Shown piece after piece: positions 1 through 45,781 of a DNA stretch of 45,781 nucleotides. Within the stretch, counting starts at the first letter, position 1. The number at the start of each line of letters is the position of its first letter. The notes under the pieces were generated by a model. It searched no databases, was not told where the DNA came from, and was given only the letters and a program-made list of their open reading frames with translations. Origin of the DNA: Candidatus Limnocylindrales bacterium (GTDB lineage: Bacteria; Chloroflexota; Limnocylindria; Limnocylindrales; CSP1-4). A program made the translations under genes and the position numbers. The stretch spans positions 1-45,781 of the forward strand of contig DATFPL010000140.1 of the NCBI GenBank assembly GCA_035264845.1, read 5' to 3'.

Positions 1-1
1 T

Positions 2-2182
2 GCCGCGTTTGCGGCCACCCTCACGACAAGCGTCGTCGCTGCGGTCGCCATCGCCACGGCGATCTCGCTGTCCGGCGGCGCGCCGCAGTTCCAGAAGCTG
101 CCGGAGATGCTCCAGTTCGGCGGCCTCGTCGCGCTGGCCAACACGAGCCTCGCGCTGCTGGCGGTGTCGATCCTGTGGATCCACACCCAGGCGATCTGGC
201 TCCTCGTCGTGCCCGTCGCCACGCTGTTCGTCGCCTACCGCGCGTACGTCTCCGAGCGCGAGAAGCACGAGCGGCTCGAGCTGCTCTACGAGTCCAGCCG
301 GATCCTGCAGAACTCCCCGGCCCTGGATTCCGCGCTCCTCGCGCTGCTCCAGCATGCCCGCGAGATGTTCCGCGCCGAGGTCGCCGAGATCGTGCTCTAC
401 CCGCGGCGCGACCCCGAGGGCGACGCACTCCGAACCCGGACGACGCGCGACGGCCAGTCGGAGGTCATGGCGCCGCTCGCGCTCGTCGCCGGCGATCCCG
501 TCAGGCGCCGGATCACGACGGACCGGCGCGCATTCCTCCACGCGCCGGCACCCGACTGGCGGCCCGGCCCCGTCACGATCCGCCAGGCGATGACGTGTCC
601 GCTCAACGGCGAGCGCGGGCTGATGGGCGAGATGTCCGTCGCCAACCGCCTGACGGAGGGAACGAGCTTTCTCGGCGACGACCTCCGCCTGCTCGAGATG
701 ATCGCGAATCAGGCCGCGGCGGCCCTCGAGAACGGTCAGCTCGAGCAGTCGCTGGCGGAGCTGTCCCGGCTCAAGGAGCAGCTCCGGCATCAGGCCTACC
801 ACGACTCGTTGACGGGGCTTCCGAACCGGGCGCTCTTTACGGAGCGCGTCGACGAGCGGCTGGCGCACTCCGCGGCCGGGTCACCGCTCATCCCGGTCGT
901 CCTGTTCCTCGACCTCGACGACTTCAAGGTCGTCAATGACACCCTCGGCCACGCCGCGGGCGATCGCCTCCTCGTGATGGTCGCCGAGCGGATCGCCGGT
1001 TGCATCCGGGCCGGCGACATCGCGGCGCGGCTCGGCGGCGACGAGTTCGCGATCCTCCTCGAGGACCGCGCCGACCTGTCGCGCTCGATCGGCGTGGCGA
1101 ACCGGATTCTCGATGCGCTTCAGGCGCCGTTCGCGATGGCCGAGAAGGAGATCGTCGTAGGCGGCAGCATCGGAGTGGCTGTCGGGCGCGACACCGACGA
1201 GCGCGCGCAGGACCTGCTCCGCAAGGCGGACATGGCGATGTACACGGCGAAGTCCGCGGGCAAGCGCCGCCTGTCGGTGTTCGACCCGACCGTCCATGCC
1301 TCGATCGTCGCCCGCCACGAGCTCAGCGCGGAGCTGGCCGGCAGCATCGCCCGCGCCGAGCTGGCGGTCCACTACCAACCGATCATCGACCTCGCGTCGC
1401 TGCGGATGACCGGCGTCGAGGCGCTGGTCCGCTGGAACCACCCGACGCGCGGGCTCGTGCCCCCCGACGAGTTCGTCCGGCTCGCCGAGGAGAACGGCAC
1501 CATCCTCGAGCTTGGCCGGTGGGTCGTGGTCGAGGCATGCGACCAGCTCGTGGCGTGGAAGCACGCCGGAATCCTGCGGAGTCCGATCTCCCTCGCCCTC
1601 AACCTGTCGCCGATCCAGCTTCAGCAGCCGGGCTTCGTCGAGGACATGGAGTCGATCCTGCTGCGGACCGGCTTCGAGCCATCGGAACTCGTCATCGAGA
1701 TGACGGAGACCGCGATGTTCCGCGACAGCGAGACGACCATCGCCAAGCTCGAATCGCTCCGATCGCGCGGGGTACGCATCGCCGTCGACGACTTCGGGAC
1801 CGGCTACTCGTCACTCGGATACCTGCGGCGGTTCCCCGTCGACATCCTGAAGATCGCGCGCGACTTCATCGTCGCTCCGGACAGCGACCCCGACGAGTGG
1901 GCTTTCGCCCACGCGATCGTTGCGCTGGGGCGGACGCTCGGCCTGACCATCGTCGCGGAGGGCATCGAGGAGCCCGGGCAGCTCGACCGCCTGCGCGAGC
2001 TCGGCTGCCAGCTGGGGCAGGGCTTCCTGCTCGGCCGGCCGATGCCCGCGGAGGACATCGAGGAGCTGCTCCGTTCGAATTCGGCCGCGGCGATGGCCGT
2101 CGAGGCGTCGGTCGCCGGGATCGTGCGCGGCCCGTGGCCGCACATGCCCGATACGCCCGCAGGCCTCCTCCGCGTGCGCTGA
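2..2182 (+). CDS. GAF-GGDEF-EAL signalling protein (diguanylate cyclase/phosphodiesterase); 5' end lies outside the window
   Basis: The frame is open back to nt 2; the listed ORF 107..2182 only marks the first in-window Met. N-terminal TM helices and a GAF-like segment are present. Motifs look intact: GGDEF (RLGGDEFAILL), EAL (VEALVRW), DDFGTGYSSL, EGIEE. Confidence 0.9.
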   Translation, partial: AAFAATLTTSVVAAVAIATAISLSGGAPQFQKLPEMLQFGGLVALANTSLALLAVSILWIHTQAIWLLVVPVATLFVAYRAYVSEREKHERLELLYESSRILQNSPALDSALLALLQHAREMFRAEVAEIVLYPRRDPEGDALRTRTTRDGQSEVMAPLALVAGDPVRRRITTDRRAFLHAPAPDWRPGPVTIRQAMTCPLNGERGLMGEMSVANRLTEGTSFLGDDLRLLEMIANQAAAALENGQLEQSLAELSRLKEQLRHQAYHDSLTGLPNRALFTERVDERLAHSAAGSPLIPVVLFLDLDDFKVVNDTLGHAAGDRLLVMVAERIAGCIRAGDIAARLGGDEFAILLEDRADLSRSIGVANRILDALQAPFAMAEKEIVVGGSIGVAVGRDTDERAQDLLRKADMAMYTAKSAGKRRLSVFDPTVHASIVARHELSAELAGSIARAELAVHYQPIIDLASLRMTGVEALVRWNHPTRGLVPPDEFVRLAEENGTILELGRWVVVEACDQLVAWKHAGILRSPISLALNLSPIQLQQPGFVEDMESILLRTGFEPSELVIEMTETAMFRDSETTIAKLESLRSRGVRIAVDDFGTGYSSLGYLRRFPVDILKIARDFIVAPDSDPDEWAFAHAIVALGRTLGLTIVAEGIEEPGQLDRLRELGCQLGQGFLLGRPMPAEDIEELLRSNSAAAMAVEASVAGIVRGPWPHMPDTPAGLLRVR

Positions 2183-2187
2183 ACGGC

Positions 2188-2772
2188 GTGTTCATCCTCT
2201 ATTCCGTCGCGATCGGTCTGATCGCCGGCGTCCTGCTCCGTGGCAGCCCAGGCCGCCTCGGCGAGCTGCGGTTCCGCTGGGCGCCGCTCATCGTCATCGG
2301 AACGCTCATCCAGCTCGCGCTCTTCTCCGATCCGGTGACGGCGCGAATCGGCTCGCTGGGACCCGGGATCTACGTCGCCTCGACGGGGCTCGTCCTCCTC
2401 GCGGTCGTCCGCAACTTCAGGATCGCCGGGATCGCGATCGTCGCCGTGGGTGCGGCGTCGAACCTCGCCGCGATCGTAGCCAACGGCGGGTACATGCCCG
2501 CGAGCGCCGCCGCGCTGGCTGGGCACGGCGGGGGCAACGGGTACTCGAACAGCGTCGTCCTCGCCAACCCCGCTCTCGCCCCGCTCACCGATCTCTTCGC
2601 CCTGCCGGCGTGGGTCCCGGCGGCCAACGTGTTCAGCGTCGGCGACGTGCTCATCGCCGTGGGGATCGTCGTCGCGATCGTCGTCCGGATGCGGACCGAG
2701 CCCGTCGTGGACGTACGAGACCGGCTCGTTCGGTTCGAGCCGCAGGTCGCCGGGCACGCAGCCGACCGGTGA
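2188..2772 (+). CDS. polytopic membrane protein, DUF5317-like (tentative family)
   Basis: GTG start 5 nt after the GGDEF-EAL stop. This is the C-terminal part of listed ORF 1000..2772. It has 5-6 hydrophobic helices and the motifs ANGGYMP and FSVGDVLIAVG, which I recall from DUF5317. High GC3. Confidence 0.7.
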   Translation: MFILYSVAIGLIAGVLLRGSPGRLGELRFRWAPLIVIGTLIQLALFSDPVTARIGSLGPGIYVASTGLVLLAVVRNFRIAGIAIVAVGAASNLAAIVANGGYMPASAAALAGHGGGNGYSNSVVLANPALAPLTDLFALPAWVPAANVFSVGDVLIAVGIVVAIVVRMRTEPVVDVRDRLVRFEPQVAGHAADR

Positions 2773-2856
2773 CGGAGGGGCACTCAGGCCCGCCGGACGC
2801 CGGTGCTCGCCGACAACTCCGACCACCAGGTACCCCTCGCCAGTACTTTCGGTTTA

Positions 2857-2885
2857 TTGGTCGTGACCCCGACCGGACCTACCGT
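2857..2885 (+). promoter_or_regulatory. candidate promoter (TTGGTC - 17 nt - TACCGT) for the riboswitch/micro-ORF unit
   Basis: -35-like TTGGTC at 2857-2862 and -10-like TACCGT at 2880-2885 with a 17 nt spacer. It sits in a locally AT-richer patch just upstream of the aptamer. Confidence 0.35.
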
Positions 2886-2907
2886 TCGTACCAAGACATC
2901 CGTCTTG

Positions 2908-3000
2908 CGCCAGAGGCCTGTCCTGGGCAAACCCATCGCGAGGTGGGGACGCAAAGCCAGGGATCTGCGGTCCACCGACCGCAGACCGCCCGGTTGCCGG
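2908..3000 (+). promoter_or_regulatory. c-di-GMP-I (GEMM-I) riboswitch aptamer
   Basis: GGGCAAACC at 2925-2933. Hairpin CCCAUC-GCGA(GNRA)-GGUGGG at 2932-2947. GGGACGCAAAGCC at 2946-2958. P2-like helix: CC/GG, GGG/CCC, then CUGCGGU (2965-2971), loop CCACCG, ACCGCAG (2978-2984). The cores match the V. cholerae Vc2 aptamer as I remember it. The outer boundaries (P1) are approximate. Confidence 0.8.
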
Positions 3001-3039
3001 GATCGAAGGCGATCGAAATCGGGTTCACGAGGTATCACC

Positions 3040-3174
3040 GTGAAGTCGAACCTGGCGAGCATCAGCACGACGCTGGTGCACCTGTCCCGGTACAGCTGGG
3101 TCGTCTGGGCCCTCCTGATCCTTGCGTCGATGGCCCTCAGCCTCGGCGCCGGCCTCAAGTGGGACTGGGAATGA
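3040..3174 (+). CDS. 44-aa hydrophobic micro-protein (VKSNLASISTTLVHLSRYSWVVWALLILASMALSLGAGLKWDWE)
   Basis: GTG start with GAGG 7 nt upstream. 42 of 44 codons end in G/C. One clear TM helix. Followed by a strong intrinsic terminator. This is the C-terminal part of listed ORF 2803..3174. Confidence 0.6.
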   Translation: MKSNLASISTTLVHLSRYSWVVWALLILASMALSLGAGLKWDWE

Positions 3175-3279
3175 CCGATGGACCGTCGAGCCGCTGCCTT
3201 GCTGCTCACTGACGGGGAACTCAAGCCCTGCGCCGGCCACCGCTGGCGCTGACCCCGGCTCTCCGAGCCGAGCTCATCC

Positions 3280-3327
3280 GAACGGACCGATCGCCGAGCA
3301 CCCGGCGACCGGTCCGTTCTTCGTTTT
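3280..3327 (+). terminator. rho-independent terminator of the riboswitch/micro-ORF unit
   Basis: 17-bp stem with one mismatch: GAACGGACCGAUCGCCG, loop AGCACC, CGGCGACCGGUCCGUUC. Followed by UUCGUUUUG. There is no U-tract on the opposite strand. Confidence 0.8.
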
Positions 3328-3397
3328 GCGTGGTCTCCGCGGCACGGCCGCCGGCGGCCGGTCCGGACCGCAGTACCATCCGGTGAGGTACGGGTGG

Positions 3398-3427
3398 TTG
3401 CACGATCCGGCGACCGACGCGTAGACT
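3398..3427 (+). promoter_or_regulatory. candidate promoter of the ilv-leu operon leader (TTGCAC - 18 nt - TAGACT)
   Basis: TTGCAC at 3398-3403 and TAGACT at 3422-3427. The same GC-TAGACTGC-CG context recurs upstream of pyrR at 36465-36470. Confidence 0.45.
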
Positions 3428-3433
3428 GCGCGG

Positions 3434-3716
3434 ACACCTCGGGGCCGCCCGCGGTGCAGACTCAGTGGAGACCGTGTTGCCCGAGTTCGAGCGCCGGAAT
3501 CGCCGACACGTCGTGATCGCCATCACGACGGACGGTCGCCGCGTCCAGCTGCCCGTCGACGGGAACGGCCTGACTGACGTATCGCTCCTCGGGATTCTTC
3601 GCTCGTTCCTCCTTGGGCTGGACGGCCTTCTCGGCCTTATTACCGGCTCCCGGCGGGAGAACGGAGGAACTCGGAGGGACGAGCGCCGCTAGCGCGAAAC
3701 CACCGACAACCGAAGG
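3434..3716 (+). promoter_or_regulatory. structured ilvB leader; candidate attenuator with a Leu/Ile-rich leader reading frame
   Basis: 9-bp hairpin at 3509-3530. 13-bp long-range helix 3600-3612 / 3673-3685. Open frame 3465..3692 encodes ...SLLGILRSFLLGLDGLLGLI... using rare CTT/ATT codons. GGAGGG at 3673-3678 can alternatively pair with the terminator 5' arm. Confidence 0.5.
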
Positions 3717-3744
3717 GACCCTCGCCGGGAGGCGAGGGTTTTTT
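3717..3744 (+). terminator. intrinsic terminator 50 nt upstream of the ilvB start (attenuator terminator)
   Basis: Perfect 8-bp stem CCCUCGCC (3719-3726), loop GGGA, GGCGAGGG (3731-3738), followed directly by UUUUUU (3739-3744). Confidence 0.8.
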
Positions 3745-3795
3745 GATGTCCGGCGGCGCGGCCGGGCGGCAGAGGGAACGGGAAGGGGCAAGTCG

Positions 3796-5664
3796 ATGAC
3801 GATGACGAAGCGGGACACGGCGACGCGGCCGAGTCCCGATGCGCCTGCCCGGCGCAGCCACGTGCCGGCCGACGGCACGGCGTCGTCGGCGGCGGTCGAA
3901 CGCGCGCGCCGCGAGATGCTCGACGACTCGCGGCCGCGCCGCCGGACCCGCATCGGCGCGGACGTCGTGTGCGAGGCGCTGATCCGCCAGGGCGTCGACG
4001 TGTTCTTCGGCTATCCCGGCGGCGTCGTCCTGCCCCTCTACGACGTCCTCGGCGACTATCCGGAGATCCGCCACATCCTCGTCCGCCACGAGCAGGGCGG
4101 CGCCCACGCCGCCGACGGCTATGCCCGCGTCACCGGCAAGGTCGGGGTCTGCCTCGGGACGTCGGGACCCGGCGCGACGAACCTCGTGACCGGGCTCGCT
4201 ACTGCGCAGCTCGATTCCGTGCCCCTCGTGGCGATCACCGGCAACGTGCCTGCCGCGCTCCTCGGCAAGGACGCGTTCCAGGAGATCGACATCAACGGGA
4301 TCACGTTGCCGATGACGAAGCACAACTACCTCGTCCGCGACGCCAACGACCTGCCGCGCGTCTTCGCCGAGGCGTTCCACATCGCCGCCTCCGGCCGGCC
4401 CGGACCGGTCCACATCGACATCACGAAGGACGCGCTCCAGCAGGAGACGGACGCGCCGCACCCGACGCACGAGGAAGTGATCGCCGGGCTGCCGGGCTTC
4501 CGTCCGAACATGGACGGGCATCCGCGCCAGCTGAAGCTCGCCGCGGCCGAGATTGCGCGCGCCAGGCGCCCCGTCATCCTCGCCGGCCACGGGGTCCTCC
4601 ACGCCGAGGCGTGGGACGAGCTGAGGGCGCTCGCCGAGAAGGTGCAGATCCCCGTCGCCCACACGCTCCTCGGCATCGGCGCGATCGACGAGACGCACCC
4701 GCTGAGCTACGGCTTCATGGGGATGCACGGTTGGAAGCACGTCAACCGGGCGATCCAGTCGGCCGACCTGCTCCTCGCGGTCGGGATGCGGTTCGACGAC
4801 CGCGTCACAGGCAATGTCCGCACGTACGCGCCGTATGCCCGGATCGTCCACGTCGACATCGACCCGGCAGAGATCGGCAAGAACGTCGCGGTCGAGGTCC
4901 CCATCGTTGGCGACGCCAAGCGCGTCCTCGGGGCGCTCCTGCCGATGGTCGAGGCCGTTCCCGCCGCGTCCCGGCGCGAGTACTTCGACCAGCTGGCGGA
5001 GTGGCGGCGCGAGTCGGAGGCCTCGAGCTGGCATGGCTCCGGCGCGTGGCGCGACGGACTCCTGTCGGCCGACTTCGTCGTCGCGCGGATCGGCGAGCTG
5101 AGCGGCCACGCCGGCACGTACGTCGCCGACGTTGGCCAGAACCAGATGTGGCTCGCCCGGTACACCGGCTTCCGCCAGCCGAACACGCACGTGAGCTCCG
5201 GCGGCCTCGGGACGATGGGCTTCTCCGTGCCGGCCGCGATGGGCGCCGCGCTGGGCCGGCCGGATCGCGAGACGTGGGCGATCACGGGCGACGGCGGCTT
5301 CCAGATGACGTCCCAGGAGCTGATGACGCTGGTCCAGGATCGCATCCCGCTGAAGATCGCCGTCTTCGACAACAAGAAGCTCGGGATGATCCGGCAGTGG
5401 CAGGAGATCATCTACGCCGGGAACTACCACTCGGCGACGCTCATGGGACCCGACTACATCAAGCTCGCTGACGCGTACGGCATCCCCGGCTTTCGCGCCG
5501 CGACGCCGGACGAGGTCGACGAGGCGATCCGGGCCGCGCAGGCCGTCGACGGGCCGGCTCTCATCTGGTTCCAGATGGCCGAGGAGCAGAACATCTTCCC
5601 GATGATGCCGGCAGGCAAGGGGCTCTCGGACCTGATCGAGAAGTGGGACGGGGCGGAGGAATGA
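3796..5664 (+). CDS. ilvB: acetolactate synthase (acetohydroxyacid synthase) large subunit
   Basis: ThDP-enzyme motifs: GADVVCEALIRQGVDVFFGYPGG, RHEQGGAHAADGYAR, GPGATNLVTG, GDGGFQM. ATG 3796 follows GGAAGGGG. The start is uncertain within listed ORF 3613..5664. Confidence 0.9.
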   Translation: MTMTKRDTATRPSPDAPARRSHVPADGTASSAAVERARREMLDDSRPRRRTRIGADVVCEALIRQGVDVFFGYPGGVVLPLYDVLGDYPEIRHILVRHEQGGAHAADGYARVTGKVGVCLGTSGPGATNLVTGLATAQLDSVPLVAITGNVPAALLGKDAFQEIDINGITLPMTKHNYLVRDANDLPRVFAEAFHIAASGRPGPVHIDITKDALQQETDAPHPTHEEVIAGLPGFRPNMDGHPRQLKLAAAEIARARRPVILAGHGVLHAEAWDELRALAEKVQIPVAHTLLGIGAIDETHPLSYGFMGMHGWKHVNRAIQSADLLLAVGMRFDDRVTGNVRTYAPYARIVHVDIDPAEIGKNVAVEVPIVGDAKRVLGALLPMVEAVPAASRREYFDQLAEWRRESEASSWHGSGAWRDGLLSADFVVARIGELSGHAGTYVADVGQNQMWLARYTGFRQPNTHVSSGGLGTMGFSVPAAMGAALGRPDRETWAITGDGGFQMTSQELMTLVQDRIPLKIAVFDNKKLGMIRQWQEIIYAGNYHSATLMGPDYIKLADAYGIPGFRAATPDEVDEAIRAAQAVDGPALIWFQMAEEQNIFPMMPAGKGLSDLIEKWDGAEE

Positions 5665-6272
5665 CGGGCGGCTCGTCGCGGAACGGCCACTCCCCGGCGG
5701 ACGCGGCTGCCGTCGCGCCCGCCCACGTCGCCCCGCCGCCGCGCGCGCTCCCCGGTGGCGGCGAGACGCGGCGTCACGTACTCGTGGCCGTCGTTCTGAA
5801 CAAGCCGGGCGTCCTGAACCGTGTCTCGTCGCTCATGCGTGCCCGCAACTTCAACATCGACTCGCTCGCCGTCAGCCACACCGACCAGCCGGACGTCAGC
5901 CGGATGACGATCACGCTCCACGGCGACGACGTTGCGGTCGAGCAGGCAGCGAAGCAGCTCTACCGGCTGATCGACGTGCTCAAGGTGCAGGACGTCACGT
6001 CCGAACCGACGATCGAGCACGAGCTTGCGCTCGTGAAGATCCGGGCGACCGACACGAATCGGGCCGAGATCCTGAAGCTCGTCGAGCTGTCGAAGGGTCG
6101 TGTCGTCGACGTGTCGCCGGAGTCGGTCGTGGCGGAGGTGACGGGGACGGAGGAGGAGGTCGACGCGTTCGCCGGCCTCGTCAGGAGCTACGGGATCAAG
6201 GAGCTGGTGAGGACAGGGGCCGTCGTCATGGCGCGCGGCTCGCAGTCGATTGAGGAGGCAGTCAAGCGATGA
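5661..6272 (+). CDS. ilvN: acetolactate synthase small (regulatory) subunit
   Basis: ACT-domain sequence [33 protein letters not shown]. The ATG overlaps the ilvB stop (ATGA). An N-terminal Pro/Ala-rich extension makes the exact start uncertain. Confidence 0.85.
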
Positions 6273-6372
6273 ATCCTCGCGCGGATGGCGTCGCGGGGCT
6301 CCGCCTCCGACCTCGGAGAGCGAACGGCAACCAATGGCTGAGGGCGGCCATTCACGGGGAGGAGCAGAGCTG

Positions 6373-7452
6373 ATGACCGCGAGGATGTACTACGACAGCG
6401 ACACGAATCCGGCGGCGCTCGAGGGCAAGACCGTCGCCGTCATCGGCTACGGGAGCCAGGGGCACGCTCACGCGCTGAACCTGAAGGAGTCCGGCTACGA
6501 CGTGGTCGTGGGGCTTGCTCCCGGGTCGAAAAGCCGGCCGCTCGCGGCGGACGCGGGCCTTCGCGTCGCGGACGTCGCGGATGCCGTTCGCGACTCGGAC
6601 GTCGTCATGATCCTCGTCCCCGATACCGTTCAGAAGAGCGTCTACGACTCGGAGATCGCCCCGAACCTCAAGCCCGGGCAGCTGCTGATGTTCGCCCACG
6701 GCTTCAACATCCATTTCGGGCGGATCGATCCACCGGGCGACATCGACGTCGGGATGGTCGCCCCGAAGGGCCCCGGCCACCTGCTTCGCAGCGTCTACCA
6801 GCAGGGCGGCGGGGTCCCGGCGCTGTTCGCCGTGCACCGTGACGCGAGCGGGACCGCGCGCGAGCGCGTGCTCGCGTACGCCCGCGGCATCGGATCGACC
6901 CGCGCGGGCGTCCTCGAGACGACGTTCAAGGAGGAGACCGAGACCGACCTGTTCGGCGAGCAGGCGCTTTTGTGCGGCGGCGTGTCGGCGCTCGTCAAGG
7001 CCGCGTTCGAGACGCTCGTCGAGGCCGGCTACCAGCCGGAGCTCGCGTACTTCGAGACGATGCACGAGCTGAAGCTCATCGTCGACCTGATGTACCGCGG
7101 CGGCCTCAACTTCATGCGCTTCAGCGTCAGCGACACCGCCGAGTACGGCGACTACGTCTCGGGGCCGCGGATCGTCGAGGGCGCCAAGGCGACGATGAAG
7201 GACGTCCTGGCCGAGATCCAGAGCGGCCAGTTCGCGAATCGCTGGGTCGCCGAGTACGACTCCGGTGGGCGCGAGTTCGCGCGGCTCCGCGAGCAGGACC
7301 GCAACCACCAGATCGAGCAGGTCGGGGCGGAGCTCCGCTCGAAGATGCCGTTCGTCAACCCGGTCGTCGTCCGCGCCGGCGAGGCGCAGGCAGGGGCATC
7401 CGGCGCGACTGCGGACCCGGGCGCGAACCGCGAGAAGGAGGTTGCCCGATGA
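6373..7452 (+). CDS. ilvC: ketol-acid reductoisomerase
   Basis: [10 protein letters not shown]...[24 protein letters not shown] is typical class I KARI. ATG 6373 is preceded by GGGGAGGAG. Confidence 0.93.
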
Positions 7453-9077
7453 GCGGGGGAGCACCGGGGCCCGGCGTCGTGACGAACGCCGTCCGCGTCT
7501 TCGACACGACGCTGCGTGACGGGGAGCAGGCACCCGGCGCCGGCCTGACGGCCGCCGAGAAGCTCGAGGTCGCGCGCCAGCTTGTTCGGCTCAAGGTCGA
7601 CGTCATCGAGGCCGGCTTTCCCGCGGCGTCCCCGGGCGACTTCGAGGCCGTCAACCGGATCGCCCGCGAGACCCGCGGCGTGGCGGTCGCTGCGCTCGCC
7701 CGATGCCGCGACGGCGACCCGCAGCGAGCGGTCGAGGCGATCAAGGTCGCCGAGCGACCGCACCTCCATGTGTTCATCGCGACGAGCGACATCCACCTCA
7801 CGCACAAGCTCCGGATCAGCCGCGAGCAGGCGCTCGCCGACGCGGTCCGGTGGGTGCGCTACGGGCGCGAGCAGCTGGGCCGCGACGCCGAGATCGAGTT
7901 CTCCGCCGAGGACGCCTCGCGAACGGATCCGGAGTACCTGCTCCAGGTCTACGAGGCGGTCGTCGCCGCCGGCGCGTCGACCGTCAACATCCCGGACACC
8001 GTCGGCTATGCGATCCCGTCGGAGTTCGCCTCCCTGGTCGGTCAGGTCGTCGAGCGCGTCGGGCGCGACGCGACGATCAGCGTCCACTGCCACAACGACC
8101 TTGGTCTCGCGACCGCGAACACGCTCGCTGCGGTGCAGGCGGGCGCGCGGCAGGTCGAGGTGACGATCAACGGCCTCGGCGAGCGCGCCGGCAACGCGTC
8201 GCTCGAGGAGGTCGTCATGAGCCTCCGCACGCGCCCGACGCAGTTCCCGCAACTCGGGAGTGGCGTCCAGACGGAGCAGATCACCGCTGCGTCGCGGCTC
8301 GTGTCGTACCTGACGGGGTTCGCGGTCCAGCCGAACAAGGCGATCGTCGGTGGCAACGCGTTTGCGCACGAGTCCGGGATCCACCAGGACGGCGTCATCA
8401 AGAACCCGTTGACCTACGAGATCATGACCCCGCAGTCCGTCGGGCTGTCGGGGAGCCAGCTGACGATCGGCAAGCTGTCCGGGCGGCGCGGCCTGCAGCA
8501 GAAGCTCCGCGAGCTGGGCCACGAGGTCGACGGCGACGCGCTCGACTCGCTCTACCGCCAGGCGATCGCGCTCGCCGACGCGAAGAAGGAGGTCACCGAT
8601 GCGGACCTCCTCGCGCTCGCCGAGCAGCGTGCGTCGGAGGTTCCGGCGTCGGTCTCCCTTCTCGGTTGGAGCGTCACGAGCTCGCACGGCGGCAACGGCA
8701 CCGGGACGGTGTCGCTCAGCGTGAACGGCGAGGAGCGCTCCACGGACGCGACCGGGAACGGCCCCGTTGACGCGCTCTACTCCGCGGTCGACCAGGCACT
8801 CCAGCCCGCACTCGGATGGCACCCGGTTCTTGCCGAGTACGAGATCAAGGCAGTGTCGGCGGGCGAGGACGCCCAGGGCCAGGTGCTGGTCCGCTGCCGC
8901 CGTTCGTCCGACGAGGGGCCGGGTGCGCTCGTCGTCTCCGGCCACGGCTTGTCCACGAACATCATCGAGGCGTCGCTCGACGCATACCTCGCCGCGGTCA
9001 ACAAGCTCCACGGCGCGGAGATCAACGGGGTCGCGGTCGCATTCGTCGCGCCTCGCGTCGTGGAAGAGCTGCCGTAG
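7449..9077 (+). CDS. leuA: 2-isopropylmalate synthase (short form with C-terminal regulatory domain)
   Basis: [33 protein letters not shown], and C-terminal GNGPVDAL...[19 protein letters not shown]. The ATG overlaps the ilvC stop. Confidence 0.9.
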
Positions 9078-10197
9078 TGGCAGCAGACGGGGTCACGTAC
9101 CGGCTCGCGGCCATCCCCGGCGACGGCGTTGGGCCGGAGGTCGTCGCGGCTGCTCGGGGAGTGCTCGATGCCGCGGGCTCCGCGTTCGGGTTCGAGCTCG
9201 ATTGGGTCGAGGTCGCGGCGGGCGGAAACGCGATCGACTCGTTCGGCGTCGCAATCCGGGCCGAGGACGTCGAGCGCTGCCGGGAGCGCGAAGCCGTGCT
9301 CCTCGGTGCGGTCGGCGGACCGAAGTGGGACGACCCGAACGCCGCCGTTCGGCCGGAGCAGTCGCTGTTCGCCCTCCGCGGCGGACTCGGGCTGTTCGCG
9401 AATCTCCGGCCGGTGACCGTCCACCCGGCGCTCGTGCCGGCGTCGCCGCTCCGCCCGGAGCTGCTCGACGGCGTCGACCTCCTGATCGTCCGCGAGCTGA
9501 CGTCCGGCATCTACTTTGGGCGTCCGTCGGAGGAGACGGGGGCCGCGCCCGATCGGCGGGCCGTCGACACGCTGACCTACAGCGAGTCCGAGATTCGTCG
9601 CATCGTGCGGCTCGCCTTCGAGCTCGCCCGCGGTCGTCGACGAAAGCTGACCCACGTCGACAAGGCCAACGTCCTCGCCACGTCGCGCCTGTGGCGCAAG
9701 GTCGTCGAGGAGATGCGCGGCGATTTTGCCGACGTCGAGGTCGGCCACCAGCTCGTGGACTCGTGCGCGATGCTGCTCGTCCGGCGTCCGGCCTCGTTCG
9801 ACGTCGTCGTCACCGAGAACCTCTTCGGCGACATCCTGTCCGACGAGGCGTCCGTGCTCGCCGGATCGCTCGGGATGCTGCCGTCGGCGTCGCTCGGGTC
9901 GCGGAAGACGGAGCACGGCACGTTCGGGCTGTACGAGCCGATTCACGGCTCCGCGCCGGATATCGCCCGCCAGGACAGGGCAAACCCGATCGGCACGATC
10001 CTGTCCGCCGCGATGCTGCTGCGGTGGTCGCTCGGCCGCGAGGACGCGGCATCGGCGATCGAGAGGGCAGTCGCGCACGTGCTGGACGATGGGCTCCGAA
10101 CGGCGGACCTGCTCCTCGACGGCGGCGAGGCAATCGGAACAACCGAAATGGCACACGCGATCGGCGAGCGCATCGCGGCAGCGGCGGGGGTGGCGGC

Positions 10198-10201
<4 letters not shown>
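9077..10201 (+). CDS. leuB: 3-isopropylmalate dehydrogenase
   Basis: YRLAAIPGDGVGPEVV, LFGDILSDEAS, GLYEPIHGSAPDIA. The GTG overlaps the leuA stop (TAGTG). Confidence 0.9.
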
Positions 10202-11856
<1,655 letters not shown>

Positions 11857-11860
11857 TCCG

Positions 11861-12400
11861 ATGACGACCGCCGACACCGCCACGCCGACGCTGCACCTCA
11901 CGCGCTGGACTGTCACGTCGGGGAGCCAGGTCCAGAGCCGGGGCGCCGTCGTCATCGCGTCAGGCGATCACCAGTGGGAGGCATCGGCGGAGGGCAATGG
12001 CGCCGTCGACGCGCTGTTCCGTGCAGTCGACAAGGCGCTCGCGGGCGTCCTGACGGGTCATCCACGGCTCGTCGCGTATGACGTCCACGCGGTGTCGGAG
12101 GGCCCCGACTCGGAGGGCGTGGTCACGGTCGAGATCTCGCCGCCATCCGACGCCGCGGGGCCGCGCGCCAGCGGCCGCTACCGCGGCGAGACGCGCAGCG
12201 AGAACATCATCGCGGCATCCGTCGACGCGTACATCGGGGCGATCAACGGGCTGCTCGCCGAGGAGCACTGGCAGGGCGCCGCCGAGTCCGCGGGCAATCG
12301 CAAGCGCGCCCAGGCGAACGATGCCGCGGCCGCCGGACGCCGCGCGGAGCTCGACCCGGACGAATCGCACCACGACACGACGGCCTGGTTCGAGCGCTGA
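11861..12400 (+). CDS. stand-alone LeuA allosteric/regulatory (LeuA_dimer-like) domain protein, 179 aa
   Basis: It has the regulatory-domain signatures (EGNGAVDALFRAVDKAL ... SENIIAASVDAYIGAINGL) but no TIM-barrel catalytic part. It starts 5 nt after the cimA stop. Confidence 0.75.
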   Translation: MTTADTATPTLHLTRWTVTSGSQVQSRGAVVIASGDHQWEASAEGNGAVDALFRAVDKALAGVLTGHPRLVAYDVHAVSEGPDSEGVVTVEISPPSDAAGPRASGRYRGETRSENIIAASVDAYIGAINGLLAEEHWQGAAESAGNRKRAQANDAAAAGRRAELDPDESHHDTTAWFER

Positions 12401-12404
12401 CGTC

Positions 12405-13283
12405 GTGCCGGGCACAAAGCCCGTTGCGGCCGCGCTGCCGCTGACGCGGGCGGCGCCAGGCGGCCCCGTCGCCTACGCCGGCGAGCCGGGCGCCTTCGCC
12501 GAGGACGCGGCGCTCGCGGTATTCGGCGACGTCGAGCGGACCGGAGTGGGCGGATTCCGCGAGGTGTTCGAGGCGGTCGCCGCGGGTCATGCCGCTGCGG
12601 GCGTTGTGCCGATCGAAAACCTCGTCAACGGCACCGTGCGCGAGAACTACGACCTCCTGCTCGAGTTCGACCTTTGGATCGTCGGCGAGGTCATCGTCCC
12701 GGTTCGCCTCTGCCTCGCCGCGGTCCCTGGGCGGCGGGCCGAGGGGATCGAGCGCGTCTACTCGCACATCCAGGCGCTCGGCCAGGCAGAGCGGTTCCTC
12801 CGGACGCGGCCGTGGACCCTGCTCACGACATACAACACGGCGGGGGCCGGGAAGCTGATCGCGGAGACCGGCGAGGCGGGGGCCGCCGCGGTGCTCTCGC
12901 CGCGCGCCGCCGCGCTGTTCGGGCTCGAGGTCGTCGCGGCCGACATCCAGGACGTGCCGGACAACCGGACGCGGTTCCTGGTCGTCGCCGCCGCGCCGCC
13001 GGCGGACGCGTCGGCGGGTGGCGCGCAGCGCACGACGCTCGCGTTCGGCGTTCGCAATGAGCCCGGTTCGCTCCTCCGCGCGCTGCGTGTCTTCGCCGAC
13101 CGAGAGGTCAACCTCTCCCGTCTCGAATCCAGGCCGTCGCGGGCGGGCGCGTGGGAATACATCTTCTGGACGGACGCGGACGGCGGCGCCGACGAGGCGA
13201 ACGTCGCCGCGGCGCTGACGGACCTCGCGGAGGTCACGACGATGGTCCGCGTCCTCGGCAGCTACGCGCGCGCGAGCGACTGA
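12405..13283 (+). CDS. pheA: prephenate dehydratase (PDT + ACT domains)
   Basis: VAYAGEPGAFAEDAA, VVPIENLVNGTV, TRFLVV, ESRPS and an ACT-like C-terminus. GTG start 5 nt after the preceding stop. This is the C-terminal part of listed ORF 12078..13283. Confidence 0.85.
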   Translation: MPGTKPVAAALPLTRAAPGGPVAYAGEPGAFAEDAALAVFGDVERTGVGGFREVFEAVAAGHAAAGVVPIENLVNGTVRENYDLLLEFDLWIVGEVIVPVRLCLAAVPGRRAEGIERVYSHIQALGQAERFLRTRPWTLLTTYNTAGAGKLIAETGEAGAAAVLSPRAAALFGLEVVAADIQDVPDNRTRFLVVAAAPPADASAGGAQRTTLAFGVRNEPGSLLRALRVFADREVNLSRLESRPSRAGAWEYIFWTDADGGADEANVAAALTDLAEVTTMVRVLGSYARASD

Positions 13284-13393
13284 CGCCTGATCGCCTAACG
13301 CCTGGTGGACGGCCTGCGAGAGTCGCGAAACCTCACCTGATATTCCGCGTGGCCGGAATCCTGCCCGACAGCAGGTGACGGTCGCGCGGTATT

Positions 13394-13536
13394 CCAAGAA
13401 GGATTAGCAAACCGCAAGATCCCGATCAACGCCCGGAATCGGCCTCCCGCGCGTCGCAGCCGAGCGTGACGACGTCGCGCCGTGCCCGCGAAGCGCCCTC
13501 AATCGCCGTGCGAGTGCCACTGGTAATCCTTCTTGG
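13394..13536. repeat. 13-bp perfect inverted repeat (CCAAGAAGGATTA / TAATCCTTCTTGG) flanking 117 bp
   Basis: Arms at 13394-13406 and 13524-13536. It lies in a locally AT-richer 290-bp gap between the convergent pheA and mscL genes. Confidence 0.7.
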
Positions 13537-13575
13537 GCTACGCCGCGACCGGCGCCGTGTCGTCGAGCGACCAGG

Positions 13576-13974
13576 TCAGATTGCGCTCGTGCAGGCGCGG
13601 CACCGCGTGGCGTCGGGAGCGTTCGCCTCCTTGCAGAACGAGCACGTCTTCGTATCGGCCGGCGGCGGCTCCTTGATGAACGCCAGGCTGATCCGCCAGA
13701 CGACGAAGGCGATGATGACGAACGCGATGACGGCATTGACGAACGAGCCGTAGCGGATCGCCACCTCCGTCGCCGGGTCGCCGCCGGTCGCCGCCTTCAG
13801 GACGACCTTCTGGGCGGCGAAGTCGACCCCGCCGAGCAACAGGCCAACGGGCGGCATGATGATGTCGTTCACGAGCGACGTGACGACCGCGCCGAGCGCC
13901 GCGCCGATGATCACGCCGATCGCGAGCGCGAGCGCGTTCGTCTTGAGCAGGAACGCGCGAAAGCCGCTCCACAT
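13576..13974 (-). CDS. mscL: large-conductance mechanosensitive channel with C-terminal CxxC-x10-CxxC tail
   Basis: MWSGFRAFLLKTNALALAIGVIIGAALGAVVTSLVNDIIMPPVG is canonical MscL. GGGAGGAGG lies upstream of the ATG. Confidence 0.9.
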   Translation of the reverse strand: MWSGFRAFLLKTNALALAIGVIIGAALGAVVTSLVNDIIMPPVGLLLGGVDFAAQKVVLKAATGGDPATEVAIRYGSFVNAVIAFVIIAFVVWRISLAFIKEPPPADTKTCSFCKEANAPDATRCRACTSAI

Positions 13975-14054
13975 TGTCGGCCCCTCCTCCCGTCAGCCCC
14001 CGCGGCCGATGGTACGCTCCCGGCCCCAGGCCTTTGTCGACGCTGCGAGGTTCC

Positions 14055-15743
14055 ATGGACCAGCCCTTCCGTGACGCCATGACCGCCGGCTACACGCTGT
14101 CCGAGCCGTCCGTCGTCCTGGGCAGTGCGATGCACGACGGCGAGCTCCTCAACGACACCCGCGTCCAGGCATCGATCGCGATGCTCAACCGCCACGGGCT
14201 GATCGCGGGCGCAACGGGGACGGGCAAGACGAAGACGCTCCAGCTCATCGCGGGCCAGCTGTCGAAGGCCGGCGTCCCGGTGTTCGTCGCGGACATCAAG
14301 GGCGACGTGACCGGCATCGCGGCGCCTGGCAATGCGGCCGATCCCAGGGTCATCGACCGCGCCTCGTCGCTCGGCTGGACGTACGCGCCGTCGGCCCATC
14401 CGGTCGAGTTCCTGTCGCTGTCGGGGCAGCTCGGCGCGCAGGTTCGGGCGACCGTCCATTCGTTCGGGCCGCTGCTGCTCGGCAAGGTCCTCGACCTGAA
14501 CGAGACGCAGACCTCGATCCTCGCCCTCGTCTTCAAGTACTGCGACGACAACTCGCTGCCGCTCCTCGACCTCCACGACCTCGCGACGACGTTGAAGTTC
14601 CTCTCGTCCGAAGACGGCAAGGCCGTGCTCGAGGACTACGGCGGGATGTCGAAGGCGTCGGTCGGCGTGCTGCTTCGGTCGATCGTCGTGCTCCAGCAGG
14701 AAGGCGCCGACGTGTTCTTCGGCGAGCCGGAGTTCGATGTCGACGACCTGCTCCGCACGGCGCCGGACGGGCAGGGGATCGTCACTGTCCTCGAGCTGCG
14801 GGACGTCATGGACAAGCCGCGGCTGTTCAGCACGTTCATGCTCTGGATGCTCGCGCAGCTCTACGAGGCGCTGCCCGAGGTCGGCGATCTGCCGAAGCCG
14901 AAGCTGTGCTTCTTCTTCGACGAGGCACATCTCCTGTTCGACGAGGCATCCCATGCGCTGATGGATCAGGTCGAGCGGACGGTTCGCCTCATCCGGTCGA
15001 AGGGCGTCGGCGTCTACTTCGTGACGCAGGCACCCACCGATGTCCCGTCGTCGGTCCTCGCCCAGCTCGGCAACCGCGTCCAGCACGCGCTGCGCGCGTT
15101 CACGCCCGACGACGCCGACGCGCTCCGCAAGACGGCACGGACGTTCCCGACGACCGAGTTCTACGACGTCGAGAAGACGATCACATCGCTCGGGATCGGC
15201 GAGGCGCTCGTGACCGTGCTCTCGCCGAAAGGCGTCCCGACGCCGCTCGCCGCGACGCGGCTGCTGCCGCCGGACTCGCTGATGGCGCCGATCGACGAGG
15301 TCGAGTTCATGGGCCGCGTCGCGACGAGCGCGCTGCGCACGAAGTACGGCCAGACGGTTGACCGGGAAAGCGCGCACGAGATCATCACCGCACGGCTCGA
15401 AGCAGCCCGCGCGGCGGCCGCCCAGGCTGCGGCGGAGCAGGCATATCGCAACGGCGTGCCGCCCACGACGGCCGGCGGTCTCAACACGATGACGCCGGCG
15501 CAGCAGCAGCGCGAGATCGCCCGCCAGGCCCGCGAGATGGCGGCGGAGCAGCGCCGCGAGGAGCGCGAAGCCGAGCGCGACCGCAGGACGGCGCAGCGCG
15601 AGGCGCGCGCGGACTCGCGGGCACGGCAGCGGCAGGTAGAGACGGGCGTCCGAACGGCGGGCCGGGTCCTGACATCCCGCGCGGGCCAGGCCGCGCTCCG
15701 CGGGATCTTCGGCACGCTGTTCGGGGGCGGCCGGTCGCGCTGA
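14055..15743 (+). CDS. DUF853 / HerA-like P-loop ATPase (YjgR family)
   Basis: Walker A GATGTGKTKT, FFFDEAHLLF (Walker B-like) and a highly charged C-terminal tail. ATG 14055 is preceded by GAGG. Confidence 0.8.
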   Translation: MDQPFRDAMTAGYTLSEPSVVLGSAMHDGELLNDTRVQASIAMLNRHGLIAGATGTGKTKTLQLIAGQLSKAGVPVFVADIKGDVTGIAAPGNAADPRVIDRASSLGWTYAPSAHPVEFLSLSGQLGAQVRATVHSFGPLLLGKVLDLNETQTSILALVFKYCDDNSLPLLDLHDLATTLKFLSSEDGKAVLEDYGGMSKASVGVLLRSIVVLQQEGADVFFGEPEFDVDDLLRTAPDGQGIVTVLELRDVMDKPRLFSTFMLWMLAQLYEALPEVGDLPKPKLCFFFDEAHLLFDEASHALMDQVERTVRLIRSKGVGVYFVTQAPTDVPSSVLAQLGNRVQHALRAFTPDDADALRKTARTFPTTEFYDVEKTITSLGIGEALVTVLSPKGVPTPLAATRLLPPDSLMAPIDEVEFMGRVATSALRTKYGQTVDRESAHEIITARLEAARAAAAQAAAEQAYRNGVPPTTAGGLNTMTPAQQQREIARQAREMAAEQRREEREAERDRRTAQREARADSRARQRQVETGVRTAGRVLTSRAGQAALRGIFGTLFGGGRSR

Positions 15744-16207
15744 TGCCGGCGGACGCCGACCGCGCCGCCATCCGGCGCGCGACCGACGCGGACGCGGACG
15801 CCGTCGCCGACGTGTGGCTCGCGTCGTTCCACACCGCCCTGCCGACCGTCCGGCTCGCCCACACCGACGACGAGGTCCGAGGCTGGATCCGCTCGACGCT
15901 GATCCCGGAGTGCGAGACATGGGTCGCGTACGAGAGCGGGGATGTTGTCGGCGTCATGGCGCTCGGCGATGACGAGCTCGACCAGCTCTACCTCCGGCCG
16001 GACTGGCGGGGCCGCGGCCTCGGCGACCGCTTCATCGCGCTGGCGAAGGAACGCCGCCCGAAGGGCCTGTCGCTCTACGCATTCCAGGTGAACGTCGCCG
16101 CCTGTCATTTCTACGAGCGCCACGGCTTCGAGGTCGTCGACCGCAACGACGGCAGCCGGAACGAGGAAAAGGAGCCGGACGTTCGATACGCCTGGCGGCC
16201 GGGGTGA
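15743..16207 (+). CDS. GNAT family N-acetyltransferase
   Basis: QLYLRPDWRGRGLGDRFI (acetyl-CoA binding motif A) and FYERHGF. The start overlaps the upstream stop by 1 nt. Confidence 0.8.
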   Translation: MPADADRAAIRRATDADADAVADVWLASFHTALPTVRLAHTDDEVRGWIRSTLIPECETWVAYESGDVVGVMALGDDELDQLYLRPDWRGRGLGDRFIALAKERRPKGLSLYAFQVNVAACHFYERHGFEVVDRNDGSRNEEKEPDVRYAWRPG

Positions 16208-16265
16208 CAGGAGACGTTCGGCCTCCGTCGTAGAATGGCGCCATTCCCGCTCCAGGAGCCCCTCG

Positions 16266-17711
16266 ATGGCCACCGTGACCGGCGCCAAGCCACATCCCAT
16301 CTTCCTCGCCGGCAAATGGGTCGAGTCGCCCGATCCCCTCGTCATCTCGAACCCCGCCAAGCCCGGCGAGCCCGCCGGCGCGACCTTCCACGCGACGCCG
16401 GAGCAGTACGAGGAGGCGGTCACCGCCGCCGTCGGGGCGTTCGAGACGACCCGGAACCTCCCCGCCTACGAGCGCGGCGCGATCCTCCGCAACATCAGCA
16501 ACGGGATCAAGGCGCGCCGGGAGGAGCTCGGGCGGCTCATCGCGCTCGAGGCCGGCAAGCCGATCCGGGACTCGCTCGTCGAGGTCGACCGGGCCGTTCT
16601 GACGTTCCGCCTGGGTGCCGAGGAGGCTGAGCGCATCTACGGCGAGGTCGTGCCGCTCGACCTGATGCCCGCGTCGAAGGGCCGCGTCGGCATCACCCGC
16701 CGCTTCCCGATTGGTCCGATCGCCGCGATCAGCCCCTTCAACTTCCCGCTCAACCTGGCGGCCCACAAGCTGTCGCCGGCGATCGCGTCGGGCAACCCGA
16801 TCGTCCTCAAGCCGCCGTCGAAGGATCCCCTCGTGATGCTCACGGTCGCGGAGATCGTCGAGGAGGCCGGCGCGCCGGCGGGCTCGGTCAGCATCCTGCC
16901 GATGACCCGTGAGCTCGGCGACCGGATGGTCGCGGACGAGCGCTTCAAGCTGCTCACGTTCACCGGCAGCCCGTCCGTCGGGTGGCGGATGAAGGAGCGC
17001 GCCGGCAAGAAGAAGGTCGTCCTCGAGCTGGGCGGGAACGCGGGCGTCATCGTCGACAAATCGGCGGACCTCGACTGGGCCGTCCGACGAACGCTCGTCG
17101 GGGCGTTCGGCTACGCCGGTCAGGTCTGCATCAGCGTCCAGCGGATGTTCGTCCACGAGGACGTCTGGGAGCCGTTCATGGGGCGGCTCGTCGACGGCGC
17201 GCGGAAGCTCAAGGTCGGCGACCCGCTCGATCCCCAGACGGATGTCGGGCCGATGGTCGACGTGAACGCCGCGGGCCGCACGCAGCGATGGGTGGACGAG
17301 GCCGTCGCGCTCGGCGGGAAGGTGCACCTCGGCGGCAAGGCGGACGGCAACTTCTTCCCGCCGACGGTGCTGACGGACGTGCCGGCGAGCGCGCAGGTCT
17401 GCTCGAACGAGGCGTTCGCACCGCTCGTCGTCGCGTTCCCGTTCCGCGACTTCGGCGATGCGGTCCGGCAGGTCAACGACTCATTTTTCGGGCTGCAGAC
17501 GGGCGTCTTCACGAACGACCTGTCGAATGCATGGGCCGCGTTCGACCAGCTGGAGGTCGGCGGCGTCATCGTCAACGACGTCCCGACGTACCGGATCGAC
17601 AACATGCCGTACGGCGGGGTGAAGGACAGCGGGCTCGGCCGCGAAGGGCTCCGCTATGCGATCGAGGACATGACCGAGATCCGGATCATGGTGATGGCGC
17701 AGCCGCAGTAA
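16266..17711 (+). CDS. NAD(P)-dependent aldehyde dehydrogenase family protein
   Basis: SPFNFPLNL, VVLELGGNA and GQVCIS (catalytic Cys). AGGAG lies 7 nt upstream and TAGAAT is at 16231-16236. Confidence 0.85.
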   Translation: MATVTGAKPHPIFLAGKWVESPDPLVISNPAKPGEPAGATFHATPEQYEEAVTAAVGAFETTRNLPAYERGAILRNISNGIKARREELGRLIALEAGKPIRDSLVEVDRAVLTFRLGAEEAERIYGEVVPLDLMPASKGRVGITRRFPIGPIAAISPFNFPLNLAAHKLSPAIASGNPIVLKPPSKDPLVMLTVAEIVEEAGAPAGSVSILPMTRELGDRMVADERFKLLTFTGSPSVGWRMKERAGKKKVVLELGGNAGVIVDKSADLDWAVRRTLVGAFGYAGQVCISVQRMFVHEDVWEPFMGRLVDGARKLKVGDPLDPQTDVGPMVDVNAAGRTQRWVDEAVALGGKVHLGGKADGNFFPPTVLTDVPASAQVCSNEAFAPLVVAFPFRDFGDAVRQVNDSFFGLQTGVFTNDLSNAWAAFDQLEVGGVIVNDVPTYRIDNMPYGGVKDSGLGREGLRYAIEDMTEIRIMVMAQPQ

Positions 17712-17773
17712 CTCCGTCCCGGCGCCCGGGACGCAAGACTCGGCGCCGAACGCGCCGGGCCATCCTCGTCGCG

Positions 17774-18955
17774 ATGGACCTGACGCTCACACCGGCCGAA
17801 TCGGAGCTTCGCGATCGCGCGGCGGCCTTCGTCCGCGAGCAGCTCCAGCCGCGTGAGGTCGAGTTCGAACGCGCAAGCGGACGTGTTCCGCGGGGCTGGG
17901 GCGACGACATCCGGAAGGCCGCGATCGCGGCGCGGGTGCACGGTGGGAGCCTGCCCAAGGACGTCGGCGGCCAGGGCTGGACGGCCACCGAGCAGGTCCT
18001 CGTTCACGAGCAGCTGGGCCAGGCGACGGGCGGTCTCTGGTCGTTCATTCCCGGCGCATACAACGTCCTCGCCCGCGCGACGCCCGCGCAGCGCGACCGC
18101 TACCTCACACCGTCGCTCCGCGGCGAACGCTCCGGGAGTTATGCGATCACCGAGGCGGGCGCGGGCTCCGATGCGCGGACGCTCGCCGCGACCGCGCTTC
18201 GCGATACGGCGACGGGCGAGTACGTCCTCAACGGCGAGAAGTGGTTCGTCACGGGCCCGGACGACACCGACTTCATGATCTTCCACTGCCTCGTCGTCGA
18301 GGGCGACCGTCGGCTGCCGACACTGTTCCTCGTCGACTACGACGTTCGCGGCGTCCGTCTCTCGCACGATCCCGACTACATGCACACGTTCGCGGACCGG
18401 CATCCGCAGTTCGTCCTCGAGGACGTCCGCGTCCCCGCCGACGCGGTGCTGGGCGCGGTCGGTGCGGCGGACGAGCTGACGAACGAGTGGTTCGTCGAGG
18501 AGCGGCTTCACATCGGGGCACGCTGCAGCGGGGCGATGGAGCGGCTGCTCCGCGAGGCTGTCGAGTGGGCCACCGGCCGGATCCAGTTCGGGCAGCGGAT
18601 CTACGACTTCCAGGGGGTCAGCTTCCCGCTCGCGGATTCCGCGGCCGACGCGTCGGCGGCGCGGCTGCTCACCCGCGAAGCCGCCTGGCTCGCCGACACG
18701 GGCGCCGACCCGAAGATCGTCCATGCCCGCGCGTCGGTCGCCAAGCTGTTCGCGTCCGAGGCGGCGTTCCGCTGCGCCGACCGTGTCGTCCAGGTGTTCG
18801 GCGGCCGCGGCTACATGCGCGAGACCGCGGCGGAGCGCTTCTTCCGCGAGCTGCGGGTCGACCGGATCTGGGAAGGGACGTCGGAGATCCAGCGCCTGAT
18901 CATCGCGCGGGCGCTCGAGAAGCGGGGCGTCGAGCACGTCGTCGGCCAGGCGTGA
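17774..18955 (+). CDS. acyl-CoA dehydrogenase family protein
   Basis: SYAITEAGAGSDA, NGEKWFVTG, QVFGGRGYM, IWEGTSEIQRLIIAR. This is the C-terminal part of listed ORF 16982..18955. Confidence 0.85.
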   Translation: MDLTLTPAESELRDRAAAFVREQLQPREVEFERASGRVPRGWGDDIRKAAIAARVHGGSLPKDVGGQGWTATEQVLVHEQLGQATGGLWSFIPGAYNVLARATPAQRDRYLTPSLRGERSGSYAITEAGAGSDARTLAATALRDTATGEYVLNGEKWFVTGPDDTDFMIFHCLVVEGDRRLPTLFLVDYDVRGVRLSHDPDYMHTFADRHPQFVLEDVRVPADAVLGAVGAADELTNEWFVEERLHIGARCSGAMERLLREAVEWATGRIQFGQRIYDFQGVSFPLADSAADASAARLLTREAAWLADTGADPKIVHARASVAKLFASEAAFRCADRVVQVFGGRGYMRETAAERFFRELRVDRIWEGTSEIQRLIIARALEKRGVEHVVGQA

Positions 18956-21147
18956 GCGGCGAGGCGGCCACGACCGCCGCCCGCGCCTCGCAGGGGATCG
19001 ATCTCGGGCCGCTATTCGCGCCGCGCTCCATCGCGGTCGTCGGCGCATCCGCGCGGGGCGGGATCGCGGCCACGCTCCGCAACAACCTCCTGGTGACGGG
19101 CAGCGAGACGCGGTGCCACTTCGTCAATCCGCGCTACACCGAGCTCGGCGGCGAGCCGTGCTACCCCTCGATCGCCGCGCTCCCGGAGCGGCCCGACGTC
19201 GTGCTCGTGGCACTCAACCCGCTGCGCGCGGCCGCGGCCACGCTCGAAGCGGCACAGGCCGGCGTGCCCGCGGTCGTCATCCCCGGCGGCGGCGTCGTCG
19301 AGGGCGGCGAGGCCGCGGCGCAGATGCAGGCCGAGGTCGCGGCGATTGCCCGCGACCACGGCATTGCCCTCGTCGGGCCGAACTGCATGGGCGTCTGGGA
19401 CCTGACGACGAACAGCTCCGTGTACATCGGCGACGTCTCGCCGTACATCCGGCGCGGCGGCGTCGCGGGCATCGCGCAATCGGGCTCCGTGACCGACGCG
19501 TTCATCCACTCCGGATCGCGCATCGGCTTCTCGCGAATCGTGAGCTGCGGGTCCGAGGTCGTCCTCGACGTCTGCGACTACCTCGCCTGGTGCCTCGACG
19601 ACCCGGACACGCGCGCCGTCATCCTGTTCCTCGAGGGGTTCAAGCGGCCGGAGCGGTTCCTCGCCCTGGCCGACCGAGCGCTTGAGCTCGGCAAGCCAAT
19701 CTTCTGCGTGAAGGTCGGCCGCTCGCCGCAGGCACAGGCCGCCGCCGTCGCGCACTCCGGCTCGCTCGCCGGCGAGACACGGGTGACGGACGCGGCGCTG
19801 GACGCAGTCGGGGTCCAGCGGTTCGGCGACCTCGACGAGCTGCTCGAGGCGGGCGCGCTCGTCGAGGGCTGTCGCCGGACAGGGCGGGGCGTCGGTCGGG
19901 CGCGGACGACAGCGGTCACGGTGTCGACGGGCGAGGCGTCGCTCATCGCGGACCTTGCGCCGCGAACCCGGGTCGACCTGCCGTCGATCCCCGTCGAGAC
20001 CGTGGCCGCGATCGCGACCGCGCTGCCGACGATGTCGTACATCGGGAACCCGCTCGACCCGTGGGGCGCGGCGGACGCCTCGATCGCCTACCGCGCGGCG
20101 TTCGACGCGCTCGCCGCATCCGGCGCCTACGACGTGCTGGCGATCGTGCACGACTTTCCGTATCGCTCGTTGCCGTCGGAGGTGGCGGTGGCGGCCGACG
20201 TCACTCGCGCCCTCATTGCCGCGACACGCGACCGGCCCGACATCCTCCCTGTCTACGTCTCGCTCACGTCTGGCGAGCCGCCGCCGCAGACCGTCGGCCT
20301 CCTCGAAGCCGAGGGCGGCGGGATGCCCATCCTGCGCGGCGCCGTGGAGGCCTTCACCGCGATCGCCGCGCTCGGTCGATGGGAGGCTGCCCGAGCCGCG
20401 CGCGCGGTTGCAGGCGCCAGGCGGCCGGCGTGGCCGGCGATCGCGGCGGCCCGGACCTCGTGGGGCTTCGACGCGTCCCCCGCTGCGGCTCGGAGTGGCG
20501 ACACGAAGACCCTGAACGAAGCGGCGAGCCTCGAGATGCTCGCGGCTCACGGCCTGCCGGTAACGGCGTTTGCCCGAGCGGCGACGCCGGACGCCGCGGT
20601 CGCGGTCGCGACCGCCCTTGGGTTCCCCGTCGCGGTCAAGCTGGACGCCGAGGGCGTCGGGCACAAGACAGAGATCGGCGGCGTGCGACTCGCGCTCCCC
20701 GACCCAGAAAGTGTCGCGGCCGCCGCGCGGGACCTGCTCCGGCTTGCTGTCGCCGGCGCGAAACCGCGCGGCGTCGTCGTCCAGCCGATGGCGCCGGCCG
20801 GCGTCGAGCTCATCGTCGGCGCTCGTCGCGATCCGCAGTTCGGCGTCGTCGTCCTCGTCGGCTTCGGCGGCGTCGTGGCCGAGGCGCTCGACGATGTTGC
20901 GATCAGGCTCGCCCCGGTGACGCTCGCCGAGGCGCGGGAGATGCTCGGCGCGTTGCGCGGGTCGGCGGTTCTCGGGCCGTTCCGCGGCCGCGCCGCGGTC
21001 GATCTCGACGCGGTCGCCCGGATCGTCGTCGCCGCCGGCGACCTCGTCCTCGCGCGGCCCGCGATCCTCGAGCTGGACCTGAACCCGGTCATCGCCGCGG
21101 CCAACGGCGCGACGATCGTCGACGCGCTCGTGGTCGAGGTCCGCTAG
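18952..21147 (+). CDS. ADP-forming acyl-/acetyl-CoA synthetase family protein (CoA-binding + ligase + ATP-grasp)
   Basis: PRSIAVVGAS (CoA-binding), GPNCMGV, GIAQSGSV, and a C-terminal ATP-grasp-like segment (FPVAVKL...). The GTG overlaps the ACAD stop (GTGA). Confidence 0.75.
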   Translation: MSGEAATTAARASQGIDLGPLFAPRSIAVVGASARGGIAATLRNNLLVTGSETRCHFVNPRYTELGGEPCYPSIAALPERPDVVLVALNPLRAAAATLEAAQAGVPAVVIPGGGVVEGGEAAAQMQAEVAAIARDHGIALVGPNCMGVWDLTTNSSVYIGDVSPYIRRGGVAGIAQSGSVTDAFIHSGSRIGFSRIVSCGSEVVLDVCDYLAWCLDDPDTRAVILFLEGFKRPERFLALADRALELGKPIFCVKVGRSPQAQAAAVAHSGSLAGETRVTDAALDAVGVQRFGDLDELLEAGALVEGCRRTGRGVGRARTTAVTVSTGEASLIADLAPRTRVDLPSIPVETVAAIATALPTMSYIGNPLDPWGAADASIAYRAAFDALAASGAYDVLAIVHDFPYRSLPSEVAVAADVTRALIAATRDRPDILPVYVSLTSGEPPPQTVGLLEAEGGGMPILRGAVEAFTAIAALGRWEAARAARAVAGARRPAWPAIAAARTSWGFDASPAAARSGDTKTLNEAASLEMLAAHGLPVTAFARAATPDAAVAVATALGFPVAVKLDAEGVGHKTEIGGVRLALPDPESVAAAARDLLRLAVAGAKPRGVVVQPMAPAGVELIVGARRDPQFGVVVLVGFGGVVAEALDDVAIRLAPVTLAEAREMLGALRGSAVLGPFRGRAAVDLDAVARIVVAAGDLVLARPAILELDLNPVIAAANGATIVDALVVEVR

Positions 21148-21189
21148 CGCTCGTGGTCGCGCCGGCCCGGCCCGCGGAGGCCCCGACGC

Positions 21190-21195
21190 TACACT
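21190..21195 (+). promoter_or_regulatory. -10-like TACACT 7 nt before GTG 21203 (leaderless-type start)
   Basis: TACACT-ccgccgc-GTG. The same architecture occurs at six other first genes. Confidence 0.4.
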
Positions 21196-21202
21196 CCGCC
21201 GC

Positions 21203-22924
21203 GTGACCGCCGTGCCCCGCACGATTCGCACCGCTTCCGACCTGCTTGTCGAGTGCCTGGCTGCCGAGGGCTGCGAGCTCGTGTTCTCCGTTCCGGGCGA
21301 GGAGACGATGGACGTCCTCGACGCGCTCGGCCGGGTGCCCGGGATCCGTCACGTCACGACCCGCCACGAGCAGGGCGCCGCGTTCATGGCCGACGTCTAC
21401 GGCCGCCTCACCGGCCGCGCCGCCGTCGCGATGGCGACTCTTGGCCCCGGCGCCACGAACCTCGTGACCGGCGTCGCGGACGCGTACCTCGACCGGTCGC
21501 CGATGGTCGCCCTCACCGGCCAGGCCGGCTCCGACAAGCTCCACAAGGAGGCGCACCAGGTCGTCGACATCGTCCGGATGCTGGAACCCGTGACGAAGTG
21601 GAACGTCCGCGTCGAGCGGCCGGACACGATCCCGGAGATCGTCACCCGCGCGTTCCGTGTCGCCCAGCTCGAGAAGCCCGGGCCGACGCACATCGAGCTG
21701 CCGGAGAACCTGGCGGCCCAGCGTCTCGACGACGACGCGCACGTCCTCGCGCCGCTCCCGCCGATCGACACGCCATTCCCCGAGCCGACCGACGACGCGA
21801 TCGACCGAGCGGCCCGCCTGCTCGCGTCGTCGGAGCGCCCGATCATCCTCGCCGGCAACGGCGTCCTCCGGCGCCGCGCCTCCACTGAGCTGCGCGACCT
21901 CGCCCGCGGCCTTCACGTGCCCGTCGCCGCGACGTTCATGGGCAAGGGCGCGATCGACGACCGCAGCCATCTGTCGCTCATGGCCGTCGGGCTCCAGGCC
22001 CGCGACCACGTGCTATCCGGCTTCGACCGCGCCGACCTCGTCGTTTCGGTCGGCTACGACCTCGTCGAATACGCACCGTCGCAGTGGAACCGCGAGCGCC
22101 GGAAGCGAATCATCCACATCGATACGCAACCGGCCGAGGTCGATGCGGCGTACCGGCCGGAGATCGAGCTGGTCGGCGACATCGACGGCACGCTGCGGCG
22201 GCTGCTCGCCGCGGTCCAGCCACTCGGAATCGGCGGTCGGACAGCGACGCAGCGCCACGAGTCGCGCGAGATCCTCGTCCACGCCGACCTTCGCACCGCG
22301 CTCCTCACGGACCTCGACACGTTCGCTGCCGACGATGACGACGCGCCGATCAAGCCACAACGCGCGATCGCCGAGCTCCGCCGCGCGCTCGGGCCGTCGG
22401 ACATCGTCGTTTCCGACGTCGGCGCCCACAAGGTCTGGGTCGCGCGTCTTTACCAGACGTATGAGCCGAACACCGTGATCATCTCCAACGGCTTCGCGGC
22501 GATGGGCATCGCCCTGCCGGGCGCGATCGCCGCAAAGCTCGTCCACCCGGATCGGAAGGTCGTCGCGCTGTGCGGCGACGGCGGCTTCCTGATGAACAGC
22601 CAGGAGCTCGAGACCGCGAAGCGGATCGGCGCGAACATCACGGTCGTCGTCTGGCGCGACGACGGCTACGGGCTCATCGACTGGAAGCAGCGGGCGGAGT
22701 TCGGGCGGCCGTTCGGGGTCGGTTTCGGCAACCCCGACTTCGTGGCATACGCGCGGTCGTTCGGCATCGCCGGCTTCCGGGCCGACACGGCCGGCGACCT
22801 CTTTCGCGTTCTCATGGAGGCGCTCGATCACGACGGTCCGAGCGTCGTCGAGGTCCCGATCGACTACCGCGAGAACCTCCGCCTGACGGAGCGGCTGGGA
22901 GCGCTCGCGACCAGCGACGGCTGA
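21203..22924 (+). CDS. AlsS-like thiamine-diphosphate enzyme (acetolactate synthase large-subunit family, no small subunit adjacent)
   Basis: RHEQGAAFMADVYGRLTG, GPGATNLVTG, HQVVDIVRMLEPVTKW, GDGGFLMN. It resembles catabolic AlsS more than the ilvB at 3796. Confidence 0.8.
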   Translation: MTAVPRTIRTASDLLVECLAAEGCELVFSVPGEETMDVLDALGRVPGIRHVTTRHEQGAAFMADVYGRLTGRAAVAMATLGPGATNLVTGVADAYLDRSPMVALTGQAGSDKLHKEAHQVVDIVRMLEPVTKWNVRVERPDTIPEIVTRAFRVAQLEKPGPTHIELPENLAAQRLDDDAHVLAPLPPIDTPFPEPTDDAIDRAARLLASSERPIILAGNGVLRRRASTELRDLARGLHVPVAATFMGKGAIDDRSHLSLMAVGLQARDHVLSGFDRADLVVSVGYDLVEYAPSQWNRERRKRIIHIDTQPAEVDAAYRPEIELVGDIDGTLRRLLAAVQPLGIGGRTATQRHESREILVHADLRTALLTDLDTFAADDDDAPIKPQRAIAELRRALGPSDIVVSDVGAHKVWVARLYQTYEPNTVIISNGFAAMGIALPGAIAAKLVHPDRKVVALCGDGGFLMNSQELETAKRIGANITVVVWRDDGYGLIDWKQRAEFGRPFGVGFGNPDFVAYARSFGIAGFRADTAGDLFRVLMEALDHDGPSVVEVPIDYRENLRLTERLGALATSDG

Positions 22925-23081
22925 CGCGCCGCACGCGGGCACGGGCGTACGCAAGGTTCCCGTCATGCCCGCGCAACCCGAGGGCCGATCCGGACGGACA
23001 GCCTGCAACGGAGCAGGCCGGACGCTGAACTCGTCGGTGGTCGGATGATCCCCGCGCTCCGCGACCGCCGAGGAGGCCCGA

Positions 23082-23480
23082 TTGACCGTCATCAACGACG
23101 CCAACGAAGTCCAGTTCCGCGACTGGCTCGCTGTCCAGCTCCGCGCCCGGCGCATGTCCCTCCGGCAGCTCGCGCACCGGTCCGGTGTCAACGTGTCGAC
23201 GGTGTCGCGGATCGTTCGTGGCGAGCGCCGTCCCACGCTCAACACCGCCGTGCGCCTCGCACGAGTCGTGCACGACCCCGGGGACGAGTCGAGCGCCACG
23301 CGGTTCTTCGGCTCGCTCACGGCGGAGAGCCTCGACCCGGTACGTGAGGTCGAGCGCGCGCTGCGAGCTGACGATCAGCTCGACGACGACGACGTGCGTC
23401 GGGTCATGGAGGCGTACCTCGACGCGCGGCGCGCCGCCGCGCCCGCGCCGACAGCGGACCGACGCAAGACCCAGGCCTGA
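23082..23480 (+). CDS. XRE-family helix-turn-helix transcriptional regulator
   Basis: MSLRQLAHRSGVNVSTVSRIVRGERRPTLNTAVRLA. TTG start with GAGGAGG upstream. Confidence 0.75.
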   Translation: MTVINDANEVQFRDWLAVQLRARRMSLRQLAHRSGVNVSTVSRIVRGERRPTLNTAVRLARVVHDPGDESSATRFFGSLTAESLDPVREVERALRADDQLDDDDVRRVMEAYLDARRAAAPAPTADRRKTQA

Positions 23481-23506
23481 CCGCGCGCCGCGACGACGCG
23501 ACCGGC

Positions 23507-23537
23507 AAGAGGGCTCCCGCGTCGGGGGAGCCCTCTT
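23507..23537. terminator. 12-bp hairpin between convergent genes (possible bidirectional terminator)
   Basis: AAGAGGGCUCCC (23507-23518), loop, GGGAGCCCUCUU (23526-23537). Only weak U-tracts on either strand. Confidence 0.5.
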
Positions 23538-23552
23538 CGATTCCAGCGGCGT

Positions 23553-24284
23553 CTAGCTGATCGAGCCGCCCGGCTCTGGTGCATGGACCTCGACGTCGCG
23601 GAGCCCGCGTCCGGCGAGCTCCTTCCGAAGCTGATCTGGCGTGCCGGCGAGGAGCGGGAACGTCCCGTAGTGGATCGGCATGACGTGTTTCACGCCGAGC
23701 AGCTCGACGGCGAGCGCCGCCTCCCGCGGTCCCATCGTGTAGTGGCCGCCGATCGGCAGGAGCGCGAGGTCGGGCGCCCACAGATCGCGAATGAGCGCCA
23801 TGTCACCGAAGACCGCCGTATCTCCGGAGTGGTAGACGCGGAACCCGTTCTCGAGCTCGAGCACGAAACCCGCCGGTTCGCCCAGGTAGAGCGTCGTCTC
23901 GGCGCCGCCGTTCCAGTCGCCCGCGGAGTGGTCGGCCGTCGTCATCGTCACCTTGATGCCGGCAGCGTCGACCGTCCCGCCCTTGTTCATCCCGATCACG
24001 GCGTCGGCGCCGCCGGGAAGGTTCCGCGCGAGCCACAGCGACATCTCGTGGATGGCGGGCCAGGCGGGCCTCGTCCGGCTCGCGATCGCAACGGCGTCGC
24101 CCAGGTGGTCGCCGTGGCCGTGCGTCACGAGCAGCAGGTCGCAGCGATCGACCTGGTCCGCCTTCTTCGTGCTCCGCGGGTTTCCGAACCACGGGTCGAT
24201 GAGCACGGTCTTGCCCTGTGGCGTGCGGATCTCGACGCAGGCATGGCCGTACCAGGTGATCGTCGTGTCGCGGTCGATTGCCAT
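23553..24284 (-). CDS. metallo-beta-lactamase-fold metal-dependent hydrolase (UPF0173-like)
   Basis: ITWYGHACVEI and LLLVTHGHGDHLGD (HxHxDH motif). Confidence 0.85.
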   Translation of the reverse strand: MAIDRDTTITWYGHACVEIRTPQGKTVLIDPWFGNPRSTKKADQVDRCDLLLVTHGHGDHLGDAVAIASRTRPAWPAIHEMSLWLARNLPGGADAVIGMNKGGTVDAAGIKVTMTTADHSAGDWNGGAETTLYLGEPAGFVLELENGFRVYHSGDTAVFGDMALIRDLWAPDLALLPIGGHYTMGPREAALAVELLGVKHVMPIHYGTFPLLAGTPDQLRKELAGRGLRDVEVHAPEPGGSIS

Positions 24285-24358
24285 CGAGGAACCTCCAGTC
24301 CGCGCATCGTAACCAGCACCGGTTCGACAACCTGCCGGGGCAACCGCCGCCCGCGCCG

Positions 24359-24364
24359 TACACT
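24359..24364 (+). promoter_or_regulatory. -10-like TACACT 6 nt before GTG 24371 (leaderless-type start)
   Basis: TACACT-cggccg-GTG. Confidence 0.4.
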
Positions 24365-24370
24365 CGGCCG

Positions 24371-25207
24371 GTGCCCGCCCAGCGGATCGCCGAGAACCTC
24401 GCGTTCATCAACTGGACCGTGCTGACGAGCCTCGCCGTCGGTGCGTTCGCCGCGGTCGGGTTCGCGCGTGAGAGGACAGACGCAACCCGCGGGTTCCTCG
24501 GGTTCACCGGCGCGTGCGCGGTCGTGTTCGGACTGCTGGCACTGGCGTCCGACTGGGCGCTGCCGCCGTCCCTCGCCGGGTCGCCGATTGCTGCCAATCC
24601 GGCGTGGGACGTTCCGCGGCGAGTGGCGCTTGCGGCGTTCTGCGCGCTGGCGACGGCGTACGTCATCGCGATCGCGCGACGCCGCCGGGCGCTTCCAATT
24701 GCGGTCGGCGGCGTCGGCGCGGCGGCGCTCGTGCTCGGCTTCGGTGCGCTCGGCTGGGGTGGCGGGATCCTCGGCGCGGTCCCGCTCCTCGTCCAGCTCG
24801 TCGCGTTGAGCGCGGCGACAGGTGGCGTGTTCGCGGCGATGATCCTGGGTCACTGGTACCTCGTGACGCCGCGGCTGAGCGAGCGCCCGCTCATCCTGCT
24901 TTCGCGGCTCCTCACCGCCGTCATCGCCGTCCAGGTCGCGCTGTTCGTCGTCTGGGTCGCGCTCGGGGCGGGCCCCGGCGGCGCGGCGGCATTCGGCGTG
25001 CTCGTCGGGCCGTGGGCGCTGTTCGTCTGGCTCAGGCTCATCGTCGGACTGCTGTTCCCGCTCATCGTGTCGTGGGCGGCGACGCAGACGGCGCGAAGCC
25101 GGTCGATGGAGTCCGCGACCGGACTCCTGTACATCAACGTCGGCTCCATCGCGGCCGGCACGATCCTCGCCGCGGGCCTCTACTTCGGCGGCGGCCTGCT
25201 CGTATGA
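24371..25207 (+). CDS. polytopic membrane protein of unknown function (about 8 TM helices)
   Basis: Continuous hydrophobic helices and high GC3. The start was chosen from the leaderless pattern. This is the C-terminal part of listed ORF 24278..25207. Confidence 0.65.
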   Translation: MPAQRIAENLAFINWTVLTSLAVGAFAAVGFARERTDATRGFLGFTGACAVVFGLLALASDWALPPSLAGSPIAANPAWDVPRRVALAAFCALATAYVIAIARRRRALPIAVGGVGAAALVLGFGALGWGGGILGAVPLLVQLVALSAATGGVFAAMILGHWYLVTPRLSERPLILLSRLLTAVIAVQVALFVVWVALGAGPGGAAAFGVLVGPWALFVWLRLIVGLLFPLIVSWAATQTARSRSMESATGLLYINVGSIAAGTILAAGLYFGGGLLV

Positions 25208-25214
25208 GGACACG

Positions 25215-25880
25215 ATGAAGACCGATCGTGGCTGGATTCCGACCGAAACGGACCTCGACTGGATCGAGTCGTCCGGCCAGCCCGCCAACCCGGTCCTCGC
25301 GGAGATCGAAGCCGCGGCCGAACCGGACCGCATTCCGATCCTCGATCGGTCGAGCGGCCGCGTGCTTGCGGTCCTTGCGGCGGCGCGGCGACGGATCGTC
25401 GAGGTCGGGACCGCCTACGGCTACTCGACGCTGTGGATGGCGCTCGCGCAGCCCCCAGACGGCACGATCGCCACGATCGACCCCGATCGCGCGCGAACGG
25501 ACCTGGCCCGCGGCTTCTGGTCGCGCGCGGGCGTCGCCGGGGAGCGGATCCGCGTCGTCAATCGCCCGGCTCTCGACGCATTCGCGGCCGACGAGCCGGC
25601 GCTGCACGGTCCGTTCGATCTCGCCTTCATCGACGCCCTCAAGCCCGAATACCTCGACTACCTCGAGGCGCTCGTCCCGCGACTCGCTCCGGGCGCGCTC
25701 GTCGTCGCGGACAACGTCCTGTGGAGCGGCCGCGTCTCCGGTGAGCGGCAGGCCGATGCGGGCGACGAGGGCACGGCGGCGCTGCGTGCGTTCAACAAGG
25801 CGGTGCTCGCCGATCGGCGGTTCGTCGCCGCGATCCTCCCGGTGGGCGACGGGCTGCTCGTGGCGACGCTCCGGCCGTGA
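25215..25880 (+). CDS. class I SAM-dependent O-methyltransferase (caffeoyl-CoA OMT-like)
   Basis: IVEVGTAYGYSTLWMA (SAM motif I), FDLAFIDA, VVADNVLW. GAGGA precedes the ATG. Confidence 0.8.
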   Translation: MKTDRGWIPTETDLDWIESSGQPANPVLAEIEAAAEPDRIPILDRSSGRVLAVLAAARRRIVEVGTAYGYSTLWMALAQPPDGTIATIDPDRARTDLARGFWSRAGVAGERIRVVNRPALDAFAADEPALHGPFDLAFIDALKPEYLDYLEALVPRLAPGALVVADNVLWSGRVSGERQADAGDEGTAALRAFNKAVLADRRFVAAILPVGDGLLVATLRP

Positions 25881-26674
25881 CCGTCGAGAACCGCGACGGC
25901 GTGTCCCTCCGCGTTCGCGTGCGGCTCTTCGCGATCCAGCGGGAGCTGGTCGGCGCGCGCGAGCTCCCGGTCGAGCTGCCGGCCGGGGCTACGATCGACG
26001 ACGTGTGGCGCGCCGTCGTCGAGCGCCACCCACTGCTCCAACCGGGCCGCCCGTCAGTCCGGTTCGCCCGAAACGGTGCCTACGCAGAGCCCGGCGTCGC
26101 CGTCGAGGACGGCGACGAGATTGCGTTCATCCCGCCTGTCAGCGGCGGCGCGGACGACGCACCCGACGACGCTCCGGCGCGGCGCACCCTCGAGCTACGC
26201 GAGCACCCTTTCGAGGCGACGATCCTGGCGGAGCTGACCGCCGCCCTCGCCGATCCCGCCGACGGCGGTGTCGTCGGGTTCCTCGGCCGGACGCGGTCGA
26301 CGCCCGGCACACCGGCGCCCGGCCAGGAGGACGAGGCGGCGCGTCACGCGGGTCGCGCCGTCGAGTCGTTGAGCTACGAGGCCCTCGAGCCGATGGCCAT
26401 CGCCGTCCTGGGCGAGATCGCCGACGAGATCGAGCGTCGCTTCGGCGTCCGGCGCGTCGCGATCGTCCACCGTACCGGGGACGTCCCGCTTGGCGAGCCG
26501 AGCATCGCGGTGGTCGCTTGCTCGCCCCACCGCGATGAGGCGTTCCGCGCCGCGCGGTATGCCATCGACGAGACGAAGGCGCGTGCGCCGATCTGGAAGG
26601 CGGAGCGATTCGCGGACGGCCACGTCTGGATCGGCCAGCCGGCGCGAACGGGGCCCGCGGAGGAGCATCCATGA
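25877..26674 (+). CDS. fused molybdopterin synthase MoaD-MoaE
   Basis: The N-terminal beta-grasp segment ends ...FIPPVSGG. It is followed by a MoaE-like segment (GVVGFLGRTR, IVHRTGDVPLGEPSIAVVACSPHRDEAF, APIWK). Confidence 0.8.
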   Translation: MTVENRDGVSLRVRVRLFAIQRELVGARELPVELPAGATIDDVWRAVVERHPLLQPGRPSVRFARNGAYAEPGVAVEDGDEIAFIPPVSGGADDAPDDAPARRTLELREHPFEATILAELTAALADPADGGVVGFLGRTRSTPGTPAPGQEDEAARHAGRAVESLSYEALEPMAIAVLGEIADEIERRFGVRRVAIVHRTGDVPLGEPSIAVVACSPHRDEAFRAARYAIDETKARAPIWKAERFADGHVWIGQPARTGPAEEHP

Positions 26675-27519
26675 GGGTCTACATCAGCGTTGACATGGAG
26701 GGCATCGCCGGCATCTCGCATCACGCGCCGACGGGCCGTGGCGACGATGGCTATCCCGCCGCAGTCGCCCTGATGGTCGGCGAGGCGAACGCGGCGATCG
26801 AGGGCGCGTACGACGGCGGCGCGTCGGAGGTCGTCGTCAACGACAGCCACGGCTCGATGTTCAACCTCCTGCCGCGGGACCTCGACCGGCGCGCCGTCGT
26901 CATCCAGGGCCAGAAGCCGTGGTCGATGATCGAGGGCGCCCGCGCGTCCGCGGGCAGCGAAGCGTTCGGCGTCGCGCTCTTCGTCGGCTACCACGCGCGT
27001 GCGGGCCACCCGAGCGGGACGATCGCTCATACGTACTCCGGCGCACCGACGCTCACGACGCTCGACGGCCGTCCCGTCGGCGAGAGCGGAATCAACGCCG
27101 CGGTCCTCGGGGAGTGGGGGATCCCGGTCGGGCTCGTCTCAGGCGACGACGCCCTCGCCGCGGAGATCGAGACCTGGCTCCCGTGGGCCGAGCGTGTCGT
27201 CGTCAAACGCGGCATCAGCCGCAACGCGGCCGCGTCCGTCCATCCCCTCGCGGCGCAGGACCTCGTTCGGGCCGGAGCGGATCGCGCCGTCCGACGCGCC
27301 TCGGCGGGGGAGCTGCAGCCGTTGCGGATCGCGCGGCCGGTGACGATCGAGGTCGAGTACGTGGACGCCGGGACCGCGGACCACGCGGCGGTCGTGCCGG
27401 GCGCGGAGCGGTACGGTGACCGCGGCGTGCGCTTCACGGCGCCGGACGCGGAGACCGCCTACCGGGGCTTCCTCGCCGGCATCCGTCTCGCCGCGGCAGC
27501 GCTCGCACCGCTGCGCTGA
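26671..27519 (+). CDS. M55 family D-aminopeptidase (DppA-like)
   Basis: MRVYISVDMEGIAGI, VVVNDSHGSM, FVGYHARAG. The ATG overlaps the moaDE stop (ATGA). Confidence 0.8.
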   Translation: MRVYISVDMEGIAGISHHAPTGRGDDGYPAAVALMVGEANAAIEGAYDGGASEVVVNDSHGSMFNLLPRDLDRRAVVIQGQKPWSMIEGARASAGSEAFGVALFVGYHARAGHPSGTIAHTYSGAPTLTTLDGRPVGESGINAAVLGEWGIPVGLVSGDDALAAEIETWLPWAERVVVKRGISRNAAASVHPLAAQDLVRAGADRAVRRASAGELQPLRIARPVTIEVEYVDAGTADHAAVVPGAERYGDRGVRFTAPDAETAYRGFLAGIRLAAAALAPLR

Positions 27520-27642
27520 CGCCCCGATCCCACGTCGTGAAGGTACTCTGGCGGTCAGCGCCGTGGCCTTCCCGCCCGGCCGCCGGTCGATGACGAGGGA
27601 CATCGTGAGCGCGTCGGTGCCGTTCGCGCCCGGTCGTCGAGC

Positions 27643-29238
27643 ATGACCGCCGATTGGGGTCCGCTCGACCACCTGACCGATCTCGCCTCTACGCTCGCCG
27701 GCGCGTGGGGCGCGCGCGCACGTGCGTCGACGACGCTCGGCCAGGAGCGCGCGATGCTCCGTCTGTTCGGCGTTCAGGGGCTCGACGTCGCGGGGCGGCC
27801 GCTCGCCGGCGAGGTCGTCGATCGCTTCGTCGCCGGGGACCAGTCGCGGCTCGGTGGCGGGATCGCCCTGCCGTTCGCGATGGCGCTCCTCGAATACGAC
27901 GTCTCGCCGCAGCAGCTCGCCCTCGACGTCGCGTCCGGGGCGATCGACCTGCGACTCGAGGCGGAGCTCCTCCGCCAGGGGGACCGGCGGCAGGTGGCGG
28001 AGGAGGAGGCACGGCGACTAGGTGCCGCCGCGATCGCGCGGATCGATGCCAACCGGACCGCGCGGCGTGAGCTCGTCGGGCTCCTCGGCGACGCGCCGCG
28101 GCCGTGGATCGGGACGACGCTCGTCGAGGCCGTCGTAGACCGCGCGGTGACAGAGGCCACCTCCCGAATCACGGACGGCATCGACGTCGTCCGCGTCGAG
28201 GTCCCTGTCGGCCGCGAGCTCGCGGTCCTGCTCACCGATGCCGGCGTCGACCTTCCCGACGTGCCATCGGTCGAGGCGATCGACCGAGAGGCAAAGCGCC
28301 GATCCGAGGACGATCACGCGCCGACAGGCAGCCAGCGTGGGCTGGCCGAGCTGCGCCACGTCCTCGACGAGGTCGCCGCGGGCCGCCGCGGGTACGTTCG
28401 CCTTGCGACCGCTTCCCCGGCCCTTGCCGCGCCCGAGCAGTCCGTCGTCGCGTCGTTCGAGCGGGTCGACCTCGTCGAAGCCGACCCGATCGCGGAGATC
28501 GTGGCGGGCAGCGTCGACCCGGATCGCGCGCTTGCCGACCACGCCTTTGCGCATCGGCTGCTGCGCCGTGCCGGGACGACCGTCGTCGTCGGCGCCGGGC
28601 CGCTCGTCGTGGCGCCGGACCTCGCCGCCGGCGTGCCATCCCATCCCGCGACCCGCGCCGGTCGCGCGCTGGCCCTCCAGCTCGTCGGCGTCGCGCTCGC
28701 GCGCGGCGATCGGATCACCGCCGATCACGTGATCGTCGGGGCCGTGCCGCCATGGCTGCTCGACGAGTCGGCACCGGCCGCGCGCGCAGCGGCCGAGGTC
28801 GCGCTTCGGCGGGTGCTCCTGCCCGACCACCCGCTCGGCTTCGACGAGCCCGTGTCACTCCCGGACCGAGCCGAGGCGTGGCCGTTCGTGCTCGCCGGCG
28901 TGCTGCCTCCCGGTCCCGCCGCGGCGCTCGTGATGCGTCGGCCGCCGCACGGCGAGATGCGGTCGCTCGTCAACGCCGGGCGCTCCGCGGTGACGGTCGG
29001 CACTGCGCTCGCGGCAGCGTTTGGCGAGCGGCGACTCGAAGGAGTCGCGCTCGAGCACGCGCGCGGCGTCGTCACCGCTGCGATCCGGACACTGGAGCAG
29101 CTCGGCGACGTCGGCTGGCGGTCCGTCCTGGGAGAGGCCCCGGGTGGCGGCGAGCCGCTCCGGATCGGCGCCGACGCGGTCGCGGAGCGCACGGAGACGT
29201 TCGACCCGCTCGCGCCGGACCTCGTGCCGATCGCCTGA
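27643..29238 (+). CDS. lysine 5,6-aminomutase alpha-subunit (KamD)-like protein, no beta subunit adjacent
   Basis: The N-terminus aligns by eye with C. sticklandii KamD as I recall it: ERAMLRLFGVQGLDV..PLAGEVVD...SPQQLALDVASGAIDL vs ERAVCRLLGIDGVDT..PLPNIVVD...TPQEIAQAISAGELDL. IDVVRVEVP matches ADVIAVIRT. Confidence 0.5.
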   Translation: MTADWGPLDHLTDLASTLAGAWGARARASTTLGQERAMLRLFGVQGLDVAGRPLAGEVVDRFVAGDQSRLGGGIALPFAMALLEYDVSPQQLALDVASGAIDLRLEAELLRQGDRRQVAEEEARRLGAAAIARIDANRTARRELVGLLGDAPRPWIGTTLVEAVVDRAVTEATSRITDGIDVVRVEVPVGRELAVLLTDAGVDLPDVPSVEAIDREAKRRSEDDHAPTGSQRGLAELRHVLDEVAAGRRGYVRLATASPALAAPEQSVVASFERVDLVEADPIAEIVAGSVDPDRALADHAFAHRLLRRAGTTVVVGAGPLVVAPDLAAGVPSHPATRAGRALALQLVGVALARGDRITADHVIVGAVPPWLLDESAPAARAAAEVALRRVLLPDHPLGFDEPVSLPDRAEAWPFVLAGVLPPGPAAALVMRRPPHGEMRSLVNAGRSAVTVGTALAAAFGERRLEGVALEHARGVVTAAIRTLEQLGDVGWRSVLGEAPGGGEPLRIGADAVAERTETFDPLAPDLVPIA

Positions 29239-29260
29239 GTCGGCGCTCGCGCCCCGAAGC

Positions 29261-29524
29261 TCAGCCCCCGGACACCGCAGGAATCACGTGCACGGTCGCG
29301 CCGCTCGGGACGGGCGTGTCGAGCGCGGCGCGCTCGCCGGCGACGTAGACGTTGATGTGCGTCCGGATCGACGGCCCGGCGTCGCACAACCGATCGCGCA
29401 TCCCGGGGACCTCGCGCTCGAGGCCGTCGATGACGTCGCGCACCGTCGCGCCATCGACGTCGACGCTGCGAGGCGTCCCGGGGAACAGCGCGATGAGCGA
29501 CCGCGGAAGCAGCACCGTTGCCAT
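29261..29524 (-). CDS. MoaD/ThiS-family ubiquitin-like protein, 87 aa, C-terminal GG
   Basis: MATVLLPRSL...VHVIPAVSGG. Internal Met of listed ORF 29261..30307. It begins 8 nt after the upstream gene's stop. Confidence 0.75.
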   Translation of the reverse strand: MATVLLPRSLIALFPGTPRSVDVDGATVRDVIDGLEREVPGMRDRLCDAGPSIRTHINVYVAGERAALDTPVPSGATVHVIPAVSGG

Positions 29525-29531
29525 CGCGCCG

Positions 29532-30605
29532 TCAGCCCGCGACCGCGGCCTCGACCGACCAGATGCCGGGCAGGTGGCCGGCGATGAGCCGCCACGTCCG
29601 TCCCTCGTCGGCGCTGCCGTACAGCTCCCCGGCGCTCGTCCCGAAGTAGACCCCCACGGGATCGCCCGCGTCGACCGCCATCGCCTCGCGGAGCACCGAC
29701 ACGTATGCATCCGTCTGCGGGAGACCCTCGCCGAAGCGCGTCCACGAGCCGCCGCCGTCGCTCGTTCGCCAGACGGCCGTGCTCGCGTCCGGCATGTAGC
29801 GGCCCCGGTCGTCGCCGTTGAGCGGGATCGTCCAGACCGTCTGCGGGTCGCGCGGATGGGCCGCCATCGGGAACCCGAACTGCGACGGAAGGCCGGGCGT
29901 GATCTCCTGCCACTCCTTGCCGCCGTTCGTGGAGCGGTAGACGCCGCAGTGATTCTGCTGGTACAGCAGCTCGCCGCCGTCCGGCGCCATGACGAGCTTG
30001 TGGACGCACTGCCCGAACTCCGGGTACTTGTCGGGGTGGAAGTCCGCCCGAACGCCGCGGTTGCGGGTCTCCCACGTCCTGCCGCCGTCGGTCGTCTCGA
30101 ACGCGCCGACCGCGGAGATGCCGACCCACAGCCGGTCCTTGTCCGACGGGTGCGGGACGATCGAGTGGAGGCACAGCCCGCCGGCGCCGGGCTGCCACTC
30201 GGGGCGGCTCGGGTGGTTGCGGAGGCCTTCGACGTGCTGCCACGTCGCGCCGTCGTCGTCGCTCCGGAACAGGCCCGCGGGCTCCACGCCGGCGTAGATC
30301 GAGCCATGCGCGGCGGTCACGTTCCAGACCGTCGGGACCTTCGGCCCGTCGTCGCCGTACGTCAGCCCCTCGCTCGAGTGGGTCCACGTCTCGCCCAGGT
30401 CGTCACTGCGCCAGACGGCAGGCCCATACCACGGGCTGCCACCGCCGGCGAGGATCGCGCCGCTCGCGGGATCCATCGTCACGTCGTGGATCGGCCAACC
30501 CTCGCAGAGCGGTCCGCGCACGGACCACGTGTCGCCGCCGCGCTCGCGCTCGATGACGAACGCGCCCTTCCGCGTGCCGACCAGCAGCACGGGTCGCTGT
30601 GCCAT
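29532..30605 (-). CDS. BNR/Asp-box repeat beta-propeller protein (sialidase-fold, function unknown)
   Basis: Repeated SxDxGxTW-type boxes: SDDLGETW, SDDDGATW, TTDGGRTW, STNGGKEW, TSDGGGSW, SADEGRTW. AGGAGGAG upstream. Confidence 0.8.
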   Translation of the reverse strand: MAQRPVLLVGTRKGAFVIERERGGDTWSVRGPLCEGWPIHDVTMDPASGAILAGGGSPWYGPAVWRSDDLGETWTHSSEGLTYGDDGPKVPTVWNVTAAHGSIYAGVEPAGLFRSDDDGATWQHVEGLRNHPSRPEWQPGAGGLCLHSIVPHPSDKDRLWVGISAVGAFETTDGGRTWETRNRGVRADFHPDKYPEFGQCVHKLVMAPDGGELLYQQNHCGVYRSTNGGKEWQEITPGLPSQFGFPMAAHPRDPQTVWTIPLNGDDRGRYMPDASTAVWRTSDGGGSWTRFGEGLPQTDAYVSVLREAMAVDAGDPVGVYFGTSAGELYGSADEGRTWRLIAGHLPGIWSVEAAVAG

Positions 30606-30822
30606 GTCGCTCCTCCTGCCCGCCCGGGCACAGTGTCGATCTGCTCGACCAAGCCTACCGCGATGAAACGAACCATCTGCCCGTTGGACGATCCGGTTCG
30701 GCGGAACTCATCGGTCGGAGCCGAACGCGAGACACCTGCAACAGGACCCGAACGCCGGCGCGGCACCTATGCACGCCGCGCCGGTACGGTGCGACCCGAC
30801 CGCGACGAAGTGGGGGAGCCAA

Positions 30823-31098
30823 ATGGCAGTCGCACGAGAGCCGAGCGTCCGCCGGACGCTGCGCGCCATCTTCGAGAGCCCGAGGGCAGCGTTCCGGGCG
30901 ACCGCCCGTCTCCGGCACGAGCTGCCCGACGTCGACGTCGCCCTCGCGCCCGACGGCGCGGACGCTGAGGGCGCGGAGCCGGCACGTGTCGTCGTCCGCG
31001 GGCGCGTTCCGTGGCGCCGCTCGCGTTCCGCGGTGAGGATCCTCTCGTCGGTCGATCCGAGCGTCCGGATCTCGTGGGAATCGCCGCGGCGCTCGTGA
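30823..31098 (+). CDS. hypothetical 91-aa Arg-rich protein
   Basis: ATG preceded by GGGGGAG at 5 nt. Reasonable GC3. No recognisable motif. Confidence 0.35.
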   Translation: MAVAREPSVRRTLRAIFESPRAAFRATARLRHELPDVDVALAPDGADAEGAEPARVVVRGRVPWRRSRSAVRILSSVDPSVRISWESPRRS

Positions 31099-31130
31099 CC
31101 GGGACTCGGTACCGCTGACGGGAAGGCGAG

Positions 31131-31206
31131 TGGAGCGGGAGACGGGATTCGAACCCGCGACATCTTGCTTGGGAAGCAAGCACTCTGCCAACTGAGTTAC
31201 TCCCGC
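31131..31206 (-). tRNA. tRNA-Gly (anticodon CCC), CCA encoded
   Basis: The reverse complement folds as a cloverleaf: acceptor GCGGGAG/CUCCCGC, D-arm ACUC-AGUUGGCA-GAGU, anticodon arm CUUGC-UUCCCAA-GCAAG, T-arm GCGGG-UUCGAAU-CCCGU, then U-CCA. Confidence 0.95.
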
Positions 31207-31302
31207 TCGGGAGAGGCCCGGATTCTACGGACGGCGCGGCGCGCGGTCAACGACGCAGCGACTCCGTGGTCACCCGGAGACCGCTCGCGAAGCTGCCCCT
31301 GC

Positions 31303-31308
31303 TATCGT
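31303..31308 (+). promoter_or_regulatory. -10-like TATCGT 7 nt before GTG 31316 (leaderless-type start of lipB)
   Basis: TATCGT-gcagggc-GTG. Confidence 0.35.
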
Positions 31309-31315
31309 GCAGGGC

Positions 31316-32083
31316 GTGATCGCGCCTCCCCGAACCACACTCGACCGAACCGCCGCCGAGACGCCCGAAACGCCCGCGCCGATCGTGGCGAGCTGGCTGG
31401 GGCGGATCGAGTACCGCGAGGCGTGGGACCTCCAGCGACGGCTCGCGGCCGCGCGCGTGGAGGCCACGATCGCCGATCAGCTGCTGCTCCTCGAGCACCC
31501 TCCGGTCCTGACACTCGGTCGCCACGCGGACGAGTCGCACGTGCGCGCGACCGCGGACGAGCTCGAACGCCGCGGGATCGAGGTCATCCGGGTCGAGCGC
31601 GGCGGCGAGGTGACGTACCACGGCCCGGGCCAGCTCGTGGCCTATCCGATCATCGCGCTCGCCGACCGCGGCGTGCTCATCCGGCCCTTCGTCCGCGCGC
31701 TCGAGGCCGCGATGCGCGATACGTGCGCGGCGCTGGGCGTCGAGGCGGCCCGTCGCGAAGGCCATCCGGGCCTGTGGTGCGATCCCGACGGCCGCGAACC
31801 GCGGAAGATCGGCGCTCTCGGCATCCGAGTCGAACGCGGCGTGACGTACCACGGGATTGCGCTGAACGTGGCCCCGAAACTCGCGGATTTCGACCTCATC
31901 GACGCATGCGGCATGCCCGGCGTCGCGTCGACATCCGTCGCCGTCGAGGCGGGGCGCCGCGACGAGCGGCCCTCGACGGATGCCGTCCGCCGAGCCGCGG
32001 ACCTGTTCGCGTCCGCTTTCGGCTCGCACCTCCCCGCCTCGATCGAGTGGTCGCCCGCGGCGTCCCTCGCCGCGAGCGCCTGA
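31316..32083 (+). CDS. lipB: octanoyltransferase (lipoyl(octanoyl) transferase)
   Basis: LLLLEHPPVLTLGR, RGGEVTYHGPGQLVAYPI, RKIGALGIRV..GVTYHGIALNV. The start could also be GTG 31307 (listed ORF). Confidence 0.88.
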   Translation: MIAPPRTTLDRTAAETPETPAPIVASWLGRIEYREAWDLQRRLAAARVEATIADQLLLLEHPPVLTLGRHADESHVRATADELERRGIEVIRVERGGEVTYHGPGQLVAYPIIALADRGVLIRPFVRALEAAMRDTCAALGVEAARREGHPGLWCDPDGREPRKIGALGIRVERGVTYHGIALNVAPKLADFDLIDACGMPGVASTSVAVEAGRRDERPSTDAVRRAADLFASAFGSHLPASIEWSPAASLAASA

Positions 32084-32084
32084 C

Positions 32085-33083
32085 ATGGCAGCCGGCCTGT
32101 TCGAGCTGCGCAAGGACCCGATCACCGGCTGGTGGGTCGCGACCGTCGTCGACCGCGAGTTCCATCGCGACCGATTCGCCCGCGCCGCAGAATCCGTCGA
32201 CGACGGCGGCGACTGCCAGAACTGCCGCCAGCCCGAGGGCGAGGGCGTGCGACTCCGGACGCTCAAGGACTTCGCGTTCCATACCATCGGGACGGACGAA
32301 GAGGCTCGTGAGCTCGACCAGGCGGTAGCGCAGGTGGCAATCGGAGAGGCGCGAGCGGCCGGGAGCTGGCGGACCATCGTCGCGCCGCCCGGGGAGCATC
32401 GGCCGCTTCACGCCGTGGGCATGGCAACCATCGAGCGGCTCGTCGACGGCGCGCGCGCCGCGCTCGCGGCCGCGAAGGACGCCGCCCAGACCGACTACGT
32501 CCAGGTCCTCCAGAACTGGGGCGGACAGGCAGGCGCGCGGACGAACCATCTCTGCCTCGACGTCTACGACCTGCCGCTGGTCCCGCACCGCATCGCCGAG
32601 GAGCTCGGCGGCGCCGCCCGGTTCGTGATCCGCGAGGGCGAGTGCCCGTGGTGCCGCCTCGTGCGCGATGAGGTCCGCCGTCCGGGCCGCCTGGTCTGGG
32701 AGGACCAGGACTCCGTGGCGTTCGCGCCGTACGCCTCGCGATCGCCGTTCGAGGTCTGGATCGTGCCCCGCCGCCACGACGCCGACTTCGCCGAGGCGAC
32801 CGCGCGGGATGTCGCGGGAACGGCGGAGGCGCTCCGGCAGGTCCTTGCGAGGCTCGCTTCATCACTCGACGGACCGCCCTACAACCTCGTCCTCCACACC
32901 GCGCCGCTCCGCGAGCGCGTCGACGCCACGTTCCACTGGCACTGGGAGGTCCATCCCCGGCTCCGTGAGATCGCCGGCCTCGAGCTCGGAACCGGATTGC
33001 CGGTCAATCCCGTCTCCCCCGAGGACGCCGTCGAGGAGTTGCTCGGGAGGACCGGCGTCGCGGTCGGAGGAGCGCCGGGCTGA
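32085..33083 (+). CDS. GalT-family (HIT superfamily branch III) protein with non-canonical active-site motif
   Basis: CxxC (DCQNC), a C-terminal FHWHWEVHPR half and overall colinearity with GalT. The HPHGQ site reads HLCLD. Confidence 0.7.
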   Translation: MAAGLFELRKDPITGWWVATVVDREFHRDRFARAAESVDDGGDCQNCRQPEGEGVRLRTLKDFAFHTIGTDEEARELDQAVAQVAIGEARAAGSWRTIVAPPGEHRPLHAVGMATIERLVDGARAALAAAKDAAQTDYVQVLQNWGGQAGARTNHLCLDVYDLPLVPHRIAEELGGAARFVIREGECPWCRLVRDEVRRPGRLVWEDQDSVAFAPYASRSPFEVWIVPRRHDADFAEATARDVAGTAEALRQVLARLASSLDGPPYNLVLHTAPLRERVDATFHWHWEVHPRLREIAGLELGTGLPVNPVSPEDAVEELLGRTGVAVGGAPG

Positions 33084-33201
33084 TGGATCGCGGTCGGCCC
33101 GTCGAGGGGCGTCACACGCCGACCTGTCGCCTCGTCCTTTGGCCACCGAGCGCGTGCGATCCGTCCTGTGCGCCTCGACCTCACCCCCGCCCGGAGGGCG
33201 A

Positions 33202-33834
33202 ATGGTCAGCCAGCTCAGCGGCGAACTCGGCGCGACGCGATCCATTCACGGTCGCCACGCCGTGAGCGGCACGTGGGACAAGGACACTGCCGGCGCCTTC
33301 GTCGAAACGCTGTTCGCCAGGCACCACGGCGAAATCTACGCCTACCTCCTTCGGATGCTCCGCGACGGTGAGCTGGCCGCGGACCTCACGCAGGACGCGT
33401 TCGTGAAGGCCTACCGCAACTACGACACCCTCGAGAAGGCGGAGAACGCGCGGGCCTGGCTGTACCAGATCGCCCACCGCGTCGCGCTCGACGAGCTTCG
33501 CCGCCGCAAGATCGTGCGATTCCTGCCGTGGACGGGTGAGTCCCGCGGCGCGGCTCCCTCAGCGGAGCACCTCGCGATGGAGCTGCGCCTCTCCGGCGAC
33601 CTCCAGCGCGCGCTCGACAAGATCCCCGAGCGCCAGCGCGCCGCGCTCCTCCTCGCCGAGCTCCACGACCTGACAGGGCTGGAGCTCGCCGCCGCGCTCG
33701 GCGTCAGCCACGTCGCGGCGCGGGCGCTCCTGACCCGGGCCCGCGAGAGCCTGCGGCAGGCGCTCGCCGCGGAACGGGCAGCCGAATTGGCGGCCGAGAC
33801 TGCGACAGCGCGGCCGATCGGCCGAGACCGATGA
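33202..33834 (+). CDS. ECF (sigma-70 family group 4) RNA polymerase sigma factor
   Basis: Region 2 (DLTQDAFVKAY, AWLYQIAHRVALDELRRR) and region 4 (ERQRAALLLAELHDLTGLELAAALGVS). GGAGGG precedes the ATG. Confidence 0.85.
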   Translation: MVSQLSGELGATRSIHGRHAVSGTWDKDTAGAFVETLFARHHGEIYAYLLRMLRDGELAADLTQDAFVKAYRNYDTLEKAENARAWLYQIAHRVALDELRRRKIVRFLPWTGESRGAAPSAEHLAMELRLSGDLQRALDKIPERQRAALLLAELHDLTGLELAAALGVSHVAARALLTRARESLRQALAAERAAELAAETATARPIGRDR

Positions 33835-35750
33835 ATCGCCGGTTCCGACGCCACCCGGCATGGCCCAGCGTGCACGAGCGCGCCCGGAGCCGCGCCGCCG
33901 AGCGCCTCGACGGCCCGATCGACCGCGAGGAGGCGAAGTGGGTCGACCTCCACCTCGAGGCGTGCCCCGACTGTCGCGGCGTCGTCGCCGACTACGAGGC
34001 GCAGCGCCTTGCCCTTCGCATCCACCGCAACCGGATGCCCGACCCGCCGCGCGACCTGTGGGCACGGACCGCGGCCGCGATCGAGCGCGAGTCGAACCGC
34101 GCGGGCGTCGGTCGGGACACGGCCGTTCCGCGGGCCGCGCGACGAAGCGCTCGGCCCGCGGCCGCGCCGCTCGGTGCCCTGTCGGCGCTCCTCGTCGTGG
34201 TCGTCGTCGTCGGCGCGACCCTGCTTTCGCAGCGCTCCATCCCGGGTCCCGCCGGGACGTCCAATCCAACGGAGGTCGCGGTCGCCAGCCCGCGCGTCAC
34301 GTTCCCGGGCGCCACGCCGTTCGCCGTCGCGGCCGGCAACGTCGACTGGCTCCGGCTTGGTGGCGACAACCAGATCGAGATCTTCGACTCGCAGGTCCAG
34401 CGCGTCTGCCCGGAACGGCAGGGCGCGGACTGCCCGCCCATCGCGGAACCGTCGCCGAAGTCACTCCGGCTTCCCGGGTCGCCCTCGTCGGTGGTCAAGT
34501 CGCCGAACGACGACGAGATCGTCGTCCGGGCCGGCAACGGCGTGTACGTCGTGCCCGGCAACGGCGTCACCGCGTCGGCGAGCCCGATCGCGAGCCCGAC
34601 GCCATCCACCGCTCCCACGCCCGTCGAGCCGTCCGTCACGCCGAGCGCGAGCCCCACGACGCCGGCCTCCTCCGCTCCGGCCAGCGCCTCCCCGACCCCG
34701 TCCATCAGTGCGACCGCAAGCACCGCGCCATCCCCGAGCGCCACGCCCGTCGACCTGCCGACCCCGACCGTCGCTCCGACGCCGAGCGTCACCGCGCTCG
34801 CGACGTCGGGCCCCACCGCGAGCCCGACGCCGATCCAGACCGCATCTGCGACGCCGGAGACGACGCCCGCGTCGCCCAGCGCACCCCCCGGCACGCAGCA
34901 GATCGCGAATGACGTCATCGTCGTCGGTGAGGCCGCGGCCTACTCTCCCGACGGCGCGTGGTTCGCGTTCTCCGCCCGCCCGGAAGACGAGTCGCAGGGC
35001 CCGGACATCTACACATGGCACGTCGGCGACGCGAAGGCCCGGCCGGTGACGACGGATCACGCGTCCGTCTTCGCGTCCTGGCGTGGCAGCCAAATTGTCG
35101 CCAGCCGGGCGGTCGCCGGTTCGGCGCCGCGGTCGCTCGTTCCCCAATCGTTCGTGCTCGATCCCGTCAGCGGCAAGGAGACGGCACTCGCATCGGCGGC
35201 CGTCTGGCGCCCGTCGGTCCATCCGCACGGCCGCCTCGCCGTGTACTGGGACGGGACGCTGTCGACCGACGCCGCGAACGCGGATCTTCGCCCCGGCGAC
35301 GGCCGTCTGGTCGTCGGGCCGTGGAGCGACTCGCTGGCGACGGTTGCGCCGTCCGGCTCGCCGAATCAGTCCCCGCCACTGTCGACCCCGGACGGCTCAA
35401 GGCTCGCGACTACGCAGCTCGCCACGGGCAAGGTCTCGGACTGGGACGCCCGCTGGGACGAGACCGGGACCAGGCTCGCCGTCTGGGTCGCCGATGGCTC
35501 GGACGCGAAGATCGGCAAGCTGACGCTCTTCTCCGTCGACCCCGAGACGGGTGTCGTCCGTGCGGAGAAGGCCCTCCACGACGTCCGCGCGCTTGCCGGG
35601 TTCTCGATCGGCAAGGGTCGGCTCGCCTGGGCGACGCCGCGCGGGCAGGACGCCAAGGGCAGCCGGGTCCAGGTCGTCGCGTGGACGAAGGATGCCGTCG
35701 GGTCGATCGAGTCGCAGGGCACCGACAGCGAAGTCGTCATCATCCGCTGA
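33831..35750 (+). CDS. anti-sigma factor: zf-HC2, one TM, Pro/Thr/Ser/Ala-rich linker, PD40/TolB-like C-terminal domain
   Basis: HLEACPDCR (H-x3-C-x2-C). TM segment LGALSALLVVVVVVGATLL. ~110-aa PTSA-rich low-complexity linker (about nt 34560-34880). YSPDGAWFAFSA PD40-type repeat. The start overlaps the sigma stop (ATGA). Confidence 0.8.
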   Translation: MNRRFRRHPAWPSVHERARSRAAERLDGPIDREEAKWVDLHLEACPDCRGVVADYEAQRLALRIHRNRMPDPPRDLWARTAAAIERESNRAGVGRDTAVPRAARRSARPAAAPLGALSALLVVVVVVGATLLSQRSIPGPAGTSNPTEVAVASPRVTFPGATPFAVAAGNVDWLRLGGDNQIEIFDSQVQRVCPERQGADCPPIAEPSPKSLRLPGSPSSVVKSPNDDEIVVRAGNGVYVVPGNGVTASASPIASPTPSTAPTPVEPSVTPSASPTTPASSAPASASPTPSISATASTAPSPSATPVDLPTPTVAPTPSVTALATSGPTASPTPIQTASATPETTPASPSAPPGTQQIANDVIVVGEAAAYSPDGAWFAFSARPEDESQGPDIYTWHVGDAKARPVTTDHASVFASWRGSQIVASRAVAGSAPRSLVPQSFVLDPVSGKETALASAAVWRPSVHPHGRLAVYWDGTLSTDAANADLRPGDGRLVVGPWSDSLATVAPSGSPNQSPPLSTPDGSRLATTQLATGKVSDWDARWDETGTRLAVWVADGSDAKIGKLTLFSVDPETGVVRAEKALHDVRALAGFSIGKGRLAWATPRGQDAKGSRVQVVAWTKDAVGSIESQGTDSEVVIIR

Positions 35751-35865
35751 CATCGGCGCGGGGGACCATCGAGCCCCGGGGGGCCGCCCCGATCGGGTGG
35801 TGATGTCGCGCAACGTGTCACGTCCCGCGTCGCACGACCACCCGCGGCGGGCAAATGCGATGGCG

Positions 35866-35871
35866 TAAGGT
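35866..35871 (+). promoter_or_regulatory. -10-like TAAGGT 6 nt before GTG 35878 (leaderless-type start)
   Basis: TAAGGT-gcggtc-GTG. Confidence 0.35.
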
Positions 35872-35877
35872 GCGGTC

Positions 35878-36426
35878 GTGCGACCCACGCGACTGCTCGC
35901 GGGCCTGGCGCTCACCGCCGCGTTCGCCGTCGCCGCGCTGCCGAGCCTGGCAGGCTCGCGCTCGCCGACCCTTCCACTCGACCCGGCCTTGTTCCAGGGT
36001 GCCACGTCGGCGCTCGCCGGCGACGCCCTCGATCCGCGGCTGCCCGACGCTGCGCTGCGGTCCGATGGCTTCATCGACCCGGACGCATCGCTCGTCGAAC
36101 CGAGGCTCGTCGCCGACGCGGCTGCGCGACCGTGGGTCGGTCCACCGCGAGCGGCCCCCGGGTTCGACCTGAAGCCGCCGCGGTACACGCTGTCAGGGTG
36201 GGCCTCGTTCTACGACAACGGGACGACCGCGATGCGGCTGCCCCGTGGCACGCTCGTCGTGATCTGCGGCACGGGCGGCTGCGTCGAGCGACGGGTGTCC
36301 GACTACGGCCCGAACGCGGCTGTGCACCCGGAGCGGATCGCGGATCTCTACCGGCCGGACTTCTTCGCCGTCTGTGGCTGTCCGTCGTTCGCGGGCACGG
36401 CGAAGGTGACCGTCAGCGTGTACTGA
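35878..36426 (+). CDS. secreted RlpA-like double-psi beta-barrel (DPBB) protein
   Basis: Signal peptide MRPTRLLAGLALTAAFAVAALPSLAG. DPBB-like GWASFYDNGTTAMRLPRGTLVVICGTGGCVERRVSDYGP...RIADLYRPDF. Confidence 0.7.
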   Translation: MRPTRLLAGLALTAAFAVAALPSLAGSRSPTLPLDPALFQGATSALAGDALDPRLPDAALRSDGFIDPDASLVEPRLVADAAARPWVGPPRAAPGFDLKPPRYTLSGWASFYDNGTTAMRLPRGTLVVICGTGGCVERRVSDYGPNAAVHPERIADLYRPDFFAVCGCPSFAGTAKVTVSVY

Positions 36427-36464
36427 CCCGGGTTCCTGGCCGGCGCTCGCGCGGGACCCTGCGC

Positions 36465-36470
36465 TAGACT
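36465..36470 (+). promoter_or_regulatory. -10-like TAGACT upstream of the pyr leader
   Basis: The predicted TSS (~36477) coincides with the first nucleotide of the PyrR-binding-like element. The sequence context is shared with the ilv promoter -10. Confidence 0.35.
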
Positions 36471-36476
36471 GCCCGC

Positions 36477-36516
36477 GTCCCTTTAACGACCGGCCCGGCG
36501 AGGCCGGAAAGGAGGA
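36477..36516 (+). promoter_or_regulatory. PyrR-binding-loop-like RNA that sequesters a Shine-Dalgarno sequence
   Basis: GUCCCUUUAAC...CCGGCC-CGGCGA-GGCCGG...AAAGGAGGA. Lower stem CCUUU (36480-84) / AAAGG (36508-12). Upper 6-bp stem 36490-95 / 36502-07. It resembles the UCCUUUAA..CCAGAGAGGCUGG..AAGGA PyrR site consensus as I recall it. Confidence 0.6.
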
Positions 36517-36522
36517 GCGCTG

Positions 36523-36570
36523 GTGCCACGTCGCGCGGTCGCGAGCGGCGGCCGGGTGAGCTCGCCGTGA
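36523..36570 (+). CDS. 15-codon leader ORF ([15 protein letters not shown]) translationally coupled to pyrR
   Basis: GTG lies 6 nt after AAAGGAGGA. Its TGA (36568-70) overlaps the pyrR GTG (36567-69), which has no SD of its own. Confidence 0.45.
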
Positions 36571-37124
36571 GCGGCCGCCAGATCATGACGGCGGACGAGA
36601 TCCGCCGGGCGACGGTGCGGCTGTCCCACGAGATCGTCGAGAAGCAGGCCGGGACGGAGGGTCTTGCGCTCGTCGGGATCCAGCGACGCGGCGTGCCGCT
36701 CGCCCACCGGATCGCGGCCGCGATCGCCGAACACGAGCGAACGGACGTGCCGGTCGGTGCCCTCGACATCACGTTCTACCGCGACGACCTCTCGCTCGTC
36801 GCCCAGCAGCCCGTCGTCAAGGGGACCGACCTCGCGTTCGACCTGAATGGCCTCACGGTCGTGCTCGTCGACGATGTCCTGTACACGGGGCGCACGATCA
36901 GGGCGGCGATGGATGCCCTCGTCGACTTCGGTCGCCCCCAGGCGATCCGTCTCGCGGTCCTCGTCGACCGCGGCCATCGCGAGCTGCCGATCCGCGCCGA
37001 CCATGTCGGCAAGAACGTCCCGACATCGCGCGAGGAGATCGTCCATGTCCACCTCGCCGAAGTCGACGGCGAGGACGGCGTCGACATCGACCGGATCTCG
37101 GCGGCCGTCGGGGCCGCGGGGTGA
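36567..37124 (+). CDS. pyrR: bifunctional pyr operon regulator / uracil phosphoribosyltransferase
   Basis: [35 protein letters not shown] (PRPP motif), [13 protein letters not shown]. Confidence 0.92.
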
Positions 37125-38164
37125 CGGTCGTTCGCGACGTCGTGGCCGATCCCCCGATCCCCGCCGTTCCCTCCGTCGACGACGCGCCGGAGACGCAGAA
37201 GATCGGCTGGCCGCACCGTCATCTGCTCGACCTCGACGTCGTCACGTGGCCGGAGATCGAGCTCGTGATGCGGACGGCCGACGCGATGCGCGAGGTGCTG
37301 GCGCGCCCCATCCCGAAGGTCCCGGCGCTGCGCGGCCGGAGCGTGACGATCCTCTTCTACGAGGCATCGACGCGGACGCGGGTGAGCTTCGAGGTCGCCG
37401 CGAAGAACCTGTCGGCCGACGTCGTGAACATCGCCGTCTCCAGCTCGTCGGTGGCGAAAGGCGAGTCGCTCGTCGACTCCGTTCGGACAGTCGAGGCGCT
37501 TGGCGCGGACGTCCTCGTCATCCGCCACTCGGTGTCCGGCGCGCCCGCACTCGCCGCGGAGACATTCGGTGGCTCCGTCGTGAATGCCGGAGACGGCTGG
37601 CACGCGCATCCGACGCAGGCGCTCCTTGATCTCTACACGATGCGGCAGCGGCTCCCCGGGGGTTCCGTCGCCGGGCGGAAGGTCGCGATCCTCGGCGACG
37701 TCCTCCACTCGCGGGTGGCGCGGTCGAACCTCTGGTCGCTGACGGCGGCGGGCGCCGACGTCTGGCTGTGCGGGCCGGCGACGCTGCTACGCGGGTTCGA
37801 GCGGTGGGCATCCGTCGGAGCGGCGGGGCGGCGGTTCCACGTGACGTCGTCCGTCGACGAGGCGGTTCGCGACGCGGACGTCGTGATGGCACTCCGGATC
37901 CAGCGGGAGCGGATGGCGTCGGGGCTGCTTCCGTCGCTGCGCGAGTACGCGGCCCGGTTCGGGCTCACGGCCGAGCGGTTGTCGCTCGCCCGCCCGGACG
38001 CGATCGTGCTGCATCCCGGGCCGATGAACGAGGGCGTCGAGATCTCACCGGACGTCGCGGTCGGCGCCCATTCGGTCATCACCGATCAGGTCGCGAACGG
38101 CGTCGCGATCCGGATGGCGCTGCTCTACCTGATGGCGTCCGCCGGCGCTCGCCGCGCCGGATGA
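37121..38164 (+). CDS. pyrB: aspartate carbamoyltransferase catalytic subunit
   Basis: [33 protein letters not shown]. The GTG overlaps the pyrR stop. ~35-aa N-terminal extension. Confidence 0.92.
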
Positions 38165-39561
38165 CCCTGGCCGAATCGGCGGTCGGACGCGTCGCCGACC
38201 TCGACATGTCGCGGGCGTGGCTCGTCGATCCGGCGACCGGCCGCGAGGGCGCGGCCGACATCGTCGTTCGCGACGGCGTCGTCGAAGCGGTCACGTGGCT
38301 CGATGGTGAGGACGCCAACGGCGTCGACGAGCGTGGCATCGTCGTCGCGCCCGGGTTCATCGACCTCCACGCCCATTTTCGGGAGCCCGGGTTCGAGGAT
38401 GCGGAGACGATCTCGAGCGGCAGCGCGGCCGCGGCCCACGGCGGGTTCACGACGGTCGCCGTCATGCCGAACACCGAACCCGCGATCGACGACGCGTCGG
38501 TCCTCGGGCGCGTCCACGCGCTCGCCGCGACGTCCGGCTCGCCGGTGCGCGTGGTTGCCTATGGGGCGGTCACCGCACGGAGGCGTGGGGAGCAGCTGGC
38601 CGCTATCGGCGAGCTGGCCGACGCAGGCGTCGTGGGGTTTTCGGACGACGGGTCACCCGTCCGCTCGGCGGCGATCATGCGCAACGCGCTCGCGTACGCC
38701 GGGATGGTCGGCCTGCCGGTCGTCGACCACGCCGAGGATCTCACGCTGACCGAGGGGTCCGAGGCAAACGACGGGCTCGTCGCGACGGTGCTGGGACTCC
38801 GCGGCTGGCCCGCGGCCGCAGAGGAAGCGGCGGTTGGGCGAGACCTCGCGATCCTCGCCGACGTCGTCCGCGACGTGCCCGGAGCGCGGCTCCACCTGAC
38901 GCATCTGTCGACGGCCGGCTCGCTGGAGCTCGTGCGCCGCGCGAAAGCGGCCGGGCTCCCCGTGACGTGCGACGTGACTCCCCATCACCTCGCGCTCTCC
39001 GACGAGTGGATCGCCGGCGCGCGACGCTGGGCCTGGGAGTCAGACGGGGACCCATGGCGGCACGACGTCAAAGTGGCGCCGCAGTACTCGACCGCACTCC
39101 GCGTCAACCCGCCGCTCCGATCGAGCGACGACGCGGCCGCGTGCCTCGCCGCAGTCGTCGACGGGACCGCCGACGCGATCGCGACCGATCATGCGCCGCA
39201 TACCGCCGTCGACAAGGACGTCGAGTTCGGCTTCGCGGCCAACGGCATCAGTGGCATCGAGACGGCGCTCGGGCTCGTGCTCGCGGCGGTTGGCGCCGGG
39301 AGGCTGCCGTTGCGCCGCGCGATCGAGGCGCTCACCGTGGGACCCGCGCGCGTCCTGGGGCGGCTCGGCGGCGAGCCCGCGATCCGCGTCGGGGCGCCCG
39401 CCGATCTCGTCGTCTTCGATCGGTCGCAATCCTGGCGGGTGACTCGCGATGGGCTGCTGTCGCGGGGCAAGAACTCGCCATTGCTGGGCCGCGAGCTGAG
39501 CGGCATCGTTCTCCTCACGGTCGCCGGCGGCCGCGTCGCGTACGAAGCGTCGCAGCGGTAA
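38161..39561 (+). CDS. pyrC: dihydroorotase
   Basis: PGFIDLHAHFREPG, TDHAPH. The ATG overlaps the pyrB stop (ATGA). This is the C-terminal part of listed ORF 37768..39561. Confidence 0.9.
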   Translation: MTLAESAVGRVADLDMSRAWLVDPATGREGAADIVVRDGVVEAVTWLDGEDANGVDERGIVVAPGFIDLHAHFREPGFEDAETISSGSAAAAHGGFTTVAVMPNTEPAIDDASVLGRVHALAATSGSPVRVVAYGAVTARRRGEQLAAIGELADAGVVGFSDDGSPVRSAAIMRNALAYAGMVGLPVVDHAEDLTLTEGSEANDGLVATVLGLRGWPAAAEEAAVGRDLAILADVVRDVPGARLHLTHLSTAGSLELVRRAKAAGLPVTCDVTPHHLALSDEWIAGARRWAWESDGDPWRHDVKVAPQYSTALRVNPPLRSSDDAAACLAAVVDGTADAIATDHAPHTAVDKDVEFGFAANGISGIETALGLVLAAVGAGRLPLRRAIEALTVGPARVLGRLGGEPAIRVGAPADLVVFDRSQSWRVTRDGLLSRGKNSPLLGRELSGIVLLTVAGGRVAYEASQR

Positions 39562-39589
39562 CAAGCCGTTCGGGCGCGACTGCGTCGGA

Positions 39590-39595
39590 TACGCT
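39590..39595 (+). promoter_or_regulatory. -10-like TACGCT 6 nt before ATG 39602 (leaderless-type start)
   Basis: TACGCT-cgaccg-ATG, 29 nt after the pyrC stop. Confidence 0.4.
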
Positions 39596-39601
39596 CGACC
39601 G

Positions 39602-40915
39602 ATGCCGGGACGCGCGATGAACAGCGATTACGAGCGATCGTCGTACTGGCGCGCGACGATGCCGGCGCTGCCCGACCGGAGCGGACGCCCGCTTCCGGAC
39701 CGCGCCGACGTCGTCGTCATCGGTGGCGGGTACACCGGCGTCGCGGCCGCGCGACGGCTGGCCGAGAACGGCGCGTCAGTCACGTTGCTCGAGGCAGACG
39801 AGCTCGGGTCCGGGGCGTCCACCCGAAACGGCGGGATCGTCCATCCAGGCTACAAGTACGGGCCGCGGACGCTCGCCAAGCGGTACGGCCACGACCTGGG
39901 ACGCGCGCTGTTCGCCGAGACGCTCGACGCGTACCGGTTCGTCCGCGACACGATCGCGGCGGAGCGGATCGACTGCGACTTCCGCGAGTGCGGCTACGTC
40001 GAGCTCGCCTACGCGCCGTCCCACGTCGACGACCTCCGCGACGCGCACGAAGGGCTCGCGTGGGCCGGCGTCGAGTCGACGATCGTCTCGCGCGACGAGC
40101 TCGGCGCCGAGGTCGGGACAACGGCGTACCACGGCGCGCTCGTCGTCCCGGTCGGCGCGACGGTGCATCCCGCGAAGTGGTTCGCCGGCCTCGCCTCCCT
40201 CGCCACCGCCGCGGGCGTGGACCTCCACGAGGGCGTGCGCGCGAGGCGCGTCCGCCGAGAGGAAAAGCGGTTCATCGTCGACACCGAGCGCGGGTCGGTC
40301 GAGGCCGGAGACGTCCTCGTCGCGACGAACGGCTACACGGACGGCGTCGTTCCTGCGCTCCGCCGCCGCGTCATTCCGGTCAAGAGCTACATCATCGCCA
40401 CGGAGCCGCTGCCGCGCGATGTGGTCGCGGAGCTGTCGCCGCGCCGGCGGGCGTTCTTCGACACGAAGAACTTCCTCTACTACTGGCACGTGACGGCGGA
40501 CGGCCGGATGGTCTTCGGCGGGCGGGCAAGCATGATGCCGACGACGCTCGACCAGACTGCCGCGATCCTCCACCGCGGACTCCTCGCGGTCCACCCGCAG
40601 CTCGCCGGCCATCGGATCGAGTACGCGTGGGGCGGCAACGTCGGGTTCACGTTCGATCGGATGCCGCACGTCGGGCGGATCGACGGCGTGACGTACGCGA
40701 TGGGCTACTGCGGGACTGGCGTCGCGATGTCCGCGTACCTCGGAACGCGGGTCGCGGACTGGATTGGTGGCGCCGAACCGCCCGCGCTCCAGCGCCTTCG
40801 GTTCCCGATCGTTCCCGCGCCGTACGAGGGGCGGCCGTGGTTCCTCCCCGTGGTCGGCGAGTACTACCGATTGCGGGACCGGCTGGCCGCCCGATCGCGC
40901 CCGAAAGACGGCTAG
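39602..40915 (+). CDS. FAD-dependent oxidoreductase (DAO family)
   Basis: DVVVIGGGYTGVAAARRLAENGASVTLLE (Rossmann GxGxxG) and ASTRNGG. Confidence 0.8.
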   Translation: MPGRAMNSDYERSSYWRATMPALPDRSGRPLPDRADVVVIGGGYTGVAAARRLAENGASVTLLEADELGSGASTRNGGIVHPGYKYGPRTLAKRYGHDLGRALFAETLDAYRFVRDTIAAERIDCDFRECGYVELAYAPSHVDDLRDAHEGLAWAGVESTIVSRDELGAEVGTTAYHGALVVPVGATVHPAKWFAGLASLATAAGVDLHEGVRARRVRREEKRFIVDTERGSVEAGDVLVATNGYTDGVVPALRRRVIPVKSYIIATEPLPRDVVAELSPRRRAFFDTKNFLYYWHVTADGRMVFGGRASMMPTTLDQTAAILHRGLLAVHPQLAGHRIEYAWGGNVGFTFDRMPHVGRIDGVTYAMGYCGTGVAMSAYLGTRVADWIGGAEPPALQRLRFPIVPAPYEGRPWFLPVVGEYYRLRDRLAARSRPKDG

Positions 40916-42501
40916 CGCGCGGCGAGGTCGCGAAGCGTGGCGAGGAGTCGATCGACGTCAGCCTCGGTCGACATGTAGTTGAGGATCCCGGCGCGCAGCC
41001 ACGTCGCGCCCCGGAGCCGCGTCGTCGACAGCCACCCTTCGCCGGAACGCTCCAGGGCCTCCTGGAGGCGATCCTGGTGCTCGTCGAGCGCGGCCGTGTT
41101 GCCGCGCAGCACCGCGGGGACGTGGCGGAAGCAGACGACCGACAGCTCCGGCTCCGCCGGGATCGCCTCGAAGTCGTCGCTCTTCGCGCATTGCCGCGCG
41201 AGGTACGCGGCAAGGTCGTCGTTCATCTCGACCAGGCGGCCCAGGCCGTCCGTCCCGAGATGGCGCCACGACAGCCACAGCTTCAGCGCGCGCCAGCGGC
41301 GCGTCCCCTCGAAGCCGAGCTTGTAGAAGTTGAGCTGCCCGGGCTCCGCGTCGTGACCGTCCGGGTCCGCGAATCCCTCCGCCGAAACGGGACTGCCGCC
41401 GCGGTAGTACTCGGGGCTTCGGTCGAACGTGGCGGCGAGCTCGTCGCCGCGCTTCACGACGAGCGCTCCGATGTCGTACGACTGGAAGAACCACTTGTGG
41501 GGATCGACCGTCACCGAGTCGGCGCGGTCGAGCGCCGGAACGCGCCACGCGTCGCGCTTCGACAGCCGCGCCGCGCCGCCGTACGCCGCGTCGACGTGGA
41601 GCCACAGACCCTCGCGCGCTGCCACGTCCGCGAGCTCTTCGACGAGGTCGACCGATCCTGTGTTGGTCGAGCCCGCGACGGCGGCGATCGCGACCGGTCG
41701 GAGTCCCGCCGCGCGGTCGCGCGCGATCGCCTCCGCGACCGGCGCGCCATGGAGCCTGAACCGGTCATCCGCGGCCACGACGACGAGCGTCTCGGGCGGG
41801 AAGCCCAGCTCGTCGAGCGCCCGCGCGATCGAGAAGTGCGTCTGGTCGGACGCATAGACACGGACGCCGTCGAGCGCGGCGCCGCGCGGCGGTCGCGACG
41901 CCCGGAGGAGCCGCCGCAGATGCACGTCGCGGACGAGCGCCATCGCGATGAAGTTCGCCATCACGCCACCGGACGTGAGCAGCCCGAAGCTGCCGCCGTC
42001 GTAGCCGACGACGTCGCACAGCCACCGCACGACCTCCTCCTCGACGAACGCGGCGACGGGTCCCGCGTGCCAGACGTCGACGCCCTGGTGGGCGACCTGC
42101 GCCAGCAGCTCGCCGAGGATCGACATGACGAGCGGTGGCGGCGTGAAGTAGGTGAACGCCCGGGGGTGCCAGGCGTTGAGCTGGTGAGGCGCGATCCGCG
42201 TCCGGAACTCCTCGAGGAGGTCGGACGAGGCGGTCGGTCGCGCCGGCGCGGCCGCGGGGCGGCCCGTCGGGCCGAAGAACTCGCGACGGAGCTCCGCATA
42301 TCCCGCGGGCGCGCCCGTCGCGCGCCGCAGCGCCTCGTCGTAGAGGTAGTCGAGCGCCGTGGACCACGCGGCTCGGCCCGCGGCATCGAGCGCTTCGCGC
42401 CCGCCCGGCGCGGCGACGTCGATGAGCTCCGGTTCGGGGTGCCAGTCGAAGCGGTTGCGCTCGGCCTTCGGCGCGTCCGCCATCAGGTCGTCGGTTGCCA
42501 T
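40912..42501 (-). CDS. group II pyridoxal-phosphate-dependent decarboxylase
   Basis: LLTSGGVMANFIAM, HVDAAYGG, and SVTVDPHKWFFQ (PLP-Lys). ATG 42501 was chosen because TACCAT lies 7 nt upstream on the minus strand. The listed ORF extends to TTG 42603. Confidence 0.8.
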   Translation of the reverse strand: MATDDLMADAPKAERNRFDWHPEPELIDVAAPGGREALDAAGRAAWSTALDYLYDEALRRATGAPAGYAELRREFFGPTGRPAAAPARPTASSDLLEEFRTRIAPHQLNAWHPRAFTYFTPPPLVMSILGELLAQVAHQGVDVWHAGPVAAFVEEEVVRWLCDVVGYDGGSFGLLTSGGVMANFIAMALVRDVHLRRLLRASRPPRGAALDGVRVYASDQTHFSIARALDELGFPPETLVVVAADDRFRLHGAPVAEAIARDRAAGLRPVAIAAVAGSTNTGSVDLVEELADVAAREGLWLHVDAAYGGAARLSKRDAWRVPALDRADSVTVDPHKWFFQSYDIGALVVKRGDELAATFDRSPEYYRGGSPVSAEGFADPDGHDAEPGQLNFYKLGFEGTRRWRALKLWLSWRHLGTDGLGRLVEMNDDLAAYLARQCAKSDDFEAIPAEPELSVVCFRHVPAVLRGNTAALDEHQDRLQEALERSGEGWLSTTRLRGATWLRAGILNYMSTEADVDRLLATLRDLAAR

Positions 42502-42508
42502 CGCCGCG

Positions 42509-42514
42509 ATGGTA
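42509..42514 (-). promoter_or_regulatory. -10-like TACCAT (minus strand) 7 nt before ATG 42501
   Basis: On the minus strand: TACCAT-cgcggcg-ATG. Confidence 0.4.
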
Positions 42515-42547
42515 CGGGCGCCGGGGGCGTTCCCGCCGGTGAGCCCG

Positions 42548-42553
42548 TACAGT
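42548..42553 (+). promoter_or_regulatory. -10-like TACAGT 6 nt before GTG 42560
   Basis: TACAGT-tcggcc-GTG, divergent from the decarboxylase promoter. Confidence 0.4.
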
Positions 42554-42559
42554 TCGGCC

Positions 42560-42955
42560 GTGACCGACCGGGCTCCCGCCACGCCGCCGACGCGGGACGT
42601 CAACTACAAGGGCGAACCGCTCGACAGCGAACGAGGGCCGGGACTGGGGTGCTTCCGGTTCCAGCTCGCAGTGCTGGCGGTCCTCGTCGTCCTGACGCCG
42701 CTCAGCGTCGCGTGGGGCTGGCCGATCTGGGTGAGCACCGCGCTCCTCGTCGCGGTCATCGTGCTGCTGCTGTTCGCGGGCCAGACGATCATCTTCCTGC
42801 TCCGCCTCGTCGCCGCGGACAGGCGTGCCGCGGGCCGGCGGAGGCCGCTCGCGGGTCGAACGCCGACGGTGGGCGAGCTCGAGGACACCGGGCACGAACT
42901 GCAGCGGGACAGCCCGGCGGATGCGCCGTCCGACGAAGGGCCCGTGCGACAATAG
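42560..42955 (+). CDS. small membrane protein (2 TM helices, charged C-terminal tail), 131 aa
   Basis: FQLAVLAVLVVLTPLSVAWGWPIWVSTALLVAVIVLLLFAGQTIIFLLRLV. In 42604-42670 GC1/GC2/GC3 are about 73/50/78% in this frame. The start could also be GTG 42671. Confidence 0.5.
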   Translation: MTDRAPATPPTRDVNYKGEPLDSERGPGLGCFRFQLAVLAVLVVLTPLSVAWGWPIWVSTALLVAVIVLLLFAGQTIIFLLRLVAADRRAAGRRRPLAGRTPTVGELEDTGHELQRDSPADAPSDEGPVRQ

Positions 42956-43006
42956 GCCGCCCCGGCTCGCCCCGCCGGAACCCGTTGCAGTGAGGACAGC
43001 CTCGCC

Positions 43007-43333
43007 GTGCCCGTGCTCGCGACCTACTTCTCCGTCCGACGCGGCCGCGATCCCTTCTTCAAGTTCTTCATGAAGACGATCTTTCCCCGCCAGGTCCGCG
43101 AATACGAGCAGAAGTTCGGGATCCGCTTCATCGGCTGGTATAACGTCGCGCACGGGTGGGACTTCGACAACGTCATCCTGCTCGACCTGCCCGATTACGC
43201 GACACTGGACAAGCTCGAAGCCGACGAGGCGACTCGCGCCCTGGGGCACCGCGCCGGCGAATGGATCTTCGAGCGCCACCACTCGATGTTCCTCCGCGAG
43301 CGGATGGGCCCCGACCTCGAATACCACCGCTGA
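43007..43333 (+). CDS. small cytoplasmic protein, GYD-domain-like (tentative)
   Basis: FGIRFIGWYNVAHGWDFDNVILLDLPDYATL resembles the GYD motif region (..FYYAFGEYDVVLIADLPD..) as I recall it. GAGGA lies 10 nt upstream of the GTG. Confidence 0.5.
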   Translation: MPVLATYFSVRRGRDPFFKFFMKTIFPRQVREYEQKFGIRFIGWYNVAHGWDFDNVILLDLPDYATLDKLEADEATRALGHRAGEWIFERHHSMFLRERMGPDLEYHR

Positions 43334-43392
43334 CCCGCGGCGAACGGACACCGCAACGACGACGAGCGCGACCACCGAACGGAGGCGACGCG

Positions 43393-44340
43393 ATGGACAC
43401 CGGCCGCAACGACCAGCTCGGCGAGCTCGCGGCCGACGCCGCCCTCGAGCGAAGCGACTTCCTCGTGCAGGCGACCGAACAGCTGCGCCGCTTCCTCGAT
43501 GCGAACCGCGACCGCGTCGCGGAGCTCGGCGGCCTGACGCTCATCGACGAGGATCCCGACTACCTGTCGATCGCGCCGGACCTCACGTTCCGCAGCCGGA
43601 CGCGCGAATTCGACAACACGACGGGACAGTGGACGAGCGAGACGGAGGTCATCGAAAGCGCCGCGGAGCTCGTCGAGCTGTACAACCCCGCGGACATCTA
43701 CGCCGCGTTCGCGGAGGCCGCTCGCGAGGCTGCGGGACTGCAACCCGAGCCGACCGCCACGGACGACCTCATGGACACGGCGATGGTCGCGCCCGAAGAG
43801 AGCTTTCCCGTCGGCGACGACCCGTACGCCGCCGCAGCGGACGAGTGGGCCGCGGGACGTCCTACGGCGGTCGAGGCGGACGACGATGAATCCGCCGCGC
43901 GCGGGCTGTATGACCTCGCGCTCGAGTACCAGGAGCGGAGCCAGCGGAGCGAGGCGCAACTGCTCGACCAGTTCGAGGCGGCGTCCGCTAACCTCACGTC
44001 GCGCCTCGGCGATCTCATCGTCGTCGACGACGACGATGAGCGGCTGACACTCACGGCGAGCGGTGGGTTCCGCGCCGAGGTCATTCCCGAGGAAGCCGAA
44101 GGCGAGTGGCGGACGCTCGAGACGCCCGAGGAGCTCGTCGAGTTCTACGACCCGACGGACGTCTTCGGCGACCTCGCCGACGCGCTCGCCGAGGCGTGGC
44201 CGTCGATCGCCGCCGACGGTGCCGTTGCCGGCGGCGCTGCCGTCGAGGGCGCCGCCGATGCCGAAGCGGATGACGACGATGACGACGACGCGGACGACGA
44301 GCCGTCGCGGAACGGCAGCGGGAGACCGGCCCCCGAGTGA
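43393..44340 (+). CDS. highly acidic, internally duplicated protein of unknown function, poly-Asp C-terminus
   Basis: GGAGG precedes the ATG. Two homologous halves: LTLIDEDPDYLSIAP..GQWTSETEVIESAAELVELYNPADIYAAFAEAA and LIVVDDDDERLTLTA..GEWRTLETPEELVEFYDPTDVFGDLADALAEA. The tail is ADAEADDDDDDDADDE. Confidence 0.7.
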   Translation: MDTGRNDQLGELAADAALERSDFLVQATEQLRRFLDANRDRVAELGGLTLIDEDPDYLSIAPDLTFRSRTREFDNTTGQWTSETEVIESAAELVELYNPADIYAAFAEAAREAAGLQPEPTATDDLMDTAMVAPEESFPVGDDPYAAAADEWAAGRPTAVEADDDESAARGLYDLALEYQERSQRSEAQLLDQFEAASANLTSRLGDLIVVDDDDERLTLTASGGFRAEVIPEEAEGEWRTLETPEELVEFYDPTDVFGDLADALAEAWPSIAADGAVAGGAAVEGAADAEADDDDDDDADDEPSRNGSGRPAPE

Positions 44341-45203
44341 CGATGCGCCTCGTCGCGGCGGAGCTCGTCGACAGCCGGGAGATCCTCCCGGGTCAGTGGA
44401 TCCAGTCGTTCCACGCGCCGCACCTCGCGACGGGATCGCGGGCCGGGCAGTTCGTCCACGTCCGGACCGGCGACTACTCGGGCCTGGTCCTGCGGCGCCC
44501 GTTCTCGATCAACACGGCCGACGCAGGCTCCGGGATCGTCACGATCCACTTCCGCACCATCGGCCGCGGGACCGAATGGTTTACCCGCCTCCGGCCCGGC
44601 GACGCGATCGACATGCTCGGGCCGCTCGGACGGCCGTTCGAGGTCGATCCGCGGTCGCGGCATCTGCTGCTCGTGGCCGGCGGGCTCGGCATGGCCGGCG
44701 TCCGGATGCTTGCCGACGAGGCGATTCGCGACGGCCGCGCGGTGACGTTGCTGTTCGGCGCGGCGAGCGCGCGCGAGGTCTACCCGTCGAACCTGCTGCC
44801 GGACGAGGTCGAATACGTCGTCGCGACCGACGATGGCTCGCTGGGGCACCGCGGCTACGTCACGGAGCTCGTCCCGGAGTACGAGGCGTGGGCAGACCAG
44901 GCGTTCGCGTGCGGGCCGCAGCCGATGCTCGCCGCGCTGGCGCGGCTTGCCGCGGGCCGGCAGGGACGGATGGGCGTGGCGAAGCTGGGTCGCAAGCGCG
45001 GCGGCGGGCGACAGGAGAAGCCGGGCTCGCCCGCGGCGCGACGGAAGGCGTTCCTGCAGGTATCGATGGAGCAGAACATGGGCTGCGCGGTCGGGGCGTG
45101 CCTCGGGTGCGTCGTCATGGGCGCTTCCGGCACGCCGCAGCGAGTGTGTCGCGAGGGACCCGTCTTCGCGGCCGAGGAGATTGCCTGGGAGGCAGGCTGG
45201 TGA
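44337..45203 (+). CDS. pyrK: dihydroorotate dehydrogenase (class 1B) electron-transfer subunit
   Basis: RRPFSI (FAD binding), LLLVAGGLGMAG, and the C-terminal 2Fe-2S motif MGCAVGACLGCVV...RVCREGPVF. The GTG overlaps the upstream stop; ATG 44343 is the alternative. It carries a ~25-aa basic insertion (GRQGRMGVAKLGRKRGGGRQEKPGSPAARRKA). Confidence 0.85.
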   Translation: MTMRLVAAELVDSREILPGQWIQSFHAPHLATGSRAGQFVHVRTGDYSGLVLRRPFSINTADAGSGIVTIHFRTIGRGTEWFTRLRPGDAIDMLGPLGRPFEVDPRSRHLLLVAGGLGMAGVRMLADEAIRDGRAVTLLFGAASAREVYPSNLLPDEVEYVVATDDGSLGHRGYVTELVPEYEAWADQAFACGPQPMLAALARLAAGRQGRMGVAKLGRKRGGGRQEKPGSPAARRKAFLQVSMEQNMGCAVGACLGCVVMGASGTPQRVCREGPVFAAEEIAWEAGW

Positions 45204-45781
45204 AGTCGAAGAAGCGGGTCGTCACGACGCGGGACGGCCGCCGAACGCCGACGGTTCGGCACGTCAGGTCCACGATTGCCGCGGCCCGGCGACCTTCGCC
45301 AATACCGGTGGCGGCGCCTGTCCGAGCGCGGTCGGCGCCGCCCGCCCCTGCCGTCGAACCGACTCGTGCCGAGGACGTCGATCTCTCCGTCGATCTGGGG
45401 CGCGGGCTCGTACTCGACAACCCGATCCTCGTCGCGTCCGGCACGTTCGGGTACGGCGTCGAGTACGGCGAAGTCGTCGACGTCCAGCGGCTCGGCGCCA
45501 TCTGCTGCAAGGGCACGACGCTCAAGTCGCGGATCGGCAACGTGACGCCGCGGGTGACCGAGACGCCGGCCGGGATGCTCAACTCGATCGGGCTCCAGAA
45601 CCCGGGCGTCGACGCGGTCATCGAGAAGTACGCGCCGGCGTGGCAGACATGGCGGACGCCCGTCGTCGTCAACGTCGCCGGCGAATCGGTCGGCGACTAC
45701 GTCGAGGTCGTGCGGCGGCTCGAGGGCGTGCCGGGTGTGTCGGCGATCGAGCTCAACATCTCGTGCCCCAACGTCGGCCGG
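45200..45781 (+). CDS. pyrD: dihydroorotate dehydrogenase class 1B catalytic subunit, 3' end outside the window
   Basis: Not in the ORF track because there is no stop in the window. My translation gives ...LDNPILVASGTFGYG...CKGTTLKSRIGN..PRVTETPAGMLNSIGLQNPG...VNVAGES...IELNISCPNVG. The GTG overlaps the pyrK stop. The ~60-aa basic N-terminal extension makes the true start uncertain. Confidence 0.85.
   Translation, partial: MKSKKRVVTTRDGRRTPTVRHVRSTIAAARRPSPIPVAAPVRARSAPPAPAVEPTRAEDVDLSVDLGRGLVLDNPILVASGTFGYGVEYGEVVDVQRLGAICCKGTTLKSRIGNVTPRVTETPAGMLNSIGLQNPGVDAVIEKYAPAWQTWRTPVVVNVAGESVGDYVEVVRRLEGVPGVSAIELNISCPNVGR

Follow-up and report, generated by a model that had tools for sequence, protein, structure and literature searches.

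An extremely acidic two-repeat orphan protein encoded in the pyrimidine operon of Limnocylindria

To our knowledge, the class 1B DHODH has no third subunit, and a literature search for one found none. Non-catalytic partners are known elsewhere among the pyr proteins, namely the regulatory chain of ATCase (PyrI) and the inactive dihydroorotase of Pseudomonas (PyrC'). Another known class of highly acidic proteins is represented by Ocr and ArdA, which mimic DNA or RNA and act against restriction systems.

The window analysed here was the whole stretch of 45,781 nucleotides from Candidatus Limnocylindrales bacterium (Chloroflexota, family CSP1-4). At its end we found a gene for a very acidic protein followed by two genes that, in comparison to the class 1B DHODH of Lactococcus lactis (1EP1/5KSW) and the Bacillus pyr operon, were genuine pyrK and pyrD. 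PyrK had the full set of four Fe-S cysteines and PyrD the SCPN catalytic motif, and the acidic gene was coupled to pyrK/pyrD as genes for subunits often are. The corresponding features were located as follows.

43381 to 43385, forward strand: Shine-Dalgarno sequence GGAGG, visible in the nucleotide sequence 7 nt upstream of the acidic-gene ATG
43393 to 44340, forward strand: gene of the acidic two-repeat protein (315 residues with a net charge of -61), founding member of an orphan family apparently restricted to Limnocylindria
44337 to 44340, forward strand: GTGA overlap, the TGA of the acidic gene over the GTG start of pyrK
44337 to 45203, forward strand: pyrK, electron-transfer subunit of class 1B DHODH (PF10418, PF00970, NF000799; PDB 5ksw_B, 1ep1_B)
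44946 to 45053, forward strand: basic PyrK insertion of net charge +10 (residues 204-239), separating the NAD domain from the 2Fe-2S domain
45200 to 45781, forward strand: 5' portion of pyrD, which encodes the class 1 catalytic subunit with SCPN (PF01180 and NF005574 from residue 61) and is cut by the window end
45200 to 45373, forward strand: PyrD N-terminal extension (basic, about 58 aa, net charge +8), with its GTG start overlapping the stop of pyrK and with the conserved motif KxKKRVVT...RTPTVR

The open reading frame at 43393-44340 was a genuine gene under selection. It was preceded by a ribosome-binding site, was found in 40 of 41 relatives, and had more than 4000 homologues (55-94% identity) that shared conserved motifs and were all annotated as hypothetical. 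It occurred in one copy per genome, invariably at the pyr locus. The product was very acidic, as an earlier sequence-only reading of this DNA had pointed out: Asp and Glu made up 25.7% of the 315 residues, the pI was about 4.05, and the negative charge was located on both folded repeats and not just in the tail. The same reading had ended the protein at ...ADDE, which was a mistake since the chain runs on with PSRNGSGRPAPE. The stop overlapping the pyrK GTG was seen directly, and an NTGA overlap of the acidic gene with pyrK was present in 46 of the 68 related loci.

The protein belonged to an undescribed family, in agreement with the first impression from its sequence. The best Pfam match had an E-value of 0.03, far below the curated cut-offs, and NCBIfam and PHROGs gave zero matches; the same three scans were also empty for the orthologues from the sister order and from Limnocylindraceae. 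No PDB sequence was matched by phmmer or hmmsearch. The structure search used the full-length model (pLDDT about 85) against the PDB and the viral models of BFVD. Foldseek returned no match at E of 0.001 or lower in either set, the best values being E 0.034 (TM 0.12) in the PDB and E 0.006 (TM 0.16) in BFVD. Matches to PUR/Whirly and polo-box structures were dismissed because their TM-scores were below 0.25. A profile search over 1.84 billion representatives matched just 397 clusters; among the 150 of them that were listed, most were shorter fragments aligned to parts of the profile, and no other domain architecture or known domain accompanied the family. A search of the literature for such an acidic protein of a pyr operon found none. 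Neither the sequence nor the predicted fold had a detectable relative in the databases searched.

The predicted structure consisted of the following parts.

43393 to 43746, forward strand: repeat 1 (residues 1-118), comprising one long helix, four beta strands and a pair of short helices (AF2 pLDDT about 88-96)
43747 to 43872, forward strand: linker between the repeats (residues 119-160), in which DPYAAAADxWAA is nearly invariant (pLDDT 70-79)
43873 to 44208, forward strand: repeat 2 (residues 161-272), a homologue of repeat 1
44209 to 44337, forward strand: disordered C-terminal tail (residues 273-315) rich in Asp and Glu (pLDDT below 50 at residues 280-295)

The internal duplication that had been noticed by eye was supported in three ways. 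BLASTP between the halves gave an E-value of 3e-9, hhalign aligned repeat 1 to repeat 2 over 79 columns (97.7% probability, E 2.2e-12), and the AF2 model contained one topology twice. According to this model (mean pLDDT 84.8, repeats mostly above 90), a domain of about 115 residues, with one long helix, a sheet of four strands and a pair of short helices, is present as a tandem duplicate. The predicted fold was not enzyme-like and its surface was extremely acidic; the protein is presumably non-enzymatic. Repeat 1 terminated in a conserved AAGLxxEPTA, and in the linker Y145, A148, A149, D150, W152 and A153 were each at least 90% conserved. The tail varied in sequence and length among relatives (VEDVED..., DDDQ..., GEGEGD...) and was short or absent in some loci.

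The family appeared to be confined to the class Limnocylindria. A search of 301 Chloroflexota genomes gave 31 solid matches, all inside this class, and two matches outside it with E-values above 0.002. In Limnocylindrales, the acidic gene was located directly upstream of pyrK on the same strand in all 40 genomes. The 152-aa version from Ca. Limnocylindrus (family Limnocylindraceae) retained repeat 1 as its sole part (hhalign of repeat 1 against this protein, E 7.5e-11) and had a net charge of -8. Repeat 2 and the tail were missing, along with most of the charge, so the extreme acidity was not essential to any core role; the basic segments of PyrK and PyrD were kept in this genus. The sister order encoded a two-repeat protein with a net charge of -40 within the arrangement pyrR-pyrB-pyrC-TM-108aa-acidic-pyrE. 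Three of the five sister-order genomes tested had no PyrK-like match, and the other two had NfnB-type homologues only, with no pyrD downstream. Every DHO_dh gene found in nine tested genomes of this order lay outside the pyr operon, and the single one that was classified was a quinone-dependent class 2 DHODH (NF003652, 361 bits).

Upstream of the acidic gene, the window contained other members of the same cluster.

36576 to 39546, forward strand: pyrR-pyrB-pyrC, which ancestrally formed the upstream half of this pyr operon (found by tblastn in the genome of the window)
42560 to 42955, forward strand: small protein with two transmembrane segments (2-TM), with conserved YKGxxLDxxRGPGLGCF and basic juxtamembrane RRxxRRRPL...TVGELED
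43007 to 43333, forward strand: 108-aa orphan protein with a predicted ferredoxin-like beta-alpha-beta-beta-alpha-beta fold

In CSP1-4, Limnocylindraceae and the sister order alike, the acidic gene followed pyrC or the 108-aa gene and preceded pyrK or pyrE. This position was kept across three families and two orders despite rearrangement around the locus. It was a fixed component of the pyr operon in all three sampled families of Limnocylindria, and from these arrangements we inferred the ancestral order pyrR-pyrB-pyrC-[2-TM protein]-[108-aa protein]-[acidic protein]-(pyrK-pyrD)-pyrE. In a sister-order locus, where pyrE came next, the acidic gene overlapped it through ATGA. Thus, judging from these overlaps, the gene is usually translationally coupled to whatever gene follows, and the spacing together with the overlaps suggests cotranscription with pyrK-pyrD. 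The sequencing runs that carried the locus in a search for RNA-seq and metatranscriptome data were DNA metagenomes only. In each of the three families with the acidic gene, the first gene of the operon was pyrR. In CSP1-4, a divergent gene for a PLP decarboxylase was located between pyrC and the trio of 2-TM, 108-aa and acidic genes, making control of the acidic gene by PyrR uncertain there.

The acidic gene was the constant member of the trio. The 108-aa gene was the most conserved of the cluster (80-97% identity) and was absent from part of the window's own genus, and the 2-TM gene was absent from the whole genomes of three genera; the acidic gene stayed in both cases. An obligate complex of the three proteins was rejected since either neighbour was lacking in entire genomes that still had the acidic gene. 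We also rejected the possibility that the trio substituted for a missing pyrimidine enzyme: pyrB, pyrC, pyrD, pyrE and pyrF were all present, leaving no gap in the pathway.

Taken together, we propose, tentatively and with somewhat less than even confidence, that the acidic protein is a lineage-specific, non-enzymatic, putative binding protein co-expressed with the pyrimidine genes. It would be controlled by PyrR where the operon is contiguous, namely in Limnocylindraceae and in the sister order. The acidic repeats and the conserved linker motifs would bind partner proteins, so that the protein could act as an adaptor or a regulator. Its role would belong to the pyr operon as a whole and not to the class 1B DHODH, because the gene persists without PyrK and in the presence of a quinone-type DHODH.

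Operon membership alone is no proof of a pyrimidine-related role. The protein might instead be a general polyanion riding in an operon that is needed constitutively, for instance as a nucleic-acid mimic, a cation buffer or a holdase for basic proteins; we considered this possible though unlikely. The extreme net charge on folded domains followed by a variable low-complexity Asp/Glu tail would fit such a function, and so would the fold unlike that of an enzyme, the complete pathway, the PLP decarboxylase inserted into the CSP1-4 cluster, and the dispensability of both trio neighbours. However, a position between pyrC and pyrK or pyrE kept over three families and two orders would be unusual for a hitch-hiker. 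A single copy per genome at this locus only, and the lack of Foldseek likeness to known DNA mimics in the PDB and BFVD, also argue against it.

The sequence-only reading had proposed an electrostatic chaperone, scaffold or inhibitor dedicated to the class 1B DHODH, which would bind basic segments of PyrK and PyrD. The segments themselves are, at the level of the compared sequences, real, conserved and lineage-specific. Where an insertion of about 25 residues had been noticed in PyrK, we counted 36 residues in the stretch that joins the NAD and Fe-S domains, versus 7 in the Lactococcus protein (5ksw/1ep1). In family CSP1-4, the insertion carried the conserved motif RLGVAKLGRKRGxGR..GSPAARRKAFLQ. 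It occurred only in the two families with the acidic gene directly upstream of pyrK, and none of the eight PyrK-type genes recovered from Chloroflexota genomes outside Limnocylindria had it. The basic start of PyrD was likewise borne out at the protein level, with (M/V)KAKRRVVTS...RTPTVRRIK conserved at the coupled start. An artefact of choosing the longest open reading frame was rejected, given this conserved N-terminal motif and the start at the pyrK stop. A regular expression, which does not catch every variant, recovered the motif in 49 of 67 loci; at 27 of these 49 the start overlapped the pyrK stop.

These segments spoke for such a dedicated partner, as did the complementary charges (-61 versus +10 and +8), the NTGA overlaps and the invariable position of the acidic gene 5' of pyrK in Limnocylindrales. 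Nevertheless, we regarded it as improbable. The insertion was always accompanied by the acidic gene, as the earlier reading required, but the reverse did not hold: the sister order had the two-repeat protein without PyrK, with a class 2 DHODH encoded elsewhere. Since it is present where pyrK is absent, the acidic gene would go with the operon and would not be a dedicated partner of the neighbouring enzyme. In Ca. Limnocylindrus, the basic segments persisted next to a protein of charge just -8. Conversely, 18 CSP1-4 loci had no PyrD motif recognisable by the above expression, which misses some variants, but kept the full acidic protein. The charges of the acidic tail and of the PyrD extension were uncorrelated (Spearman rho 0.07, p 0.55, 67 loci), although the phylogenetic relatedness of the loci weakens this test. 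Finally, the joint presence of the insertion and the acidic gene amounts to a single evolutionary event. Thus, the probable cotranscription, the usual coupling to pyrK and the reality of the basic segments were supported, and the dedicated role in the class 1B DHODH was not. Since the insertion was found only where the acidic gene is directly 5' of pyrK, docking as a derived add-on is possible, and the basic segments may serve as secondary docking elements in the branch of CSP1-4 and Limnocylindraceae.

A more specific form of the binding-protein proposal, which we consider speculative and quite improbable, is a non-catalytic adaptor that assembles a membrane-tethered complex of DHODH-B, perhaps with other pyrimidine enzymes, unique to Limnocylindria. 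The docking site for a short basic motif would be provided by each repeat or by the conserved motif of the linker. Candidates would be RLGVAKLGRKRG in PyrK, KAKRRVVT...RTPTVRR at the N-terminus of PyrD and RRGRRRPL...TVGELED beside the membrane in the 2-TM protein. An anti-PyrR factor, whose acidic surface would mimic RNA and titrate the PyrR attenuation protein in a feedback loop, would fit a polyanion in operons headed by pyrR but was very improbable, as PyrR here was not basic overall (pI 5.5), is widespread among bacteria without the acidic family, and was separated from the acidic gene by divergent genes in CSP1-4.

We know of no cultured member of the class Limnocylindria, which inhabits soil and freshwater. 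In this class, a core biosynthetic operon holds a protein family without a detectable relative among 1.84 billion clusters, the PDB and a viral structure set, and in two families the gene adjoins a DHODH-B with conserved basic motifs unseen in the other sampled Chloroflexota. Should the acidic protein bind pyrimidine enzymes, a textbook pathway would gain a novel type of accessory subunit. Otherwise, the protein would still offer a new fold predicted with confidence, and its gene a clean marker of Limnocylindria. The claim is modest, since lineage-restricted orphan families are common and the role of the protein is a proposal only. CSP1-4 and its relatives can make up as much as 18-30% of soil and sediment communities (PMC13212565).

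With respect to known systems, the locus differed from the class 1B DHODH in that the acidic protein also occurred in genomes without PyrK, and in that the solved enzymes have neither the 29-residue basic PyrK insertion nor the basic PyrD extension of about 58 residues. The tandem repeats, with a four-stranded antiparallel sheet followed by helices, resembled PUR/Whirly proteins (PURA 8chu, MRP1/2 2gia), for which Foldseek gave weak, non-significant matches (E 0.3-2, TM 0.10-0.23). However, the acidic repeats open with a 40-residue helix that PUR repeats lack, and their acidic surface is the opposite of that of a nucleic-acid binder. A strong negative net charge on folded domains was shared with Ocr and ArdA, but the acidic protein had no significant match in Foldseek (PDB and viral models) or PHROGs, and its genomic context was biosynthetic, not mobile or defensive. 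From PyrI and PyrC' it differed in sequence and fold, with which it had no similarity, and it had no zinc or nucleotide-binding motif. By analogy, the acidic protein resembled PyrI and PyrC' as a putatively non-enzymatic protein encoded in a pyr cluster that could bind pyrimidine enzymes.

The open reading frame at 43393-44340 was a real gene whose product was extremely acidic and carried a duplicated, confidently folded domain without a detectable relative. It lay among pyrimidine genes in a window with a G+C content of about 71%, where the following features were considered.

36576-37115: pyrR, upstream of the trio
to 39546: pyrB and pyrC, upstream of the trio
42560-42955, forward strand: 2-TM protein, first gene of the trio
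43007-43333, forward strand: 108-aa protein, second gene of the trio
43393-44340, forward strand: the acidic gene, third of the trio, with an ATG start 7 nt after GGAGG; 315 aa
44337-45203, forward strand: pyrK (PF10418, NF000799)
44946-45053: basic insertion of PyrK (residues 204-239), net charge +10
from 45200, forward strand: pyrD (PF01180, NF005574), cut by the window end

The sequence-only reading had described a very acidic product, and this was borne out: Asp and Glu made up 25.7% of the protein, with a net charge of -61 and a pI of about 4.05. The acidity was spread beyond the tail (repeat 1, -15; linker, -9; repeat 2, -24; tail, -13). The quoted C-terminal string ...DDDDDDDADDE was present but was not the end of the protein, since PSRNGSGRPAPE followed it. 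The homology of the two halves was also recovered, both by BLASTP (E 3e-9) and by profile-profile comparison (hhalign probability 97.7%, E 2.2e-12, 79 columns). AF2 modelling from an alignment of 80 sequences was confident (mean pLDDT 84.8, with values above 90 over most of both repeats). It predicted in each repeat a long helix (about 40 residues) followed by four beta strands and two short helices; the linker had lower confidence and the tail was disordered.

The family was outside every known family and fold searched here. The earlier reading had recognised no family; no Pfam, NCBIfam or PHROG model matched, and PDB sequences gave no match to either the single sequence or the profile. Foldseek searches with the model returned nothing significant in the PDB (best E 0.034, TM 0.12) or in BFVD (best E 0.006, TM 0.16). 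A family HMM matched 397 of 1.84 billion cluster representatives, and the 150 of these that were listed were mostly shorter fragments with partial profile alignment and no other architecture. The protein represented an orphan family, apparently with a new fold.

The acidic protein was restricted to the class Limnocylindria, fixed in its pyr operon and independent of PyrK. A word-indexed search found more than 4000 homologues, all named hypothetical, from 'Candidatus Limnocylindrales/Limnocylindria' or Chloroflexota MAGs. Among 301 sampled Chloroflexota genomes, all 31 solid matches fell within the class and only two matches lay outside it, both with E >0.002; 40 of 41 close relatives had a single copy. 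Three forms were distinguished (family names from PMC13212565; the CSP1-4 genome was locus L108). Namely, the CSP1-4 form had two repeats and the tail (median net charge -61), the sister-order form had two repeats without the poly-acidic tail (about -40), and the form in Ca. Limnocylindrus, with genomes of about 1.1 Mb, had 152 aa and a charge of -8. The latter corresponded to repeat 1 only (hhalign E 7.5e-11, versus 0.04 for repeat 2). Since the outgroup order had two repeats, the single-repeat form was most simply a reduction in a streamlined freshwater lineage.

In a comparison of about 100 loci, the gene order 2-TM, 108-aa, acidic, pyrK, pyrD was nearly universal in CSP1-4. It was pyrR-TM-108aa-acidic-pyrK-pyrD followed by a PRTase gene in Limnocylindrus, and pyrR-pyrB-pyrC-TM-108aa-acidic-pyrE, without pyrK-pyrD at that position, in the sister order. 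Therefore, the acidic gene was an old, fixed resident of the pyr operon of the class. Its TGA (44338-44340) overlapped the pyrK GTG at 44337, as had been noticed, and an NTGA overlap of this kind occurred in 46 of 68 CSP1-4 loci. At the sister-order locus L131 the stop overlapped the pyrE start instead, so the coupling followed position rather than a particular partner. In four related loci (L045, L057, L080, L092) the acidic ORF lacked the usual stop and extended, out of frame with pyrK, over part of the pyrK region (365-609 aa), probably through assembly frameshifts or a lost stop.

In the window, the interval between pyrC and the trio (39562-42603) contained an insert that included a divergent gene for a PLP-dependent decarboxylase (minus strand; PF00282, E 3e-58). 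Since CSP1-4 had such extra genes, whereas neither Limnocylindrus nor the sister order had a break in the operon, the trio-pyrK-pyrD unit in the window probably had its own promoter.

We tentatively favoured, as a reading somewhat short of probable, a non-enzymatic, partner-binding protein expressed with the pyrimidine genes. It would be non-enzymatic because it had no cofactor or catalytic motif and the pathway had no gap. Its repeats, together with the conserved motif DPYAAAADxWAA in the linker, may serve to bind partner proteins, and its gene would be expressed together with the pyrimidine genes. A polyanionic hitch-hiker whose role was unrelated to pyrimidines was unlikely, although still to be reckoned with.

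The sequence-only reading had proposed an electrostatic partnership with class 1B DHODH (DHODH-B), and the basic segments on which it relied were real. Between its NAD and Fe-S domains PyrK had 36 residues, versus 7 in Lactococcus PyrK (5ksw, 1ep1). Across CSP1-4 the insertion was a strongly conserved motif, RLGVAKLGRKRGxGR..GSPAARRKAFLQVSMEQNMGC, ruling out a random low-complexity or compositional spacer; it was shorter and less basic in Limnocylindrus and absent from the 8 PyrK-type genes recovered from Chloroflexota genomes outside the class. The PyrD extension carried a conserved (M/V)KAKRRVVTS...RTPTVRRIK motif, which a regular expression that missed some variants detected in 49 of 67 loci; in 27 loci it lay at a start codon overlapping the pyrK stop. 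Limnocylindrus PyrD began with MPPRKRAKVAAPR. The insertion was present only where the acidic gene adjoined pyrK, a nested pattern that amounted to one evolutionary event and carried no statistical weight.

However, the acidic gene was also found without PyrK. Three of five sister-order genomes tested gave no PyrK-like match and the other two had only NfnB-type homologues with no pyrD after them, yet sister-order genomes kept the strongly acidic two-repeat protein. In nine such genomes every DHO_dh gene found was outside the pyr operon, and the one classified was quinone-dependent class 2 (NF003652, 361 bits versus a cut-off of 267). Moreover, the Limnocylindrus protein was scarcely acidic, yet basic segments persisted in PyrK and PyrD of that lineage, 18 CSP1-4 loci kept the full acidic protein without a PyrD motif recognisable to the incomplete expression, and tail charge was uncorrelated with PyrD-extension charge (rho 0.07, p 0.55). 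We concluded that the protein was probably not a dedicated DHODH-B partner; the electrostatic model was improbable, and about equally so was a secondary role of the acidic protein as a docking site for the basic segments. The earlier observation was confirmed and its interpretation partly supported, while the proposed mechanism was weak. A role as PyrR antagonist, pyrR being in the same operon, was very improbable.

Several observations concerned the DHODH genes themselves. The sister-order class 2 gene lay away from the pyr operon (L147:1480-2484, minus strand, and equivalent places in L141-L146), flanked by aminotransferase-like and aldehyde-dehydrogenase-like genes; the DHODH type therefore differed between orders of one class. 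The PyrK insertion, whose conserved CSP1-4 motif included RLGVAKLGRKRG...GSPAARRKAFLQ, was in the linker preceding the 2Fe-2S domain of the PyrK-PyrD interface. In seven loci (L055, L062, L070, L074, L092, L102, L107) pyrD started about 660-680 nt past the pyrK stop without overlap, which implied that a gene or cassette of constant length had been inserted. An R-T-P-T-V string was common to the PyrD extension (GRRTPTVRH, 45245-45262) and the 2-TM tail (AGRTPTVGE, 42866-42880), and relatives kept RTPTVRR and (K/R/P)TVG, respectively; the string may represent a short linear motif common to both proteins, or a coincidence in Arg/Pro/Thr-rich sequence.

Neither neighbour in the trio was obligatory. 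The 108-aa protein was a class-restricted orphan, and no product of the cluster was more conserved (identity 80-97% among CSP1-4 members and 54-59% with the sister order). AF2 predicted a ferredoxin-like beta-alpha-beta-beta-alpha-beta fold (pLDDT 75), for which Foldseek showed a weak likeness, at E 0.1 or higher, to NIPSNAP- and EthD-type dimeric alpha+beta barrels. Its gene was missing genome-wide from four members of the window's own genus, and the 2-TM gene from entire genomes (87-95% complete) of three CSP1-4 genera; the acidic gene was kept in both cases. Since pyrF and other pathway steps were encoded elsewhere, the trio did not substitute for a missing pyr enzyme. The 2-TM protein was conserved in all three families, with an invariant N-terminal YKGxxLDxxRGPGLGCF, a basic juxtamembrane stretch RRxGRRRPL...TVGELED and a variable acidic/Pro tail. 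In actinobacterial pyr operons, too, a gene for a small membrane protein follows pyrC (e.g., Rv1382).
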